Source of the DNA: Pseudomonadota bacterium
GTDB lineage: Bacteria; Bdellovibrionota; Bdellovibrionia; Bdellovibrionales; Bdellovibrionaceae
Assembly (NCBI GenBank): GCA_041178425.1
Contig: JBEGVH010000030.1
Span: forward strand, 224,001-288,000
Direction of reading: 5' to 3'
Length of the DNA stretch: 64,000 bases
Positions 1 to 64,000 of the stretch are shown piece by piece. Below the pieces are notes generated by a model, which had not been told where the DNA came from, searched no databases, and was given only the letters and a program-made list of their open reading frames with translations. Numbering within the stretch: the stretch's first letter is position 1; the number at the start of each line of letters is the position of its first letter. The position numbers and the translations under genes are program-made.

Positions 1-798
1 AATCAAGGGCTCAAACCGGGTCTCGCTACGCGATCGGGGGTCACCACCACGGGCATTCGCTATAAAACTCCAAACCGAGCGCCTACATCAGAACTGGCAA
101 AAGCGCTGGGTTCGATGATTCTTCTGCTTATCACGGCCTCAGCGATTTACTTTCTGCTTCCGAAATCGACAAAAAATAAAATTTATTCTTTCATAAGGGG
201 CAGTGCCAAATCATCATTGGCAGGTCAAGTGGCACAACCAAGTCCAACGCCTTCGGCAGCAACCAACGCCCGGGCTCAAACGCCAGAGGCGCCTCAAGAA
301 AACACCGCTAACTTGTCTTCAACGCTCTCTTATCGGCTCATCATCAACAGCACACCCGGTAGGGCTCGCATCTATGTAGATGATACCTTCAAAGGGCTGA
401 TGACTCCGGCCCAAATTGAGGTGCCCGCGAAAAAATCTTTCACCCTCACTTTACTAGCGAATGGATACTTGCAACACAGCGCAAGAGTGACGCCCGAATC
501 GGATGGTCAACAAATCAATGTTGATCTCATCCCTATCGAAATCGGCTACATCAACATCAACGTATTGAATGCCGGATTATCAACAAAGGTCTTTGTTGAT
601 AATCTTGAAGTTGGCAATGGCGAAAGTATTAAGAAATTTCCAATTCAAGCAGGCAAACCAACGCGAATTAAGGCCATCGATCAATACTCCGGCCAAATCG
701 CCGAGCAAATGGTTCTCATCCAAAAAGACGAAAAGAAAATCATTGACCTGATCCTTGCTAAACCGGCAAGAAATCGTCAGGAGAAAAATAGAAAATGA
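1..798 (+). CDS. 3' part of a membrane-anchored PEGA-domain protein (5' end outside the window; possibly a Ser/Thr kinase C-terminus)
   Basis: Frame is open from base 1 through ATG 115. A TM segment (MILLLITASAIYFLL) precedes a PEGA-like motif (LIINSTPGRARIYVDD...TPAQI...GY). The kinase identity is inference only. Confidence 0.7.
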   Translation, partial: NQGLKPGLATRSGVTTTGIRYKTPNRAPTSELAKALGSMILLLITASAIYFLLPKSTKNKIYSFIRGSAKSSLAGQVAQPSPTPSAATNARAQTPEAPQENTANLSSTLSYRLIINSTPGRARIYVDDTFKGLMTPAQIEVPAKKSFTLTLLANGYLQHSARVTPESDGQQINVDLIPIEIGYININVLNAGLSTKVFVDNLEVGNGESIKKFPIQAGKPTRIKAIDQYSGQIAEQMVLIQKDEKKIIDLILAKPARNRQEKNRK

Positions 799-2594
799 CT
801 CATCTTTACTCTGAGGCAAAACTTTTTGGACACTACATCTTAGATCTAGCCAGCCGCTCTAACCAACGGTGCCTCGCCGTCATCGATAGAGAAGGAGGAA
901 TAAAGTACTTCTCTTCGCGCGAATATCACGAGCAAATCAAAAAAGTAGCCACCTCTCTTCATTCACGGGGAATCAAGCGCGGTGATAAAATTGCAATTTT
1001 CTCGAACACCAGACACGAATGGTCCGTTTGCGATTTGGCGGCGATGAGTATTGGAGCCGTGGTTGTTCCGCTTTACCCTAATCTCACGACCGATGATCTT
1101 TCTTATATTGTTAATCATAGCGAGAGCAAAATAATTTTTGTTGAGAATCGCACCTCTCTACGTCAACTCATGGTGGTTCGAGATAAGTGCCCTCAGCTTG
1201 AACTCGTTGTAGTGTTTGATCCTCCAACCCAAATTGAAGAGGGCCTTTGGCTTAGCTTTAGTGAGTTTATCACCGATCGAAGCGGTCGCCCCCAACAGCC
1301 TTTTAGCTTCGAAAAAACTTGCATCGCCAGTCGCCCTACAGATCCTGTAACAATTATCTATACGTCAGGTACGACTGGGCAGCCAAAGGGGGTTGTTCTC
1401 AGTCATGGGCAGGTCATCGAAGAAACGATCGAGGCCTTTGCCGCCCTACAAATTACTAATGAAGACCGAACACTGAGCTTCCTTCCATACTCTCACGTTT
1501 TAGGACGCACCGAACACTGGGGCCACCTCGTTATTGGTTACTCTATGGCTTATTCGGCCGGCAATGAAAGACTGCAAGAGGAACTTCAACTCATAAAGCC
1601 CACTGTAATCGTTGGTGTTCCCCGCATTTTCGAAAAGATTTATACTCAGTTAAAGGCAAAAATCGAAACAAGCACTATTGATCGCCGCATTTTTGAGTGG
1701 GCCTATGAGATCGGCAAAGAAGTCAGCGAGCACCAACAGTCTCACCTCGATCTAGATCTTAAAGTTCAGGCCGAGTATTCATTAGCCAACTCAATGATTT
1801 TTGAAAGACTCAGACAGCAGCTTTTTGGTGGGCAACTCCGTTTTGCAATTAGCGGTGGCGCCCCACTAAGCAAAGAAATTCTCGAGTTTTTTCATGCTTG
1901 CGGAGTTCTTATACTCGAAGGTTATGGTCTCACCGAAACAACAGGTGCAATCTGTGTGAACCGTACTTATGATTTCGAATTCGGTTCGGTTGGCAAACCC
2001 CTCAATAAATCTACAATAAAAATTGCAAAAGACGGCGAGATTCTCGTGCGCGGCCCAACTATCATGTCTGAGTACTACCACGATAAAAATTCTACAAGTA
2101 AGGTGCTCTCAGACGGATGGCTCCACACGGGCGATATAGGTGAAATTTCTCGAGCTGGTAATTTAATTATCAAAGATCGCAAGAAAGACCTAATCAAAAC
2201 AGCTAATGGTAAATATGTGGCACCTCAAAAGCTAGAGCAGTTGTTTAAACAACTTCCATTTGTCTCTCATGCCCATATCCATGGCGATCAAAGAAAATAC
2301 ATCGTCGCGGTTTTAACGCTCAATAAGAACTATCTTTTCTCAGACGCACGAGAAAAAGGTATTTCTTTTAAGTCGCTCGAAGATCTCAAAGATAACCCTG
2401 CGATTAAAAATATGATTCGCGCCGGTGTGGCACAAGTAAACAGCAGCCTGGCTCCTCATGAAGCCATCAAAGACTACGCCGTGCTGTCTGAAGATTTTAG
2501 TATTGAAAGCGGAGAAGTGACTCCGTCATTGAAAGTAAAGCGCAAGGTCGTCGACCATCGCTACAAATCCCTGATAGATTCACTCTACGAATAA
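795..2594 (+). CDS. Long-chain fatty-acid--CoA ligase (AMP-dependent synthetase)
   Basis: YTSGTTGQPKG, EGYGLTET, GWLHTGDIG and TPSLKVKR motifs; ATGA overlap with the upstream gene. Confidence 0.93.
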   Translation: MTHLYSEAKLFGHYILDLASRSNQRCLAVIDREGGIKYFSSREYHEQIKKVATSLHSRGIKRGDKIAIFSNTRHEWSVCDLAAMSIGAVVVPLYPNLTTDDLSYIVNHSESKIIFVENRTSLRQLMVVRDKCPQLELVVVFDPPTQIEEGLWLSFSEFITDRSGRPQQPFSFEKTCIASRPTDPVTIIYTSGTTGQPKGVVLSHGQVIEETIEAFAALQITNEDRTLSFLPYSHVLGRTEHWGHLVIGYSMAYSAGNERLQEELQLIKPTVIVGVPRIFEKIYTQLKAKIETSTIDRRIFEWAYEIGKEVSEHQQSHLDLDLKVQAEYSLANSMIFERLRQQLFGGQLRFAISGGAPLSKEILEFFHACGVLILEGYGLTETTGAICVNRTYDFEFGSVGKPLNKSTIKIAKDGEILVRGPTIMSEYYHDKNSTSKVLSDGWLHTGDIGEISRAGNLIIKDRKKDLIKTANGKYVAPQKLEQLFKQLPFVSHAHIHGDQRKYIVAVLTLNKNYLFSDAREKGISFKSLEDLKDNPAIKNMIRAGVAQVNSSLAPHEAIKDYAVLSEDFSIESGEVTPSLKVKRKVVDHRYKSLIDSLYE

Positions 2595-2614
2595 AACAAG
2601 CTTTGTGGGCGAGG

Positions 2615-3388
2615 CTATTTCCCGATGTAAAACCGAAATAACAAAGACAATGTCGTGCCACCAAAGTCACTGGTTTTGGGGGTTCCGTCATCATTGAGAA
2701 CAGCATCTCCCGAGAGGTGGCTTCCTGAAAAATTAGTCACGTCATATTTGTATTTATAATTACTTGCCTGAAGAGTTCGTCGGCCAAGAGAGAGCGCAAG
2801 CGTCGTTGTGTCATTCATGAGAGTTTCTAAACCTACTAAGGCTTCATACAGATTCGCGGTTCCTGTGGCCTCATCACTGAAGTCGGATAAAGCTGGAAAG
2901 GCCGTTTGCCCAGCCACGAAACTATATGAATTTTTGTAAGTTATCGTGGCGGTGCCAGCGCCAAAGGCTACGAATAAGCGCCACGAATCTCCAGTTCTCA
3001 AGTTAAGTTCTAAAACTGCTTTAGGAATCACAGCCGATATATTACTTTCGAAATCGTAGATTTTAGTACCCGAAGAATCTGTACCCGCGCCCCCCAGAAG
3101 TGCCCCCGGCTTGATGAGCTCCGCTCCCAACCTTAAGCTCACTTCCTTACCAGAAAACAGGAATCCAAACTCCCCACCAAGATTTGTAAGGACCGATTTA
3201 TCAATGGTCATGTCGGCGCCGCTAGTATCAATAAAATGTGTTTGATTGAGGGCTGACTGCCCTTGAGTTCCACCAAAGTAAGCGGCAAAGCTTTCTTTTC
3301 TGATATCAAAGACTCTGGCCCAGGTCACGGAGCTGGTGAGGGACGCGATGGCCGCTACAAGTAAACTTCGTTTGAACCCTGATTGCAT
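2615..3388 (-). CDS. Secreted, probable outer-membrane beta-barrel protein
   Basis: Signal peptide, alternating amphipathic strands, C-terminal LSLLFRFY. Confidence 0.6.
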   Translation of the reverse strand: MQSGFKRSLLVAAIASLTSSVTWARVFDIRKESFAAYFGGTQGQSALNQTHFIDTSGADMTIDKSVLTNLGGEFGFLFSGKEVSLRLGAELIKPGALLGGAGTDSSGTKIYDFESNISAVIPKAVLELNLRTGDSWRLFVAFGAGTATITYKNSYSFVAGQTAFPALSDFSDEATGTANLYEALVGLETLMNDTTTLALSLGRRTLQASNYKYKYDVTNFSGSHLSGDAVLNDDGTPKTSDFGGTTLSLLFRFYIGK

Positions 3389-3406
3389 TGAAAGCCCAAG
3401 AAGTTA

Positions 3407-3931
3407 CTAGTTTTTAGCAAAGTCGATAACCAACTTCGGTGACGTTGATTGTGTCGACAAAGTGAATACACGCATTTTTACAGACGACTTAAATTGAATA
3501 GAAACATTCGTTGAATGATCGTCGCTATCCGAGTTGATCGACGCATTTTTCACGAGTTTTGAGTTCTTAAAAATTTTCTTGAGGTCCTTTGATGTCACCT
3601 GACTCTTTAATAGCTGCGATAGGTCTAAGCTTAACTTCGAAGGTTTTTTGAAGAGTTGCGCATGAAAATAACCTGGCTGGCCAATGAAAGCACGCCCCTC
3701 TCTATCTCCGATTTCAAAAATGAGTCGCTCAGAGTTGCCATCGGCCGAATAAACTCTTTTGACTCGAAGGAGCGAAAAACCAACACCGGCGCCACCACCT
3801 CTAAAAGAACCTTCGGTTAAAAATCCATCCGCGGCTAAGGCCGTTGTGGGAGTGACCATATTGGCCTGAGCAAAGCTAACACTGAATTGAAGAAATATAA
3901 GCAGAATGATGGAGCCAAATCGAGCAGCCAT
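3407..3931 (-). CDS. Secreted protein, AMIN-like domain
   Basis: Signal peptide; ERLIFEI, KLSLDL and PKLVIDF motifs typical of AMIN beta-sandwiches. Confidence 0.55.
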   Translation of the reverse strand: MAARFGSIILLIFLQFSVSFAQANMVTPTTALAADGFLTEGSFRGGGAGVGFSLLRVKRVYSADGNSERLIFEIGDREGRAFIGQPGYFHAQLFKKPSKLSLDLSQLLKSQVTSKDLKKIFKNSKLVKNASINSDSDDHSTNVSIQFKSSVKMRVFTLSTQSTSPKLVIDFAKN

Positions 3932-4051
3932 GATGAAAACCCCCCTCTTCCTTGGTAAAGCAGATTCTAGTTTACCAACAAAGGATGGAGTCTCAATATG
4001 GAGCAGGAAAACTAGACCTCAACAAACCGTAAAAAAGGCCCTTCTTTGGTT

Positions 4052-4612
4052 TTAGGCCTCTATAAATGAGGTCAGAGCGTGATTCAGTTCGTCAATTGAA
4101 TGGCAGACCTTCAGATAGTCTAGGTGTTCACGAGAAATAAAACCATCGTCTTTAGCTCTATCGAGAAATTGCAAGAAGTGATCAAAGTACCCACTCGTAT
4201 TTAAAAGATAAATAGGCATTCGATGAAATCCTAATTGTCTCCAGGTAATAATCTCATTGAGCTCATCCATGGTTCCAAAACCACCCGGCAGGGCAATCAC
4301 TAGGTCAGATAATTGTTCCATTAAAGCTTTGCGCTCATGCATTGAGTCCACAACTCTCAAATCGGTAATGCGGGGATGGGCCATTTCGCGATCCTGAAGA
4401 GCCTTGGGAATTACACCAATGACCTCTCCACCCGTTTGCAGACAAGAATCGGCAAGAAAACCCATTAACCCGACATGTCCACCTCCGTAGACGAGTCGAC
4501 AATTTCGCTGAGCCAGAAGGGAGCCAACCTCTTTGGCAGCTTCTATGTACTCCGACTTGTTACCACTTTGCGCACCACAAAAAACACAGACCGTTTTAAT
4601 CATTCGCCCCAT
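4052..4612 (-). CDS. LOG-family nucleotide phosphoribohydrolase (TIGR00730 type)
   Basis: VCVFCG, LVYGGGHVGLMG, MHERK and PGGFGTMDE motifs. Confidence 0.93.
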   Translation of the reverse strand: MGRMIKTVCVFCGAQSGNKSEYIEAAKEVGSLLAQRNCRLVYGGGHVGLMGFLADSCLQTGGEVIGVIPKALQDREMAHPRITDLRVVDSMHERKALMEQLSDLVIALPGGFGTMDELNEIITWRQLGFHRMPIYLLNTSGYFDHFLQFLDRAKDDGFISREHLDYLKVCHSIDELNHALTSFIEA

Positions 4613-4869
4613 AAGTCCATCCTCATTATTAAAAGGGATACTAATGAAGCCCCTTGCCCGAGTAAACCAAGAACAATGAGGGGGATCTAAACTGACTATT
4701 TTTGCTCAAACTAACAGGTAAATTGAACAAAAATAGTCCCTTTTTTGTGACTCTCCTCCACCCCTAATGCGCAGTTGGCATCGACCTGCAATTAAAACGA
4801 AATTGGCATAAACCGCCTTTGGCACGAAATGTGGATAATTGTAATTTGAGACCTTAAGGAGGTTTTCCT

Positions 4870-5472
4870 ATGATTCGCAACACTCTACAAAAATTAGTTA
4901 TCACCCTCGTGGTTGCGGTTCTCTTTGGTGCTTGTAGCAATAACCGAGGGCGCGGCACCAACACTGGGGCCAACATTGGCGTCTTACCAACTAATACTTG
5001 TTTATTGAGTCCTAACGGCCACCAGGGCTTATGCAACTATAATTATGGCGGTTATCAGGGTTTCGCCAATTACGATTATACTCTCTATATGAATGGTCTA
5101 AATAATAATTACGCCAATGGCTTCTGTGGTTGCGGGCAGGGTGGTTACCCTGTTTACAACAACAATTGGGGTCTGGGATGCGTGAATGGCTCCTATATCC
5201 AAAATGGTTATGGTAACTATGGAAACCGTTTTCTTATGTTCTCTTGGAACTCTTCAGCGCTCCAATGGGCAAGTTCGGCAACTAGTTACTACAACAACTA
5301 CGGAGGATACAACTCTTGCCCGAGAACAATCATATTAACCTGTGACACTGGCGTACAAGGGTCTTGTGGCCCCAATGGAGTTTGTATGTCGATGAATCCC
5401 TATGGCGGTTCGGGCTACAGTCAAAGCGGACCTGGAATCTGTATCATGAACCAGAACGCATACACTTACTAG
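4870..5472 (+). CDS. Cys/Gly/Asn/Tyr-rich lipoprotein of unknown function
   Basis: AAGGAGG RBS; lipobox LFGAC; low-complexity N/G/Y body with many Cys; strong terminator follows. Confidence 0.75.
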   Translation: MIRNTLQKLVITLVVAVLFGACSNNRGRGTNTGANIGVLPTNTCLLSPNGHQGLCNYNYGGYQGFANYDYTLYMNGLNNNYANGFCGCGQGGYPVYNNNWGLGCVNGSYIQNGYGNYGNRFLMFSWNSSALQWASSATSYYNNYGGYNSCPRTIILTCDTGVQGSCGPNGVCMSMNPYGGSGYSQSGPGICIMNQNAYTY

Positions 5473-5497
5473 ATCAATAAAAAAATAAAATCCCCCT

Positions 5498-5547
5498 AAA
5501 CCTGCAAGATCTTCCCCCCCCCCGATCTTGCAGGTTTTTCTTTTTTT
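5498..5547 (+). terminator. Intrinsic terminator with a poly-C loop
   Basis: 14-bp perfect stem AAACCTGCAAGATC/GATCTTGCAGGTTT, loop TT+C10, followed by a T-tract. Confidence 0.85.
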
Positions 5548-5620
5548 AGCATCCTATTCAGGCTATAGTTTAAAATCGAAATTCGATCCATGAGTCATTT
5601 ATTCCAAGGAGGATGAATCA

Positions 5621-7660
5621 ATGAGTTCAAGCAATCCATTATTTGTTGAAAGTCATTTACGCGACGAGGCCGTTTGTTTTTCTAAAATCAAAGTTCAACA
5701 CTTTCTGCCCGCTATCGATCAAGCAATTGCCCTGGCTAAAAACAATTTAGAAGCCATTCGTAATAAAAAAGAAGATCCCACATTTGAAAATACCATCGAA
5801 GCACTCGAGACTTCGAGCGAAGACTTAGAAAGAGTTTCGGGGATTTTCTACTACCTTTACAGTGCCGAAGGCCCCGATGATCTTCAGGCTCTTGCTCAAG
5901 AAATTGCACCAAAGCTAGCGGCCTTCTCCAGCGATGTAACCCTTGATCCACAACTGTTTAAACGCATCCATTGGCTGCACGAACGAAAGGCCACACTGGG
6001 TTTATCTCAAGAGCAGGGCCGATTGCTCGATAAAGCTCACAAAGACTTCGTTCGCAATGGTGCACTTCTAAACGAAGAGCAAAAAGAGAAGTTACGCCAA
6101 ATCGATCAAGAAATTTCAACTCTGGGCCCTAAATATTCAGAGAATACACTCAAGGCCACAAACAAATTTGAACTCTTACTCAAAGATAAAAAAGATCTTT
6201 CGGGATTACCCGAAAGTGCTATTGAAGCGGCCCATGCGGCGGCCGAACAAAAAGGCCATTCGCACGCCTGGCTTTTCAATTTGCAACATCCAAGCTATGT
6301 TCCCTTTCTTCAATACTCAGATCGCCGAGATCTTCGAGAAAAAATGTGGCGCGCTTTCAACTCAAAGTGTTTCAACGACGAATTCGACAACCAAGAGATT
6401 GTGAAAAGGCTAGTAACTTTAAGAGATCAGCGCGCAAAGCTTCTTGGTTATAAGAATCATGCCGGTTTTGTACTCGAAGAACGAATGGCACAAACACCTG
6501 AAGCCGTCATGAGCTTTCTAGACTCACTCCATGGCCCCTATCTCGAGGCCGCCAAAAAAGATTTACAAGAGGTTCAGGCATTTACTAAAAGTCTCGGTCA
6601 TGACGAGCCTTTGCAATCATGGGACTATGGTTACTATTCTGAAAAACTAAAACAACAGAAATACCAATTCAGTAGCGAAGAACTGCGCCCCTATTTTTCG
6701 CTCGAAAAATGTATTGATGGAATGTTCGAACACGCTCGCCGCCTCTATGGATTGCGATTTGAAGTGGCCAGCAATGTCGACATCTATCATCGTGATGTGA
6801 AAGTTTATGAAGTTCGAGATGTCGACACCAATGAGTATATTGCCTTGTTTTATGCTGACTGTTTTCCGCGAGAAACTAAAAAAAGTGGGGCATGGGCTAC
6901 AACCCTCAGAGATCAGGGTCTTTATAAAGGAAGCGTTCGGCGCCCCCATGTAGCCATTGTCTGTAATTTTACAAAACCCACTCCCACCAAGCCCTCTTTG
7001 CTCACCTACGATGAGGTAAGTACTCTTTTTCATGAATTTGGCCATGCCCTACACATGATGCTATCTCAGTGTCGATACCGCTCCCTCAGTGGCGCCAATG
7101 TGTATTGGGACTTTGTAGAACTCCCTTCGCAAATTATGGAGAATTGGATCGAACACCAAGAGAGCCTCGATATCTTTGCTCACCACTATGAAAACGGTCA
7201 GCCTTTGCCTCATGACTTGGTCAAAAAAATTCATGCGGCCAACCTCTTTCAAAAAGGATACTCCTCATTGCGCCAACTCAGCTTTGGTTATCTCGATATG
7301 GCCTGGCACAACACCGATCCATCGCAAATTGGAAACTTTGTTGATTTCGAACATCAGGCCACCGAAAAAACACGCACCCTTCCCTTTATTGAAGGAACGA
7401 GTGTAAGCACTCACTTTTCACACATATTTGCTGGAGGCTATTCGGCTGGTTACTATAGTTACAAATGGGCAGAGGTACTAGATGCGGATGCCTTTGAATA
7501 TTTTAAAGAGGAAGGTCTTTTCAATAAAAAGATTGGCGACAAATTTAAGGAATGTATTCTCAGCAGAGGCGCCACGGAGCATCCCATGGAACTTTATAAA
7601 AAATTTCGTGGTCGCGAACCAGATACAAAAGCTCTTTTACGAAGAGAAGGACTGGCTTGA
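5621..7660 (+). CDS. M3-family metallopeptidase (peptidyl-dipeptidase Dcp / oligopeptidase A type)
   Basis: FHEFGHALH, WDFVELPSQIME and HIFAGGYSAGYYSYKWAEVLDADAF motifs. Confidence 0.95.
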   Translation: MSSSNPLFVESHLRDEAVCFSKIKVQHFLPAIDQAIALAKNNLEAIRNKKEDPTFENTIEALETSSEDLERVSGIFYYLYSAEGPDDLQALAQEIAPKLAAFSSDVTLDPQLFKRIHWLHERKATLGLSQEQGRLLDKAHKDFVRNGALLNEEQKEKLRQIDQEISTLGPKYSENTLKATNKFELLLKDKKDLSGLPESAIEAAHAAAEQKGHSHAWLFNLQHPSYVPFLQYSDRRDLREKMWRAFNSKCFNDEFDNQEIVKRLVTLRDQRAKLLGYKNHAGFVLEERMAQTPEAVMSFLDSLHGPYLEAAKKDLQEVQAFTKSLGHDEPLQSWDYGYYSEKLKQQKYQFSSEELRPYFSLEKCIDGMFEHARRLYGLRFEVASNVDIYHRDVKVYEVRDVDTNEYIALFYADCFPRETKKSGAWATTLRDQGLYKGSVRRPHVAIVCNFTKPTPTKPSLLTYDEVSTLFHEFGHALHMMLSQCRYRSLSGANVYWDFVELPSQIMENWIEHQESLDIFAHHYENGQPLPHDLVKKIHAANLFQKGYSSLRQLSFGYLDMAWHNTDPSQIGNFVDFEHQATEKTRTLPFIEGTSVSTHFSHIFAGGYSAGYYSYKWAEVLDADAFEYFKEEGLFNKKIGDKFKECILSRGATEHPMELYKKFRGREPDTKALLRREGLA

Positions 7661-8544
7661 TGAAAAAACTAAACGTGAGCGAAAAAGCAAAAATTGCGTT
7701 GGTATATAGACCCAATACGAGCTCTGCACTGAGTGCTGCGAAAGATCTTGTTCAGTGGCTTAAGAAAAATAAATTTCAGCCTCTGACGGCACCCGACCAA
7801 AAAGTATTACCAGGTGCGCCCCTCATGAAATCAGAGAAAGACTTCAATGAAGTCGAGCTCGTGATCATTCTAGGAGGCGATGGAACTTACCTTAGAGCGA
7901 TCCGTCTCCTGGATGGTCGTCCCATCCCCATTTTAGGTGTAAACCTTGGATCTCTGGGTTTTCTTACTCCCCTGCGCCTCGACAATCTCTTTGAAATTCT
8001 TCCTAAAACTTTAAATGGAAAATACGGCGACTTGGTCCCCCGCACGCAAATGCTCGTAGAGTTGCACACGACAGGTAAAAAAACTAAGCGTTCCTGGTTG
8101 GCACTGAATGATGTGGTCATTGAACGAGGCCCTTCCAGTCACCTGATTGACCTTTGCCTAAAAATGGATAACTCCGCAGTTAGTAACGTGAAGGCCGATG
8201 GTCTGATCATGGCCACTCCAACGGGTAGCACTGCCTATAATTTAGCCGCTGGCGGCCCAATTGTGCACCCCGAGGCTCCTTGTTTTGTGGCGACTCCGGT
8301 CGCCCCCCATAGTTTAACCAGCCGGCCTTTGATCTTTCCGGACACCAAAGTGCTCCAGATTCAATTACAGGGGCAATGTGAAATTGCACATCTCGTAATC
8401 GATGGACAAATGTGTGCAAAACTAACACAAGGACAATTCTTGAGGGTCTCAAAAAATCAGCAACCACATTGGTTGGTCCAACCCTCAGAACACAACTTTT
8501 ATGAGCTTCTCCGCGAGAAACTCAGCTTTGGAGAGAGGGCTTAA
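7657..8544 (+). CDS. nadK: NAD kinase
   Basis: GGDGT, GVNLGSLGFL, LND and DGLIMATPTGSTAYNLAAGGP motifs; directly upstream of recN. Confidence 0.95.
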   Translation: MMKKLNVSEKAKIALVYRPNTSSALSAAKDLVQWLKKNKFQPLTAPDQKVLPGAPLMKSEKDFNEVELVIILGGDGTYLRAIRLLDGRPIPILGVNLGSLGFLTPLRLDNLFEILPKTLNGKYGDLVPRTQMLVELHTTGKKTKRSWLALNDVVIERGPSSHLIDLCLKMDNSAVSNVKADGLIMATPTGSTAYNLAAGGPIVHPEAPCFVATPVAPHSLTSRPLIFPDTKVLQIQLQGQCEIAHLVIDGQMCAKLTQGQFLRVSKNQQPHWLVQPSEHNFYELLREKLSFGERA

Positions 8545-8547
8545 TTT

Positions 8548-10281
8548 ATGTTAACGGAATTGAAAGTCAGCCAATTTGCGATCATCGAAAATTTGCACGT
8601 TCAATTCCGTCAAGGCCTCAACATTATCAGCGGAGAAACGGGCGCCGGAAAGTCTGTGCTGCTCCGCTCGCTTTCGCTTCTGATGGGAGCCAAGGCTTCG
8701 AGTGAATACATTCGGACTGGCTCTCATCAGGCGCAAATTGAAGGTCGGTTTGATCTTTCCCATCGACCCGACATCCTTGGTCAACTTGAAAAGATGGATA
8801 TTTCGAGCCAAGACCAAGAATTGATTGTTCGTCGAATCATCGGCCCTGGGGATAAAAATAAGGTGTATCTCAATGGCACATTGAGCACGGTCGGTATTCT
8901 GCGTGATATTGTTGCTCCACTGATTGAAGTCGCCGGTAAAAATGCTCCTCTCATTGAATTAACAGGTCAGCACGAAAACAAAAATCTACTTTCAAAAAGC
9001 TATCACCTGGATCTTCTCGATCAGTTTGCGCAGTCGTGGTCACTCCGAACAGAATACGAAAACTTGTGGGAGGAATCGCAGGCTCTTTCAGAAGAAATAA
9101 AAAATCTCGAGCAACGGGAGCAAACAGGGCAACAGCGTCTCGACTTTCTTATTTTTCAAAGAGATGAAATTAAGCAGCTTCCCCTAAAGCCCGGTGAAGA
9201 AATAGAACTTGAAAGCAAAGTTAAGCGCATCAAAAATCGCCAAAGATTAGCACACTTTTATGCATCTGCTATTTCGGCCATCGATGAAGAGGGTGATGCT
9301 GTTGTTCCTCGTTTACAAAAAATTCTACAAAGAGGCGCTGAACTCGCTTCTATGGATCCAAAGATCCAAGAAAAGCTTCAAATTATCGAACAATCCCTCA
9401 CCTTGGTTCAAGACTGTGCCTATGAACTTCAGCGCTCATTAGACGAACTCAACAACGACGAAGATGATGCCGAAAAACTAGAATCGCAATTGAGTCAGTG
9501 GCGGAAACTTCAAAAAAAATATGGCACAAACTTCGATGATATCCAAGCGGCCCTAGCAAAGATAGAGCGTGAGATCTCTGAGATTCAAAATGCGGAAATT
9601 CTAATTCAAGAGCTCACCAAGAAAAGACGAACAGTCGAAACTTCTCTTTTAACCGTTGGAAAAAAACTCCATAGTGCCAGAGAAAAAGCGTCGCGCGACT
9701 TGGCCCGTAAAGTGAACGAGCATCTTAAGGACCTCAACATGAAAGGGGTTGTTTTCGATATTAATATCGACACCCTCACCGAACCGCAAAGCACAGGACT
9801 TTCTGATGTGGAATTTTTAAGTCAGACTTCTCCGCAAGATCCGGCTCGCCCCCTCTCCAAGGTGGCCTCTGGGGGTGAGTTGAGTCGTATTTTACTATCC
9901 CTCAAATGTGTTTTGGGAGCCTCCGCCTTTCCGCGAACTTACTTGTTTGATGAAGTAGATACAGGAGTCAGTGGTAATACGGCTGACAAGGTGGCGCGTA
10001 AACTTCAACAGATCAGCCGCGGACAACAAGTTATTTGTGTGACTCATTTACCTCAGGTTGCAGCTCTGGGAGAACATCACTATTCAATTCAAAAAGCCCC
10101 CACGGGAAAGAGTGTCCATATGGATGTCCAGGTTCTTGAGGGCTCAGAGCGGATCAGAGAAATTGCCCGACTCATCTCTGGAGAAACGATTACTCAAACG
10201 AGTTTGGCGCATGCCAAGGAACTTTTGGAGATCCCTTCACAATCCACCAAAAAAGGTTCCAATCGACGCTCGACCGTGTAA
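8548..10281 (+). CDS. recN: DNA repair protein RecN
   Basis: GETGAGKS Walker A, coiled coil, ASGGELSR signature, FDEVDTG and CVTHLPQVAA. Confidence 0.96.
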   Translation: MLTELKVSQFAIIENLHVQFRQGLNIISGETGAGKSVLLRSLSLLMGAKASSEYIRTGSHQAQIEGRFDLSHRPDILGQLEKMDISSQDQELIVRRIIGPGDKNKVYLNGTLSTVGILRDIVAPLIEVAGKNAPLIELTGQHENKNLLSKSYHLDLLDQFAQSWSLRTEYENLWEESQALSEEIKNLEQREQTGQQRLDFLIFQRDEIKQLPLKPGEEIELESKVKRIKNRQRLAHFYASAISAIDEEGDAVVPRLQKILQRGAELASMDPKIQEKLQIIEQSLTLVQDCAYELQRSLDELNNDEDDAEKLESQLSQWRKLQKKYGTNFDDIQAALAKIEREISEIQNAEILIQELTKKRRTVETSLLTVGKKLHSAREKASRDLARKVNEHLKDLNMKGVVFDINIDTLTEPQSTGLSDVEFLSQTSPQDPARPLSKVASGGELSRILLSLKCVLGASAFPRTYLFDEVDTGVSGNTADKVARKLQQISRGQQVICVTHLPQVAALGEHHYSIQKAPTGKSVHMDVQVLEGSERIREIARLISGETITQTSLAHAKELLEIPSQSTKKGSNRRSTV

Positions 10282-10440
10282 AATTTTTCATAATCGGGGT
10301 TCTTTAGGCTTCAGACACTGCCTATTTTTGTCACCATACCATGAAATAAATTGAAAATAAAAAGGCTCTCTGTCAAACAAGCGGTTGATGAGAGCCAACG
10401 GCCTCGCACCCTAATATTTTTTACCCTATCGGAGACCCAA

Positions 10441-11631
10441 ATGAAAAAACTACTCGCCGCTCTGTTATTCTCGAGTTTATTTTCACCCGTTGCTCACGGT
10501 GCCTACTTCACGGCCTACCTTCAGGGCACAAAACAATCTCATAGTGCTCCAACCCACATTATTGTTGCGGGAGTGGGAATGGAACTTGGTATGAGTCTCC
10601 AGTGGGCCGCCGTTTCCAAAGCAAAACGCTACAAAGATCTTTATCCCAACCACCAAGTATTTTTAATTGCCCACAGAGAAGATACGGTTAACGACAACCC
10701 AGTTAATAACTTCAACAAGCTTCCGGCTTGGGGTTTTAGACTCGAAAAATCATTCGATAAACTCTTTACTCAAAAAGGTTTGATCGATCAAATGGCGCAA
10801 TTTTCTCAAATCGCCTCCATTGACCTCTTCACTCATAACTCTCCTCACTACGGTGCGCAGCTCGAGAGTAAATACTACCGAATGACTCCTGAGAGCTCCG
10901 AAAACAACCGACTCGTTGGTCACTTTATGGACGATGCCTATGCTATTCTTCACGGATGCAACACAGGTTTTATTGTAGCTCCCGCTCTATCTAAAACTTG
11001 GGGAATTCCCGTGGCTGGAACTCTGGCCTCCACTGGTTTTGAATACCTTCACAAAGATGGTCAGTTCTACTTCAGTGGGGATGGCCGCGGAAGAGCTGGT
11101 CGCAATGACGTTTCATTTTCTGAGCCCATCAACTGTGAAAATGGCGCATGCTCGCGAATGAAGCCTGCCAATTTCACCTACGACGGAATTTGGGGTAATT
11201 TTGAAGGCGGTGGTCTAAATTTCTTCAAATTTTTCTGTGTCAAAAATAACTCTTCAAGCTGCTATAGAACAATGGCTAAATCACTCATTAGCTCTCTCTC
11301 CATTAAAGTGATTGGTGAGCGTCCGTCTTTAGAGGAGTATAAAGAAATACTTTTTGATTTCTTATGCACAAGCAGCTCTGGAGGAAAATTTCGCTCAATG
11401 TGTCGCCAGAATCTTGAGCGCTATCATGTCTCTAAAGTAGTTGGAAAGAACGGGTTCCAAGGCCGCCAAGTGCAGTGCTCATTTAAAGAATGCTTTGCCA
11501 AAGTGGAATGTTTCTCTTTCAACGGTCAATTGGTTCACCACACTTGCAGTGTAAAAAACAATTGGAATGGCCAAGTCGACACACTTGAGCGCGAATACGA
11601 AGCTTACCTCAAGGGTTACGATCTATTGTAG
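10441..11631 (+). CDS. Secreted Cys-rich hypothetical protein
   Basis: Start moved to ATG 10441 (GGAGA RBS; MKKLLAALL signal peptide). IDLFTH and LHGCNTG motifs. Confidence 0.7.
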   Translation: MKKLLAALLFSSLFSPVAHGAYFTAYLQGTKQSHSAPTHIIVAGVGMELGMSLQWAAVSKAKRYKDLYPNHQVFLIAHREDTVNDNPVNNFNKLPAWGFRLEKSFDKLFTQKGLIDQMAQFSQIASIDLFTHNSPHYGAQLESKYYRMTPESSENNRLVGHFMDDAYAILHGCNTGFIVAPALSKTWGIPVAGTLASTGFEYLHKDGQFYFSGDGRGRAGRNDVSFSEPINCENGACSRMKPANFTYDGIWGNFEGGGLNFFKFFCVKNNSSSCYRTMAKSLISSLSIKVIGERPSLEEYKEILFDFLCTSSSGGKFRSMCRQNLERYHVSKVVGKNGFQGRQVQCSFKECFAKVECFSFNGQLVHHTCSVKNNWNGQVDTLEREYEAYLKGYDLL

Positions 11632-11661
11632 TCGTCTCTAATGAGTAATTTAATCTTAAGT

Positions 11662-11689
11662 AAAGGGGGTACTACCCCCTTTTGTTTTT
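11662..11689. terminator. Bidirectional intrinsic terminator
   Basis: AAAGGGGGT-ACT-ACCCCCTTT plus T-tract, between convergent genes. Confidence 0.7.
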
Positions 11690-12641
11690 AGAGAGCATTT
11701 AGCTCTGCAATAAATTTTTTCACCTCGCCCATAAAAGCAGAAATTATCTCGGGCTTGTCAGGTTGGATATGCGCGCCCGGGAGGGTGACTAGTTTTTTAG
11801 GTTCTTTCAAATTATCAAAGAGGCCGCTTTGCGATTGCGGAGGAAAAACCGTATCGCTCTCACCGTTAACAACTAAGAACGGCCCCTTCAGGTGAGACAC
11901 ATGATTTTTTGGTTCTAAAAACCAGGTTTGCTGTCGAATAACTAACTTAGAAACCTCTAATTCATTAGAACCCATATTTTTTATTAGCTCACCACCAATA
12001 ACCTCAGCGATGTCGACACCACCATAACCAAATACCGTCGCGCGAGAGAAGTAGCCTTCTTGGTTGAGAAATCTCTGCGCCAATGGATAAAACAAAGTAC
12101 CAAAGCTCACTGTGATGACATTAATTTTTTTATTGTCGATATAGGGTTGTTGATGTAGCCACGCCAAGCCCACACTCATAAGCAGTGGAATCATTTGCAT
12201 GCGGGTCCAATCCCACTGAACTAAACCATTATTATTTTTAAACGGCCAAGGATACTGAAACCCAACATAGACGGAGTTTTCTGGATCGCCAACGAGATTG
12301 ATTGCGTCACTCCCTGTTTGAAAGCCCGTAAAGAGGACTAATGCCGAGAGTGGAGGGCGAAAAGTACTCGGAAACTTCATGACCATGGAAATCTCGGGAT
12401 AACCTTCTGCTTTGAGGCGAACAGTTTGTAAAACAAACTTTGAAGATGTCTTATTTTCGATTGCGCTCACCACAAATTTTGGTAAGCCCTCGGTGACTTT
12501 ATAAAACTGTTTAATTTTATCGAACGACTCTTCTGTCGAAGGGTCGGCAGGCATTGGCGGTACATCCAATTTTTTTCCATAAACCTTAAACCCTAAACCG
12601 CAAACCAAAACAAAAGTGCAAAAAAACTTAACTTTGCTCAT
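11688..12641 (-). CDS. Secreted alpha/beta-hydrolase-fold protein
   Basis: Signal peptide; VITVSFG nucleophile-elbow-like Ser, VNGESDTVFP Asp, LPGAH His. Confidence 0.65.
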   Translation of the reverse strand: MSKVKFFCTFVLVCGLGFKVYGKKLDVPPMPADPSTEESFDKIKQFYKVTEGLPKFVVSAIENKTSSKFVLQTVRLKAEGYPEISMVMKFPSTFRPPLSALVLFTGFQTGSDAINLVGDPENSVYVGFQYPWPFKNNNGLVQWDWTRMQMIPLLMSVGLAWLHQQPYIDNKKINVITVSFGTLFYPLAQRFLNQEGYFSRATVFGYGGVDIAEVIGGELIKNMGSNELEVSKLVIRQQTWFLEPKNHVSHLKGPFLVVNGESDTVFPPQSQSGLFDNLKEPKKLVTLPGAHIQPDKPEIISAFMGEVKKFIAELNAL

Positions 12642-12732
12642 GGGAACAGACTACCAAAACTCCCTCCCAACGAGTCTCTAAAAACATCTCCACTTTCTCT
12701 TTTTCACCACACCAGCCAAAAAAAGGCTCACC

Positions 12733-12929
12733 CCCTGTAGGCCGCACAAGCCGATGACGACGCCAACGACGATGCCAACGACGAGGACGGCACCTCCTCC
12801 GCATCATTTTTCGCTCCAGAATCGCCGTCATCGAGGCGGCGAGGAAGAGGCGCGGAGGCCTACTCCCTGTAGGCCGCACAAGCCGATGACGATGCCAACG
12901 ACGAGGACGGCGATTCTGGAGCGAAAAAT
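12733..12929. repeat. GC-rich REP/REPIN-like composite repeat (GTAG type)
   Basis: Direct repeat CCCTGTAGGCCGCACAAGCCGATGACGA...GCCAACGACGAGGACGGC at 12733-12791 and 12865-12911. Perfect 24-bp inverted repeat 12806-12829/12906-12929. GTAGGCC (12737)...GGCCTAC (12857). Confidence 0.75.
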
Positions 12930-13163
12930 AGATTTGCCCTGAGGGTGGCGTTCCCCCAGGGCGGGCTTAAGAGTCGAGGTCTGTGGGCGACGACTCAAAA
13001 AACTCTTTAAATTTCTATCAGGGAAGGTTAGAGCGTCGTCATTCTGATGTTCGCTCTCAAGATGCTTTTTCCCTATCAATTTTTTTACGCCACTCTAACC
13101 CTCGAGGTAGAAATGCTCCAAGTTAGCGCCCATGAGTAAGCACAGGTGCTTAGAGCGATCGAC

Positions 13164-13991
13164 CTAGGCAAGCAACTTCAGGGCCACCGCTGGCAACTGA
13201 TTAGCTTGGGCCAAGACAGACACGGCGGATTGCTGCAATATATTTGCAGAGGCCATTTCTGCTGACTCCCGAGCTACGTCGGTGTCGCGAATTCGAGAAT
13301 TCGCAGCACTTAAGTTCTCGTGTTGCACATCTAAGTTACTCACGGTTGCAAATAATCTATTTTGAATGGCACCAAAATTCGCTCTCATCGATCCAATTTT
13401 TACGAGAGCGTCATCGACAACTTCCAATGTATCGCGGGCTCCACCTTTGTCGGATATATCAAGATCAGAGATACCAATGGCTTTAGCTGTGGCATCTGTT
13501 GAGAGATCGTAGGAGACTCTGTTTTCGTTTCCACTAAAGGCTCCCACATGAAATTCCATTTTTCCGCCAGAACCATCGAGGAGAGTTTTTGCTCCAAATC
13601 GGGTGGTTTTAGCGATTCGATCTGATTCTTGAACGAGATGCTTTACTTCTTGATTGAGAAATCCTCGTTCGGTTTCACCAATGTTGTCGCTGGCCGCCTG
13701 GATTCCCAGTTCGCGCAAACGAATGAGGATATTACTAATCTCATTGAGGCCGCCCTCAGAGATTTGGATAGCCGATCCAGCGTTGTAGGCATTATTTCGG
13801 GCCTGACTTATCCCCCGAATCTGCCCTTTCAAGCTTTCCGAAATCGACAAACCTGCTGCATCATCGGCGGCATTAACGATTCGACTGCCCGATGACAATG
13901 CTTGAGCCGCATGTTCCGCCCGCTTCTGCTGGTTACTTAAAACCCGCTGGGCGCTAATCGACGCCATGTTAGTGTTTATTCTTAAGCCCAT
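13164..13991 (-). CDS. fliC: Flagellin (275 aa)
   Basis: MGLRINTN, LSSGSRIVNAADDAAGL, RANFGAIQNRL, SRIRDTDVA and LAQANQ motifs; AGGAGG RBS. Confidence 0.96.
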   Translation of the reverse strand: MGLRINTNMASISAQRVLSNQQKRAEHAAQALSSGSRIVNAADDAAGLSISESLKGQIRGISQARNNAYNAGSAIQISEGGLNEISNILIRLRELGIQAASDNIGETERGFLNQEVKHLVQESDRIAKTTRFGAKTLLDGSGGKMEFHVGAFSGNENRVSYDLSTDATAKAIGISDLDISDKGGARDTLEVVDDALVKIGSMRANFGAIQNRLFATVSNLDVQHENLSAANSRIRDTDVARESAEMASANILQQSAVSVLAQANQLPAVALKLLA

Positions 13992-14185
13992 ATGTTGATC
14001 TCCTCCTTCAGAGATTTAGCGATACCTTGCCGACCGAGAATTCCACAGCTCTCGAGCGACAAGCGTGTTCGATGAACACAAAATTGTTTTTGTTTATGTG
14101 TTGAGAAGAGATCTTGGGATTTGCTACTCGTTGTTACTGCTGAACGAGGAGTTTTCCGTTGAGGTCTTCGTCATGCACGTATTAC

Positions 14186-14212
14186 TTCTCGGCGAAGGTC
14201 CAGGAAACTTTA
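14186..14212 (-). promoter_or_regulatory. sigma28 (FliA) promoter of the first flagellin
   Basis: Minus strand TAAA-N15-GCCGAGAA versus consensus TAAA-N15-GCCGATAA; implies a leader of about 190 nt. Confidence 0.85.
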
Positions 14213-14296
14213 GGGCCAAAGTCTAGGTTTTTTTGGGCGCAGCGCATCTTGTGATTGAAATGACTAACTTTTGAATTGAAAAATATTTTAGCCAAA

Positions 14297-14327
14297 GGTC
14301 TAGGTCTAGCTCGACTAGACCTAGACC
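14297..14327. repeat. Perfect 13-bp inverted repeat (terminator or operator)
   Basis: GGTCTAGGTCTAG-CTCGA-CTAGACCTAGACC between the two flagellins. Confidence 0.7.
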
Positions 14328-14368
14328 AAGGTGGGTTGGGGCGCTACAAAAATTGATTAGAAATTATT

Positions 14369-15196
14369 CTAATCGAGCAGTCTCAGTGCTGACTGCTCCA
14401 AGATGTTAGCTTGAGAGAGAACTGCGATCTGATATTGAGTTTGAATTTTTCCTTTTGTCATTTTTGTAACGGCATCAGCAACATCGGTATCCGCCATTTT
14501 TGATCGCGCCTCTTCAATGCTGATTTCATGCGACAAGAGATGATCGACAGCATGCTGAAGTCTCGACTGAAGCGAGCCAAAAGAGGCACGAGCGACTCCT
14601 ATTTTGGAAAGTGCTTCATCAAGATCTGCGATGGCGTCAACAGCATCGTCCTTGTCGGCAAGGCCTAAGTGGTTGAGCCCCAGCGAATCAGAGGAAGTAT
14701 TGGCTTCGAGAGAATAGGAAATTTTATTTTCTTTCCCTCCGTAGGCGCCCACTTGGAATTCAAATTTTTTTCCACTACCAATGAGCAACTTGTTTGATCC
14801 GAACTGGGTGGTTTTTGATACTCGATCTACTTCACTGCTCAGTTGCTGAAACTCATCGTTGAGCATTTGGCGTTCAACATCAGACACGGTGTCACTGGCT
14901 GCTTGGATGGCCAATTCTCGCAGACGAATAATAATATTATTTTGTTCGTTAAGCCCGCCTTCGGCCACTTGAATAAGCGAAATCGCATTGTCAGCATTCA
15001 AACGTGAGGCCCTAAGGCCACTCGCTTGTCCGCGCAAATGTTCGGAAATGGAAAAACTCGCAGGATCTTCATCGGAAGTGGCCAAGCGTGAGCCCGATGC
15101 TAATTGAGCCATGGCGCGATTGGTCTCGGCCTGGCTGCCTCTCATGTATTTAATAGCCGACAAAGCAGCCATGTTAGTGCCTATGCGAAGGCCCAT
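14369..15196 (-). CDS. fliC: Divergent flagellin paralogue (275 aa)
   Basis: Start moved to ATG 15196 (GGAGGG RBS; MGLRIGTN). QVAEGGLNE, RLRELAIQAASDT, RASFGSLQSRL and DTDVA motifs. Confidence 0.92.
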   Translation of the reverse strand: MGLRIGTNMAALSAIKYMRGSQAETNRAMAQLASGSRLATSDEDPASFSISEHLRGQASGLRASRLNADNAISLIQVAEGGLNEQNNIIIRLRELAIQAASDTVSDVERQMLNDEFQQLSSEVDRVSKTTQFGSNKLLIGSGKKFEFQVGAYGGKENKISYSLEANTSSDSLGLNHLGLADKDDAVDAIADLDEALSKIGVARASFGSLQSRLQHAVDHLLSHEISIEEARSKMADTDVADAVTKMTKGKIQTQYQIAVLSQANILEQSALRLLD

Positions 15197-15400
15197 TGGA
15201 ATCCCTCCTACGTTGTCTGTTGCCCAACAGATCAAGGTGAGGGTCGCCCACAGAATTTAAACTCTCGTTCAGCAGTAAGGTCCATAGTATTGCTGCGCAT
15301 TGTTATTGTAAATAAGTTTTATATGCACCCCGTTAAGTAAATGAAATCTATTTGGAATTTATTTACCAAAAAGAAACAACGTCTTCACTATGCAGAAAGC

Positions 15401-15560
15401 CTCTCCCTCTTTGCGGGGTAATTAAAACAGCGATAACTTCGGGACGGCCATTCCATGGCCTCCGCCGGCGTGGCCTGCCCCGTTGGGGCAAGGCCAACAC
15501 ATCACGTTCGCCGGAGCCCGAATTTCTTCGCTGTTTTAATTACCCAACTAAGAGGGAGAG
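15401..15560. repeat. 160-bp palindromic MITE/REP-like element
   Basis: Terminal inverted repeats 15401-15411/15550-15560 and a perfect 18-bp pair 15416-15433/15528-15545. Internal hairpins GGCCATTCCATGGCC and TGGCCTGCCCC-GTT-GGGGCAAGGCCA. Confidence 0.8.
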
Positions 15561-15586
15561 ATGCCTGCGTTTTGGCTAAACTTAGA

Positions 15587-16336
15587 TTAAGCTTCGATAA
15601 AGCTGCCGCCTTGATCATCGAGCTTATAAACGGAGGTGCGATTATTGAGCCAACTGCCAAGATTGACAGATTTAATGACTCGGTTTTCAAATTCGAACGA
15701 GTATTCATCGAGAACATGAAAGTGGCCTGTGATAACAAACTGAGAGCGATCTCGATCGGCAATCGCGCGAGCGTATTCGCGAGAAAGAAGTCGTAAATAG
15801 TCTTGTTGGTCTTGCCGTTGCACACGACTTTTTTTGGAAGAGGCTTTACTCATTTGAGTTCCAACCCAATCCCAGAACCCGCCGGGAAGAGTGTGGGCCA
15901 ACTTCTGCATAAACGGAGAGCGAATTTTCTTTCGATACTTCAAGTAAGCTTCATCGCGCAAATTGATTTCATCCCCATGAGCCATATGAACAATCCAGGG
16001 CCCCATAGGCATTGATAGAGGGCCGGTTAAAACCGTGGCGCCCATCTTTTGCTCCCAAAAAGGGGCAATATGAACATCGTGATTACCTTCAAAGTAGATA
16101 AGTTGAAGACGGTGTTTTTTGGTGAGAGACTCAATGGCCTTAATAATTGGATTCCATCGTTTCACAAAAACTTCGTGATCGCTGATCCAGAGATCAAAAA
16201 TATCACCCAAAAAACACAGATGCGTTACCGATCCTTGGGGTTGCTGCCACAACGAAAGCAAAAAGCGCAACAGCTTTTGACTGTTGCGCTCTTCCATCGA
16301 TTTTAAATGTAGATCTGAAATAAAGTAAGCCTGCAA
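15587..16336 (-). CDS. lpxH: UDP-2,3-diacylglucosamine diphosphatase (metallophosphoesterase)
   Basis: FISDLHL, LGDIFD, EGNHD, HGD, GHFH and NLGSW motifs. Confidence 0.88.
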   Translation of the reverse strand: MQAYFISDLHLKSMEERNSQKLLRFLLSLWQQPQGSVTHLCFLGDIFDLWISDHEVFVKRWNPIIKAIESLTKKHRLQLIYFEGNHDVHIAPFWEQKMGATVLTGPLSMPMGPWIVHMAHGDEINLRDEAYLKYRKKIRSPFMQKLAHTLPGGFWDWVGTQMSKASSKKSRVQRQDQQDYLRLLSREYARAIADRDRSQFVITGHFHVLDEYSFEFENRVIKSVNLGSWLNNRTSVYKLDDQGGSFIEA

Positions 16337-16348
16337 ATCAGTTCCCTA

Positions 16349-17902
16349 TTACTTTTTGTCGGCGTCTGCCTCGTATCCTTGTTGTTTACGACGTAAAAAA
16401 GCAGGAACCTCAAAATTCTGTGAAAAAGGATTTCTCAGTGCCTCTCGCGCCAGTCGCCGAGCTTCTTCAAGAGCCGCTTCGTCCATATTGACTCCACTGC
16501 CTTCAGTTCCGCGAGTTCTAACATCCTGAGTTTCACGAAAAGATCTCGCCTTAGCAATTAATAAATCTCTCGGAAGGCCTCCTGACTCAGTTGGCTGGGC
16601 ATTTTCCTGAATTTTTCTTTGAGCGTCAACAGGCTCGCTCGCAACAAGTGTCTCTGCGGGAGGCATCACTGGCTGGTGAGTCATCGGCTGAAGGCCTTGA
16701 GTCATCATTGGTTGGGACATCATTGGTTGAGCGATGTGTTGTTGATATGTTTGATTCGGCATCTGCGGCTGTGTTGGCATTACCTGTTGAGTCACAGGGT
16801 GAATCATTGTCTGCATCGGTTGAGACATTGGATTCATCATGGGCGCAGGGGCTGCTTGTTGTGCGTTGACAACGGGTTGTGCCGGTTGGCGATGAAGAAA
16901 GTCTTGCATTTGCTGAGCAAGATGCTGACCAGCTTCTTTTTGTTGGCTGTATTCAAAACCGGTTGCAATAACAGTAACACGAATTTCGTCGCCCAGAGTA
17001 TCATCGATAACCGCTCCAAAGATAACTTCTGCATCTTCATGGGCTGATTCGGTAATAAGCGTAGACGCTTCGTTAACTTCGTAAAGGCTAAGATCTGGTC
17101 CACCGGTCACATTGATGATAATGCCTGTGGCTCCATCAATGGAAATGTTCTCAAGAAGTGGAGAAGAGATAGCGGCTGTAGCAGCTTCAACAGCGCGATT
17201 TTCTCCGCGAGCACTTCCTGTGCCCATAAGAGCAATGCCTCGGCTAGACATTACGGTGCGGATATCAGCAAAGTCGAGGTTGATTAAACCACGAATATTA
17301 ATAAGGTCAGAAATCCCTTTAACTGCTTGAAGTAGTACTTCGTCTGCTTTTTTAAAGGTCTCAAGGAGTGGAGTTCGTTCAGAAGAAATGCTGAGTAGTT
17401 TTTGGTTAGGAATAACAATAAGTGTATCAACATTTTCTTTTAACTCTTGAAGTCCAAGATCAGCGTGTTTCTGACGCTTTTTACCTTCAAAAACAAAAGG
17501 CTTCGTTACAACACCAATAGTAAGGGCGCCAAGTTCTCGAGCGATTTTTGCAACCACAGGAGCTCCACCCGTTCCGGTTCCGCCACCCATACCAGCGGTA
17601 ACAAAAACCATGTCGGCGCCTTCAATTTTTTCAACGATATCATTATAAGATTCAATGGCCGCGCGACGACCGATGTCTGGATTAGCTCCAGCGCCGAGTC
17701 CCTTTGTGAGCTCAGAGCCTAATTGAATACGATTCTTCGCTTTATGAGCAGCAAGGGCCTGACGATCAGTATTGGCCACAATAAATTCAACGCCATTCAT
17801 ACCTGAATCGATCATTGTTGAAACGGCGTTATTACCACCGCCACCAACGCCAACAACTTTAATATTTGCACCGATATTGATATTTTCTTCTAGCTCAAAC
17901 AT
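16349..17902 (-). CDS. ftsZ: Cell division GTPase FtsZ with long Q/P/M-rich linker
   Basis: GGGTGTG signature, INLDFAD, C-terminal peptide FEVPAFLRR. Confidence 0.98.
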
Positions 17903-17917
17903 GATCCCTCCCGAATC

Positions 17918-19165
17918 CTAAAATATTTTTCCAAAAAATCCCTTTATTTGGCGAGCTGCTTGGGTCAATGCGACACTCAAGTCCTCATTTTTAGAGCCAA
18001 TTGTTTTTTGCCTATATTGTTCATAGCCATAAAGTACGAGACCCACGGCTGTTGCGTAACCAGGAGAGCGCACAATTTCTGTGAGCCCACCCACTTTTGA
18101 TGGAATTCCACGACGAACTGGTACGTCGAAAATGAATTCGCCCATTTCAACTAAACCTTCTAGCTCACTGCATCCACCGGTTAGCACTACTCCCGCCCCT
18201 AAAAAGGGCTGAAGTCCACTTTGCTGAATGTCTCTAGCAATCATTTGCAAGATTTCATCAGCTCGTGGTTCGATGACTTCCGCAAGATCTCTGCGTCGCA
18301 GGGTTCTTGCTTTTCTTCCGCCGACTCCTTCGACTTCGATATTTTCATCATCTTTTACCAAGCTCACAAGGGCACATCCGTATTTCTTTTTAATCTCTTC
18401 AGCCGCTAGCTGAGGAGTACGGAGCCCAATCGCAATATCTTGGGTAAAATGCTGTCCGCCAATCGGAAGCACAGACGTATGAGCGACGTGTCCATTAATA
18501 AAGTAGAGCAGATTTGTTGTACCACCACCTATATCAACAACACACACACCGAGATTTTTTTCGTCGGGACTCAAGACGGCAAGGGACGCGGCCAAAGGAT
18601 CAAGAACCATCCCCGCCACACGAAGCCCTGCTTTTTCTGCACACTTAGTTGCATTTTGAAGAGTCGTTAAGCCTCCGGTCACTAGGTGAATCGAAGCCTC
18701 AAGTCGCACGCCGCTCATTCCAATCGGGTCCCAAATTCCATCGGTACCATCGATTTTGAAATCACGAGGAAGAACGTGGAGTAAGTTTCTATCTGTTGGC
18801 ACAGCAACGGCTCGTGCCGCCTCAAGAACCCGATCGACATCCTGCTGGTTGACCTCTTTGTTCTTGATGGCCACCATTCCTCGTGAATTAAAGCTTTTAA
18901 TATGAGTGCCTGAAACACCAACCCAAACATCTTTGAGGCTGTAACCAGACATTAATTCACACTCTTCTTTGGCTTTTAAGATGGCTGCCGTTGTAGCTTC
19001 AATATTAACTACGACACCCTGACGAATTCCTGTGTTTGGAGCAGTTCCGATACCAGCGATATTTAGCCCACCATCTTTATTTAGATTGGCGGCCAATGCG
19101 ACAACTCTGGTTGATCCAATATCAAGACCCGCAAATAGCGGCGTTTGAAGCTTTGGCTTACTCAT
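17918..19165 (-). CDS. ftsA: Cell division protein FtsA
   Basis: GLDIGST, VDIGGGTT and GVVLTGG motifs; probable start ATG 19165; directly upstream of ftsZ. Confidence 0.96.
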   Translation of the reverse strand: MSKPKLQTPLFAGLDIGSTRVVALAANLNKDGGLNIAGIGTAPNTGIRQGVVVNIEATTAAILKAKEECELMSGYSLKDVWVGVSGTHIKSFNSRGMVAIKNKEVNQQDVDRVLEAARAVAVPTDRNLLHVLPRDFKIDGTDGIWDPIGMSGVRLEASIHLVTGGLTTLQNATKCAEKAGLRVAGMVLDPLAASLAVLSPDEKNLGVCVVDIGGGTTNLLYFINGHVAHTSVLPIGGQHFTQDIAIGLRTPQLAAEEIKKKYGCALVSLVKDDENIEVEGVGGRKARTLRRRDLAEVIEPRADEILQMIARDIQQSGLQPFLGAGVVLTGGCSELEGLVEMGEFIFDVPVRRGIPSKVGGLTEIVRSPGYATAVGLVLYGYEQYRQKTIGSKNEDLSVALTQAARQIKGFFGKIF

Positions 19166-19286
19166 CCTTAAGTCCTTTGTAGAGTGAAACTGATAACTCT
19201 CAACAAATCCGTCGTTGGAGTGTATCAATCCGTTTTTAAGAACTCGACTTTAGTTTTTAGACTTTTGTCGAACCCTATCTATAAGG

Positions 19287-20018
19287 CTAGGGATGGTTAC
19301 GCAGCCTGACAAGCACTTTCTTAGAGAAATTTGCATCAATGACGCGACTTTCAAGACCTCGGATTTGAAGATATTCGAGAACCTGGGCCACACGAAGCGA
19401 CTTAACTTCAAAATTATCCGAACCAAATCGAACTTGTTGAGCAGACTTGACCAAGGTTAGTAGAAACCCATCGATATCATTAAATTGAATCTCAGACACT
19501 TGCTGTGCCGACATTGGACCTTTGTCTGGGAGTTGCTTCAATAGCGAGAGCACTCCCTCCTTCATGATCGGCTTCTGAGTCACCCAATCGCCCTTGAGCC
19601 AAGGTAATCGTGGAAGTCGAGACCATTTTGTTGGACCAATCCATCGCCCATCTTCTGCAAGAACTTTATATTTGCCATCGGTCTCTTGGTGAATGGCTTT
19701 CAACGTGGGAAGTGAGTATTGAACATCAAGGCTGTGGGGCCATGACTTTTTTACCTGAACATCCTTCAGTAGCGAAAAGGCAGATAGTTTTCTTTGTACA
19801 TCCGCTAATGACACTTTCCAAAGTGAAGCGCCTTGATAAGCTCTCAAAGTTTTCTCAACTTCATTGGTTAAGTCGTTCCACGCCAATCGATCGGGTTCAT
19901 TCATCGTTACCTGAATATTAACCTGATCGACGGTAAAGAGAGTTTCATCTTTGATTATTGCAAAGACGGCAATGGCCACAAGAGATAATGCAAGTATTCG
20001 TCCAATTATAACCTTCAT
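19287..20018 (-). CDS. ftsQ: Cell division protein FtsQ/DivIB
   Basis: N-terminal TM, POTRA-like VQVKKSWPHSLDV, position before ftsA. Confidence 0.82.
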   Translation of the reverse strand: MKVIIGRILALSLVAIAVFAIIKDETLFTVDQVNIQVTMNEPDRLAWNDLTNEVEKTLRAYQGASLWKVSLADVQRKLSAFSLLKDVQVKKSWPHSLDVQYSLPTLKAIHQETDGKYKVLAEDGRWIGPTKWSRLPRLPWLKGDWVTQKPIMKEGVLSLLKQLPDKGPMSAQQVSEIQFNDIDGFLLTLVKSAQQVRFGSDNFEVKSLRVAQVLEYLQIRGLESRVIDANFSKKVLVRLRNHP

Positions 20019-20094
20019 ACCTACAGAATACCGGGACCTATCGCTCGTGAAAAATCATTTGTGTAACTTTAGTCTGAGTCCTGGACTTAAGATC

Positions 20095-21447
20095 TTATTT
20101 TGCTTCGAGCAATTTGAGCAGATCCATTCCAAATTTCCAACCATCGCCGGCACCAAGAGTTAACAGTATATCGCCCGACTGAACCCTGTTGATGAGGTGC
20201 TTGGCCGATTCCTCTGAGCGAGTAAATGGCTGACAGTGGGCATGATTAATCTCTTCTGCAAGTTTTTGGCTACTGATTCCTGGAATCGGTAATTCACCCG
20301 CCGCATAGATATCAAGGAGCAGAACCTCATCGGCCAAAGTAAAACAGCTCAAGAACTCATTCCAACAGTGCTGAGTTCGAGAAAAACGATGAGGCTGAAA
20401 CAAAACAATTAATTTATTCTGTGGAAATTTTTCTTTAAAGGCCTGAAGTACAGCTCGCACCTCTGTAGGATGATGACCGTAATCATCATAAACCTTAACC
20501 CCTTGGGATTCGCCCTTAAAGTGAAAACGTCGATCAACACCCGTAAAGTGCGATATGCCACGCGCACAGACATCAAAATCAATTCCAGCCACTAGGCCCG
20601 CAAGAATTGAAGCTGTTGCATTGAGGGCATTATGAATTCCAGGAACGTTAATCGAAAAACGACCGAGATTCTTTCCGTGCTTGATAAGTTCGTAATTGCC
20701 CCTTTCGCCTTTAATGACCACATCGTTTGATTCCTGAAACCCATAAAAAACAACTCGCTTAGGAAAGTTTTTAAAGGTCTCTCGCACCGAAGGGTCATCA
20801 CCACAGGCGATGAGCTCACCGTAGAAAGGGATTTTTAAAGAAAAATCGTAAAAAGCTCGTTCGATGTTTTCAAAGGTTTTATAATAGTCGAGGTGATCGG
20901 CATCGATATTAGTGACAATGGCCACTTCTGGAGCAAGCTTCGCAAAACTTCCGTCACTTTCATCGGCCTCCGCCACAATCCATTCGCCCTGCCCTAAGAG
21001 AGCCGTCGACTGGATCCGTTCGAAACGCCCCCCAACAACGATGGTTGGACTCGCCTCTGCCTCTAAAAAAATAGATGCTACCATACTCGTGGTTGTTGTT
21101 TTTCCATGAGTTCCAGCAACAGCCAGGCCACGCTTAAAGCGCATAATTTCCGCCAAAGCCTCTGCCCTTGGAATTAGGGGAATTAATTTGGCACGAGCTG
21201 CGGCGATTTCTGGATTTTGAAAATTAATCGCACTTGAATAAACAACGACTTCCGCATCACCAATATTGTCGGCGTGATGCCCCTTGAAGATTGGCACCCC
21301 TAGATTTTTAAGTCTCTCCGTATTTGCATTCTCGGCAAGATCGCTGCCTGTCACATGGGCTCCCATATTTTTAAGGAGCTCAGCAAGGCCACACATTCCA
21401 ATTCCACCAATTCCAACAAAATGAAAGCGACTTGTTTTTAATCTCAT
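20095..21447 (-). CDS. murC: UDP-N-acetylmuramate--L-alanine ligase
   Basis: HFVGIGGIGM, GTHGKTTT, EADESDGSF and DDYGHHPTE motifs. Confidence 0.97.
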   Translation of the reverse strand: MRLKTSRFHFVGIGGIGMCGLAELLKNMGAHVTGSDLAENANTERLKNLGVPIFKGHHADNIGDAEVVVYSSAINFQNPEIAAARAKLIPLIPRAEALAEIMRFKRGLAVAGTHGKTTTTSMVASIFLEAEASPTIVVGGRFERIQSTALLGQGEWIVAEADESDGSFAKLAPEVAIVTNIDADHLDYYKTFENIERAFYDFSLKIPFYGELIACGDDPSVRETFKNFPKRVVFYGFQESNDVVIKGERGNYELIKHGKNLGRFSINVPGIHNALNATASILAGLVAGIDFDVCARGISHFTGVDRRFHFKGESQGVKVYDDYGHHPTEVRAVLQAFKEKFPQNKLIVLFQPHRFSRTQHCWNEFLSCFTLADEVLLLDIYAAGELPIPGISSQKLAEEINHAHCQPFTRSEESAKHLINRVQSGDILLTLGAGDGWKFGMDLLKLLEAK

Positions 21448-21462
21448 AAATTTCTCAACTTT

Positions 21463-22539
21463 CTAAAATGCATTAACCAATAATTTTGCAATCACTTCAG
21501 CAGCCTGTGGCTGATGAAGTGATCGGGCATTTTGCGACATCTTAGTTAACACTTCAGGGTTCTTTTGCAAATCTGTTAGTATTTCATTCAAGCGTTGCGC
21601 CGTTAGATCTTTTTGCTCTAACAAAATAGCAGCCTGATGCTCAACCATAGCAAGGGCGTTTTTTCTTTGATGGTCGTCAGCGGCAGTTGGCAGTGGAACC
21701 AACACGGCCGGCTTTCCGGCGGCACAAAGCTCCGCAATTGTACTCGCCCCTGACCGACAAATCACAACGTCCGCCCAGCTGTAGTATTGGTCCATTTCGA
21801 AAAGGTACTCAAAAGCACTAACCTCAAAGACAGACTTTTCGTAGCTTTCTTTGATTCTAGAATAGTCTGTCACACCCGTTTGATGAATCAGCTTGCCTTT
21901 GTGTAACCAACTCATTTCGGTGGTCACCGTTTTTTCAAGGGCCTCATTGATGGCCTTCGCGCCCTGACTTCCTCCAAAGCTCAACACATGAAACTCTGAA
22001 TCAGCGGGCCTCGAAGCTACTGATTCGAGCTCTTTTCTAATAGGTAGCCCGACGAGAACAATTTCCGTGGATTGAAGATATTTTTTTGCACTTTCGAAAA
22101 CAATGAAAGATCGTGGCACTATTCGCGATAGCCAGCGATTTGCAAGACCAGGGTGAGCGTTGGGCTCCCAAATAGACGTCGGAATTTTCATTAAAGCTGC
22201 CGCCAAAACAAGTGGCCCCGAAGCGTATCCACCAACACCCAGCACCCCGACGGGCTTCAGTCTGCGCAAAAGGACAAAGGCTTGCACCAGACCCACGAAT
22301 ACCCTAAGCAACCCCATAAGCTTGCCAAAGGCAGATCCTTTATAATTGAGTTTGCCGGCCGACAAAATATGTAAGGGAAAACCTTCTCGAGGAACAATCT
22401 TAGTCTCTAAGCCCATAAGAGAGCCTACGAATTCAACCTCTACGTTCTTATCAAGAGTTTCGATGGCGCGAGCAATAGCGACTCCAGGGTATATATGCCC
22501 CCCCGTTCCGCCTCCAGCCACAAGAAATTTTTTCTTCAT
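21463..22539 (-). CDS. murG: Lipid II GlcNAc transferase MurG
   Basis: GGGTGGHIYPG, GGSQGA and RSGASTIAE motifs; probable start ATG 22539. Confidence 0.96.
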   Translation of the reverse strand: MKKKFLVAGGGTGGHIYPGVAIARAIETLDKNVEVEFVGSLMGLETKIVPREGFPLHILSAGKLNYKGSAFGKLMGLLRVFVGLVQAFVLLRRLKPVGVLGVGGYASGPLVLAAALMKIPTSIWEPNAHPGLANRWLSRIVPRSFIVFESAKKYLQSTEIVLVGLPIRKELESVASRPADSEFHVLSFGGSQGAKAINEALEKTVTTEMSWLHKGKLIHQTGVTDYSRIKESYEKSVFEVSAFEYLFEMDQYYSWADVVICRSGASTIAELCAAGKPAVLVPLPTAADDHQRKNALAMVEHQAAILLEQKDLTAQRLNEILTDLQKNPEVLTKMSQNARSLHQPQAAEVIAKLLVNAF

Positions 22540-22620
22540 ATAATCGTTCCTCTTTGTAAGAAGCTCTAACACACACTTGCTAACCAATTAAAGAAGTTTG
22601 TCCTTATAAAGAACGGTTAT

Positions 22621-23712
22621 TTATTGAGCCGTGGCTGCTTGCCGCCCGAGGTTGAGAATCCAACCAAAGGCCAAGCAATAACAAAGCAAGCTACTACCAC
22701 CATAACTTAGAAAAGGCAGTGTTAGCCCCTTCGTTGGCAACATCCCTAAAACAACTGCCATATTAAACAAGCTGTTGAGACCAAAAAGAAAGGTGATCCC
22801 TAAGACAATGAGGCGGTTTTGAATATCTTGAATCGCCAAAGCAATTTGAAGGCTTCTTAAAAAAACAAAGCCATAAATTAAAAACAGAATGGCAATACCC
22901 AAGAATCCTGTTTCTTCGGCAAAGACCGCTAGTGTAAAATCGGTGTGAGCCTCTGGTAAAAAGAAGAGTTTTCCTTGGCCAGCGCCAAGACCCTGACCCC
23001 AAAAACCACCATTACGAACACTGAGTAAACTTTGAATGAGCTGAAACCCAGAATTCGCCGGATCAGCCCAAGGATTCATAAAGGCCACCACCCGAGCTAA
23101 ACGGTATGGGTATTTAATAATAAGAACACTAAATAAGGGGATGATGATTCCTGCCATCAGAGCGAAATGCTTCCACGAAAAACCAATCGCAAACAACAAA
23201 AGTAACACAACAAAGATTATCAATGCGAAGGAGCCAAAATCGGGTTGCAAAAGAAGCAACCCAAGGGGCGATAACCAAAGCAGCCACGCCGAGCGACGCC
23301 GAGACCAATGCTCATCTTCTTGCCAATGCGCATAGATGTAACTGAAAGCCCACGGCACTAAGATTTTTATAAGTTCGCTTGGTTCAAACCGTATAAAGTG
23401 AAGATCAATCCACCTTCGCGCACCACCCACCTTAACGCCAATGCCCGGAACGAAAGTAAAAAGTAGAGCTAAAACCCCAAGCCCCCAAAGCCCAACCAAG
23501 ATTTTATTCCAGTAGCGCCAAGGCATCAATGCAGCCACTCCAAGAACTAGTAGTCCTATCGACATAGCAATACTTTGCTTTAAAACAAAGTGTAGCCCAT
23601 CTCTGTACATCTCAGCCGCGAAAATATAGCTCGACGAATACACTTGAACGATTCCAAGGCCCAATAGGGACACAAGGGCCAATAAGAGGGCCTGATCCAA
23701 TCCTCGACTCAA
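22621..23712 (-). CDS. ftsW: SEDS peptidoglycan glycosyltransferase FtsW
   Basis: GARRWI, EPSELIK, QPDFG, LPEAHTDF and LPFLSYGGSS motifs; directly upstream of murG. Confidence 0.94.
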   Translation of the reverse strand: MSRGLDQALLLALVSLLGLGIVQVYSSSYIFAAEMYRDGLHFVLKQSIAMSIGLLVLGVAALMPWRYWNKILVGLWGLGVLALLFTFVPGIGVKVGGARRWIDLHFIRFEPSELIKILVPWAFSYIYAHWQEDEHWSRRRSAWLLWLSPLGLLLLQPDFGSFALIIFVVLLLLFAIGFSWKHFALMAGIIIPLFSVLIIKYPYRLARVVAFMNPWADPANSGFQLIQSLLSVRNGGFWGQGLGAGQGKLFFLPEAHTDFTLAVFAEETGFLGIAILFLIYGFVFLRSLQIALAIQDIQNRLIVLGITFLFGLNSLFNMAVVLGMLPTKGLTLPFLSYGGSSLLCYCLAFGWILNLGRQAATAQ

Positions 23713-23723
23713 TGGAATACTCC

Positions 23724-24113
23724 TTATTTTGCGGAGGAATCTTTAGATTTATCTTCTTTTGCTGGCGCTGGTGCTGATGCTGGGGCCGCGGGCTGAGCCG
23801 AAGGAGCCACAGGAGCAGTATCTACGTGAGCTTCCACGCCCTCGGAATTGCAGCAATAGAGCACTCCCGGATTTTCACTGACTCTTTTATGGCTTGTAAT
23901 AGAAAAAGGCTTTGAAGCATCACATTTTTTAGCTAACCGAAGATTTAACTCGACATCAACATCGTTGAAATCAGACTCACTAACAAAGTCACAGAAGACT
24001 CCCTTCGACTGCACTAATCTCTCTCGCTCCTGACGACGAGCTTTATGTGAGCTTGAGCAACCGCTGAGAACTATACCAAAAAGAAGGCCAATGGATGTGA
24101 TTTTTTTCAACAT
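23724..24113 (-). CDS. Small Cys-containing lipoprotein with Ala/Pro tail
   Basis: AGGAGA RBS before ATG 24113; lipobox LSGC; 11 bp from ftsW. Confidence 0.75.
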   Translation of the reverse strand: MLKKITSIGLLFGIVLSGCSSSHKARRQERERLVQSKGVFCDFVSESDFNDVDVELNLRLAKKCDASKPFSITSHKRVSENPGVLYCCNSEGVEAHVDTAPVAPSAQPAAPASAPAPAKEDKSKDSSAK

Positions 24114-24356
24114 ATGAGTGTCTCCTGATACGAAGATTTTAAAAATCCTCAAAGGTCCGGGCAAAGGAAAAAAGCCCCGGTACTGGCCAATAGATCTTAA
24201 CTAGCCCTTGGTCGCTTGCTAACCATGACTTAGGTCTTGGTCTTCCAATGATACCCCTCCACAATCAAAACCTTAAGGAGCCTTTAAATATCCCACTTTT
24301 TTCATATTTATCGGCAGACAGTTGCCCAAGAACCCGAGTTATGGGAAGAAAGGGCC

Positions 24357-25331
24357 ATGAAAAATGCATTGATAGATCAAATTCAGGCCATCAAGAAGAA
24401 AAAGAACGCCACAATCCTAGCCCACTACTATGAAGAGGGCGTGATTCAAGATATTGCTGATCATGTTGGTGACAGTTTCTACTTAGCACAAAAAGGACAG
24501 CAATCCGAAGCTCCTATCATCTTGTTGGCGGGCGTGGTTTTTATGGCCGAATCCGTGAAGATTTTAAATCCGTCAAAAAAAGTCATCGTACCCACTCTCG
24601 ACGCCGGCTGCTCGTTGGTCACAGAATCTCCCTATGCCGCTTACCTCCGATGGCGGCTAGAGCATCCCAATGCCATCGCCGTTACTTATATCAACTCGAG
24701 CGCAGAGGTAAAAGCCATCTCCGACGTAATAGTAACCTCGAGCAATGCGGCTAAAATTCTCGATGCCATCCCTAAAGATCGAGAAATTCTTTTTGGGCCC
24801 GATCAAAACTTGGGCCGCTATCTGAGCAAAAAACTCAACCGCCCCATGATCCTTTGGCCGGGCGCTTGCGAAGTTCATGTTCTTTTCTCAAGTAAAAAAC
24901 TTTTTGCACTAACTCAAGATCATCCAGATGCTATTGTTGTTGCTCATCCAGAATGTGATCCGGCGGTTCTCCAGTACGCCCACGTGATTGGCTCGACCTC
25001 ACGCCTTCTTGAAGAGGTGCAAAAAAACCCGGCAAAAAAATTCATTGTGGCCACCGAAACCGGCATTCTCCATCAAATGCGTAAATCGCGACCCGAGATC
25101 GAATTGATTCAAGCACCTGCCGAGGGAAGCTGTGGGTGCAACGACTGTCCCTTCATGAAATTAAATACGCTCGAAAATATTTTGCACGCTTTAAAGAATG
25201 AGACACCAGAGGTAAGTCTATCGCCAGCGCTTATGGAGAAAGCCGCCGTTTCACTCAACCGAATGATGGCTATCACCTCCGGCGAGCCAGTTAACTGGCC
25301 CGAAAGGTTTGTGGCACCGACTGGGTTATAG
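24357..25331 (+). CDS. nadA: Quinolinate synthase
   Basis: ILAHYY, VGDS, AGCSL, YINSSAEVKA, CEVH, HPEC and CPFMK motifs. Confidence 0.96.
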   Translation: MKNALIDQIQAIKKKKNATILAHYYEEGVIQDIADHVGDSFYLAQKGQQSEAPIILLAGVVFMAESVKILNPSKKVIVPTLDAGCSLVTESPYAAYLRWRLEHPNAIAVTYINSSAEVKAISDVIVTSSNAAKILDAIPKDREILFGPDQNLGRYLSKKLNRPMILWPGACEVHVLFSSKKLFALTQDHPDAIVVAHPECDPAVLQYAHVIGSTSRLLEEVQKNPAKKFIVATETGILHQMRKSRPEIELIQAPAEGSCGCNDCPFMKLNTLENILHALKNETPEVSLSPALMEKAAVSLNRMMAITSGEPVNWPERFVAPTGL

Positions 25332-25458
25332 AAAATAAAAAAATACCTTCGTTTCATTTTCATTCGTACAATTAAGAAGTGAAGGATTTCGCGTCCCATC
25401 TTAGTACACTCACAAGGGCGATCCAGAATTCGCCCCCTAAGGGTGATACCCTAAGACC

Positions 25459-27888
25459 ATGACAAGTGCTGCCCGAAAAAGAGAGCCCATCGAATTCCTT
25501 CGTCAAGACCTTCTAAAGGCTTGCGAAGGTACTCTTTTTGAAGTCCACCATGGCCCCCCCCCGTTTTGGAATAGTGATCTCGATGGCAAACTCGAAATCT
25601 ATCTTGCACAAAAACCTCGAGTGGCATTTACCACTTGTCCTATCTGTGGCCATCACCTAGAAGCTCCTAAAAATCCAGAAGAGTTTCATGACCCGTGGTG
25701 GATCTATCCACAAAGGGGATTTCACGAGGCATCAACGTGTTCGCACTTTGAACTACTGACCTTTTCGATTTTGTGGAACCATTCAGAGCCCTTTGCGCCA
25801 CCCTGGCTTATTCCGTGCGGATGGGGCACTCCCGCCATGGCCGAAGTTCTTAGTCAGAACGAAAATTTACTGATGTCTCTCAAGGTAGAGCATCTACCTA
25901 ACGGTGCCACCATCTTTTGGACGGGTCTGTATCGAAGGCAACCCGGCATTCCACTCCCTGCTGATTTCTGGCCACTTCCTGTGTTAAAGGCAAGAACGGC
26001 CATCAACCCGAGCCTAAACAGTCGAGGATTTTGGGGAGAGTTTGTACCAATCTCCACCCATACTCCATTTATTTGGTCGCAATTATTCCTACACCAAGCA
26101 GACGGAAAACTCATTAGTTATGAGACGGAACAAGACACAGATATCTGGCTTCCAAAATTAAGAAACTGGAACAAGCTAGCCTATAATCAACCTATGAAAA
26201 TGTACAAAGACCGCTTTGTAACTGAGAGTGGATTTGCCTCTTTTGCCATAGGCATGCGATCAACCAGAACCAAGGGGGCTCTTTTTATTTCTCAAACTCC
26301 TATTGCTTGTCCGAATCCGGTTCTTCCCATGTTGGCGGTTGCACCAATGAAAGAATCGAGCTTGCGACCTGTTATTCAGCCTCTCAACCAAGAACAAATT
26401 CAGGATCTCTCGCAGACTGAAACCCTATGGGCCGTCGTAGACCCTTTTCAAAACGAGGCCGTTCAAGACTGGCTACGACTCATTCGAAGAAATAGCGCAA
26501 ACAAAGTGTTATCGCTCTGGAGTGAAAGTGAAATTGGAGAAAGCTGGAAACTAACAGCCGACGCCTCACAGTCTGCTACGATTAAACAAGATAACTTAAC
26601 CGATTATTATCGCGATCTCTCTCCTTTGATTATTCACATAACCCCAGATGTTTTTGAGTTGAGTCGTCGCTACCCCTTAGGTTCACAATCTTGGGGTATG
26701 TTTTTTCTGAGTGAGGCTCAACCCAATGATATCCATTATTTTCTTCGACAGCGTCTTGTGTGCCACTATCAAACACATTGGATCTATTTTCGTTTTTTCG
26801 AGGTAAACTTTCTCTCAGCCGCACTTTCGTTATTGAATAACGAAGATCTAAAATTTTTCTATGGCCCCATCGAGGGCTGGATCATTCGTCACCCCTCAGA
26901 AAACTCATACACCCTCTACTCTCATACTGGCATAGGAAAAAATGGGGATTGGCAGTTTTCGCACGGCTTTTCGCACTTACCCAGACAAGTTCATGAAACA
27001 GCGCAAAGAGTCTTTCAGACCGAACTCCCTCGACGAATCAAAGAGTTTATCAAAGATCGAACTCCTGAATTTGCCGACCTCATTCCGATCTCAGTGATCG
27101 ATCGCTGGGTGAGAGATTCTGTTCGACAAGCAAACTCTTGGGGAATAAAAAAAGAGACTCACCTCATTAAGTTTTTTCTCTGGAAGGTGCTCATCACTCC
27201 CACGTGGTGTCATCTAAGCCCGTTTGTTCGACTTCTACAACAGCCGGTAGCAGAGGAAGTGAAAATACAAAACATCGAAAATCTTTTTCCTCAACTTCGG
27301 GCCTCCGAAATACCTAGAGGTCTTGCTATTGAATCGTGGGACGCGGAACTCTGGACAGAACTCCGAAAACACAACTCACCCCTTGCTAATGCGGATCCGG
27401 AGGCGTTTCATCCCTTGCTAGGAGAACGCCCGCCCGCGATGCCACTCAATAATCCAAAGTGGCTCAAGGCGCTTGGGCTTTTTTATGAAAGTGCCTATGC
27501 TGATCTTTTTTCTCAATCGGGAGTGAAGCTACTCAATTCGGCCATGGTGAGCGAAGTTCAGCGCCCACTCCATGCACCACCGCGACTTATCTCATTGAGT
27601 TCAACAGAACTTGTTGTACGTGATGAGGGCACTCGAACAAAACCCTGGTTGAAGCAGCACGGGTTTGAAGGTATTTCTTCGACCCAAGGTCATTGGATCC
27701 ACCGGTCGTCAAATCCTCAAGCCATCCTTATGCTGGCTAGACAATTTCTTGAAGAATTTCCTTATCTCGAAAACAGATATATTTTTGACTTCTTAAGCGC
27801 AGAGGATCGCCAGGCCCTTTCGGCTGATTTAGAAATCTATTCAGTTATTTGGGACGCCCATAATTTTTGGAGCCTTCATAAAATATAG
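25459..27888 (+). CDS. Multidomain protein: N-terminal CPICG Zn-ribbon-like region plus central DUF4123-like domain
   Basis: Long ORF. LWAVVDP...SPLIIHI...SWGMFFLS...YFRFFE...FFYGPIEGW resembles the DUF4123 pattern, judged by eye. Confidence 0.6.
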   Translation: MTSAARKREPIEFLRQDLLKACEGTLFEVHHGPPPFWNSDLDGKLEIYLAQKPRVAFTTCPICGHHLEAPKNPEEFHDPWWIYPQRGFHEASTCSHFELLTFSILWNHSEPFAPPWLIPCGWGTPAMAEVLSQNENLLMSLKVEHLPNGATIFWTGLYRRQPGIPLPADFWPLPVLKARTAINPSLNSRGFWGEFVPISTHTPFIWSQLFLHQADGKLISYETEQDTDIWLPKLRNWNKLAYNQPMKMYKDRFVTESGFASFAIGMRSTRTKGALFISQTPIACPNPVLPMLAVAPMKESSLRPVIQPLNQEQIQDLSQTETLWAVVDPFQNEAVQDWLRLIRRNSANKVLSLWSESEIGESWKLTADASQSATIKQDNLTDYYRDLSPLIIHITPDVFELSRRYPLGSQSWGMFFLSEAQPNDIHYFLRQRLVCHYQTHWIYFRFFEVNFLSAALSLLNNEDLKFFYGPIEGWIIRHPSENSYTLYSHTGIGKNGDWQFSHGFSHLPRQVHETAQRVFQTELPRRIKEFIKDRTPEFADLIPISVIDRWVRDSVRQANSWGIKKETHLIKFFLWKVLITPTWCHLSPFVRLLQQPVAEEVKIQNIENLFPQLRASEIPRGLAIESWDAELWTELRKHNSPLANADPEAFHPLLGERPPAMPLNNPKWLKALGLFYESAYADLFSQSGVKLLNSAMVSEVQRPLHAPPRLISLSSTELVVRDEGTRTKPWLKQHGFEGISSTQGHWIHRSSNPQAILMLARQFLEEFPYLENRYIFDFLSAEDRQALSADLEIYSVIWDAHNFWSLHKI

Positions 27889-27917
27889 TTCTTCAAAAAA
27901 TACGTCTTTGGCTTACT

Positions 27918-28598
27918 TTATACCCGCGCCTCAAGGTACTTGCGAACCTCCGAAAGTACCGGCGGTGGAATTTCGTGTCCACCGGCGAATCTCTGAAGTC
28001 GCCCCTTCATTCCCCCCTGGGTGAGAATAGTTTCGAGTTTTTGTGAACCTCTAATAGACAAGACCTGATCACTTTCACCGTGCGAGAGGAAGAACGCTTT
28101 TCCTGCTCGGCTTTTTGCTTTTTCTCGCCATTGATCGGCATGCAAACAAGTTCCCGAAAGAATGACCAATCCCAGTGGTGACTCGGGAGCATTCAAATAT
28201 AACTCAGTCGCCAACATGGCTCCCTGACTAAATCCACCTAAAATTATTTTGTTCCAAGGGACTTTGAGCGCCGCCAACATCTCAGAGGCTTTTTTAAAAG
28301 CAACATCAAGTCCTTGCGGTGTTGATTGACTTAAATCTCTAGGTACACCCGTTATTTGAGCTTGCTGGAGTTCTACCATGTTGACCGGCCACCATGCACG
28401 CCCCGTCCAATTTCCTCCGATAGGGACTTCAAGAAAACCCTCAGGAAAAAGCCAGTTACAATCTTTTTGCAATGCGATCTCTTGAGACAAAGGATAGAGA
28501 TCACCAGCGTCGGCCCCGTAACCATGAAAGAAGACGATCCATGGTGCTTCATCGTTTTTAATATCGTCAATACACTTTAAACTACCAAGTTTTCTCAT
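27918..28598 (-). CDS. Phospholipase/carboxylesterase (alpha/beta hydrolase)
   Basis: FHGYGA, GGFSQGAM, HGESDQVL and GGHEI motifs. Confidence 0.92.
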   Translation of the reverse strand: MRKLGSLKCIDDIKNDEAPWIVFFHGYGADAGDLYPLSQEIALQKDCNWLFPEGFLEVPIGGNWTGRAWWPVNMVELQQAQITGVPRDLSQSTPQGLDVAFKKASEMLAALKVPWNKIILGGFSQGAMLATELYLNAPESPLGLVILSGTCLHADQWREKAKSRAGKAFFLSHGESDQVLSIRGSQKLETILTQGGMKGRLQRFAGGHEIPPPVLSEVRKYLEARV

Positions 28599-28656
28599 GG
28601 AGGACCCCCCGCTAATAAATTAGTATTTAGAGGAAAGAGGCTTAATAAGCCAGCGA

Positions 28657-29880
28657 TTAAAATGATCTTTCACCGAGAAAGATTTTTTTACCAGACTTAA
28701 CGGTTAGAGTGGTCTCCGGGCGATCCGCATGAAGGCGGATCTTGTAGTCACCCGCGGGAATATTGGCTCGGTAAATAATAAAATTTTTGGGAAGAGTCGA
28801 CCACTGCCGAAGATCTGCTCGATCCGCAGCATACATAGCAATGAGGGCAAGATCGCCAAGAAGTTGGTTTTCTCTGCGAATTCTCTCGGCCACAAGTTCC
28901 TTAGCAATCACGCCACCTAGGCGTCTGGCCACTAGTGCCGCATATTGATCTTCTAAACTTTGAACGGCCACCTGATCAACGTTGAACAAAACTTCGTTTC
29001 CACTAAATAGAATGGGAGCAGATTCGATTTTGTTTTTGAGTTGGAACAACTCCGGAGCATCATTGGTTCGCACTGACCAGATCGGATACATGGCTGGATA
29101 TCGCATATTGTCTCTGCGAAATCCTTTTCGAGGCCCCCATCCCTGCTGATAAATCACAATGACTTCGCCCCTAGTTCTATCGGTCCATTCGGGCTTCTCA
29201 ACAACGTCAGGAAACATTAACTTCCACTTTTTTACCGCATCGAAGCGGCGCGCTCGCAAATTTGAACGGATAATATCCTCTCTCAACGGAGGATAATCGG
29301 GGTTAACGGCGTAAACTTGTTCGTAGGCGATAGCAGCATCATCCCAGTTTTGGTTGGCCTCGTAAATAATTGCAGATAAGTAGAGCGCCAGGGGATTATC
29401 AGTAAAATTTCTCTTTGCTTCTAGGCGAAATCGCCTTAACTTTTCATTCAGCCGTCGAACCTCAACCATGGCATTTTCGAGATCACCCAAATTGAGATAA
29501 TTAATCGCTGCCATCGCATTGATGAGAACGACTTCGTAATCCTCACCTTTATACTGAACCATCTCCTCGCTGGTCAGAAGAGACCCAGTTTCTAGACTCA
29601 AAGAGGTGTAGTCTTGAATATCGGCGAATTTATCGGCGATAAGAAAGTATTTATTACTTTCTTTGTAATCACCTGAAACCTGAAGGGCCGTGGCATAATC
29701 AAGAAGATAAATGAGCTGATCTTTGCTCGGCTCATCAGCCAGCTTTTTCAGCTGACTGAGAGCTTCACTAAAGCGACCATCCTCCAACAAAGAACGAGCA
29801 TGATCGACCTTGCCCTGGTAGGTGGCACAGGCAACTAAGAAGAGAAAAAAGAAGCAAAGTATAAGCCGAAAAAACTGCAT
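28657..29880 (-). CDS. COG3014-type TPR lipoprotein
   Basis: Lipobox LVAC, YKGEDYE, AMVEVRR and ADLRQWSTLP motifs. Confidence 0.82.
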   Translation of the reverse strand: MQFFRLILCFFFLFLVACATYQGKVDHARSLLEDGRFSEALSQLKKLADEPSKDQLIYLLDYATALQVSGDYKESNKYFLIADKFADIQDYTSLSLETGSLLTSEEMVQYKGEDYEVVLINAMAAINYLNLGDLENAMVEVRRLNEKLRRFRLEAKRNFTDNPLALYLSAIIYEANQNWDDAAIAYEQVYAVNPDYPPLREDIIRSNLRARRFDAVKKWKLMFPDVVEKPEWTDRTRGEVIVIYQQGWGPRKGFRRDNMRYPAMYPIWSVRTNDAPELFQLKNKIESAPILFSGNEVLFNVDQVAVQSLEDQYAALVARRLGGVIAKELVAERIRRENQLLGDLALIAMYAADRADLRQWSTLPKNFIIYRANIPAGDYKIRLHADRPETTLTVKSGKKIFLGERSF

Positions 29881-29897
29881 TCAACCGTTCATCAAAA

Positions 29898-30512
29898 CTA
29901 AAGGCCCAGAGTCTTCTTTTTGTAAAGCTTACGAATCTGCTTTTGATCGGTCCACTCTATCACTCCGGATTTGATGCTCGTCAAATTGAGAGTAATTTTA
30001 TAATAAACGGATTTTTCTTTTCCTGCCTCTTGAACAATACTATCGAGCCTTCCATTCACAATAAAATCAGCTCCTGTTTGTGCTCCAGGACCTTTTTTTG
30101 TAGTTTCGGAAACACGACCGCTGTTTTGATAGTTATACTCTTGATCAATATCTTCTCTAGCCTCTTTATCCACAAAGGCCATCTTTCCTGTTTTCATTAG
30201 CTCGACGCGAACCATGTCCATTATAGACTGTGTGTCGATATGCTCAGACGTTTTATTTTGCAATTGGGTCACCATAACCACCGGACGGGTTCTCGCGCCC
30301 GTCACAACGGGATGAGTCACTAAGCTTGCGACCATCGACTTTACGGTTTCTTGCATATCACTTTCAGACCACTCATCAGTCATAAGATTTGTTCGCTCCA
30401 CGTTATCATCGTACTTTCCTTTAACAAACGCACTTGGGCCACATCCGATGACAAAACCAATCAATGCGATAACCGAGCTAAATATAATTTGCTTATAAAC
30501 TGAGTGTTGCAT
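29898..30512 (-). CDS. LpoB/CsgG-like lipoprotein (PBP activator family)
   Basis: GGAGG RBS before ATG 30512; lipobox VIGC; QNKTSEHIDT and GADF motifs. Confidence 0.82.
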   Translation of the reverse strand: MQHSVYKQIIFSSVIALIGFVIGCGPSAFVKGKYDDNVERTNLMTDEWSESDMQETVKSMVASLVTHPVVTGARTRPVVMVTQLQNKTSEHIDTQSIMDMVRVELMKTGKMAFVDKEAREDIDQEYNYQNSGRVSETTKKGPGAQTGADFIVNGRLDSIVQEAGKEKSVYYKITLNLTSIKSGVIEWTDQKQIRKLYKKKTLGL

Positions 30513-30674
30513 AAAAACCTCCGTCGTTATTTTCAAAAAAACACACTTGTTAAGTTTAAGGTTATTAATACCCAATCATCAACGCCGGATTTCGGATCAA
30601 GATCCGCATCACGTCAAAAGGAATTGATTTAAACGAAAATAAGGTTTGCCCAAAAATTGCAAACTACCTGGGAC

Positions 30675-31085
30675 ATGCAGATAATTTCAAGCCTTCAAGC
30701 CTATAGCCTTTTAAAAAAATACATGATTCAAGACGTCGAAGAGCTTTGGTGCCTCGCCCTGGGTCCCAGCCTAAAACTCTTATCGATCAAGATGATCTTT
30801 CGAGGGACGGTGGATTCATGCACTGTGCATCCTCGCGATATCTTTCGATTTGCCTGCTTGAAAAATGCCTCACAATTAATTATCGCACACAATCACCCGA
30901 GCGGAGATTGCTCGCCATCAATACAAGATCTTCAATTCACACAACGGATTGTGTTTGTGGGCCGAGAGATAGAAATTCCCATTATTGACCACCTTATTAT
31001 CACACGAAAGTCGTACCGGAGCTTGGCCGAGACCAAAGAGATTTGCTTTAACTCCGACCGTCTTAACGATTGGGCAAACTCTTAG
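30675..31085 (+). CDS. Stand-alone RadC-like JAB/MPN domain protein
   Basis: VEELW, GTVDSCTVHPRDIF, AHNHPSGDCSPSIQD and DHLII motifs. Confidence 0.9.
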   Translation: MQIISSLQAYSLLKKYMIQDVEELWCLALGPSLKLLSIKMIFRGTVDSCTVHPRDIFRFACLKNASQLIIAHNHPSGDCSPSIQDLQFTQRIVFVGREIEIPIIDHLIITRKSYRSLAETKEICFNSDRLNDWANS

Positions 31086-31662
31086 GATCAAAAATAGAAG
31101 GGGCGTCCTTAATCTCAATCTTTCGAACACTGCGAACTTTAAAATTTTCATCAATTTGAACATCGTACCCCTGGCTTTTGGCTTTGGCGATAATCGCTCC
31201 GGCCAGTGCCTTTTTGTACTGAGCTTCTTCTTTCGCACGACGCAGGTCTTCTAGAATTTCGTGCTGTATTTGCTGACTTAAAGGCCGCTGCTGAACAGCC
31301 GTCAAGGCCATGGCATTTAAGTCTTGCCCCTCAAAAGAACTCATTTCGCCCGAATCAAAATCGAGGGGCAATTGATTAAAAATGAGGCCCGGCTCAACGC
31401 TCTCTTCCTCCGACTCTGCAATCGGAGGGGCGGTGATGGCATTAATGCGTTCGACATTTTCTCTATTCATTTCTTGGCTATCATAAACATCTCGAAGATG
31501 TTTATTTACTAACTCCATCGTATTGACCGGAGCACTCGACTGCACGACCGGCACAGGCTCAGTCGGTGGAGATTCAAAACTCACAAGTGCCACAATCAGT
31601 AAAAAGAGACCCGCTAAAAGAACGGCGATGGCCAAATCTTTTCCTCTAGGATCTTTATTCAT
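31063..31662 (-). CDS. Membrane-anchored hypothetical protein
   Basis: N-terminal TM helix; ATGA overlap with the upstream gene; AGGAG RBS. Confidence 0.7.
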   Translation of the reverse strand: MNKDPRGKDLAIAVLLAGLFLLIVALVSFESPPTEPVPVVQSSAPVNTMELVNKHLRDVYDSQEMNRENVERINAITAPPIAESEEESVEPGLIFNQLPLDFDSGEMSSFEGQDLNAMALTAVQQRPLSQQIQHEILEDLRRAKEEAQYKKALAGAIIAKAKSQGYDVQIDENFKVRSVRKIEIKDAPSIFDPKSLPNR

Positions 31663-32204
31663 TGAGACTCCTTTTGGAAACCCTGAAGAAAAGAACTGGG
31701 CACATCGAACGACTGCAATAGTTCAAACCGCCCATTGCCAGGGTTGAACTTTACAACCTCCAGAATAGGAGCGAATTCTAAATTGTAAGTCGGAACAACG
31801 AGCTCTAACAACTCATCCGCATCTAAATTTGCCACGGCAAGATTGGTCGCTTCGCCCATAAAGGTAACAAAGCCATCTATCGAGTTAGGAAGTTCTAGGC
31901 GTTGAATCAAATTCATTGAACTTGTTGAAGTCTCAATAATTTTATCGGCATCTGATTCATAGAATTCGAGAAACAGTGATTCACCTTCCTTAATTTTAAA
32001 AACCAAAACAGGCTGCCCTTGATTCTTGAGATCATCGCGAAGCGTAGCAACAATTCGGCGCTCCACCGGACGAAAAAGTCCTCGGATCTTGTCACGCCAT
32101 TGCGGTGTTGCCATAATCACTATGAGCATAACGACAGCGGTCACCAAAAAAGCATAAATTGCTTTTAACAGGTAGTGTGAATTTAAATCGGTTCTCGACG
32201 ACAT
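31659..32204 (-). CDS. Membrane-anchored hypothetical protein with FG-GAP-like Ca-binding loops
   Basis: TM helix; DLKNQG and NLDADELLELVV motifs; probable start ATG 32204. Confidence 0.65.
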   Translation of the reverse strand: MSSRTDLNSHYLLKAIYAFLVTAVVMLIVIMATPQWRDKIRGLFRPVERRIVATLRDDLKNQGQPVLVFKIKEGESLFLEFYESDADKIIETSTSSMNLIQRLELPNSIDGFVTFMGEATNLAVANLDADELLELVVPTYNLEFAPILEVVKFNPGNGRFELLQSFDVPSSFLQGFQKESQ

Positions 32205-32253
32205 AGTAATTAGAAGTGTAATCGTTTGTATCGACTCAATAAAGGAGGAACTC

Positions 32254-32853
32254 ATGAATCGCGAAGAATTTTACGGACTGCTCAAAATGAGACGCTCTAT
32301 CCGAAAGTACAAACCAGACCCCATCCCTCGCGAAACTCTCCAGCGAATACTTGATGGCGCCGTAGAAGCACCCTCTGGAAAGAATCGTCAGAATTGGCGT
32401 TTTATTGTGGTCAGTGGGAAAAAGCGCGATGACTATCTGAAATACTCCCAAAAGTCGTGGGAAAACATCAGAGATATCCTCAAAGCTCGTCTAAAACCTT
32501 CTCTCTATGATTTTACGGAGCGCTTTTTCTATACTTTAGGACAGGCTCCAACCATTATCTTTTGCTACTCTATCAATGATCCCGACGAAAAATACCTAAC
32601 CTCAATAGGAAGTGTTTATATGGCTGCCGAAAATATCAATCTCGCAGCTTTTGCCGAGGGACTTGGTTGCTGCACCATGGGTGCCCCGCTTGAAATTAAA
32701 GAAGAAGTTAATCAATTTCTAGGAGTCACAGATTGGCCCGAATTTAAGGAGGGACGCATGGAACTTCTCTGTGCCATCACTCTTGGAGTTCCCGATCATG
32801 AACCCCCAAAGGCAGAACGACAAATAGAAGGGCGAATCACTTGGCTTGAATAA
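32254..32853 (+). CDS. Nitroreductase family flavoprotein
   Basis: RRSIRKY, APSGKNRQNWRFIVV and AAENINLAAFAEGLG motifs. Confidence 0.92.
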   Translation: MNREEFYGLLKMRRSIRKYKPDPIPRETLQRILDGAVEAPSGKNRQNWRFIVVSGKKRDDYLKYSQKSWENIRDILKARLKPSLYDFTERFFYTLGQAPTIIFCYSINDPDEKYLTSIGSVYMAAENINLAAFAEGLGCCTMGAPLEIKEEVNQFLGVTDWPEFKEGRMELLCAITLGVPDHEPPKAERQIEGRITWLE

Positions 32854-32885
32854 GCCAAAACAAAACTCTACAAAGTAACCGTCAG

Positions 32886-33581
32886 CTAACGAAACCTGGC
32901 TACGAACGATAGATTTCGACCCGATTGCTGGCCATCGCGTCGATAGGAGTGCCATTGGAAATCGGAGACCGTATCGATGTCGAGGGCCTGAATATTGTCG
33001 TTTGGTATTTTTAAGTCCCAGAGCTGAGTTCTTACAATTTTTTCTAAATCGACCCTAAATTTTGCATTTGGGAGCTTTTCATAAAAACTTTTCGCCTCAT
33101 GGTGAAAACTCACCGGAACCGAATCCATCAGTTGAACCCAAACAGGCTCATGCACCTCAAAACTTCGCAAACGGATGTGTGGCCCCATCACAATCTTTAA
33201 GTCTAGCGGATTGCAGCCAATTTCTAAAAGTGGAATCACAGCCTTAGAGGCAATTTGCGATACTACTCCCCTCCACCCAGCATGAATTCCCAAGACTGCT
33301 TTTTTCTTTGGATCAATCACAAAAAGGGGAATGCAATCGGCTGTTTTGATATAAAGTGCTTGAAAGCACTCTGTTGAGAATAGCGCGTCAGCTTCGATCG
33401 TCTCGTGCGAGGCTCTCACCACTCGGTCGCTATGCACTTGTTTCACCGATCTCGATTCAAAGTGAGGAAAGCTTGCTTTTAGATTTTCAGAATGAGCCCG
33501 TTGATCACCAAAAAAAACCAAGTAATCTTCAAAAAGACACTGTAATCCTAAATCGTGGGCCTCAACCTTAAACATCATCAC
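32886..33581 (-). CDS. pgeF: Peptidoglycan editing factor PgeF (YfiH/laccase-domain family)
   Basis: QVHS, TADCIP, HAGWRG and SYRRDG motifs; follows rluD. Confidence 0.9.
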   Translation of the reverse strand: MMMFKVEAHDLGLQCLFEDYLVFFGDQRAHSENLKASFPHFESRSVKQVHSDRVVRASHETIEADALFSTECFQALYIKTADCIPLFVIDPKKKAVLGIHAGWRGVVSQIASKAVIPLLEIGCNPLDLKIVMGPHIRLRSFEVHEPVWVQLMDSVPVSFHHEAKSFYEKLPNAKFRVDLEKIVRTQLWDLKIPNDNIQALDIDTVSDFQWHSYRRDGQQSGRNLSFVARFR

Positions 33582-34534
33582 ATCCCAAAAAGTTCTTTGA
33601 CTAAGTCTTTATAATCTAAGGGCCACTCTTTTTCAAAAAGGAGCGACTCTTTTGTTACCGGATGAACAAAACCCAGCTCTGCGGCATGAAGTGCAAAGCG
33701 AGGAACAGCTCGGTACTTTTTTGAGGCTCCGTAGGTTTCATCACCCAAAATCGGATGTCCTAATTCTGACAGGTGAACGCGAATTTGATGCGTACGACCT
33801 GTGTGAAGCTTAAGCTTAACATAGGTCAGACCTGACGGGTGCCTCCCAATGACTTGGTAATCAGTATGGGCCCACTTTCCCACTCCAGGATTCAGATTGG
33901 GGTCTTGAATTATTTTACGGTCCCTATCTCTTATTGATGCAAACCTTTTTCGGTCGGTTGGATGTCGAGCTAGAAAGCTTTTAATCGTTCCACCTTCTTG
34001 TTTAATGGAGCCGCAAGCGATCGCTAAATACCGTCGATGAATTGTGCGGTCTTTAAATTGTGCCGCCAACGCCACCTGGCTCGAGTCATTCTTAGCCACA
34101 ACCATAATACCACTAGTGTCTTTATCTAATCGATGAACGATGCCAGGACGATGTTCTCCAAACTTCATGGCAAAGTCATCGGAATGAGCCACCAAAGCAT
34201 TCACCAAGGTATCTTGCGCGTGTCCGGCCGCTGGATGCACGACCAATCCGGGTGGCTTATTGATAACCATGATATGCTCATCTTCAAAAAGTATTTCAAG
34301 CTCGATATCGAGAGGCTGCAATGTCAGTGGGGTCGCTTCTGGAATTTCAATCAAAAGGCTCTCGCCACCCTTCAAAACAAAAGAGGGCTTAACCTGCATT
34401 TGATTGACTAAAACACTCCCTGAATCAATGAGCTGAATGGCACGCGAACGAGACTGCACTTGTTCAACAGTCCCGAGGTATTTATCAAGGCGAGTTCCTC
34501 GAGCTGTCTCGGGAACTTGAAGTTCAATTTTCAT
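33578..34534 (-). CDS. rluD: RluA/RluD-family 23S rRNA pseudouridine synthase
   Basis: S4 domain RLDKYL; NKPPGLVVHP, HRLDKDTSG and TGRTHQIRVH motifs. Confidence 0.92.
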   Translation of the reverse strand: MKIELQVPETARGTRLDKYLGTVEQVQSRSRAIQLIDSGSVLVNQMQVKPSFVLKGGESLLIEIPEATPLTLQPLDIELEILFEDEHIMVINKPPGLVVHPAAGHAQDTLVNALVAHSDDFAMKFGEHRPGIVHRLDKDTSGIMVVAKNDSSQVALAAQFKDRTIHRRYLAIACGSIKQEGGTIKSFLARHPTDRKRFASIRDRDRKIIQDPNLNPGVGKWAHTDYQVIGRHPSGLTYVKLKLHTGRTHQIRVHLSELGHPILGDETYGASKKYRAVPRFALHAAELGFVHPVTKESLLFEKEWPLDYKDLVKELFGM

Positions 34535-35163
34535 TTGTTTTTAGCGAGATTAGCCTTGTAGAGTTTCATGTATGAATCTGCTGTTTTACGCTCATCGAGG
34601 CCATAAATACGGCTCATCTGAACAATAAAACCTCGAACAAACACTTGAGCCGGCATTCCTTCCCAATCGTTCTGCTCTAGCGCATCAAGATAGTGAGGAT
34701 TAATTCGAGTTATTTCACTGAGTTTATCCAAAGTAATATTTTTGTACTCACGAACCTTTTTTAAGAAGGGACCATCACACACGTCTTGGTGTCGAATCAT
34801 CTCTTCCATCGACTCATCAACTTTATAGGTTGGGCGAAAGTGAACTTTTTGCTTATCCACTTTTGTTGCTCCCAGCGGACCAACGATATCGTGAAAAGTG
34901 AGTTCTTCAATTCGCGTGTCGGGGTCTTTGAGGATTTCATCGTAACGGTTGCGATAGATGGTATTACCCAGAACCGAGTAAGCCTCTTCAATCAGCTTGA
35001 GCAACTCCCTCGCTTCTTCGGTTGAAAAAACCGTATAGAGAGCAGGATTGTCTGATGCGTAGGTGATTTTTGCACGCTCATAAGCCCGAGAGACCTCGTG
35101 TTGAGGACTTCCAGGCAACACTTCTAATAACTCGTAGTATGTTCCAACAAAAGATTTGCTCAT
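34531..35163 (-). CDS. Degenerate J-domain plus RodZ-like HTH protein
   Basis: YYELLEV...AYSVLGN...RNRYD J-like region lacking HPD. GPFLKKVRE...TRI...YLDALE...VFVRGF is HTH_25-like. Confidence 0.8.
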   Translation of the reverse strand: MSKSFVGTYYELLEVLPGSPQHEVSRAYERAKITYASDNPALYTVFSTEEARELLKLIEEAYSVLGNTIYRNRYDEILKDPDTRIEELTFHDIVGPLGATKVDKQKVHFRPTYKVDESMEEMIRHQDVCDGPFLKKVREYKNITLDKLSEITRINPHYLDALEQNDWEGMPAQVFVRGFIVQMSRIYGLDERKTADSYMKLYKANLAKNK

Positions 35164-35168
35164 CTCTT

Positions 35169-36140
35169 TTATACTACGGCCCTTTGAGAAGTCTGATCAA
35201 CTAAATGCTTAACTAGCGCCTGAATTTGTCCAACGAGGGGGTTGAAAGGTTGATGAATCAAGACTGGAACCCTCTGTCGGGAGCATTGCCATACTGCATT
35301 ATCGTACTGAATAGAACCCACGGCCTGGATATCTAAGAAATAAAATTTGTTACAAATACTTCTTATTGGCTCACCCAAACGGTCATCTTCGTAGTTTCGC
35401 GCTTGATTGATAACCAGCTTAAGAGGTCCGAAGGGAATGGATTCATCTTCGTTCTTTTTGCGAAGTTCCTCTAAATAGTTTCTGACGATATAAAACGAAG
35501 CTTTTCCGCCAGGCTCTGCTTGCATTCTTTTTTTGTTAAACTCACAAAGTTGACGAGCATCCTCAGCGTTCAAAACGACTTTCATGATGTAATTCTCGAT
35601 CCAACGATAGGTTTTCTCGATAGACGTTGCCTCTGGCGTTGTCATCAAAAAGGTTTCATCGACTTTTAAAAGAATATCCTTATGGTGATCTTCACAACCT
35701 GCCGAAAGATCAAAGAGCACGATATCAAACGGTTGAGATTTGAGATCGGCTATGAGATCGGAAACATCGCGCTTGTAAACATCAGGGTCATTCCATTGGC
35801 AAGTATCACCCGCAATGAGGCATAACTTTTCATGATCGAGAGTTGTTATATAATTCTTAATTGAGTCAGTTCCGCGATAATAATCAGAAATATTTTTATT
35901 TTTAACAAGAGTCCCCATCCAACTGTGAAGATTCCCACCGTTCTGATCTAAATCAACAATAAGAACTCGATAACCTTGTCGACTAAGAGTGATACCAAGA
36001 GAAGAAGTAAAAAAGCTGCGACCAACGCCACCTTTGCCTGAAGCAATCGCCCAAAAAAGTGGTTTAGATCCATTTCCAGAGACACGCTTTTTCTCGAGAT
36101 ATACAATAGGACCAACCTGATCGAAATTTTCTGACTTCAT
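35169..36140 (-). CDS. MinD/FleN(FlhG)-family P-loop protein
   Basis: GGAGG RBS before ATG 36140; ASGKGGVGRS, VDLDQNGGNL, DLSAG and TPEATSIE motifs. Confidence 0.85.
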   Translation of the reverse strand: MKSENFDQVGPIVYLEKKRVSGNGSKPLFWAIASGKGGVGRSFFTSSLGITLSRQGYRVLIVDLDQNGGNLHSWMGTLVKNKNISDYYRGTDSIKNYITTLDHEKLCLIAGDTCQWNDPDVYKRDVSDLIADLKSQPFDIVLFDLSAGCEDHHKDILLKVDETFLMTTPEATSIEKTYRWIENYIMKVVLNAEDARQLCEFNKKRMQAEPGGKASFYIVRNYLEELRKKNEDESIPFGPLKLVINQARNYEDDRLGEPIRSICNKFYFLDIQAVGSIQYDNAVWQCSRQRVPVLIHQPFNPLVGQIQALVKHLVDQTSQRAVV

Positions 36141-36244
36141 GTCAACCTCCAGGATTCGCCTTCTGCGAATCGCTTTCAAAATTTCAGAAAAGCCTCACAA
36201 ACGCATTTGCTTTTTGAGGTCCAGACAACAATTGTTTAGTCGCC

Positions 36245-37003
36245 TTATTTACTATTTTTATTTTCCTCAGCGGCCGAGGCACGAAGATAAGTTGGAACTA
36301 GCTCTCGCCAGTGCAAGATTTGTTTGTTTGTCCAGTTCTTGAGAGTCAAAGAGGCCAGGGTTTTGGCCACTGGATGGTCTTTCGGACAGCCCGTTCGGAG
36401 CCAACGCGAATTTTTCTCTGGGTCAAACGTGTTTTCGTAGGCAAAAAAACCGTCACCAAGAAGCTGGACTTTGCTCGTACTGCTATTCGCCATCGCGACA
36501 GAAATCCAGTCATTAAATTGTTCAACAGCAACGGTTTGTGGCTCCTGCCGACCAACTAAGTCACCCTTTGGATCTCTCTCATAGAGAGCACAAAAAACCA
36601 TGTTTTTAAAGGCATTGATTATTGGGAGCACAAAAGGAGTTTCCTCACAATCCTCGGCTTGATTCGCCAGAACTTCGAGAGTACTAAAACTCACGATGGG
36701 CTTATCTTTAGCAAAAGCGATGGCTTTTGCTAAATTGGTTGCAACTCTCACCCCCGTGAAACTTCCGGGCCCGTGCGAAACAGCAACTAAATCGAGTTGC
36801 TCCCAACTCCCTGGCAAATTTTGAATGGCCCGTTCAACGGCTCCGTTAATCCATTCGCTATGTGATTTTTGTCGAAAGCATTCTTCTGAAAAAATAATTT
36901 GATTGTGAAGTGTCAGGGCCACACTCGCCAGCTGGGTGCTAGAATCAATGGCTAGAACAGAGCGCTGAGTGCTCTGTTCTAGTTGTATTTTTTTAGTTTC
37001 CAA
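36245..37003 (-). CDS. tsaB: tRNA t6A biosynthesis protein TsaB
   Basis: LAIDSS, HSE, GPGSFTGVRV and PTYLR motifs. Start uncertain (TTG 37003 overlapping the rseP stop, or 37033). Confidence 0.92.
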   Translation of the reverse strand: METKKIQLEQSTQRSVLAIDSSTQLASVALTLHNQIIFSEECFRQKSHSEWINGAVERAIQNLPGSWEQLDLVAVSHGPGSFTGVRVATNLAKAIAFAKDKPIVSFSTLEVLANQAEDCEETPFVLPIINAFKNMVFCALYERDPKGDLVGRQEPQTVAVEQFNDWISVAMANSSTSKVQLLGDGFFAYENTFDPEKNSRWLRTGCPKDHPVAKTLASLTLKNWTNKQILHWRELVPTYLRASAAEENKNSK

Positions 37004-38651
37004 AAAATCGTGAGAAATCATTGAACAAGGCAAATACCATTAAACTCATCAATACCACAATTCCAAATTTCTGAGCCATTTCTATTTTTCTAAGACTCAA
37101 CGGCGATCCTTTTAAGAGCTCAATTGTGTAGAACACCATATGCCCCCCATCGAGAACTGGAATGGGTAAAAGATTCAAAATAAAGAGATTTATCGATATC
37201 ACTCCCATCATGCTGAAAAACTGCCCGAGGCCCATTTTAAAGGTTTCGCTAGCAGCCTGTCCGATAGAAATAATTCCACTTATATTCTTTGGTGAAATTT
37301 CAGCCTTGAAGAGTTTTACAAAGCTCACGAGGGTCATCGCCGTGACTTCCCAAGTGCGTTCAATCCCTCGAACAAATGCATCGATACTCAATCCGTATTT
37401 AACGGTGGCCAACTCTGGAATACTCGGAAATAGCCAAGGAACTATTCCGATGGTGAATCGATCCTCTCGCAACCCCTGGGAACTTGTCGTTGACGTCATA
37501 ACGGGAGTAATCTCGAATGCTTTCTGTTCTCCACTACGTTCAACCTTAAGTTTTATAGATCCGTCTTCTTTTTTGAAGAGCTTTACCGTATTTTGCACCA
37601 CTTCCCACTGGTTGACGGGAGCACCTTGAATCTCAAGTAATTTATCACCCGCCATTAACCCCGCAGCTTGCGCGGGAGTGCCGGGCATTACCTTTGCCAA
37701 AAATAGCTCCCCTTTTTCAAGGCCCACGTCCGCAAAGGTAGCACCTGTTGGAGCTTCAGAGATTTCGAGATCCATTGGTTCGAATTTATCTTTGGTTTGC
37801 TCTCGAATCACCGTCACTTTCAATGGTGGGGTTGCTTTGAGAATAGTATCTTCTGCTTCTCGCCAGTACTTAACTTCTTTACCGTTCACCTTCGAAATAA
37901 AATCGCCTGTACGAAAACCCATTCGATAAGCCCATGAATCTTGTCGAGCCACGCCAACACCGGGCTCAGACGCTAGGTTTGTTAAACCTGGTAAGCTTCC
38001 CATGGTCTTGCTTAGACTCAACAACCCTGTGTCGGGTAGAGCTTGCGGAGTAATTTTGAGAGTTTCCTCAGCGCCCGAGCGATGACCCACTTTAATGACT
38101 AACTCTTGCCCAATGGCCTTGTTCATAAGTTTTTGAAACTCGGCCCATGTTCTAATCGATTGTTCACCCACCGAGAGAACCTTATCTCCACTGCGAAAAC
38201 CAACTTGATAAGCCATAGAGCTATCGGAAATATCACCAATAACGGGAGCCTTCTGATCTTCGCCAAACATTGCGATTCCGACGAAAAGCACGATGGCAAA
38301 GAGCAAGTTCATGATGGGCCCAGCAAGAACAACTCCAATTCGCTGCAGAACCGGCTTATGAACAAAGCTAAAGGCGTGCTGGGAGGATTCTACATCAGCA
38401 CCTAACTCATCTCCGAACATCTTTACGTATCCGCCTATTGGCAAAAGACTGATCGCGTACTCAGTGTCACCCCGGCGACGCTTCCAAAGCTTTTTGCCGA
38501 CTCCAATACTGAAAACTTCAACCCTGACTCCAAAATACTTTGCCACCATAAAGTGACCCAATTCGTGAACAAAAACCGTGAGTGAAATTAATATGACGAA
38601 TGGAAGAATTAAGTTCATTCCGGATTGCAACCAACTGAAAACCAAATCCAT
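36993..38651 (-). CDS. rseP: RIP metalloprotease RseP with multiple PDZ domains
   Basis: HELGH, GGYVKM, AGPIMN and NLLPIPVLDGG motifs; three PDZ-like G(F/L)xxGD units. Confidence 0.95.
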   Translation of the reverse strand: MDLVFSWLQSGMNLILPFVILISLTVFVHELGHFMVAKYFGVRVEVFSIGVGKKLWKRRRGDTEYAISLLPIGGYVKMFGDELGADVESSQHAFSFVHKPVLQRIGVVLAGPIMNLLFAIVLFVGIAMFGEDQKAPVIGDISDSSMAYQVGFRSGDKVLSVGEQSIRTWAEFQKLMNKAIGQELVIKVGHRSGAEETLKITPQALPDTGLLSLSKTMGSLPGLTNLASEPGVGVARQDSWAYRMGFRTGDFISKVNGKEVKYWREAEDTILKATPPLKVTVIREQTKDKFEPMDLEISEAPTGATFADVGLEKGELFLAKVMPGTPAQAAGLMAGDKLLEIQGAPVNQWEVVQNTVKLFKKEDGSIKLKVERSGEQKAFEITPVMTSTTSSQGLREDRFTIGIVPWLFPSIPELATVKYGLSIDAFVRGIERTWEVTAMTLVSFVKLFKAEISPKNISGIISIGQAASETFKMGLGQFFSMMGVISINLFILNLLPIPVLDGGHMVFYTIELLKGSPLSLRKIEMAQKFGIVVLMSLMVFALFNDFSRFFGN

Positions 38652-38828
38652 ATTTTCCCCCTTAAAACAATCCTACGAAAACTTGCCTTCTTGGCAATGC
38701 CCTATTGTATCTATATTTCTTAGAGCTAAACAACCCTGTGTGAAACGCCCCGGCAATATCAATCAATTTTATTGAGCCATGGCGTAAAAGCACCAGTGAA
38801 TTGAATTTTAAGAGATTTTGGCTGAGCT

Positions 38829-39662
38829 TTAGATCCAACGATCAAAAAGCGATATGGCAATAGACATAATCGGTGCCGCAAAAAGCAAACCATCAATTCG
38901 ATCTAGAACACCGCCATGACCTGGCATGATAGCCCCCGAATCCTTAACATTAGCCACGCGCTTCAAAAGAGATTCAAAGAAATCTCCCGATTGGGCAACG
39001 ACCGAAATAAGGCTGGCCATTGCTAACCAAGCCGCTAAGGGTATACCGATGCTCGAACTCTGATGAATAACGAAAGCACAGAGAAGGGTCGACAAAAAGC
39101 CACCGATGGCACCTTCCCACGTTTTTTTGGGAGAGATCGTTGGCAAAACGTGACGCTTTCCCATGGTTACACCAAACGCATAAGCGCCAACGTCGCCGGC
39201 GAAAACCATCATCAGCAGCGATAAAAACCACAAGCCACCTTGATATTTAAAAAGCAAATCAATGAGCAAGGCTGGAAAAACCGCCAGGTATACCGTCACC
39301 AAGAGTGCTCGCCCCTGAAGATTTTGAAGAGTTTCGAGAGACTCCCCAGCACGCCACTGAACTGAGAGGGCTAAACCAACGGTCAAAGCCAAAATCAGAA
39401 TATGAAACCGGTAGGGCTCCACAAAAAGAATCATCAAAAATAACCCGTAAATAAATACACCTAAGTAGTGTTTGAAATCTTTCGAAAGAGGAGACCAGTT
39501 AATAAGATTTAACCCCTCTCGAATAACCAAAATCTGGAGTAACAAGCACGCAATCACAATTCCGGAGATTCCAAAAAAGAGAAAGGTGGCGATGAGAATC
39601 CCTACTGCCGAAAGAGCTGAGACCACTCGAACCGCCAAATTCTTCATTCTTTCTGAAGTCAC
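38829..39662 (-). CDS. cdsA: Phosphatidate cytidylyltransferase
   Basis: ISPKKTWEG and GDFFESLLKRVANVKDSGAIMPGHGGVLDRIDG motifs. Confidence 0.95.
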   Translation of the reverse strand: MTSERMKNLAVRVVSALSAVGILIATFLFFGISGIVIACLLLQILVIREGLNLINWSPLSKDFKHYLGVFIYGLFLMILFVEPYRFHILILALTVGLALSVQWRAGESLETLQNLQGRALLVTVYLAVFPALLIDLLFKYQGGLWFLSLLMMVFAGDVGAYAFGVTMGKRHVLPTISPKKTWEGAIGGFLSTLLCAFVIHQSSSIGIPLAAWLAMASLISVVAQSGDFFESLLKRVANVKDSGAIMPGHGGVLDRIDGLLFAAPIMSIAISLFDRWI

Positions 39663-40399
39663 TCCAGGCCTCCATGAATACTCGTAGCGATTATTTGTTC
39701 AGAAGTTTGTCCAAAACGACGCTCACGTTTTTTATACGACTCAAGGGCCTTTTCAAAATCTATCACTTCAAAATCTGGCCAAAGGGTATTTGTAAAATAT
39801 AGCTCCGAGTAAGCGGCCTGCCAGGTTAGAAAATTAGATAATCTAAGCTCACCACTGGTGCGAATAATAAGATCTGGGTCACCGACTGAGGTTTTGAGCA
39901 ATAATTCAGAAACGATTTCTTCGTTGATGTCTTGGGCTGATAATTTAGAGTTCTTCACCTGATAAGCCAACTCACGCATGACTTGAACCAATTCTTGGCG
40001 CCCGCCATAGTTGAGCGCAAAAGTTAGATTCATTCCCGTATTGGCTTTTGAGGCCTCAATTGTTAGTTCAATTTCTTCGATCACAGGCGCGGGTAAGTCC
40101 TTATATTGGCCTATGACATTAAAGCGGATATTTTGTTTTACAAGTAAATGGCGCTCACGATGAAGATAGCGTTTCAATAAACGCATTAAGAAGTTTACTT
40201 CTTCAGCGGGCCGCCCCCAATTCTCCGTGGAGAAGGCATAAAGCGTGAGATCTTTGATTCCGAGCTCGACTGATCTAGAAATTATTTTTTTAGCGACTCG
40301 TGCACCTTTGATATGCCCAAAAATACGAGGGCGACGGCGTTCTTTCGCCCATCGCCCATTTCCATCCATAATAATTGCAATATGGCCTGGCAAGTTCAC
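39659..40399 (-). CDS. uppS: Undecaprenyl diphosphate synthase
   Basis: HIAIIMDGNGRWA, FSTENW and IRTSGELRLSNFL motifs. Confidence 0.97.
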   Translation of the reverse strand: MNLPGHIAIIMDGNGRWAKERRRPRIFGHIKGARVAKKIISRSVELGIKDLTLYAFSTENWGRPAEEVNFLMRLLKRYLHRERHLLVKQNIRFNVIGQYKDLPAPVIEEIELTIEASKANTGMNLTFALNYGGRQELVQVMRELAYQVKNSKLSAQDINEEIVSELLLKTSVGDPDLIIRTSGELRLSNFLTWQAAYSELYFTNTLWPDFEVIDFEKALESYKKRERRFGQTSEQIIATSIHGGLE

Positions 40400-40405
40400 A
40401 AGATC

Positions 40406-40963
40406 CTAGATCGTCATGATGCTTTTTTCTTTTTCGTCAGAAACAGCATCTACTTTTTTAATGTAGTCGTCGGTCAGTTTTTGAACCTCAGCTTCTGATT
40501 TTTTATTCTCGTCTTCACTGATCGCTTTATCTTTTAAAGCCTTTTTAGTGATTTCGTTAGCATCTCGGCGAGCCATACGGATAGCTACCTTTGCTTCTTC
40601 AACGATTTTCTTTGTTTGCTTAACGAGGTCTTTACGACGTTCTTCAGTCAAATCTGGAACTTTTAAACGAATAACTTTTCCGTCATTCATTGGTGTCATT
40701 CCAATATCGCTCTTGATGATCGAAGATTCGATCTCTTTCAATATAGAAGCTTCCCAAGGAGCAATCAAAAAGGATTTCGCATCGGGAGTTGAAATCGCTG
40801 CAACCTGAGAGAGCGGAGTCAAAGTTCCGTAGTAGTTTACGCGCACAGAATCCAACATCGAGACTTGAGCACGACCAGTACGAATCTTTTTGAGTTCGTT
40901 ATTAAGAGCAACAAGGCTCTTTTCCATTTTATCTTGAGTTTCTTTTTTTAAGTTCGCCAGCAT
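40406..40963 (-). CDS. frr: Ribosome recycling factor
   Basis: IRTGRA, YYG and PDLTEERRKDLVK motifs. Confidence 0.97.
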   Translation of the reverse strand: MLANLKKETQDKMEKSLVALNNELKKIRTGRAQVSMLDSVRVNYYGTLTPLSQVAAISTPDAKSFLIAPWEASILKEIESSIIKSDIGMTPMNDGKVIRLKVPDLTEERRKDLVKQTKKIVEEAKVAIRMARRDANEITKKALKDKAISEDENKKSEAEVQKLTDDYIKKVDAVSDEKEKSIMTI

Positions 40964-40974
40964 GGCCCCTCCTA

Positions 40975-42638
<1,664 letters not shown>

Positions 42639-42683
42639 GATTATCTCCTAGAAAGACCCATTATAGTAGGACACTCAGCATCC

Positions 42684-42705
42684 TCTGGCGGCCCGACTAG
42701 GCCGC
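42684..42705. other. GC-rich hairpin between rpsB and tsf
   Basis: TGGCGGCC-CGACTA-GGCCGCCA with no U-tract; possible attenuation, processing or stability element. Confidence 0.5.
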
Positions 42706-42769
42706 CACAACGGGATTTGAATAATTTAAGGGTTTAAATGAAATATAAAATCTGTCGCCAAAGACCGAC

Positions 42770-43699
42770 TTATTCAGCTGAATCAGTCGTAGTCTCTTGG
42801 TTTTCCAATTCGGCTTCGATCTCAATTTTTTCAGCAAGACCGGCAGCAACAAGCTTTCTTTGTTTTTGAACTTTAACAACTTGTGGACCTGCCGCTGGTG
42901 CTTTTTCTTCTTTTTCTTTTCTGCCTGGACGAGCGCGACGCTTTTCAACTGGAGCTTCTTTGTCTTCAGCTTTAACGTCAGAGGCTTTATCAGTTTGAGT
43001 GCGAAGTTTTGATTCGTACTCTTTAGCACCTTCGAGGTAGGCTTCGGCAACAAGGTTAGAGAACAATTTGATTGAACGAATAGCATCGTCATTACCTGGA
43101 ATTGGGTAATCAATCACTTCTGGGTTTGAGTTAGTATCGGCGATACCAATAACTGGGATGCCAAGACGTTTTGCTTCAGCAACAGCGATGTGTTCCTTCA
43201 CAAGATCAACGACAAAAAGAGCCTTTGGAGTTTCTTTAAGGTCGCGTATACCATTTAGGTATTCAGACAATTTTACGTATTCTTTTTCGATACCAAAACG
43301 TTCTTTTTTAGTGAAAAACTCAAGCTCGCCTTTTTCGCGCATTTGATCGATCTTTTTAAGACGGTCGATGCTTGATTTAATTGTTTCAAAGTTTGTAAGG
43401 GTTCCACCCAACCAACGCTTAGTTACATAGTATTGGCCAGATTTTTGGGCCGCTTCTTGAACAGGCTCAATAGCTTGTTTTTTCGTTCCTACAAAAATCA
43501 TTTTTCCGCCATCAGCTGCGATCGTCTTTACGAACTCAGCCGCTTTATTAGCGCGAACAACTGACTTTTGAAGGTTGATAATGTGGATACCGCCGCGAGC
43601 CGTGTAAACATAAGGCTTCATCTTTGGGTTCCAGCGTTGTGTTTGGTGTCCAAAGTGTACACCAGCATCCAACATTTCTTTCATCGTAACTTGTGCCAT
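42770..43699 (-). CDS. rpsB: 30S ribosomal protein S2 with charged C-terminal extension
   Basis: [25 protein letters not shown] and [10 protein letters not shown] motifs. Confidence 0.98.
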
Positions 43700-44056
43700 G
43701 GTTTTCTCCTTCTGGTTAAACCGCCTTCTCTGCAGGGACCGCTCTCACGGTAGAGCCCTCTTATGAGGGACCAGAATGTGCAAAAAAGTGTGTTATTGTT
43801 GAACGAGCTTGATATCACGCCCCATAGCACAAAAGCAACACTTGAATTTTATTGGATTCTGCGGAGATCGCGAAATAATAGCATAAATGGAACTGAAGCC
43901 GCATCTATCTGTAATTACTTGTCTAAATAGATTACCACTAGAGAGGTAGCCAAGTCGGCCCTCTAACCTCGAGATTCTTCCCTCGTGAACATCCATACAC
44001 TCCAGAGAAAACTGTTTCTAAATGGCACATTGATGGAATCTCCCTCTTCAAACCTC

Positions 44057-44084
44057 TAAAGCCTTTGGAGAATAAAACCGATGA
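44057..44084 (+). promoter_or_regulatory. Possible sigma28 promoter
   Basis: TAAA-N16-ACCGATGA just upstream of the fibre gene; spacing is 1 nt longer than consensus. Confidence 0.4.
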
Positions 44085-44098
44085 GATTATAGGTATTT

Positions 44099-46807
44099 AT
44101 GAGGATAATTGGAATCGCAATACTAGCTCTAATCTGCCTCCTTAACTCCGGCTTCGCCGCGGACTATGGCATTACTTACCAGGGACGAATTCTCAATAAC
44201 CGGAATGAACCCCTGATTGCAGCGAATGTGAATTTTACCCTCCGAATAACCGACAGAGATCCGAATTGCATTCTTTACTCAGAAGCATTCGCCGTGAACA
44301 TGAGCGATGGAACCGGAGGCTTTTCCATCATCGTGGGCAAGGGCACCCCAACAACGCCTCTAGGCTTACCCTTTTCACAGGTTTTTAATCCTCGCTTTAC
44401 TTATACAACGGGTACAGGCTGCTCGAATAAAACTATCAAGCAACCCTCCGAAGGACTTTATCTTCAAGTCTATTTCGATGATGGCTCTGGCCCGCAGACG
44501 CTGCAACCTATTGAAATATCAGCAACCCCATATGCCATGGATACAATAAATGTCGGTGGAGTCTCGAGCGAGAAGGTCATTTTCGATGGCGGTAACTCGT
44601 CCCAAAGCTCAATTTCGATGGGCACAAAAGAGAATTTTGAACTGAACCTATTGGCCAATAATCAGACGATCATGAGCCTTTTTCCTAATGGCCGAGTGGG
44701 ACTAGGGACCGTTAGCCCGCAGAGCCAACTCGATATTAACGGCTCCTTGAGGGTCGGAACCGATGACTCAACTTGCACTCAGCTCAATGGCGGAGCGATT
44801 CGACTCAACTCAAATGTTTTGGAGTATTGCAACAGTACAAGCTGGACAGCACTCTCTGCGGCAGGATCAGGCCTCTTGAGCTTAAATGGCCTCACATCGA
44901 ACATTCAAGAAATAAAAATTGGTAGTTCCGGTACAAGTCCCAGTTTAGCATCATCGGCATCAACTCATACTTTAAATCTACCCTTGGCCTCGACATCGAA
45001 CGTAACAGCAGGCCTCATCAGCAAGGCTGACTACGATAACTTTTCTTCAAAGCTTTCAGGATCGACCAATCTCGGTGGAGACGTTAGAGGGGCCATTGGC
45101 TTAACAATAGTTGAAAAAATTCAAGGTCGCACTGTTTCCTCCGCAACTCCTAACGAAGGTCAAACACTGATCTGGGATCAGGCGAACACTTCTTGGCAAC
45201 CACAGTTCTTGAGAGCTCAAGATCTTCGAACCGCTTGGGGAGGAACTCAACTCATTCCTTTAGCGCCGTGCTCAGCCGGAGAAGCCATGGTTTGGAATGC
45301 ACTAAGCGACCGATTCATCTGTCAAACTATATCGATTGATGCCTCTAAAATAACCAGCGGCACTATTAACTCTGCTCGCTTGCCGGCTAAACAATTTTCG
45401 ATTATCACGACCAACTCTTACAATCTCAGCTCCAGCGACAACACTATTCTTGTTAACTCTTCGGGCACATCAAATATCAACTTGCCAGTGGCATCGACTG
45501 TGGCTGGTCGTGAATACTGCATCAAAAATAAAACCTCTCATCCTGTCACGATCTATGCAGCGAATGGTGAGTCGATAGATGGCTCACCATCCACTAGTTT
45601 GCTTTCCCAATATCAATTTGTAATTCTTCTGTCCGACGGCCTCGGTTGGAATATCGTAGGATCCAATTCTGGAGCTGCGAGTGTTCGAGTCACTTTCACC
45701 GATGTCACAGGCGCAAATTTAAACTCATTAGTAACTTCTTCCTCCATTACATCTAATGGTGTCGGAACCGTGCCAATAAGTATTGCCGGAACGGGCAACC
45801 CTGAATTCTCAGTCAATGGGGGCAACTGGAGTACATCTTCAAATATTACGGCAGGAAATACGATTCAACTCAGGCTAACAAGCTCAACAACTCCTCTCAC
45901 GTCGACTTCGGCCACCATATGGATTGGTGCTAGTGCCATCACATGGACCGTCACGACCTCCAATCAAATCAATATAATCGAAAGTGGATCTATCAGAAAT
46001 TGGTCCGATGGCTCCTACGCAGCTAATTGCAACAGCTATAAAAACCCCTCAGGAATCTATACCTATGTGGGCTCAACAGGCGATGGCACTTATCGCATCA
46101 CCACTAACGGAGAAACATTCGATGTTTATTGCGACATGACCACCGATGGCGGAGGCTGGACTCACGTTGGAACCATTTCGGATAAGAACGAGAGCCCCAA
46201 TTCAGCCCAACACATTTGGGGAACACCACTAAATGCAGCTCAAGACTCAGGACTGTGGCAAAGTAGCTCTACCGTTGGAACACTCTCTCTGACCGATGAC
46301 TTCAAAAGCAAAGCGTGGTCGAAAGTGCCCTTCACACAACTTAACATTAAAGACTCCGGCACAACTAAGAGAAATCTCCTCATTACAAACCCTGGCGCTA
46401 TTTCTTCGAATAACTCTTCTCTCGCCAGTTGGTTTGGAAGCCTCCAATGGGCGGCATCTGGAAGTGACTATTCTGACTCTGCCGTTGCTTCGGGCAGAGT
46501 TAAGTCCGTTGGGATTTCAACTTTCGGAATTGCTGACCCAGTGCTAGAGGCAAGCGCCAAAACAGTATTACTTTTTAAATTTGGAGAAGCAGATGGAACT
46601 CAAGATACTAATAAAGACCGATGTATGATTAATTGGCAGCGGGCCAACCAACACGATAATGTCGATTTACCTACGGGATTAGGTTGCTTAAATGGAAACG
46701 CAGGAACCCTTCTCTACAGGGATATAGTTCCATATTCAAATGCGAACGATACAATCCCCAGTTCAATTTCGAGCACCCCGCTCAATTACAGTCTTTGGGT
46801 TCGATAA
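44099..46807 (+). CDS. Secreted phage-tail-fibre-like adhesin with C-terminal fibrinogen-like domain
   Basis: Signal peptide; GITYQGRIL...TPYA N-domain; GRVGLGTVSPQSQLDING and GQTLIWD fibre motifs; YCDMTTDGGGWT. Confidence 0.8.
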   Translation: MRIIGIAILALICLLNSGFAADYGITYQGRILNNRNEPLIAANVNFTLRITDRDPNCILYSEAFAVNMSDGTGGFSIIVGKGTPTTPLGLPFSQVFNPRFTYTTGTGCSNKTIKQPSEGLYLQVYFDDGSGPQTLQPIEISATPYAMDTINVGGVSSEKVIFDGGNSSQSSISMGTKENFELNLLANNQTIMSLFPNGRVGLGTVSPQSQLDINGSLRVGTDDSTCTQLNGGAIRLNSNVLEYCNSTSWTALSAAGSGLLSLNGLTSNIQEIKIGSSGTSPSLASSASTHTLNLPLASTSNVTAGLISKADYDNFSSKLSGSTNLGGDVRGAIGLTIVEKIQGRTVSSATPNEGQTLIWDQANTSWQPQFLRAQDLRTAWGGTQLIPLAPCSAGEAMVWNALSDRFICQTISIDASKITSGTINSARLPAKQFSIITTNSYNLSSSDNTILVNSSGTSNINLPVASTVAGREYCIKNKTSHPVTIYAANGESIDGSPSTSLLSQYQFVILLSDGLGWNIVGSNSGAASVRVTFTDVTGANLNSLVTSSSITSNGVGTVPISIAGTGNPEFSVNGGNWSTSSNITAGNTIQLRLTSSTTPLTSTSATIWIGASAITWTVTTSNQINIIESGSIRNWSDGSYAANCNSYKNPSGIYTYVGSTGDGTYRITTNGETFDVYCDMTTDGGGWTHVGTISDKNESPNSAQHIWGTPLNAAQDSGLWQSSSTVGTLSLTDDFKSKAWSKVPFTQLNIKDSGTTKRNLLITNPGAISSNNSSLASWFGSLQWAASGSDYSDSAVASGRVKSVGISTFGIADPVLEASAKTVLLFKFGEADGTQDTNKDRCMINWQRANQHDNVDLPTGLGCLNGNAGTLLYRDIVPYSNANDTIPSSISSTPLNYSLWVR

Positions 46808-46820
46808 TAAGCATTAAACC

Positions 46821-47963
46821 CTAAACGCCCAACAACTCGGCCTCAGCCACCACAGAATCCTTCGCAAAATGATTGGCTACATTGATACCTTGATGAATAG
46901 CCCCAACGATATTTCTGCCGTTGGAAGAAGTTCCGTGAGCAAGCCAGAGGTTCTCGATTCCGGCAAAAGCCCCTTTTTTATCGAATTTCAAATCAAGTTC
47001 AGCCTCAGCGAATGGTGCGACCAAAATTCTTTCGGAATAAATCTTTTCCATCGCTTCGGGATAGGCTCGCTTAATTTGTCGTTTAATTTTTTTGAGAATC
47101 GAGCCAATTACTTCTGGATCTTCACTGGCCTCGTTTTCAACAAAGGTCATCCATTGAGAGTGCTGCAACAAATCTCCATTGAGTTTATCCGAAGGCGCTG
47201 CCGGATGAAAAAGCCCTACACAAGGACCGATTTCATCTTGAGTGGTTCCATTCAGGAGATGTAGTTCCGAGCGATTAGACACCTCACCATGAAAAAAGAG
47301 ATCCAAACCGAGCGCCGTCCAATAATCAGCCTTAGAAATTTTTTGCTTCGCCCGCGCCGAAAGAACATCGTCACTTAAAAGAGTAGCAAGTAACTTCGGA
47401 GAGGCCGCATGAATAAATTGGCGCCCATTGATTTGCTTTTGGCCGTTAACCATGACCGACTGAATTGTGTCTCCTTGACCCAAATATTTGGTAACGATCG
47501 AAGCCGGGTAAAATCTCTCACCCAATTGAGAGGCCAAATCAGCCACGATTAACCCTAAATTTCTAGAAGTCTCAAAGCGACGTGGTTCGAGAAAATAAGA
47601 AAGTTCTCGATGAAAATCGGGCGCATCTTTACCAAACCCAACAAACGGCTTTAGGTCGCCATTATGATAAGTGATAGGACCATTCTCTACCGAGCCCCAC
47701 TCAATGGGATGAGTCAATAATGGATTGAGCTTTTCTAGGGCAGCGATGGTATCTTGGTTGTCCGGAAAAAACTTAATTCCATTATCTACGAGTCCGACAG
47801 GTGAGTAAACAGAGCGCGAATGTCCACCGGCAAACTCAGTGCTCTCGAGCACACAAACATCAATTCCCTTTTTTATCAAAGAGACCGCCGCCACCAAGCC
47901 TGGCAAACCCGCGCCAACAACCACAACATCGTAGATATGATCTTTTTTTCTAATATGATTCAT
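46821..47963 (-). CDS. FAD-dependent oxidoreductase (phytoene dehydrogenase-like fold)
   Basis: DVVVVGAGLPGL...LE...GG dinucleotide-binding motif. Confidence 0.8.
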   Translation of the reverse strand: MNHIRKKDHIYDVVVVGAGLPGLVAAVSLIKKGIDVCVLESTEFAGGHSRSVYSPVGLVDNGIKFFPDNQDTIAALEKLNPLLTHPIEWGSVENGPITYHNGDLKPFVGFGKDAPDFHRELSYFLEPRRFETSRNLGLIVADLASQLGERFYPASIVTKYLGQGDTIQSVMVNGQKQINGRQFIHAASPKLLATLLSDDVLSARAKQKISKADYWTALGLDLFFHGEVSNRSELHLLNGTTQDEIGPCVGLFHPAAPSDKLNGDLLQHSQWMTFVENEASEDPEVIGSILKKIKRQIKRAYPEAMEKIYSERILVAPFAEAELDLKFDKKGAFAGIENLWLAHGTSSNGRNIVGAIHQGINVANHFAKDSVVAEAELLGV

Positions 47964-48238
47964 AAGCCCTAAAATCTAAAACAACCGCCCAGTTTGCAAG
48001 GACTTTGCGCGAGACTCGTCGCCCCAGCTCATTATTGTTACCCAGTGTCAATCGGCCCTTCAACCCAGGAAGCCTGGTTCAGAGAATAAGTCCGAGAGAG
48101 GCCCTCATACGTAATTTTCTGAATAGAATAAAAAAGATTTATGCTATTGCCTAGAATTGAACGTGTCGGTTTTCACTTTACGAGATTATCGCCATCGACC
48201 AAAATGGAAGGGCGCTTATCGCTAAAATTGGAGATCAA

Positions 48239-49273
48239 ATGAATTCAGTTTTGTTTCGAGTTCTGATAATAATTTTTTTTGCTTCATCAACAAGCTGGGG
48301 AAAAACCTCTATGAACCAATCAAATGGCAATAAATTCAATAAACCCGCTCTTGACGTGCTCAAAAAACGCCTCACTCCAGAGCAATACTCCTGCACACAA
48401 GAAGAGGGAACTGAACGCCCCTTTCACAACAAATACTGGGATAACAAAGCCGATGGTATTTATGTTGATGTCGTCAGCGGAGAACCTCTCTTTAGCTCTA
48501 TCGACAAGTATGATTCTGGATCAGGATGGCCTAGTTTTACAAAACCTCTCGACCTCAACCAACTCCACCTAAAAAAAGACATGAAACTTGGTATTGAAAG
48601 AACAGAGGTTCGCTCTTCGGGTGCCGATTCGCATCTCGGCCACGTCTTTGATGATGGCCCAAGCGATGCTGGCGGAAAACGCTACTGTATCAATTCCGCC
48701 TCTCTCGATTTTATTCCGGTCGAAAAACTAAAGGAAAAAAACCTAGGGCACCTGCTCTTTCTCTTTGCCAGCAAAAAAGGTTGGGAAACAGCGACGCTCG
48801 CTGGAGGGTGCTTTTGGGGCGTCGAAGAACTACTACGATCACAGCCAGGTGTGATCGAAACCATGGTTGGCTATACCGGGGGCAAGTCAGAGCAACCTAC
48901 CTATAATCTCGTTAAAACAGGTGCGTCTGGTCACGCCGAAGCCGTAAGAATTCTCTTTGATCCAAAAAAGTTCAGTTATGAAAACTTGCTGATTTTATTT
49001 TTTAAACTTCACGACCCTACCACTCAAAACCGACAAGGTAACGATATTGGAACCCAATATCGATCTGCTATTTTCTTCGAAACAGAAGACCAACACATCG
49101 TTGCCGAAAAAGTTCGAGCGCGCGTCGACAAATCGGGAGCTTGGAAAAAGCCCGTCGTCACCGAAGTGACGAAAGCCTCCCCATTCTGGCGGGCCGAGGA
49201 ATACCACCAAAAATATCTCCAGAAAGATCCCGGTGGATACACCTGCCACTTTGTGCGTGATCTGAAATTTTAG
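48239..49273 (+). CDS. msrAB: Bifunctional methionine sulfoxide reductase (MsrB-MsrA), probably exported
   Basis: MsrB motifs GWPSF, HLGHVF and RYCINS; MsrA motifs GCFWG, QYRS and AEEYHQKY; N-terminal signal-like peptide. Confidence 0.95.
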
Positions 49274-49785
49274 TGGTGCCCACCGTGCGAGGCTTCCTCT
49301 TTGGGGGCCGCTTCTTTCTTGGCCGTTTCAGAGGGCGGTAGCTGAGGAAGTTTCATTTTCTTTAACATGAGTTCTCGAGCGAGTTTTTTAAAAAAGGCCG
49401 GAACTCGCGCCTTCTTTTTATGAGCCTCTGCCTCTTTCACTAATTTAAGAACAATGCCGGTAGTTGGCACCCATTCAACCAATCGCTGGGCGATCCCGTC
49501 GGCGCGCTCCTGATATTTCTCATTAGCTTCGTAGAGTCTAACTAAATCCCAGTAGACCATGATCAAAACAGACAGCTCTGTTTCAAGGGCCGGTGTCTTG
49601 AAGGACTGGGAGGTGAGACTTTCAATGGACACATTAAAAACCGTCTCAAAGATTTTAAGGTATTTTTCGTAGACAACAATCGCTTCAGCAAAATGCTTTT
49701 CACGAACCAACTGCCGAGCTTTCTTTACCAGCAAGATTCTTCCTTGCCAAAGTTCGAGTTTTTCTTTTGCTTCATGGTCGCTCAT
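49270..49785 (-). CDS. Helical (TPR-like) hypothetical protein
   Basis: [10 protein letters not shown]...WDLVRLYE helical pattern; lies downstream of priA on the same strand. Confidence 0.65.
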
Positions 49786-49814
49786 AGCTCACAGTTTACC
49801 AACTGCTGAATAGG

Positions 49815-51875
49815 TTACAACATATTCATCGGATCTACATCAACCTGGACCTTCACCTGAGATTGTATCCATTTTCGATCGCCAATCACCTGTCTGACAA
49901 ACGTATTGATTACATTGGCTTTGGGACCTTTGATCAAAAGTTGATAGCGATGTTGATTTCTCAAACGAGCCAATGGGTACTCCGTCGGACCAAGAATCCA
50001 AAGATCGCGATAGGCGGGATACTTTTTCTGAAGCTCACGACCTCGATGGGCCATTTGGTCAGAAACCTGTAGCACCTTATCGAGATTCGCTCCAATAATT
50101 CGAACCACCGCCAATTTACCAAAGGGTGGATAAAGAAGTTCTTCTCGATTTTTGAGTTCTTCTTCAGCAAACTTTTCATAATCGGCCATTTGCGCACAAA
50201 CAATTGCGGAGTGATTGGGGGTATAGGTTTGAATAATCACTTTACCCGGAAGCTCTCCCGGCTGCACGTGTCGTCCCGATCTTCCGCTCACCTGCGTAAT
50301 AATCTGAAATCCACGCTCGGCCGCGCGAAAGTCGGGCATATGAAGACCAACATCTGCGTTAACGATTCCTACCAGATTGAGATTAGGAAAATCGAGCCCC
50401 TTTGCGATCATCTGCGTGCCAATCAAAATGTCGATATCACCCGACTCCATTCGAGCCACCAACTCTTCGATATCTTCGCGCGATGTGATTTCATCGCGAT
50501 CAGCTCGCGCCAATCGTGCCTGCGGAAACAAAAGACTGAGATCGGCCTCGATCTGTTCAGTACCCAATCCTTGCGCTACATATTCGCTTTGGTTGCAGTT
50601 CGTACAAATGGGCGTGAGCATTTGTTGATAATCACAGTAATGACAAACCAAATGGTGTTTACCATGGAGAGTGAGGCTAATATCACAATTCGGGCATTCT
50701 AGAACGAAGGCACAACCGGGACACTGAACCACATTGGCAAAGCCTCGCCGATTGAGAAAAACGGCTACTTGTTTGCCATTATCTAACTGTCGCTGCATTT
50801 CTTCTAGTAGTTCTTCCGAAAGCCAATGTGGCAACTCAGAAGGTTTGTCTTTTCTGCGGAGTCGCTGCACTTTTAAATCCACGATTTGCACATCGGGCAT
50901 CGAGCGATCTTCGACTCGGCGGCGCAATCGATGCAAAAAGTACCTTCCATGAAGGGCGTTATTCCAGCTCTCAAGGGAGGGCGTTGCCGATCCCAACAAA
51001 ATGGGTATATTTTTTAACTGAGCAAGTTTTACTGCTGCATCTCTCGCATGATATTTTAAGTAGTCTTCTTGTTTAAAACTCGGTTCGTGCTCCTCATCAA
51101 CAATCACTACTCCTAATTTTGGGATCGGACAGAACATCGCCGAGCGCGCACCAATGAGAATTTGCTTTTCGCCATCGACCATTTGCCACCACTGATTGGT
51201 TTTTTCTCTGGGGGTTAGATGAGAATGAATAGTTGCAACTTTTTGACCGAAACGAGCCGTAAAGCGATTGAGAAGCTGAGGTGTTAATGAAATCTCTGGC
51301 ACAATCACGAGGCCCCGCTCACCACGAGCTAAACACTCCTCAAGAACTCTCATATACACTTCAGTTTTTCCCGAACCGGTAACTCCAAAAATAAGATGAG
51401 CACCGAACCCTTGGTGGCTGCTGACTTGCTTCACCACTTGCTGCTGTTCTTCGGTTAAAACCGGAGGTGCGGTGGCAGCAACCTCTTTTATTACCGCAGC
51501 TTTTCTTGTTTTGTTTTTAGGTGTCGCTTTATCAAGGGGGGGCAAGACCGTCGCCATAATTTCGCCGACCGGATAAACATAATAGTCGGCAAGCCACTCG
51601 AGCCACTTCATGTACTCTGCATCGACTATTGGATACTCAAAAGACAGCTTCGAAATACTCTTAACATCAAAAGAACCATCTGGTGCAGGGGTGGGACCAA
51701 GAATTATTCCCTGGGTTTGGCGATTACCCAAAGGGATGGTCACCCAACGCCCACGGACAAGATTTTGACGTTCATCCTCTGAGAGTGATTGATCAGAATA
51801 GGTTAATGGAGCCAATAATGGGGCATCAACGGCAACATGCCAAAAACCAGTTTTAGCTCCCTCGCTTGAACTCAC
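49815..51875 (-). CDS. priA: Primosomal replication-restart helicase PriA
   Basis: GVTGSGKTEVY, PEISLTPQ, DEEHE, GSATPS, four CxxC and GTQMIAKGLDF motifs. Confidence 0.97.
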   Translation of the reverse strand: MSSSEGAKTGFWHVAVDAPLLAPLTYSDQSLSEDERQNLVRGRWVTIPLGNRQTQGIILGPTPAPDGSFDVKSISKLSFEYPIVDAEYMKWLEWLADYYVYPVGEIMATVLPPLDKATPKNKTRKAAVIKEVAATAPPVLTEEQQQVVKQVSSHQGFGAHLIFGVTGSGKTEVYMRVLEECLARGERGLVIVPEISLTPQLLNRFTARFGQKVATIHSHLTPREKTNQWWQMVDGEKQILIGARSAMFCPIPKLGVVIVDEEHEPSFKQEDYLKYHARDAAVKLAQLKNIPILLGSATPSLESWNNALHGRYFLHRLRRRVEDRSMPDVQIVDLKVQRLRRKDKPSELPHWLSEELLEEMQRQLDNGKQVAVFLNRRGFANVVQCPGCAFVLECPNCDISLTLHGKHHLVCHYCDYQQMLTPICTNCNQSEYVAQGLGTEQIEADLSLLFPQARLARADRDEITSREDIEELVARMESGDIDILIGTQMIAKGLDFPNLNLVGIVNADVGLHMPDFRAAERGFQIITQVSGRSGRHVQPGELPGKVIIQTYTPNHSAIVCAQMADYEKFAEEELKNREELLYPPFGKLAVVRIIGANLDKVLQVSDQMAHRGRELQKKYPAYRDLWILGPTEYPLARLRNQHRYQLLIKGPKANVINTFVRQVIGDRKWIQSQVKVQVDVDPMNML

Positions 51876-51883
51876 TCTTTAAC

Positions 51884-52744
51884 CTACCTAAATTTTTGAT
51901 AAAATTCTTCAACAAGAAAACGACCGCGATGCCGATCGAACTCACCCGTTCTTGAATCGCCATGCTTTTGAAATAATTGTCGCTGCTGGGCCTCGGCCGC
52001 TCTCACAGAAGTTGCCTGAACCTGCGCCTGAGCATTCATGCCAGAGCTAAGCCAAGTGTAGGTTATTTCTTTAGGCCAACGCGCCCCACGAGAAAATGTG
52101 GTTGGGCGGTCTGCTTGCAATTCATCACCCAAGAGATTTCGAATCTTTAGTATGTTAAATTGATCCTGCTCAACCCAAAACCCCGGCGCTGGAATATCCA
52201 TCTTCGGGCGAGGACCAAAAATCCAAGCCACCTTTCCGCCAGTTCGACCTAGCCGAACAAAAGGCGCTGGCACATATTGAAATTTTCCCTGAGTATTAGG
52301 AATTTTTTTAAAGTTTGGTGCCTGGTAAACCTCCTCCGTCACGATGCCTTGTTGAACAAGAAACCGCATGAGGCTATCGGCAGAGTGAATAAAAAAAGCT
52401 CTGTCCATAAGTGGTTTTGCTTGGCGCGTGTTTTGTAAAATCCCCGAGAGGGTCGAAGTCTTTTGATTATCGGTGTATAAATTTTGAAATACAATTTGAT
52501 CCTTGAGATCTTTTTCTCCCCGCACAATTAGTCGAACGGTGTTGTCATCATCAAAGAGCCATTGCTCTTTAAGCGTCATGTTTTGTTCGCCAGACACCAA
52601 GGTGACTTCTTGCTCAACAAACAAAGGAAGTTTAATCGAGCTTTCTGTGACTCGATCAAGAATCATTCGAGCACTTGGAATATAGGCAAACGATTTTAAA
52701 CTAACAACTAAGACTGCAAAAACCATGTGGGCTAAATAACGCAT
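51884..52744 (-). CDS. Secreted hypothetical protein (possible LolA-like fold)
   Basis: GGAGG RBS and signal peptide ending SFA; the fold assignment is a guess. Confidence 0.65.
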   Translation of the reverse strand: MRYLAHMVFAVLVVSLKSFAYIPSARMILDRVTESSIKLPLFVEQEVTLVSGEQNMTLKEQWLFDDDNTVRLIVRGEKDLKDQIVFQNLYTDNQKTSTLSGILQNTRQAKPLMDRAFFIHSADSLMRFLVQQGIVTEEVYQAPNFKKIPNTQGKFQYVPAPFVRLGRTGGKVAWIFGPRPKMDIPAPGFWVEQDQFNILKIRNLLGDELQADRPTTFSRGARWPKEITYTWLSSGMNAQAQVQATSVRAAEAQQRQLFQKHGDSRTGEFDRHRGRFLVEEFYQKFR

Positions 52745-52756
52745 GGATGGACCTCC

Positions 52757-53647
52757 TTATACACGCTGAGCGATTTCTTTAATAAAAGCCTTAACCTCAG
52801 CTCCTAGGCGAGGGTGCAACAGTGCCATTTCGATATTCGCTTTAAGAAACCCCAACGGATCTCCCGCATCAAAACGTCGGCTCTTTACTTCGATGGCACG
52901 CATGCCATGCTCTACTAGCATTTGGGCCATAGCATCGGTGAGCTGAATTTCTCCATTCTTACCAGGCTTTGTTGTCTCTAAGAAATTAAAGATTTTAGCA
53001 TCAAAAACATATCGCCCCGGAAGCGCCCATCGCGATGGAGTTTCGTTCGGCTGAGGTTTTTCTACAAGGCTATTAACAACAAACTCTCCAGGATTCGTTG
53101 AGCGAACTTCGGCAATACCGTACTTTGATACATCAGCATCACTCACAGGCATCACCGCTATCGTTGAAGTGTTGGTACGGTGAAATGATTCAACTAAATT
53201 TTTTGTCACATTGTCTTGGCCATGCCCTTGAACCATGACTTCGTCACCGAGCAAAACGGCGAAGGGCTCATTGCCAATCACGGGTTGGCCACAAAGAACC
53301 GCGTGCCCCAAACCCAAGGGCTGTTTTTGACGAATACTAATGATGTTAGCCATGCCTTTGATGCGATTGAGGCGTTCCAAAATATCAGTTTTGCCATCTT
53401 TGGCGAGTTTATCTTCGAGCTCATAAGAAACATCAAAAAAATCTTCGATAGCCGCCTTGCCTCGCCCTTGAATGAGAACGATGTCTTGTATCCCCGCAAG
53501 CACGGCCTCTTCGACCACATAAAAAATAGCCGGCGAATCAACGATCGTGAGCATCTCTTTAGGAATACTTTTTGTGGCCGGTAAAAAGCGAGTCCCTAGA
53601 CCTGCCGCAGGGATTAATGCTTTGGTGACCCTTTTCGAAGCCGTCAT
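52757..53647 (-). CDS. galU: UTP--glucose-1-phosphate uridylyltransferase
   Basis: PAAGLGTRFLPATKSIPKEML, GLGHAV, VEKP and GEIQLTDA motifs; start ATG 53647 after GAGG. Confidence 0.96.
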   Translation of the reverse strand: MTASKRVTKALIPAAGLGTRFLPATKSIPKEMLTIVDSPAIFYVVEEAVLAGIQDIVLIQGRGKAAIEDFFDVSYELEDKLAKDGKTDILERLNRIKGMANIISIRQKQPLGLGHAVLCGQPVIGNEPFAVLLGDEVMVQGHGQDNVTKNLVESFHRTNTSTIAVMPVSDADVSKYGIAEVRSTNPGEFVVNSLVEKPQPNETPSRWALPGRYVFDAKIFNFLETTKPGKNGEIQLTDAMAQMLVEHGMRAIEVKSRRFDAGDPLGFLKANIEMALLHPRLGAEVKAFIKEIAQRV

Positions 53648-53767
53648 TTTAACCTCATTCAATGCCCTATCTTTCATCTTTTTCTCAATATGAGTCAAAA
53701 GCTAAATTTTTCGCTGTAAACCAACAAAATCCCGATAAACTAAAAGTGTTAATTCTGGGGGGATCTC

Positions 53768-55051
53768 ATGCGCTTAAAGCCATCGCGCGCTATAAGGATT
53801 TTGGGTGGGATCACCTTCAGTACGCTATTTATCTTGCTTGGCTTCCAAAATTGCAGCTCACAAGACTATGCAAACACATTGGCTTCGATGGAATCTCCGG
53901 AGGTAACTAGTCAAGCCTCAAGCATTCCTTTTGCTTTTGATTTTCGAGCCAATCAACTCAGCTACATGAGCTGCAGTCGCAGCAACGCTCAAGGTCCCGA
54001 TAATACTTTTTCTAGCTTAACGTCTCTCAGCGATCCTACGGTTTTTTATACCTTCAAAATTGGCGCTTACGATGATGCGGGCCTAGGTTTGCGCCAAGAG
54101 TTTATCAACTACGTAAAAAATAATTTTACGTCTAAAGGGGTTCTCGCTGACTCCTACATTACAGATGCCATTACGGCAGGAACGGCTCATAGCGGTGCCG
54201 CTTTACAATTGGCCATCCGTGACACAACACCGATTGAAAGCGAAGTTTATGACCCAGAACGGCGCGACGAACCGAACTACGGAATTGCCTATCATCTTTT
54301 TCCAGTGAGTGTGATCCTGAATATGAGGGACTTTTTTCCGCAAATGATTGCGCTCTTTAAAACCCCAGGAATGCGCCTTTCTACACTCGGCACGGCGAGC
54401 CTGCAGCAATACAAATTAGAATCAGCCATTCATTTTGAACAAGAACAAGCCTATCAAGAAAATACGGCCGAACAAGTGCGCCAGAAACTCAGCACCCAAT
54501 CAGGCCCTCTTTCGAGCTTGCTCACTATAACGTACTCCAAGGATCTCCGCTATTCTGCATCTCCTTATATCGCGAGACCTTTTCAAACGGCTGCCTCCGA
54601 CAATCGCGTTTGGGGGGTCGGCTATGGCCTAAAATTCATCAGCGATCCACGCCTTCAGTGGAAACAAAACGTGATCGACTCTGTTCAAGAGTATGATCTC
54701 ACCACTTTCGAGAAAACCAGCAACTGGACCTGTCACCAGTCATTTAGGTATATAATTATTGCCGCAAAAGATCGGGGCACCTATGGCTGCATCGATCGCG
54801 ACCCCGCTCAACTCAATACTGTACAAAAGCAAGACCTCCTCAAAATTAGGCGTCACCTCATTGCCGAAAAGTGGATCGTTGATCCGGTTAATCACTGCGT
54901 GTCCCCCAAAATCGCCAGAGACGATTGCTATCCGAACAGCTCTTTTCGCGAAATCGACTACCGTGGAGCCACTCGTTGTGGCATCGATTCGAATGGCCGG
55001 TACCTCGAAAAAGATTGCCCTGAGTTTGTGTCTTTTTGTTTTCGCAACTAG
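53768..55051 (+). CDS. Lipoprotein with FQNC-type lipobox and Cys-rich C-terminus
   Basis: Basic N-terminus, hydrophobic core, then LGFQNC. Confidence 0.75.
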   Translation: MRLKPSRAIRILGGITFSTLFILLGFQNCSSQDYANTLASMESPEVTSQASSIPFAFDFRANQLSYMSCSRSNAQGPDNTFSSLTSLSDPTVFYTFKIGAYDDAGLGLRQEFINYVKNNFTSKGVLADSYITDAITAGTAHSGAALQLAIRDTTPIESEVYDPERRDEPNYGIAYHLFPVSVILNMRDFFPQMIALFKTPGMRLSTLGTASLQQYKLESAIHFEQEQAYQENTAEQVRQKLSTQSGPLSSLLTITYSKDLRYSASPYIARPFQTAASDNRVWGVGYGLKFISDPRLQWKQNVIDSVQEYDLTTFEKTSNWTCHQSFRYIIIAAKDRGTYGCIDRDPAQLNTVQKQDLLKIRRHLIAEKWIVDPVNHCVSPKIARDDCYPNSSFREIDYRGATRCGIDSNGRYLEKDCPEFVSFCFRN

Positions 55052-55141
55052 GAACACAGCCTCATTGACCCCTAGGATTCCTAGACCCCGCCTATTCGGC
55101 TTAACGTTGAACTTAATGGGCAAGTTGCCTAGTATGAGTTT

Positions 55142-56038
55142 ATGGCATCAATACTCAAGTTTTTTTATTTAGCATCACTTTTTGTTGGTCTTTCCTCTCA
55201 TGCCGTCACCGTTGGCTCAATATCCAGCGCCATGGCGGGCACTGGCCGTTCCTCGGTAGATATTGGCGAAAGCTACCTTCTTAACCCTGCTACCGTTGCC
55301 CATCTTCAAGGAGCCGCGATGGCTTTCGGATCCTCTTACCTCGAGTGGACCAACCCCTTGGATAATTCTCTTAGTAGTTATGATGGGTGGCGACTCAGTC
55401 TTAATGAAAACTCTCCCGACTCAATGTGGTCCTCATCGATCTATATGAGTCAGAGCCAGAGCCGCCAAAGTCGCCGAAGTTTTAATGCGCCCACGCAATT
55501 CAACGATGCCTGGTTTACGCTCGGCAATTTTGTGATGCCGCAATTGAGTGCGGGCCTGAGCTACCACTTTCATGAAACCATTACTGCCCTGAATAGCTAC
55601 CAAGAACATAACTTTGGTCTAGGCCTTTTGTGGACTCCGCTGGATAATTTGGGGGTTGGGTTTAGCCTACAAAATTTTCGAGCCCCCCCCAAAGAGGTTC
55701 CCACCGAGCTTGGCTTGGGAAGCAATGGAGGGGTTGGCGTGATGTATTTGCATCAAGATTACCTCCGGCTTCGCTTAGACTATTCTAGAAAAGCCCATAA
55801 GTTATCATTACTTAGCTCGCACGAGTGGGCTTTCGGTTTAGAAAACGCCATGACCCCATGGACTCTCATTCGCATTGGAGCGGCCCAAGAAATTAACGAC
55901 GAACAAAAAACAACTCAAAAACTGACCTGTGGAATTGGGTTTGCTGGCCCACGCTTTGGAGTTCACTACGGATTTCAACAACTTCGAGTTGCCAAAGTGG
56001 GAACGGAGCATAGTGTTGACTTAATGATTCCCTTTTGA
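55142..56038 (+). CDS. FadL/PorV-like outer-membrane beta-barrel protein
   Basis: Signal peptide; SAMAGTG...NPA hatch motif; amphipathic strands; terminal Phe. Confidence 0.7.
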   Translation: MASILKFFYLASLFVGLSSHAVTVGSISSAMAGTGRSSVDIGESYLLNPATVAHLQGAAMAFGSSYLEWTNPLDNSLSSYDGWRLSLNENSPDSMWSSSIYMSQSQSRQSRRSFNAPTQFNDAWFTLGNFVMPQLSAGLSYHFHETITALNSYQEHNFGLGLLWTPLDNLGVGFSLQNFRAPPKEVPTELGLGSNGGVGVMYLHQDYLRLRLDYSRKAHKLSLLSSHEWAFGLENAMTPWTLIRIGAAQEINDEQKTTQKLTCGIGFAGPRFGVHYGFQQLRVAKVGTEHSVDLMIPF

Positions 56039-56075
56039 TACCTGTCTTACTTCGAATTTATAAAAGGTGGTCGAA

Positions 56076-56213
56076 ATGGCATCAAAAACAATTGCTACTG
56101 AAAACAAAAGACATAGAAGAGATGCTCGTATGGGCAAGAAGCGCAAGGCTGCCTTACGCGCGAAAGGCTCTACAAAATCTCCAGCGGCTCTTTTCGGTGA
56201 CGAAAAGAAGTAA
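56076..56213 (+). CDS. Small basic protein, 45 aa (absent from the ORF track)
   Basis: AAAGGTGG RBS; MASKTIATENKRHRRDARMGKKRKAALRAKGSTKSPAALFGDEKK; terminator follows. Confidence 0.75.
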   Translation: MASKTIATENKRHRRDARMGKKRKAALRAKGSTKSPAALFGDEKK

Positions 56214-56241
56214 TTGAGTCCTTTTTAAAGTGAACTCTATC

Positions 56242-56272
56242 AAAAGCCTGCGGCTACACCGCGGGCTTTTTT
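56242..56272. terminator. Bidirectional intrinsic terminator
   Basis: AAAAGCCTGCGG-CTACA-CCGCGGGCTTTTTT. Confidence 0.85.
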
Positions 56273-56276
56273 ATTT

Positions 56277-57401
56277 TTATTGATTCTCTCTATCTTGAAC
56301 AAGCCCCTCGGGGATTCTTCCCTCGTCGATGGCTTGGGCGACTGCTTTGTGGTCAGCATGACCAATCACATCTTTAACCTCCGACCAAGGTCGGGGATCA
56401 ATTTCTAGGATGCTTTCACGTTTTAACTTGGCCACTCGCTGATAGGAGTCTTCGATTCGGGCCAACGAAAGGCGACCATTGTTTACTGCGGCCTCAAGGG
56501 CATCAAGGGCCTTGGGTGGCACCGCCGGATCATTACAATACAGAAGAACGTCATTGCCCGCCTCAATGGCACGCACGGGAATCTCTTCGGGCGAGTAGTT
56601 TTTGGTGAGCGCCTTCATATCGAGATCATCCGAAACAATCAGGCCTCTAAAGCGAAGTTCTTCGCGCAAAAGTTTTTGAATAATCGCTTCTGATAAACTC
56701 GCCGGATACTGAGAATCGATGGATTTAAAAAGTATATGCGAAATCATCACGCTATCAACTCGCGAACGAATGGCTTTTTTAAAAGGAACCAACTCTACCT
56801 GGTTCAAACGCTCTAAACCAACCTCTTCAACAGGAAGATCCTCATGACTATCGAGCAAGGTATTACCATGCCCCGGAAAGTGTTTCGCGCACGTGATGAC
56901 TTCGGCCTTCATATAACCTCGCACTAAGGCCGAAGCCATTTTTGCCACCAACTCAGGATCGCTCGATAACGAGCGATCCCCAATCACCGTATTCGCCGGG
57001 TTAGTAAACACATCCACACATGGGGCAAAATCAAAATTAATTCCCACTGCTTTTAACTCCTGCCCCATCCCCACGGCAAAATTAAAGGCCAGACTTGGCG
57101 AATCGAGATCTCCGAGTTTTTTGAGAGGTGGCCATTTTGTAAAGGGAGCCTTGAGGCGCGCCACGCGGCCTCCCTCCATATCAACAGAAATAAAAAAGGG
57201 TGATTTTGATGTTGTCTGATGACGCAGTTTTTGAATCGACGAACTTAATTGATGAACTTGCTCTGGCGACTGACAATTCCGCCCCATAAAAACAACGCCA
57301 CCGATGTCATTGTTAACTAAAAAAGCCTCTTCGTCTTTTGTTAGCTGAGTGCCATGAACTCCAACAATCAAGAGCTGGCCGAGTTTTTCTCTTAAAGTCA
57401 T
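56277..57401 (-). CDS. nagZ: Beta-N-acetylhexosaminidase (GH3)
   Basis: DMEGGRVARL, KHFPGHGNTLLDSH and SDDLDMKA motifs. Confidence 0.93.
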   Translation of the reverse strand: MTLREKLGQLLIVGVHGTQLTKDEEAFLVNNDIGGVVFMGRNCQSPEQVHQLSSSIQKLRHQTTSKSPFFISVDMEGGRVARLKAPFTKWPPLKKLGDLDSPSLAFNFAVGMGQELKAVGINFDFAPCVDVFTNPANTVIGDRSLSSDPELVAKMASALVRGYMKAEVITCAKHFPGHGNTLLDSHEDLPVEEVGLERLNQVELVPFKKAIRSRVDSVMISHILFKSIDSQYPASLSEAIIQKLLREELRFRGLIVSDDLDMKALTKNYSPEEIPVRAIEAGNDVLLYCNDPAVPPKALDALEAAVNNGRLSLARIEDSYQRVAKLKRESILEIDPRPWSEVKDVIGHADHKAVAQAIDEGRIPEGLVQDRENQ

Positions 57402-57418
57402 ATAAACCTCAATATGTT

Positions 57419-58381
57419 TTATTTAGATTTAGTCTGTATTCCAATGCCAGGTCGAGCCCCTTTCTTCATGGGCTTATCGCTTGGCGGGGGCTTTTGAAGT
57501 TCGAGCTTCTTGATGGCCGCAGGCTTATTCACCTGCACGGGCGCAGAGGCCCCTTCGGTGGCGGCCCCAACGGCAATCGAACTGGTTGCCGCGGCCCCGG
57601 CTGGCGCCACTCCTGTGGGAGCAGCAAAGGGGTGAGCTTTTCCTTCGGGTATGTTACCAAAAAGTATTCGCAAATTATCAGCGCTCACAGAAAGACCGCC
57701 CATGGCTTGAGTGGCGTCTGGCATTAGCTCTAGGTTGAGGGCTTTTTGTGGCGAAGTTGTTCCCAAGATTTCGCCTTTTTCGGTGGTGTACGAAACAAAT
57801 TGGGCATCTTTGAAATCGTTTAATATTTTAAAAACCGGAACACCTTTGTAGTTCTCTTGTGACTGAACCGTGGCAGTACCTTTGTAAACAGCCCCGTCTT
57901 CTTCGGCTATCGCTTGATAGTCATACCGAGCCGACGCTTTGAGTCCCTTAGGATTTTTAAGAATCACATACGCCAAAAAGGTACTAAAAAAAGTTCCTTT
58001 CGGAAGAACCTTTTCAGTTTTGGTGGTTCTCCCTTTTTCGGTGGTTGTAATTTTTAGTTTTCCTTTTTCGAACTTCGCATCGATGGTTTTTGCTCCCATC
58101 TCGGGGCTTAGCATATTGTAGGTATAGGCCACAGGCTCAAGACCATCATTAGCCGTTGCCACTAAGCTTTCGGTCATTGATCCACCGAGCTCGTTGTATT
58201 TAATTAAATAGGTCGAAACAAAGTTTTTCTTGGCGGCATTGTATTCATAGCGCTGAACGACAAAGCCAAGAAACTCTCCGCCCATGGTAATTTTTGAATA
58301 CCCTTCAAAGAGAACCTGCGCCCGACCTTGGTTTGTCAAAAAGATCAACACCATCGAAACTGCTAAACAAAATAACTTCAT
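57419..58381 (-). CDS. Secreted hypothetical protein with Ala/Pro/Lys tail
   Basis: Start moved to ATG 58381 (MKLFCLAVS signal peptide); the track start overlaps the divergent gene. Confidence 0.7.
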   Translation of the reverse strand: MKLFCLAVSMVLIFLTNQGRAQVLFEGYSKITMGGEFLGFVVQRYEYNAAKKNFVSTYLIKYNELGGSMTESLVATANDGLEPVAYTYNMLSPEMGAKTIDAKFEKGKLKITTTEKGRTTKTEKVLPKGTFFSTFLAYVILKNPKGLKASARYDYQAIAEEDGAVYKGTATVQSQENYKGVPVFKILNDFKDAQFVSYTTEKGEILGTTSPQKALNLELMPDATQAMGGLSVSADNLRILFGNIPEGKAHPFAAPTGVAPAGAAATSSIAVGAATEGASAPVQVNKPAAIKKLELQKPPPSDKPMKKGARPGIGIQTKSK

Positions 58382-58514
58382 AAATAATCTCTGCTTGCTA
58401 AGGGGTTCAAGACTCGACTGTTTTCTTTGATTTAGTCTGTCCCTTAATAGAGGGTCAGTCAAAGATGTTCTCGGCAGACTTGCGATTCTCTGGCAAACAA
58501 GCGAAAATAAACCT

Positions 58515-60815
58515 ATGGGAATTCGAGCCTTCTGGGGGAGATCAGCAAAAAACAAGACGAATGGACAGGTCTCCATTTTTTTGGTTTTTTTATTTCAGGT
58601 GCTCTTTGTTTTTTTTGCCATGGTCGTTAACGTTGGCCTCCTCGTTTACTACAAAATTAATTTACAAAATTCCGTCGATCTCGCTGCCTACTACGGAGCC
58701 ATGAAGCAAGCCGAAATGCTCAATGCGATCGGGCACATCAATTATCAGATGCGCCAAAGCTGGAAGTTGCTGGCCTTTCGCAGTTCGATACTGGGATCAC
58801 TGGGGCCCGATGACCACCCAGCATCGAACCCAAACCTATCGGTAAAACCTATTGTTGGAGAAATCCCTTATACGTCGCCACCCGGAAAGCGGGGGTTCCC
58901 TATTTTCTGCATAACCATCGCCCAAATATACGGAAACCTGATCAATCAAAGCGGCTTGGTTAACACCTCTGATAACCAGTGCAGAAGGACCTCGAATGTC
59001 AATTTTCCCGATTTTGCGATTCCACCAGTCCTCTGGACACTCCCTGGGTTCAACCAAGGAATCCGCGATGGCGCGATTGCACTTCAAGATAAGTATCTAA
59101 ACGAATTCAGCGGAGGGGGGTTTCGTAACTTTAACACTCTTGCCAGTTTTATTATTCAATTTCGTGCTGATAGTTTGAATCGGCGAAAACTCATTGGTGT
59201 CCTTGCAAATTCCATGAGTGGCCGGAGCGACGAGTTCTTTGATACAGAGGGAAATAGCGTAAGCGATGGAGCTAAAAAAGTGCTCCTCGGAAACCTGGCT
59301 CAGCAAAACTCTCAGTCTCTGGGGAATGAATTTCAACTCTATAACTCTCTCGCAGACCCCAACTGCGGAGGAGCAAGCGGAGCCAGCGGACAATTCGGGA
59401 ACACACTCCCGGGCTGGCTTAAGGAGATCGATGTAAATCCACTTTTTATCTATTTCGATAGTAGCATAGGAGAATTAAATCCAAACACGGCTGCGGCTCC
59501 AACTGCGCAAGATCTTCGTTATATGGGCTATGATGCAACGAGATCTCTTCCACAGCAATGGGTTAACATCCAAAATCCAGGCGTAAAACAGGCCTTTTTA
59601 ATAATGAATGAACTCACTAAACTCGGCGGACTCCCCAACTTTCAGGCTGGTCGCTGGACCGATGCCATTGGAGTCGAGAAAAACCCTTGGTGCATGCCCT
59701 ATATTGGCTTTAGGGCGACCACGCATCCTAAATTACCTTTTATGCCTGCAAGCTTTACTCCCAAGTTGGTGGCAAAAACCTTCGCAAAACCATTTGGGAG
59801 TCGCATAGGCCCCTGGTATGGAAAAACTTGGTCGAGCAACAGTGCCGGCACAACCTCTGATAACACCATTGGATCCACTACAGACGGGAACCTCCCCCCA
59901 AGGCAATTACAAGGCGCCACGGGATTCACCACCCCCCCTAAAGATACAGGCGACCTTTACAAATACACGGCCAACTTCTCGCGATTTGTTGGTGATAACA
60001 TGGGATTGCTCTCGGAAGGTGTTCGGCAGGGTTATGGCCGCTTTTTCTGGAAAACAGCGGGCACCGGCATAACTAATCCCTATTGGGCAAAAATGTGGAC
60101 TGAGCCAAACAGTAAGGCTCTTGAAAATAGCTTGAGCCCTGCCGACCCATTTTATGCGGGCCCATTTACGGGAGACATTCTATCTGACCCCTTTATTGAT
60201 AGCTATTACGCAAATTTACCGAATCCAATCCTAGCTAAAAAATATGCTACAGAAATGCGAAAGGCCGAAATGGCGGCGATTGCTCCTGATCTTTTTGATA
60301 TTAACTACTACTCGATTGAGCCTCGCTATGATCAGTTTTATGTTCCTCGACTGACTCAGTTTGTGAAGAATCTTGCACAGCAAAACAATCTAATGGTGCG
60401 TGGTGATTTGGGCTGGCGGTATCCAGGCACACCGGGTGGTGCCGCGGGGAATAGTAATACTAATATTGAAACTCAAATCAACTCATTCAAAACCCACGAA
60501 TTCCTCACCGCTAGGCCCGGCAATCAAATTTTTCACACCATCACAGACCCATCGTTGATTCTGACCTCTTGGGCAGAGAGCAATATTCTCGACTATAACA
60601 CCAACGTATGGACTACCAAAGTAGCCAAGTGCGATCCCTCGGCCAAAATTCCCGAAGGAGATCCATTCTGGTACCCCGGGGCTTGCACTAAAGGTGGACG
60701 CACAGGCTACTCGGTTAAAGTGATCTCGCAAAAGTTTCTCGAAGGTTACATCCCCGAGCTAGGAGGAACCGGACTCGGGGGGCAGATCGTTAACCCACCG
60801 TCGCCTAATTTTTAA
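58515..60815 (+). CDS. Tad/Flp pilus TadG-like protein (large minor pilin or tip adhesin)
   Basis: Prepilin-like KTNG/QVSIF, hydrophobic helix, then INLQNSVDLAAYYGA. Confidence 0.82.
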   Translation: MGIRAFWGRSAKNKTNGQVSIFLVFLFQVLFVFFAMVVNVGLLVYYKINLQNSVDLAAYYGAMKQAEMLNAIGHINYQMRQSWKLLAFRSSILGSLGPDDHPASNPNLSVKPIVGEIPYTSPPGKRGFPIFCITIAQIYGNLINQSGLVNTSDNQCRRTSNVNFPDFAIPPVLWTLPGFNQGIRDGAIALQDKYLNEFSGGGFRNFNTLASFIIQFRADSLNRRKLIGVLANSMSGRSDEFFDTEGNSVSDGAKKVLLGNLAQQNSQSLGNEFQLYNSLADPNCGGASGASGQFGNTLPGWLKEIDVNPLFIYFDSSIGELNPNTAAAPTAQDLRYMGYDATRSLPQQWVNIQNPGVKQAFLIMNELTKLGGLPNFQAGRWTDAIGVEKNPWCMPYIGFRATTHPKLPFMPASFTPKLVAKTFAKPFGSRIGPWYGKTWSSNSAGTTSDNTIGSTTDGNLPPRQLQGATGFTTPPKDTGDLYKYTANFSRFVGDNMGLLSEGVRQGYGRFFWKTAGTGITNPYWAKMWTEPNSKALENSLSPADPFYAGPFTGDILSDPFIDSYYANLPNPILAKKYATEMRKAEMAAIAPDLFDINYYSIEPRYDQFYVPRLTQFVKNLAQQNNLMVRGDLGWRYPGTPGGAAGNSNTNIETQINSFKTHEFLTARPGNQIFHTITDPSLILTSWAESNILDYNTNVWTTKVAKCDPSAKIPEGDPFWYPGACTKGGRTGYSVKVISQKFLEGYIPELGGTGLGGQIVNPPSPNF

Positions 60816-60990
60816 TGGATACTGTCTCATAACAAAACAAGATTGGCGAGTGGCACGGTCTTCATTGATGGGCGACTCACTATGAAACAACTTTTCGCAC
60901 ATCTATACTAAATACACTGAGTTTACAGGATCTTGGTATATAATGGTAATGAGACGTGCTTTCGCACCCCTGGGGAAGGAAAACTTGTTT

Positions 60991-62607
60991 ATGTTTTCAG
61001 TTCGCTTACGCGTGCCTGTTTTGCTTTACGGCCTAATGACGTTTTTAATACTTTTTGCAAACCAAGCTCATGCACAATCAGGAAAACTTTGTGTTAATGT
61101 TAAAAGCGCAATTGCGAGTTATCGAACCAACCTCGCTAATCCCACTTTCGCCGCGAGCAACAGCAGTCCCGCCGTTAAAACAGCCATTAATAATTTAGAA
61201 GCTAATTGTCGGCAATATGATGGCTTGGTTAAACTTTGCCAAGAAAGCAAAGATGAAACCGATTACAACTGCGCCGAATCAAACAACAAAGGTTTAAGTC
61301 AATTCTCGAGCATGATGGGTTCCGTCGCCGATATGGCTTCCATGACTATGAGTCAATCGTGCAGTAAAATGGCCGAGCTATTAAAGATCGGCAATGGAGC
61401 CCTAGCAGGATTTCGACTTCAGTGCCTTACAACCCGAGGCACCTGTGTCGAGAAATGTGGTGCCGCAGAGAAAATAGAAAAAGCGATCGAGAAGGATTTA
61501 CAGATTCTTGCTCGATCCGGCTCCGTGGTAATTGTGCAAAACACCCAACCGGCGGCCGAAACAGAAGATCACCGACGACTCTTGAATAAAGAAAATCTTT
61601 GCGGGCAGAAGGAAAATCGCCAAAAAAATGAAAGCCAGGCAGAATGCTTGTCGCGCGTGGAAGCTGACTACGACAAAAAACACCCTTCAAATGCTTCGGA
61701 ACAAGCTCCGCAAGGGACCGCCCCCGCTAACAGCTATTCTCAATTCGAAGATGCTGTTCTTGCAGCCCAACAAGAACTCGGTAAGCCCACTGACCCAGAG
61801 TCGCCGACCGCTTTAAAACGCATCTGTAATGCGACCGCTCAAGAAATGACCGGTAAAGTGGGCATGAACATGGTTTCTCTTATGAGCTCAATGCAACAAA
61901 ACACGAATTGCGCCAATGAGCTACAAAACATCCCCAATAGCGGCATCGACCTCAAAGACTGTAATCTCACTGGCACTTGCACGCCCACCGATCCAGTCTC
62001 CGATTGCCAAGACCCGGCTTTTAAAAATTCGATTTATTGCCAAGCCGGCCTTAACAATAGCGGCGGCAACACCACAACGGGCGGTGGCCTCAATGGTGGG
62101 CTCAATGGCACCAATGGTGGTCTCAACAATGGATTTGCGGATTCTGGCCTCCTTGACTCTAAAGGAACATTAGGAACTCTCGACGGCAACACAACCGCCG
62201 GATCCGATGGCGGCTTTGATCCGAATGATCCAAACAATCCTCTTAATCGCTTGGGCGATGGTGGTGGTCAGCGGTCAGCCGGTGTTCCCGGTGGCGGCGG
62301 AGGCGGCGGCTTGGGTATTCCTGGAGGTGGCTATAATCCCCGCGGCGGCGGTGGCGGTCGTGGCCCCAGCGGTGAAGGCACAAACTTTGGCGGCACTCCC
62401 AGTTATGCAGCGGGAGGCTCCTATGGTGGCGGCTCTGGTAACAACAAAAACGATTTAGACAAATACATGCCTGGTGGTGAAAAAGACCCGGCACTTAATA
62501 AAAAAGGAATCGGTCCCGAGGGAATCACGGCCCCAGGCGGCCTCACTTTGTTTGAAAAAGTCAGCAAGGGTTATAAGAATAATCGATCGACTCTTATGCC
62601 GGAGTAA
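60991..62607 (+). CDS. Secreted protein: Cys-rich helical N-half, Gly-rich C-half
   Basis: AAGGA RBS before ATG 60991; signal peptide ending AHA; C-terminal LFEKVSKGY. Confidence 0.8.
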   Translation: MFSVRLRVPVLLYGLMTFLILFANQAHAQSGKLCVNVKSAIASYRTNLANPTFAASNSSPAVKTAINNLEANCRQYDGLVKLCQESKDETDYNCAESNNKGLSQFSSMMGSVADMASMTMSQSCSKMAELLKIGNGALAGFRLQCLTTRGTCVEKCGAAEKIEKAIEKDLQILARSGSVVIVQNTQPAAETEDHRRLLNKENLCGQKENRQKNESQAECLSRVEADYDKKHPSNASEQAPQGTAPANSYSQFEDAVLAAQQELGKPTDPESPTALKRICNATAQEMTGKVGMNMVSLMSSMQQNTNCANELQNIPNSGIDLKDCNLTGTCTPTDPVSDCQDPAFKNSIYCQAGLNNSGGNTTTGGGLNGGLNGTNGGLNNGFADSGLLDSKGTLGTLDGNTTAGSDGGFDPNDPNNPLNRLGDGGGQRSAGVPGGGGGGGLGIPGGGYNPRGGGGGRGPSGEGTNFGGTPSYAAGGSYGGGSGNNKNDLDKYMPGGEKDPALNKKGIGPEGITAPGGLTLFEKVSKGYKNNRSTLMPE

Positions 62608-62609
62608 CT

Positions 62610-63746
62610 ATGACGATGAGAGAAAATTTTTTAGTTGTAATAATGATCTCAACTTTTATTTATCCCAAGGTTAGTCTTGCCCAAAATAACCAAGGCGTCA
62701 ATTTTAGCGGTGTAGACACCGCCACCGCTTCGGGTAGTGCCAAGCAGGGCTCAAGCGACCAAGCGGCTGGTGCCGCATTGAATGGAACATTGGCTGGAAC
62801 GATGGCCGTAGCAGGCGCCTACTATAAAGCAGAAGCTGCTACATGTGCCGCAGCTGCCGCAACCGGCTGCAATCCTGCCCCGCTTGAAATGCAGTCTACA
62901 TTTTATTTCATCCAAGCGGCCCTCGGGGCCGCCCAAGCCCTCGCTCAAGGACTTACCTCTGGGGCCAACAACGATAAGTCTAATACTTTTAGAAATGGAC
63001 TCAATTTCCCGAATGGAAAAAACTCTCCCCCCAATACGAATACTACCCCTCCCGCAGTTGATCCAAATAACCAGGACCCAGATTCGAACCCGTTGGCTGA
63101 TGATCCCGATAAGGGTCGACTTCCTGATCCCGACAAAACTGATACCAATACTATTGCTGGTTTGAGTCCAAATTCATTAGATGCATTGAAAGGTCTCTCT
63201 CCTGGTGCCTACGAAGCAATTAAAAAACTCGGTGCTGCTGGCTATAAAATCGATCCAAAAACAAGTTCGGTGACAACTCCCGATGGAACCACCATTACCC
63301 CCTCAGATGCCTCAAATCCTTCGACTCTAGATTCTAAGTTGGGTCTGAGCCCTGGAACATCCGCAAGAGGAATGCAAGCTGTTCAAGACATCGCAAAAAA
63401 ATACCAAGCTGATCATGGTGGTCTCGGCGGAGGCAGTGGCGATGGCTCGTTGGCAGGGGCCGGCAGTGGCGCTGATGGGTATGGAGCCGGCGACAAAGAG
63501 GGCCCTGGTGGCAAATACAATCCCAATAAATCCGGAGCCAAACCTGGGGACGTGGCAGGTCGCCTACCGGCCTCGGCGCTCGTAGCAGGTCTCACTTCTA
63601 AGTACAACGGCGAAAATATCGGTGTGGCTGCCGACAATATCTTCACGATGGTTCAACGCCGCTATCAACTCAAGAACGAGCAAGATTCTTTTATTATTAC
63701 GGATCAACCGAATCAAAAAAGTTTCTTTAATGCCCCCCGAAATTAA
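62610..63746 (+). CDS. Secreted Ala/Gly-rich protein
   Basis: Signal peptide ending SLA; hydrophobic Ala hairpin with a Cys pair; C-terminal IFTMVQRRY; 2 bp after the previous gene. Confidence 0.8.
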   Translation: MTMRENFLVVIMISTFIYPKVSLAQNNQGVNFSGVDTATASGSAKQGSSDQAAGAALNGTLAGTMAVAGAYYKAEAATCAAAAATGCNPAPLEMQSTFYFIQAALGAAQALAQGLTSGANNDKSNTFRNGLNFPNGKNSPPNTNTTPPAVDPNNQDPDSNPLADDPDKGRLPDPDKTDTNTIAGLSPNSLDALKGLSPGAYEAIKKLGAAGYKIDPKTSSVTTPDGTTITPSDASNPSTLDSKLGLSPGTSARGMQAVQDIAKKYQADHGGLGGGSGDGSLAGAGSGADGYGAGDKEGPGGKYNPNKSGAKPGDVAGRLPASALVAGLTSKYNGENIGVAADNIFTMVQRRYQLKNEQDSFIITDQPNQKSFFNAPRN

Positions 63747-63902
63747 CTTTAGTTTTATTTTTTAATTTTAAAATAATTCTTATTTAGAGCCGCTCTCCGC
63801 GGCTCTTTTGCGTTGGAGTGAGCCAAAACGAACAGAGATAACTCCCGATCTGAGACACTCAAAATTAACTTGGTTTTGACAGACTTTATTTTCAGAACCC
63901 TC

Positions 63903-63929
63903 TTTAGTCCAGTCCAGCCGAGCCGATAA
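63903..63929 (+). promoter_or_regulatory. Probable sigma28 promoter for a gene continuing past the window
   Basis: TTTA-N15-GCCGATAA with a perfect -10 box; ATG at 63970 is open to the window end. Confidence 0.65.
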
Positions 63930-64000
63930 GTTTAAGGTAAATAGGAAGCACAAGAAAGGTTTCACCTCAATGAAAGCTGAACGTCGCATAACCAACAGAA

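Follow-up and report, generated by a model that had tools for sequence, protein, structure and literature searches.

Conserved complementarity of a flagellin leader to both untranslated regions of a paralogous flagellin gene in the Bdellovibrionaceae: a candidate case of RNA pairing in trans

Two flagellin genes, here called fla1 and fla2, are situated on the minus strand of a 64,000-nucleotide stretch of DNA (the window) from a member of the Bdellovibrionaceae (assembly GCA_041178425.1, contig JBEGVH010000030.1, positions 224,001 to 288,000). A first-pass annotation of the window had noticed that the leader of fla2 is complementary to segments in both untranslated regions of fla1, and had offered two explanations: pairing of RNA from one flagellin gene with the leader of the other (favoured there), or recombination sites bounding an invertible piece of DNA. 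The question raised by this locus is, therefore, whether the complementarity is more than coincidence and, if so, whether it operates in RNA or in DNA.

The features discussed below are collected in Table 1. The gene fla2 is a divergent paralogue immediately upstream of fla1. Among the flagellins of the family, fla1 is the best conserved; its orthologues in relatives are 63–87% identical, and its G101 orthologue occupies the position published for Bd0604/fliC1. The genome contains seven complete flagellin genes, and matches of the type described here were found in the fla1/fla2 pair only. A search of the whole window against Rfam 15 gave no matches at the gathering score, and at E<=1 the region 12000–16000 gave two snoRNA matches at chance level. 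No RNA sequencing run was listed as containing the locus; run X9, which is labelled metatranscriptomic and is probably DNA, yielded two short contigs, inside and just 3′ of fla1.

Table 1. Features of the fla2–fla1 locus (positions within the window)
Feature	Coordinates	Strand	Description
fla1 (flagellin 1)	13164..13991	-	275 aa; ORF list; Pfam Flagellin_N and Flagellin_C
fla2 (flagellin 2)	14369..15196	-	275 aa; ATG at 15196; Pfam Flagellin_N and Flagellin_C
fla1 sigma28 promoter	14186..14212	-	TAAAGTTT-N11-GCCGAGAA; conserved in relatives
fla1 leader 5′ domain	14098..14180	-	closed by a long-range stem; fold z -2.3
Hairpin A	14127..14148	-	CUCGUU-cagcaguaac-AACGAG; partner of site 1
fla1 start word	13980..13989	-	fla1 nt +3 to +12, codons 2-4, GGGCUUAAGA; exact reverse complement of linker UCUUAAGCCC (12972-12963)
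C element	12920..13012	-	conserved fla1 3′UTR module; hairpin, linker, terminator hairpin, T run
C hairpin	12996-12971	-	loop 12990-12977 contains the partner of site 2
C-element linker	12973-12963	-	CUCUUAAGCCC
C-element terminator hairpin	12962-12936	-	followed by T run
fla2 promoter candidate, sigma70-like	15284..15312	-	TTTACA, 17 nt spacer, TACTAT; consensus scan 9/12 positions
Site 1	15259..15278	-	predicted first ~20 nt of fla2 mRNA; complementary to 5′ arm and loop of hairpin A
Site 2	15243..15254	-	in fla2 leader; complementary to loop of fla1 3′UTR hairpin
Predicted SD-sequestering helix	15203..15242	-	anti-SD CCUCAC 15242-15237, inner hairpin, SD AGGAGGG 15209-15203; MFE and centroid folds

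The matches themselves proved to be as first described. The plus-strand sequence 15264–15278 is the exact reverse complement of 14134–14148, this match grows to 20 of 21 nt if one bulge is allowed (15259–15278 against 14128–14148), and 15243–15254 is the exact reverse complement of 12980–12991. The 15-mer and the 12-mer are not genome-wide repeats, since each word occurs at its two places only in the 3.06-Mb genome. With up to two mismatches, three matches to the 15-mer were found in the window versus 0.16 expected; with up to one mismatch, the 12-mer had two, versus 0.09. A 15-mer repeat with a 12-mer repeat adjoining it was observed once genome-wide, at this locus, and in none of four block shuffles. 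Cofolding predicted the expected helices, with ddG values of -14.1 and -16.3 kcal/mol. Taken on its own, in a single genome, the match is above chance by only a modest margin. Exact inverted repeats of at least 15 nt at a spacing of 400–2500 nt are about as common in the genome (nine) as in the four shuffles (4, 4, 7 and 8), and single-sequence duplex energies are not significant: among 1000 dinucleotide shuffles, an RNAduplex energy of -38.8 kcal/mol was equalled by 33 and one of -43.2 kcal/mol by 103 (z about -2 and about -1). Such figures are what a coincidental match, or two motifs conserved independently and without interaction, would lead one to expect, and it is the comparison with relatives, presented below, that bears on that explanation.

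A sigma28 promoter was found at 14212–14186, in keeping with the earlier assignment of 14134–14148 to a sigma28 leader of fla1, and both hairpins that had been drawn for fla1, one in the leader and one in the 3′UTR, were also predicted by folding. Relatives keep hairpin A too; its stem varies among them, and its loop is of the CAGCAGUCA type. The suspected anti-SD sequence of the fla2 leader was likewise predicted to pair with the SD, and similar anti-SD helices are predicted in the fla2-type leaders of other genera. A sigma28-type -10 sequence precedes the fla2-type genes of other genera and is absent in front of fla2 here. From the promoter spacing of those genera and the published TSS of Bd0606, the fla2 TSS is predicted at about 15276–15278, where the sigma70-like promoter candidate would also put it, which would place site 1 and site 2 both within the fla2 transcript. 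A strain variant in run X3 shows 13 differences in 15282–15445 and none in 15224–15281. FasX–ska and RoxS–yflS are known cases of pairing right at the start of an mRNA; like these, which concern other genes and organisms, site 1 starts at a (predicted) +1, and they provide a precedent for stabilisation.

The partner of site 2 belongs to a structured module, the C element, located 152 nt past the fla1 stop codon and ending in a covarying intrinsic terminator hairpin and T run (fold z -3.7). Its structure is supported across relatives, with 86.8% of cells paired versus 72.7% in shuffled alignments and compensatory changes in 13 of 14 pairs. A covariance model of the module, R1, has a single match in this genome, the C element itself, and matches in 119 of 151 family genomes, including 32/32 genomes of genus g10. 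In genomes without a fla2-type gene upstream of fla1, a partner was sought elsewhere. Convincing fla2-type leaders or partners were not seen in front of the remaining flagellin genes of G013, G029, G033, G019 and G016, nor by pattern searches in G101; G013 and G101 are the two g10 genomes covered. In G101, two other exact copies of an 11-mer that could pair with the C loop were rejected as partner sites, both being inside long ORFs. The C element is thus far more widespread than the fla2-type partners found, and for this reason it cannot serve fla2 pairing alone.

Relatives were compared all against all, with genomes scored by local complementarity, 24 at first and then held-out sets of 4 and 9 that were located with the covariance model of the C element or with a loose pattern. 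That pattern, GACTGCTG-N8-38-TGTGGG, matched across 151 genomes about as frequently as its control and was unusable for counting; it pointed to four further loci. Conservation and covariation, which the first-pass annotation had named as a check, were both found, and across genera. Relatives of the same genus, with a coding identity of ~70%, keep both sites and show double changes (UUACU/AGUAA versus UGACU/AGUCA, and GCUAAAC/GUUUAGC in G001) plus one G·U. In other genera the sequences differ yet remain complementary: G017 and G036 match over 17/17 nt, G007 over 16 nt whose sequence is unrelated, G038 over 15 nt, and G039 over 18 bp including two G·U. Both matches were present in 4/4 genomes of the first held-out set.

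Cognate pairs of sequences were also scored against pairs swapped between genomes, with one genome per genus in the first tests. In permutation figures that overstate significance, because related genomes are not independent, the cognate mean at site 1 was 41.25 versus 28.6 (sd 1.19) for swapped pairs (n=20, 0/20,000 permutations); for fla2 against the fla1 3′UTR it was 37.05 versus 29.8 (sd 1.0; n=19, 0/20,000), and against a 59-nt C hairpin segment 35.36 versus 24.92 (sd 1.23; n=18, 0/20,000); and in the nine further held-out genera the values were 38.3 versus 28.4 (sd 1.8; 0/20,000) at site 1 and 33.7 versus 25.8 (sd 1.7; 1/20,000) at site 2, the cognate ranking first in 7/9 in each of the two tests. 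These results disfavour chance. Independent conservation cannot yield cognate-specific complementarity while the sequences themselves change, and it leaves unexplained a correlated 1-nt deletion in G007 and G034 as well as the joint loss of site 1 and hairpin A in G034. A coincidental or interaction-free origin of the matches is accordingly regarded as scarcely credible.

The complementarity is not uniform. Site 1 falls under the cut-off in G011, G018, G012, G022 and G034, and site 2 is weak in G011 and broken by a 2–3-nt internal mismatch in G049 and G072. When mismatches of every kind were scored equally (a mild penalty was discarded, as it gave over-extended alignments), the interior mismatches at site 1 were 15 G·U, 2 A·C and 2 transversions (19/24 duplexes past the cut-off), and those at site 2 were 6 G·U, 2 A·C and 3 transversions (21/22 past the cut-off). 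Summed over both sites, 21 G·U stand against 4 A·C.

This bias bears on the DNA-level explanation. The repeats would in that case either be sites at which an invertible segment recombines, turning the fla1 promoter for phase variation, or serve as a pair of operators for a single DNA-binding protein. The 15-mer repeats do flank a segment with the fla1 promoter and the fla2 gene, and recombination sites would likewise co-vary. However, DNA identity does not explain the G·U bias or the tolerated bulges, and the second match, to the 3′UTR, has no role in such a switch. The absence of a recombinase nearby, as first reported, was confirmed by Pfam for nine neighbouring proteins (an SMC/RecN-like ATPase, a hydrolase, the two flagellins, a metallophosphoesterase, FtsZ, FtsA, FtsQ and one without a family). 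Contigs of three metagenome runs (X1, X2 and X3), covering 12875–15466 or parts of it, were in the reference orientation only and contained no inverted joints, although contigs drop rare variants and can hide rare forms. Gene order and orientation are identical in all relatives examined, and in three genomes the repeats lie 4–5 kb apart with other genes between them. The inversion proposal was therefore not upheld, and a DNA-level role of the repeats is considered most improbable.

The same three genomes (G008, G010 and G035) speak to the geometry of pairing in RNA. In them fla1 and fla2 are 4.1–4.8 kb apart, with two or three opposite-strand ORFs between, and the pairing is kept (in G008, as 18 bp plus ~30 bp); in G022 the genes are on different contigs, with site 2 pairing only. 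Pairing in trans is favoured because the match is kept in the three genomes with opposite-strand genes between the flagellins. The contrary possibility is one long transcript that starts at the fla2 promoter and reads on through fla1, and whose 5′ end would pair both with the fla1 leader lying inside it and with the 3′ end of the same molecule. It is in accord with the tandem, co-oriented arrangement of the genes, seen here and in 19/24 of the first relatives, and with the hairpin downstream of fla2 (14297–14327), which has no T run directly after it. It is at odds with the separated genes just mentioned and with the strong, conserved sigma28 promoter that fla1 has of its own. Pairing within one such transcript is judged very unlikely.

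Taken together, the data argue that the fla2 mRNA leader probably base-pairs as RNA, in trans, with the fla1 leader hairpin and with the hairpin loop of the fla1 3′UTR terminator module. The earlier preference for pairing of fla1 UTRs, or sRNAs derived from them, with the fla2 leader is thereby supported, by the covariation, the G·U bias, the genomes with non-adjacent genes and the small RNAs of strain HD100 discussed below. Pieces of fla1 RNA, or the whole fla1 mRNA, would bind the fla2 mRNA at nt about +1 to +20 and +25 to +36, and fla2 output would be tied to fla1 transcription without Hfq or ProQ.

A further complementarity concerns fla1 alone. The linker of the C element matches codons 2–4 of fla1, and this putative pairing of the 3′UTR with the start of flagellin 1 itself is new here. 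The start word is present in 31/37 fla1 orthologues (in a 32nd it is offset by one base) versus 1/33 paralogues with similar N-termini, and G035 shows one compensatory double change, TTG in the gene and CAA in the linker. It is unusual that the synonymous codons of the start word are frozen in fla1 only, and that the linker mirrors the start of its parent gene. Through the linker, the 3′UTR module would also mask fla1 codons 2–4. Pairing between the 5′ and 3′ UTRs of one mRNA is known from icaR, to which the match of the linker with fla1’s own start region is similar, and which offers a precedent for self-repression.

The linker suggests another function for the fla2 leader, namely that of a decoy which soaks up two fla1-derived RNAs and so relieves the predicted block of the fla1 start by the C element. 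Besides the distribution of the start word, several genomes are in line with such a sponge, in that their fla2 leader also has a copy of the fla1 start word (G010, GGCTTAAGAGT; G008, G007, G012 and G050) and therefore covers the C-element loop, 3′ arm and linker. In the genus of the window, however, pairing of the fla2 leader takes in the loop and no more than 5–6 nt of the 3′ arm, leaving out the linker, and the same pairing would equally suit regulation of fla2. As the explanation of the complementarity, a decoy is viewed as rather unlikely.

In the preferred reading, pairing in trans onto fla2, the consequences for fla2 may be of several kinds. Blocking both sites in silico raised the mean unpaired probability of the SD from 0.35 to 0.46; the SD was clearly opened in 5/17 genomes only, the genus of the window not being among them, a result that favours neither sign of the effect. 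By analogy with the action of FlaX on flaB, repression or co-degradation of fla2 is accorded about an even chance. It is appreciably less probable that the paired 5′ end stabilises the message or that the SD-sequestering helix is opened, and a fla2 leader acting mainly as a sponge would be unlikely.

Small RNAs have been described from the corresponding gene of Bdellovibrio bacteriovorus HD100. Pieces of the fliC1 5′ leader and 3′UTR were published in 2013 as the attack-phase sRNAs APsRNA3 and APsRNA4 (PMC3627812). They were presented there as intergenic orphans; no target was given, and 'no significant homology' was noted beyond B. bacteriovorus (PMC3627812). Both were reported as abundant (PMC3627812, Table 2 and Fig. 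S1), APsRNA4 at 3,500 RPKM (PMC3627812). By comparison with what is given there, APsRNA3 corresponds to the initial 128 nt of the leader that the FliA promoter of fliC1 (Bd0604) gives rise to, running from a conserved ACGTTGG to just past CTCCAAC plus a T run, and APsRNA4 to the fliC1 3′UTR, reaching or including the C hairpin. The sequence of G101 agrees with the published APsRNA sequences, and its R1 match at 563027–563120 overlaps the range of APsRNA4 in Table 2 of PMC3627812. G013 was rejected as the published strain, since its merRNA riboswitch is away from the published place and Table S1 of PMC3627812 gives another position for Bd0604. HD100 differs from the present locus in that it lacks hairpin A and that pattern searches found no fla2-type partner there. 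APsRNA3 being without hairpin A, the putative equivalence of the fla1 leader 5′ domain to it rests on position and architecture. The parts of PMC3627812 drawn on here do not link these RNAs to flagellin UTRs, family-wide conservation or pairing partners, and a full-text literature search found no paper tying APsRNA3, APsRNA4 or Bdellovibrio fliC sRNAs to flagellin UTR pairing.

The closest known system is the FlaX sRNA of Vibrio cholerae, which pairs with flaB mRNA (PMC11879080). As there, a flagellin 3′UTR RNA that shares the promoter and terminator of its gene would pair with several conserved sites in the 5′UTR of a paralogue (PMC11879080): the C element lies in a flagellin 3′UTR and ends at the intrinsic terminator of that gene, and complementarity to a paralogous flagellin 5′UTR is conserved in 18–19 genera plus the 9 held-out. 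FlaX is ~265 nt long, released by RNase E and stabilised by ProQ (PMC11879080), whereas the present genome, 100% complete by marker genes, has no Pfam match to Hfq or ProQ, so that the chaperone dependence of such RNAs (ProQ for FlaX, Hfq for FliX) is a trait it does not share. FlaX represses via a ribosome standby site (PMC11879080). Unlike FlaX, the C element shares its putative target with a second partner, a piece of the fla1 5′ leader, which would pair with the very beginning of the fla2 mRNA. The two systems have no sequence relation and belong to different phyla. In E. coli, the sigma28-dependent FliX (fliC 3′UTR) and MotR (motA 5′UTR) are likewise 3′UTR and 5′UTR RNAs that act on flagellar synthesis (PMC10578931); in the text consulted they pair within coding sequences, including those of ribosomal protein mRNAs, and Hfq is among the keywords (PMC10578931). 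E. coli has a single flagellin, and therefore no paralogue cross-talk.

As in the CsrA–FliW system acting on the Campylobacter flaA leader (PMC4894983), csrA and fliW genes are found in this genome, side by side (G000 C16:36600-36758 and C16:35796-36152). In the predicted fold of the fla1 leader, one GGA falls in a hairpin loop and the SD is rich in GGA; these would be candidate motifs for CsrA. That system is one of protein and RNA, and the feature described here is RNA–RNA complementarity. CsrA–FliW control of a flagellin leader is also known for hag of Bacillus subtilis.

A bolder arrangement, considered doubtful, is a chaperone-free three-way mRNA clamp, in which the two adjoining sites of the fla2 leader would act as a splint, holding the 5′ leader hairpin and the 3′UTR hairpin of a single fla1 mRNA together, with the linker closing over codons 2–4 of fla1. 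If true, each flagellin message would set the translation of its paralogue by direct mRNA–mRNA contact, with no dedicated sRNA gene. The Bdellovibrio filament is built of several flagellins in a fixed order (PMC2791853), and such a clamp would provide a post-transcriptional ordering of flagellins along the filament of Bdellovibrio-like predators.

In the reading preferred here, pairing of the fla2 leader with fla1 RNA in trans, it is unusual that a single leader would be bound at two neighbouring sites by two different UTR pieces of one mRNA, and that one of these sites is the very 5′ end. The logic of a flagellin UTR acting on a paralogue, described in Vibrio in 2024, would then have arisen also in a distant phylum without Hfq and ProQ, and the two sRNAs published as orphans in 2013 would gain candidate partners. 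Binding of the two messages to each other is predicted to keep the flagellum's building blocks in balance, and the locus offers a testable RNA mechanism, conserved family-wide, by which the order or the amounts of flagellins may be set.

Two adjacent segments in the leader of fla2 (flagellin 2) are complementary to elements in both untranslated regions of fla1 (flagellin 1), the paralogue directly downstream. Every sequence string quoted for these matches in the first-pass annotation was confirmed at its position, and neither matching word recurs elsewhere in the 3.06-Mb genome, so they are not genome-wide repeats. The 15-mer alone is not above chance, as nine inverted repeats of this type were counted genome-wide versus four to eight in shuffled sequences. 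The combination of the 15-mer with a neighbouring 12-mer was found at this locus only. Hybridisation energies computed on the single sequence were unimpressive. On evidence from the window alone the finding would stay undecided, and relatives were therefore needed to decide it.

The gene order on the minus strand is ftsZ, a metallophosphoesterase gene, fla2, fla1 and a hydrolase-like gene. The fla1 leader is approximately 185 nt long and that of fla2 approximately 85 nt, the fla2 SD being predicted by folding to pair with an upstream CCUCAC.

Features of the flagellin locus (window numbering)
Feature	Position	Strand	Description
fla2	15196-14369	minus	flagellin 2
fla1	13991-13164	minus	flagellin 1
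sigma28 promoter of fla1	14212-14186	minus	textbook match
Hairpin A	14148-14127	minus	in the 5' domain of the fla1 leader (first ~80 nt, closed by a long-range stem); predicted fold
fla1 start word	13980-13989		GGGCUUAAGA, fla1 nt +3 to +12
C element	12920-13012	minus	starts 152 nt past fla1; hairpin with 14-nt loop, linker CUCUUAAGCCC, G+C-rich terminator hairpin and T run; fold
Invariant linker	12963-12972		UCUUAAGCCC
Site 1	15259-15278		predicted 5' end of fla2 mRNA; partner hairpin A
Site 2	15243-15254		fla2 leader; partner C-hairpin loop
sigma70-like promoter	15284-15312		candidate, upstream of fla2
Palindromic repeat 1	12724-12929		arms 12806-12833/12902-12929
Palindromic repeat 2	15401-15560		arms 15401-15433/15528-15560
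CTAGACC/CTGGACC words	14297-14327, 14195-14235		around sigma28 promoters

Several other properties of the locus were observed. In the genus of the window and in the relative G008, the sigma28-type -10 that precedes fla2-type genes of other genera has been lost, and a sigma70-like promoter candidate takes its place (15284-15312 in the window; loci L002-L004 and L041); the transcribed leader is retained. In one sequencing run, a strain variant shows 13 differences immediately upstream of the fla2 leader, the leader itself showing none. The two palindromic repeats, of approximately 160-200 bp, lie on either side of the flagellin pair; contig depth rises about threefold at 15416-15512, in the second of them, in three runs, and similar inverted repeats, spaced by ~110-130 nt, are present at about a dozen other places in the genome. 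These elements look like a MITE/REP-like family. The CTAGACC/CTGGACC words, which also recur around the fla1 promoters of relatives, are conserved across genera; they form a perfect 13-nt palindrome after fla2, have copies just upstream of and within the -35/-10 spacer, and could either bind a protein or belong to an extended promoter.

Searching 40 relatives at the DNA level revealed the same gene order in three genomes of the same genus, with coding identity of approximately 70%. The arrangement is also seen in complete genomes of the family, G024 and G005 among them. The fla2 leaders, hairpin A and the C element are conserved far above the coding sequence in these genomes, and their differences are compensatory: UUACU/AGUAA in the genome studied here is UGACU/AGUCA in the others, G001 has a G-C to A-U replacement with both partners changed, and one G·U is present in G003. 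In other genera, the paralogue upstream of fla1 is usually sigma28-promoted, and the complement of hairpin A starts approximately 8 nt past the -10. The published transcription start of Bd0606 is at an equal spacing from its -10 (PMC3627812), so that site 1 is predicted to represent the extreme 5' end of fla2-type mRNAs.

It is apparent that site 1 sequences drift between genera with their complementarity kept. The match covers 17 of 17 nt in G017 and G036, 15 nt in G038 and 16 nt in both G030 and G007 (the latter with unrelated sequence), and reaches 18-19 bp including G·U in G039, G040 and G008. Site 2 tracks the C loop across genera: G039 and G030 have GGGCUAC/GUAGCCC, G007 and G034 show a correlated one-base deletion, the helix is shifted and 12-13 bp long in G040 and G028, G008 matches over approximately 30 bp whose sequence differs, and G022 (19 bp) and G038 each have a different helix. 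The compensatory changes that the first-pass annotation had proposed to seek in orthologous loci were present within the genus and, at both sites, in other genera.

Most other genera possess a second fla1-leader hairpin, missing from the window's genus, whose loop also reads CAGUCACC (e.g. loci L012, L024, L028 and L038), so GUGACUG at the fla2 5' end could pair with two loops. The order-level relative G034 (L037, L045) is devoid of hairpin A and of site 1, which appear to have been lost together; its fla2-type mRNA would begin directly at site 2.

Local complementarity was scored between all fla2 upstream regions and all fla1 leaders and 3'UTRs, and cognate pairings were compared with swapped genome pairings by permutation (one genome per genus, 20,000 permutations each). 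Permutation figures overstate significance because related genomes are not independent; with that reservation, no permutation reached the cognate mean for site 1 (41.25 vs 28.6 swapped, sd 1.19, n=20), for fla2 against the fla1 3'UTR (37.05 vs 29.8, sd 1.0, n=19) or for fla2 against the 59-nt C hairpin segment (35.36 vs 24.92, sd 1.23, n=18). The cognate partner of site 1 ranked first in 14 of 24 genomes and in the top three in 21; among these 24, site 1 fails in G011, G012 and G034, and the G022 alignment is spurious.

Replication was sought in held-out genomes, independent of the set in which the pattern was first seen. Both matches were found in all four genomes picked by a loose pattern 2.2-2.5 kb upstream of a C-element match. 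A second set comprised 20 genomes of further genera, fetched around C-element matches; 17 had a complete fla1 and C element, and the nine of those 17 with the upstream paralogue within the fetched stretch were tested. Cognate means were 38.3 vs 28.4 for site 1 (sd 1.8; 0/20,000) and 33.7 vs 25.8 for site 2 (sd 1.7; 1/20,000).

Complementarity of this kind could reflect RNA pairing or, as was alternatively proposed, an invertible DNA segment (14134-15278). With all mismatches penalised alike, interior positions of both sites yielded 21 G·U, 4 A·C and 5 transversion mismatches; a count by hand, with one genome per genus, gave approximately 14 G·U vs 4 A·C. Since DNA-level identity predicts equal counts of both transition types, this bias fits RNA helices. 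No recombinase was found among nine proteins neighbouring the locus, no inverted junction in the contigs of three runs and no inverted arrangement in any relative examined, and DNA inversion is considered unlikely. The competing proposal, that the fla1 UTRs or small RNAs derived from them pair with the fla2 leader, is supported, at the level of sequence complementarity, by its covariation, the cognate-specific scores and the G·U bias. That selection keeps the fla2 leader complementary, as RNA, to two UTR elements of fla1 is regarded as established by the sequence comparison.

In G008, G010 and G035, fla1 and fla2 are separated by 4.1-4.8 kb that includes two or three opposite-strand ORFs. Both sites still match in G008 and G010, and G035 keeps site 1, with a weaker site 2; G022, in which the genes sit on separate contigs, retains site 2. 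This retention in genomes with separated genes favours pairing in trans over pairing inside a read-through transcript.

The C element was modelled from an alignment of 29 copies, in which its hairpin and terminator are backed by covariation (86.8% of cells paired vs 72.7% in shuffles; compensatory changes in 13 of 14 pairs). The covariance model finds one copy in this genome and matches in 119 of 151 family genomes, representing 40 of 41 genera, nearly always in single copy. No Rfam family matched the C element or locus.

The invariant linker of the C element is the exact reverse complement of the fla1 start word. Of 37 distinct fla1 orthologues, 31 contain that word, with the synonymous codons GGC-TTA-AGA frozen, and a 32nd has it offset by one base; among 33 paralogues, whose similar N-termini are encoded by varied synonymous codons, it occurs just once. 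Both partners are changed in G035 (gene TTG, linker CAA), a compensatory change, and G054 and the AGG variants have G·U in this pairing. Pairing at the start region of an mRNA blocks translation initiation. As the linker is complementary to just this position, the C element is predicted to cover the start region of fla1 itself as well, either in cis or in trans. In several genomes a copy of the start word adjoins site 2 in the fla2 leader, which could therefore compete for the linker.

Eight attack-phase small RNAs have been described in B. bacteriovorus HD100 (Karunker et al. 2013, PMC3627812). Two of these were placed using the Table S1 position of Bd0604 (562,130-562,954), the Fig. S1 sequences and genome G101, which reads identically at those coordinates. 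APsRNA3 (561,854-561,981; FliA promoter; 14,726 RPKM) corresponds to the initial 128 nt of the fliC1 leader, from the conserved ACGTTGG through the closing CTCCAAC and T run. APsRNA4 corresponds to the fliC1 3'UTR and extends as far as the C hairpin or through it; the covariance-model match in G101 is at 563,027-563,120. The printed APsRNA4 sequence (Fig. S1) runs from the Bd0604 stop codon to the C-hairpin loop, and the Table 2 coordinates are approximately 30 nt further downstream. A relative thus has abundant small RNAs corresponding to the leader and 3'UTR pieces of fla1 and, judging from position, the window's organism probably has them too. The authors reported neither homologues beyond the species nor targets. 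Unlike the window's fla1 leader, that of HD100 is without hairpin A, and pattern searches of G101 found no fla2-type partner.

In the mechanism proposed, the fla2 leader and the fla1 elements would meet in trans, as processed small RNAs or whole mRNAs, and their pairing would couple the output of the two genes. It would operate without Hfq or ProQ, families with no match in this genome (100% complete by markers), and beside a CsrA-FliW system; csrA and fliW are side by side (contig C16, 35796-36758). The sign of the effect may be argued both ways. Pairing from +1 protects the mRNA 5' end in other systems; such pairing, and the opening in silico of the sequestered fla2 SD (in 5 of 17 genomes with site 2 occupied), are arguments for activation. 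Arguments for repression are the long perfect helices, the repressor-like contact of the C element with the fla1 start and the precedent of FlaX.

An RNA that derives from a flagellin UTR and acts on the leader of a paralogous flagellin is already known from FlaX/flaB (2024). Full-text literature searches found no publication describing such flagellin UTR pairing. In comparison with FlaX/flaB, the present system would be new in belonging to another phylum and in missing the usual chaperones. Also new would be that one mRNA contributes two pieces, from its 5' leader and its 3'UTR, which are used on adjacent sites that include the extreme 5' end; that a 3'UTR linker is self-complementary to codons 2-4 of its parent gene; and that APsRNA3 and APsRNA4 are assigned to flagellin UTRs and given candidate partners.
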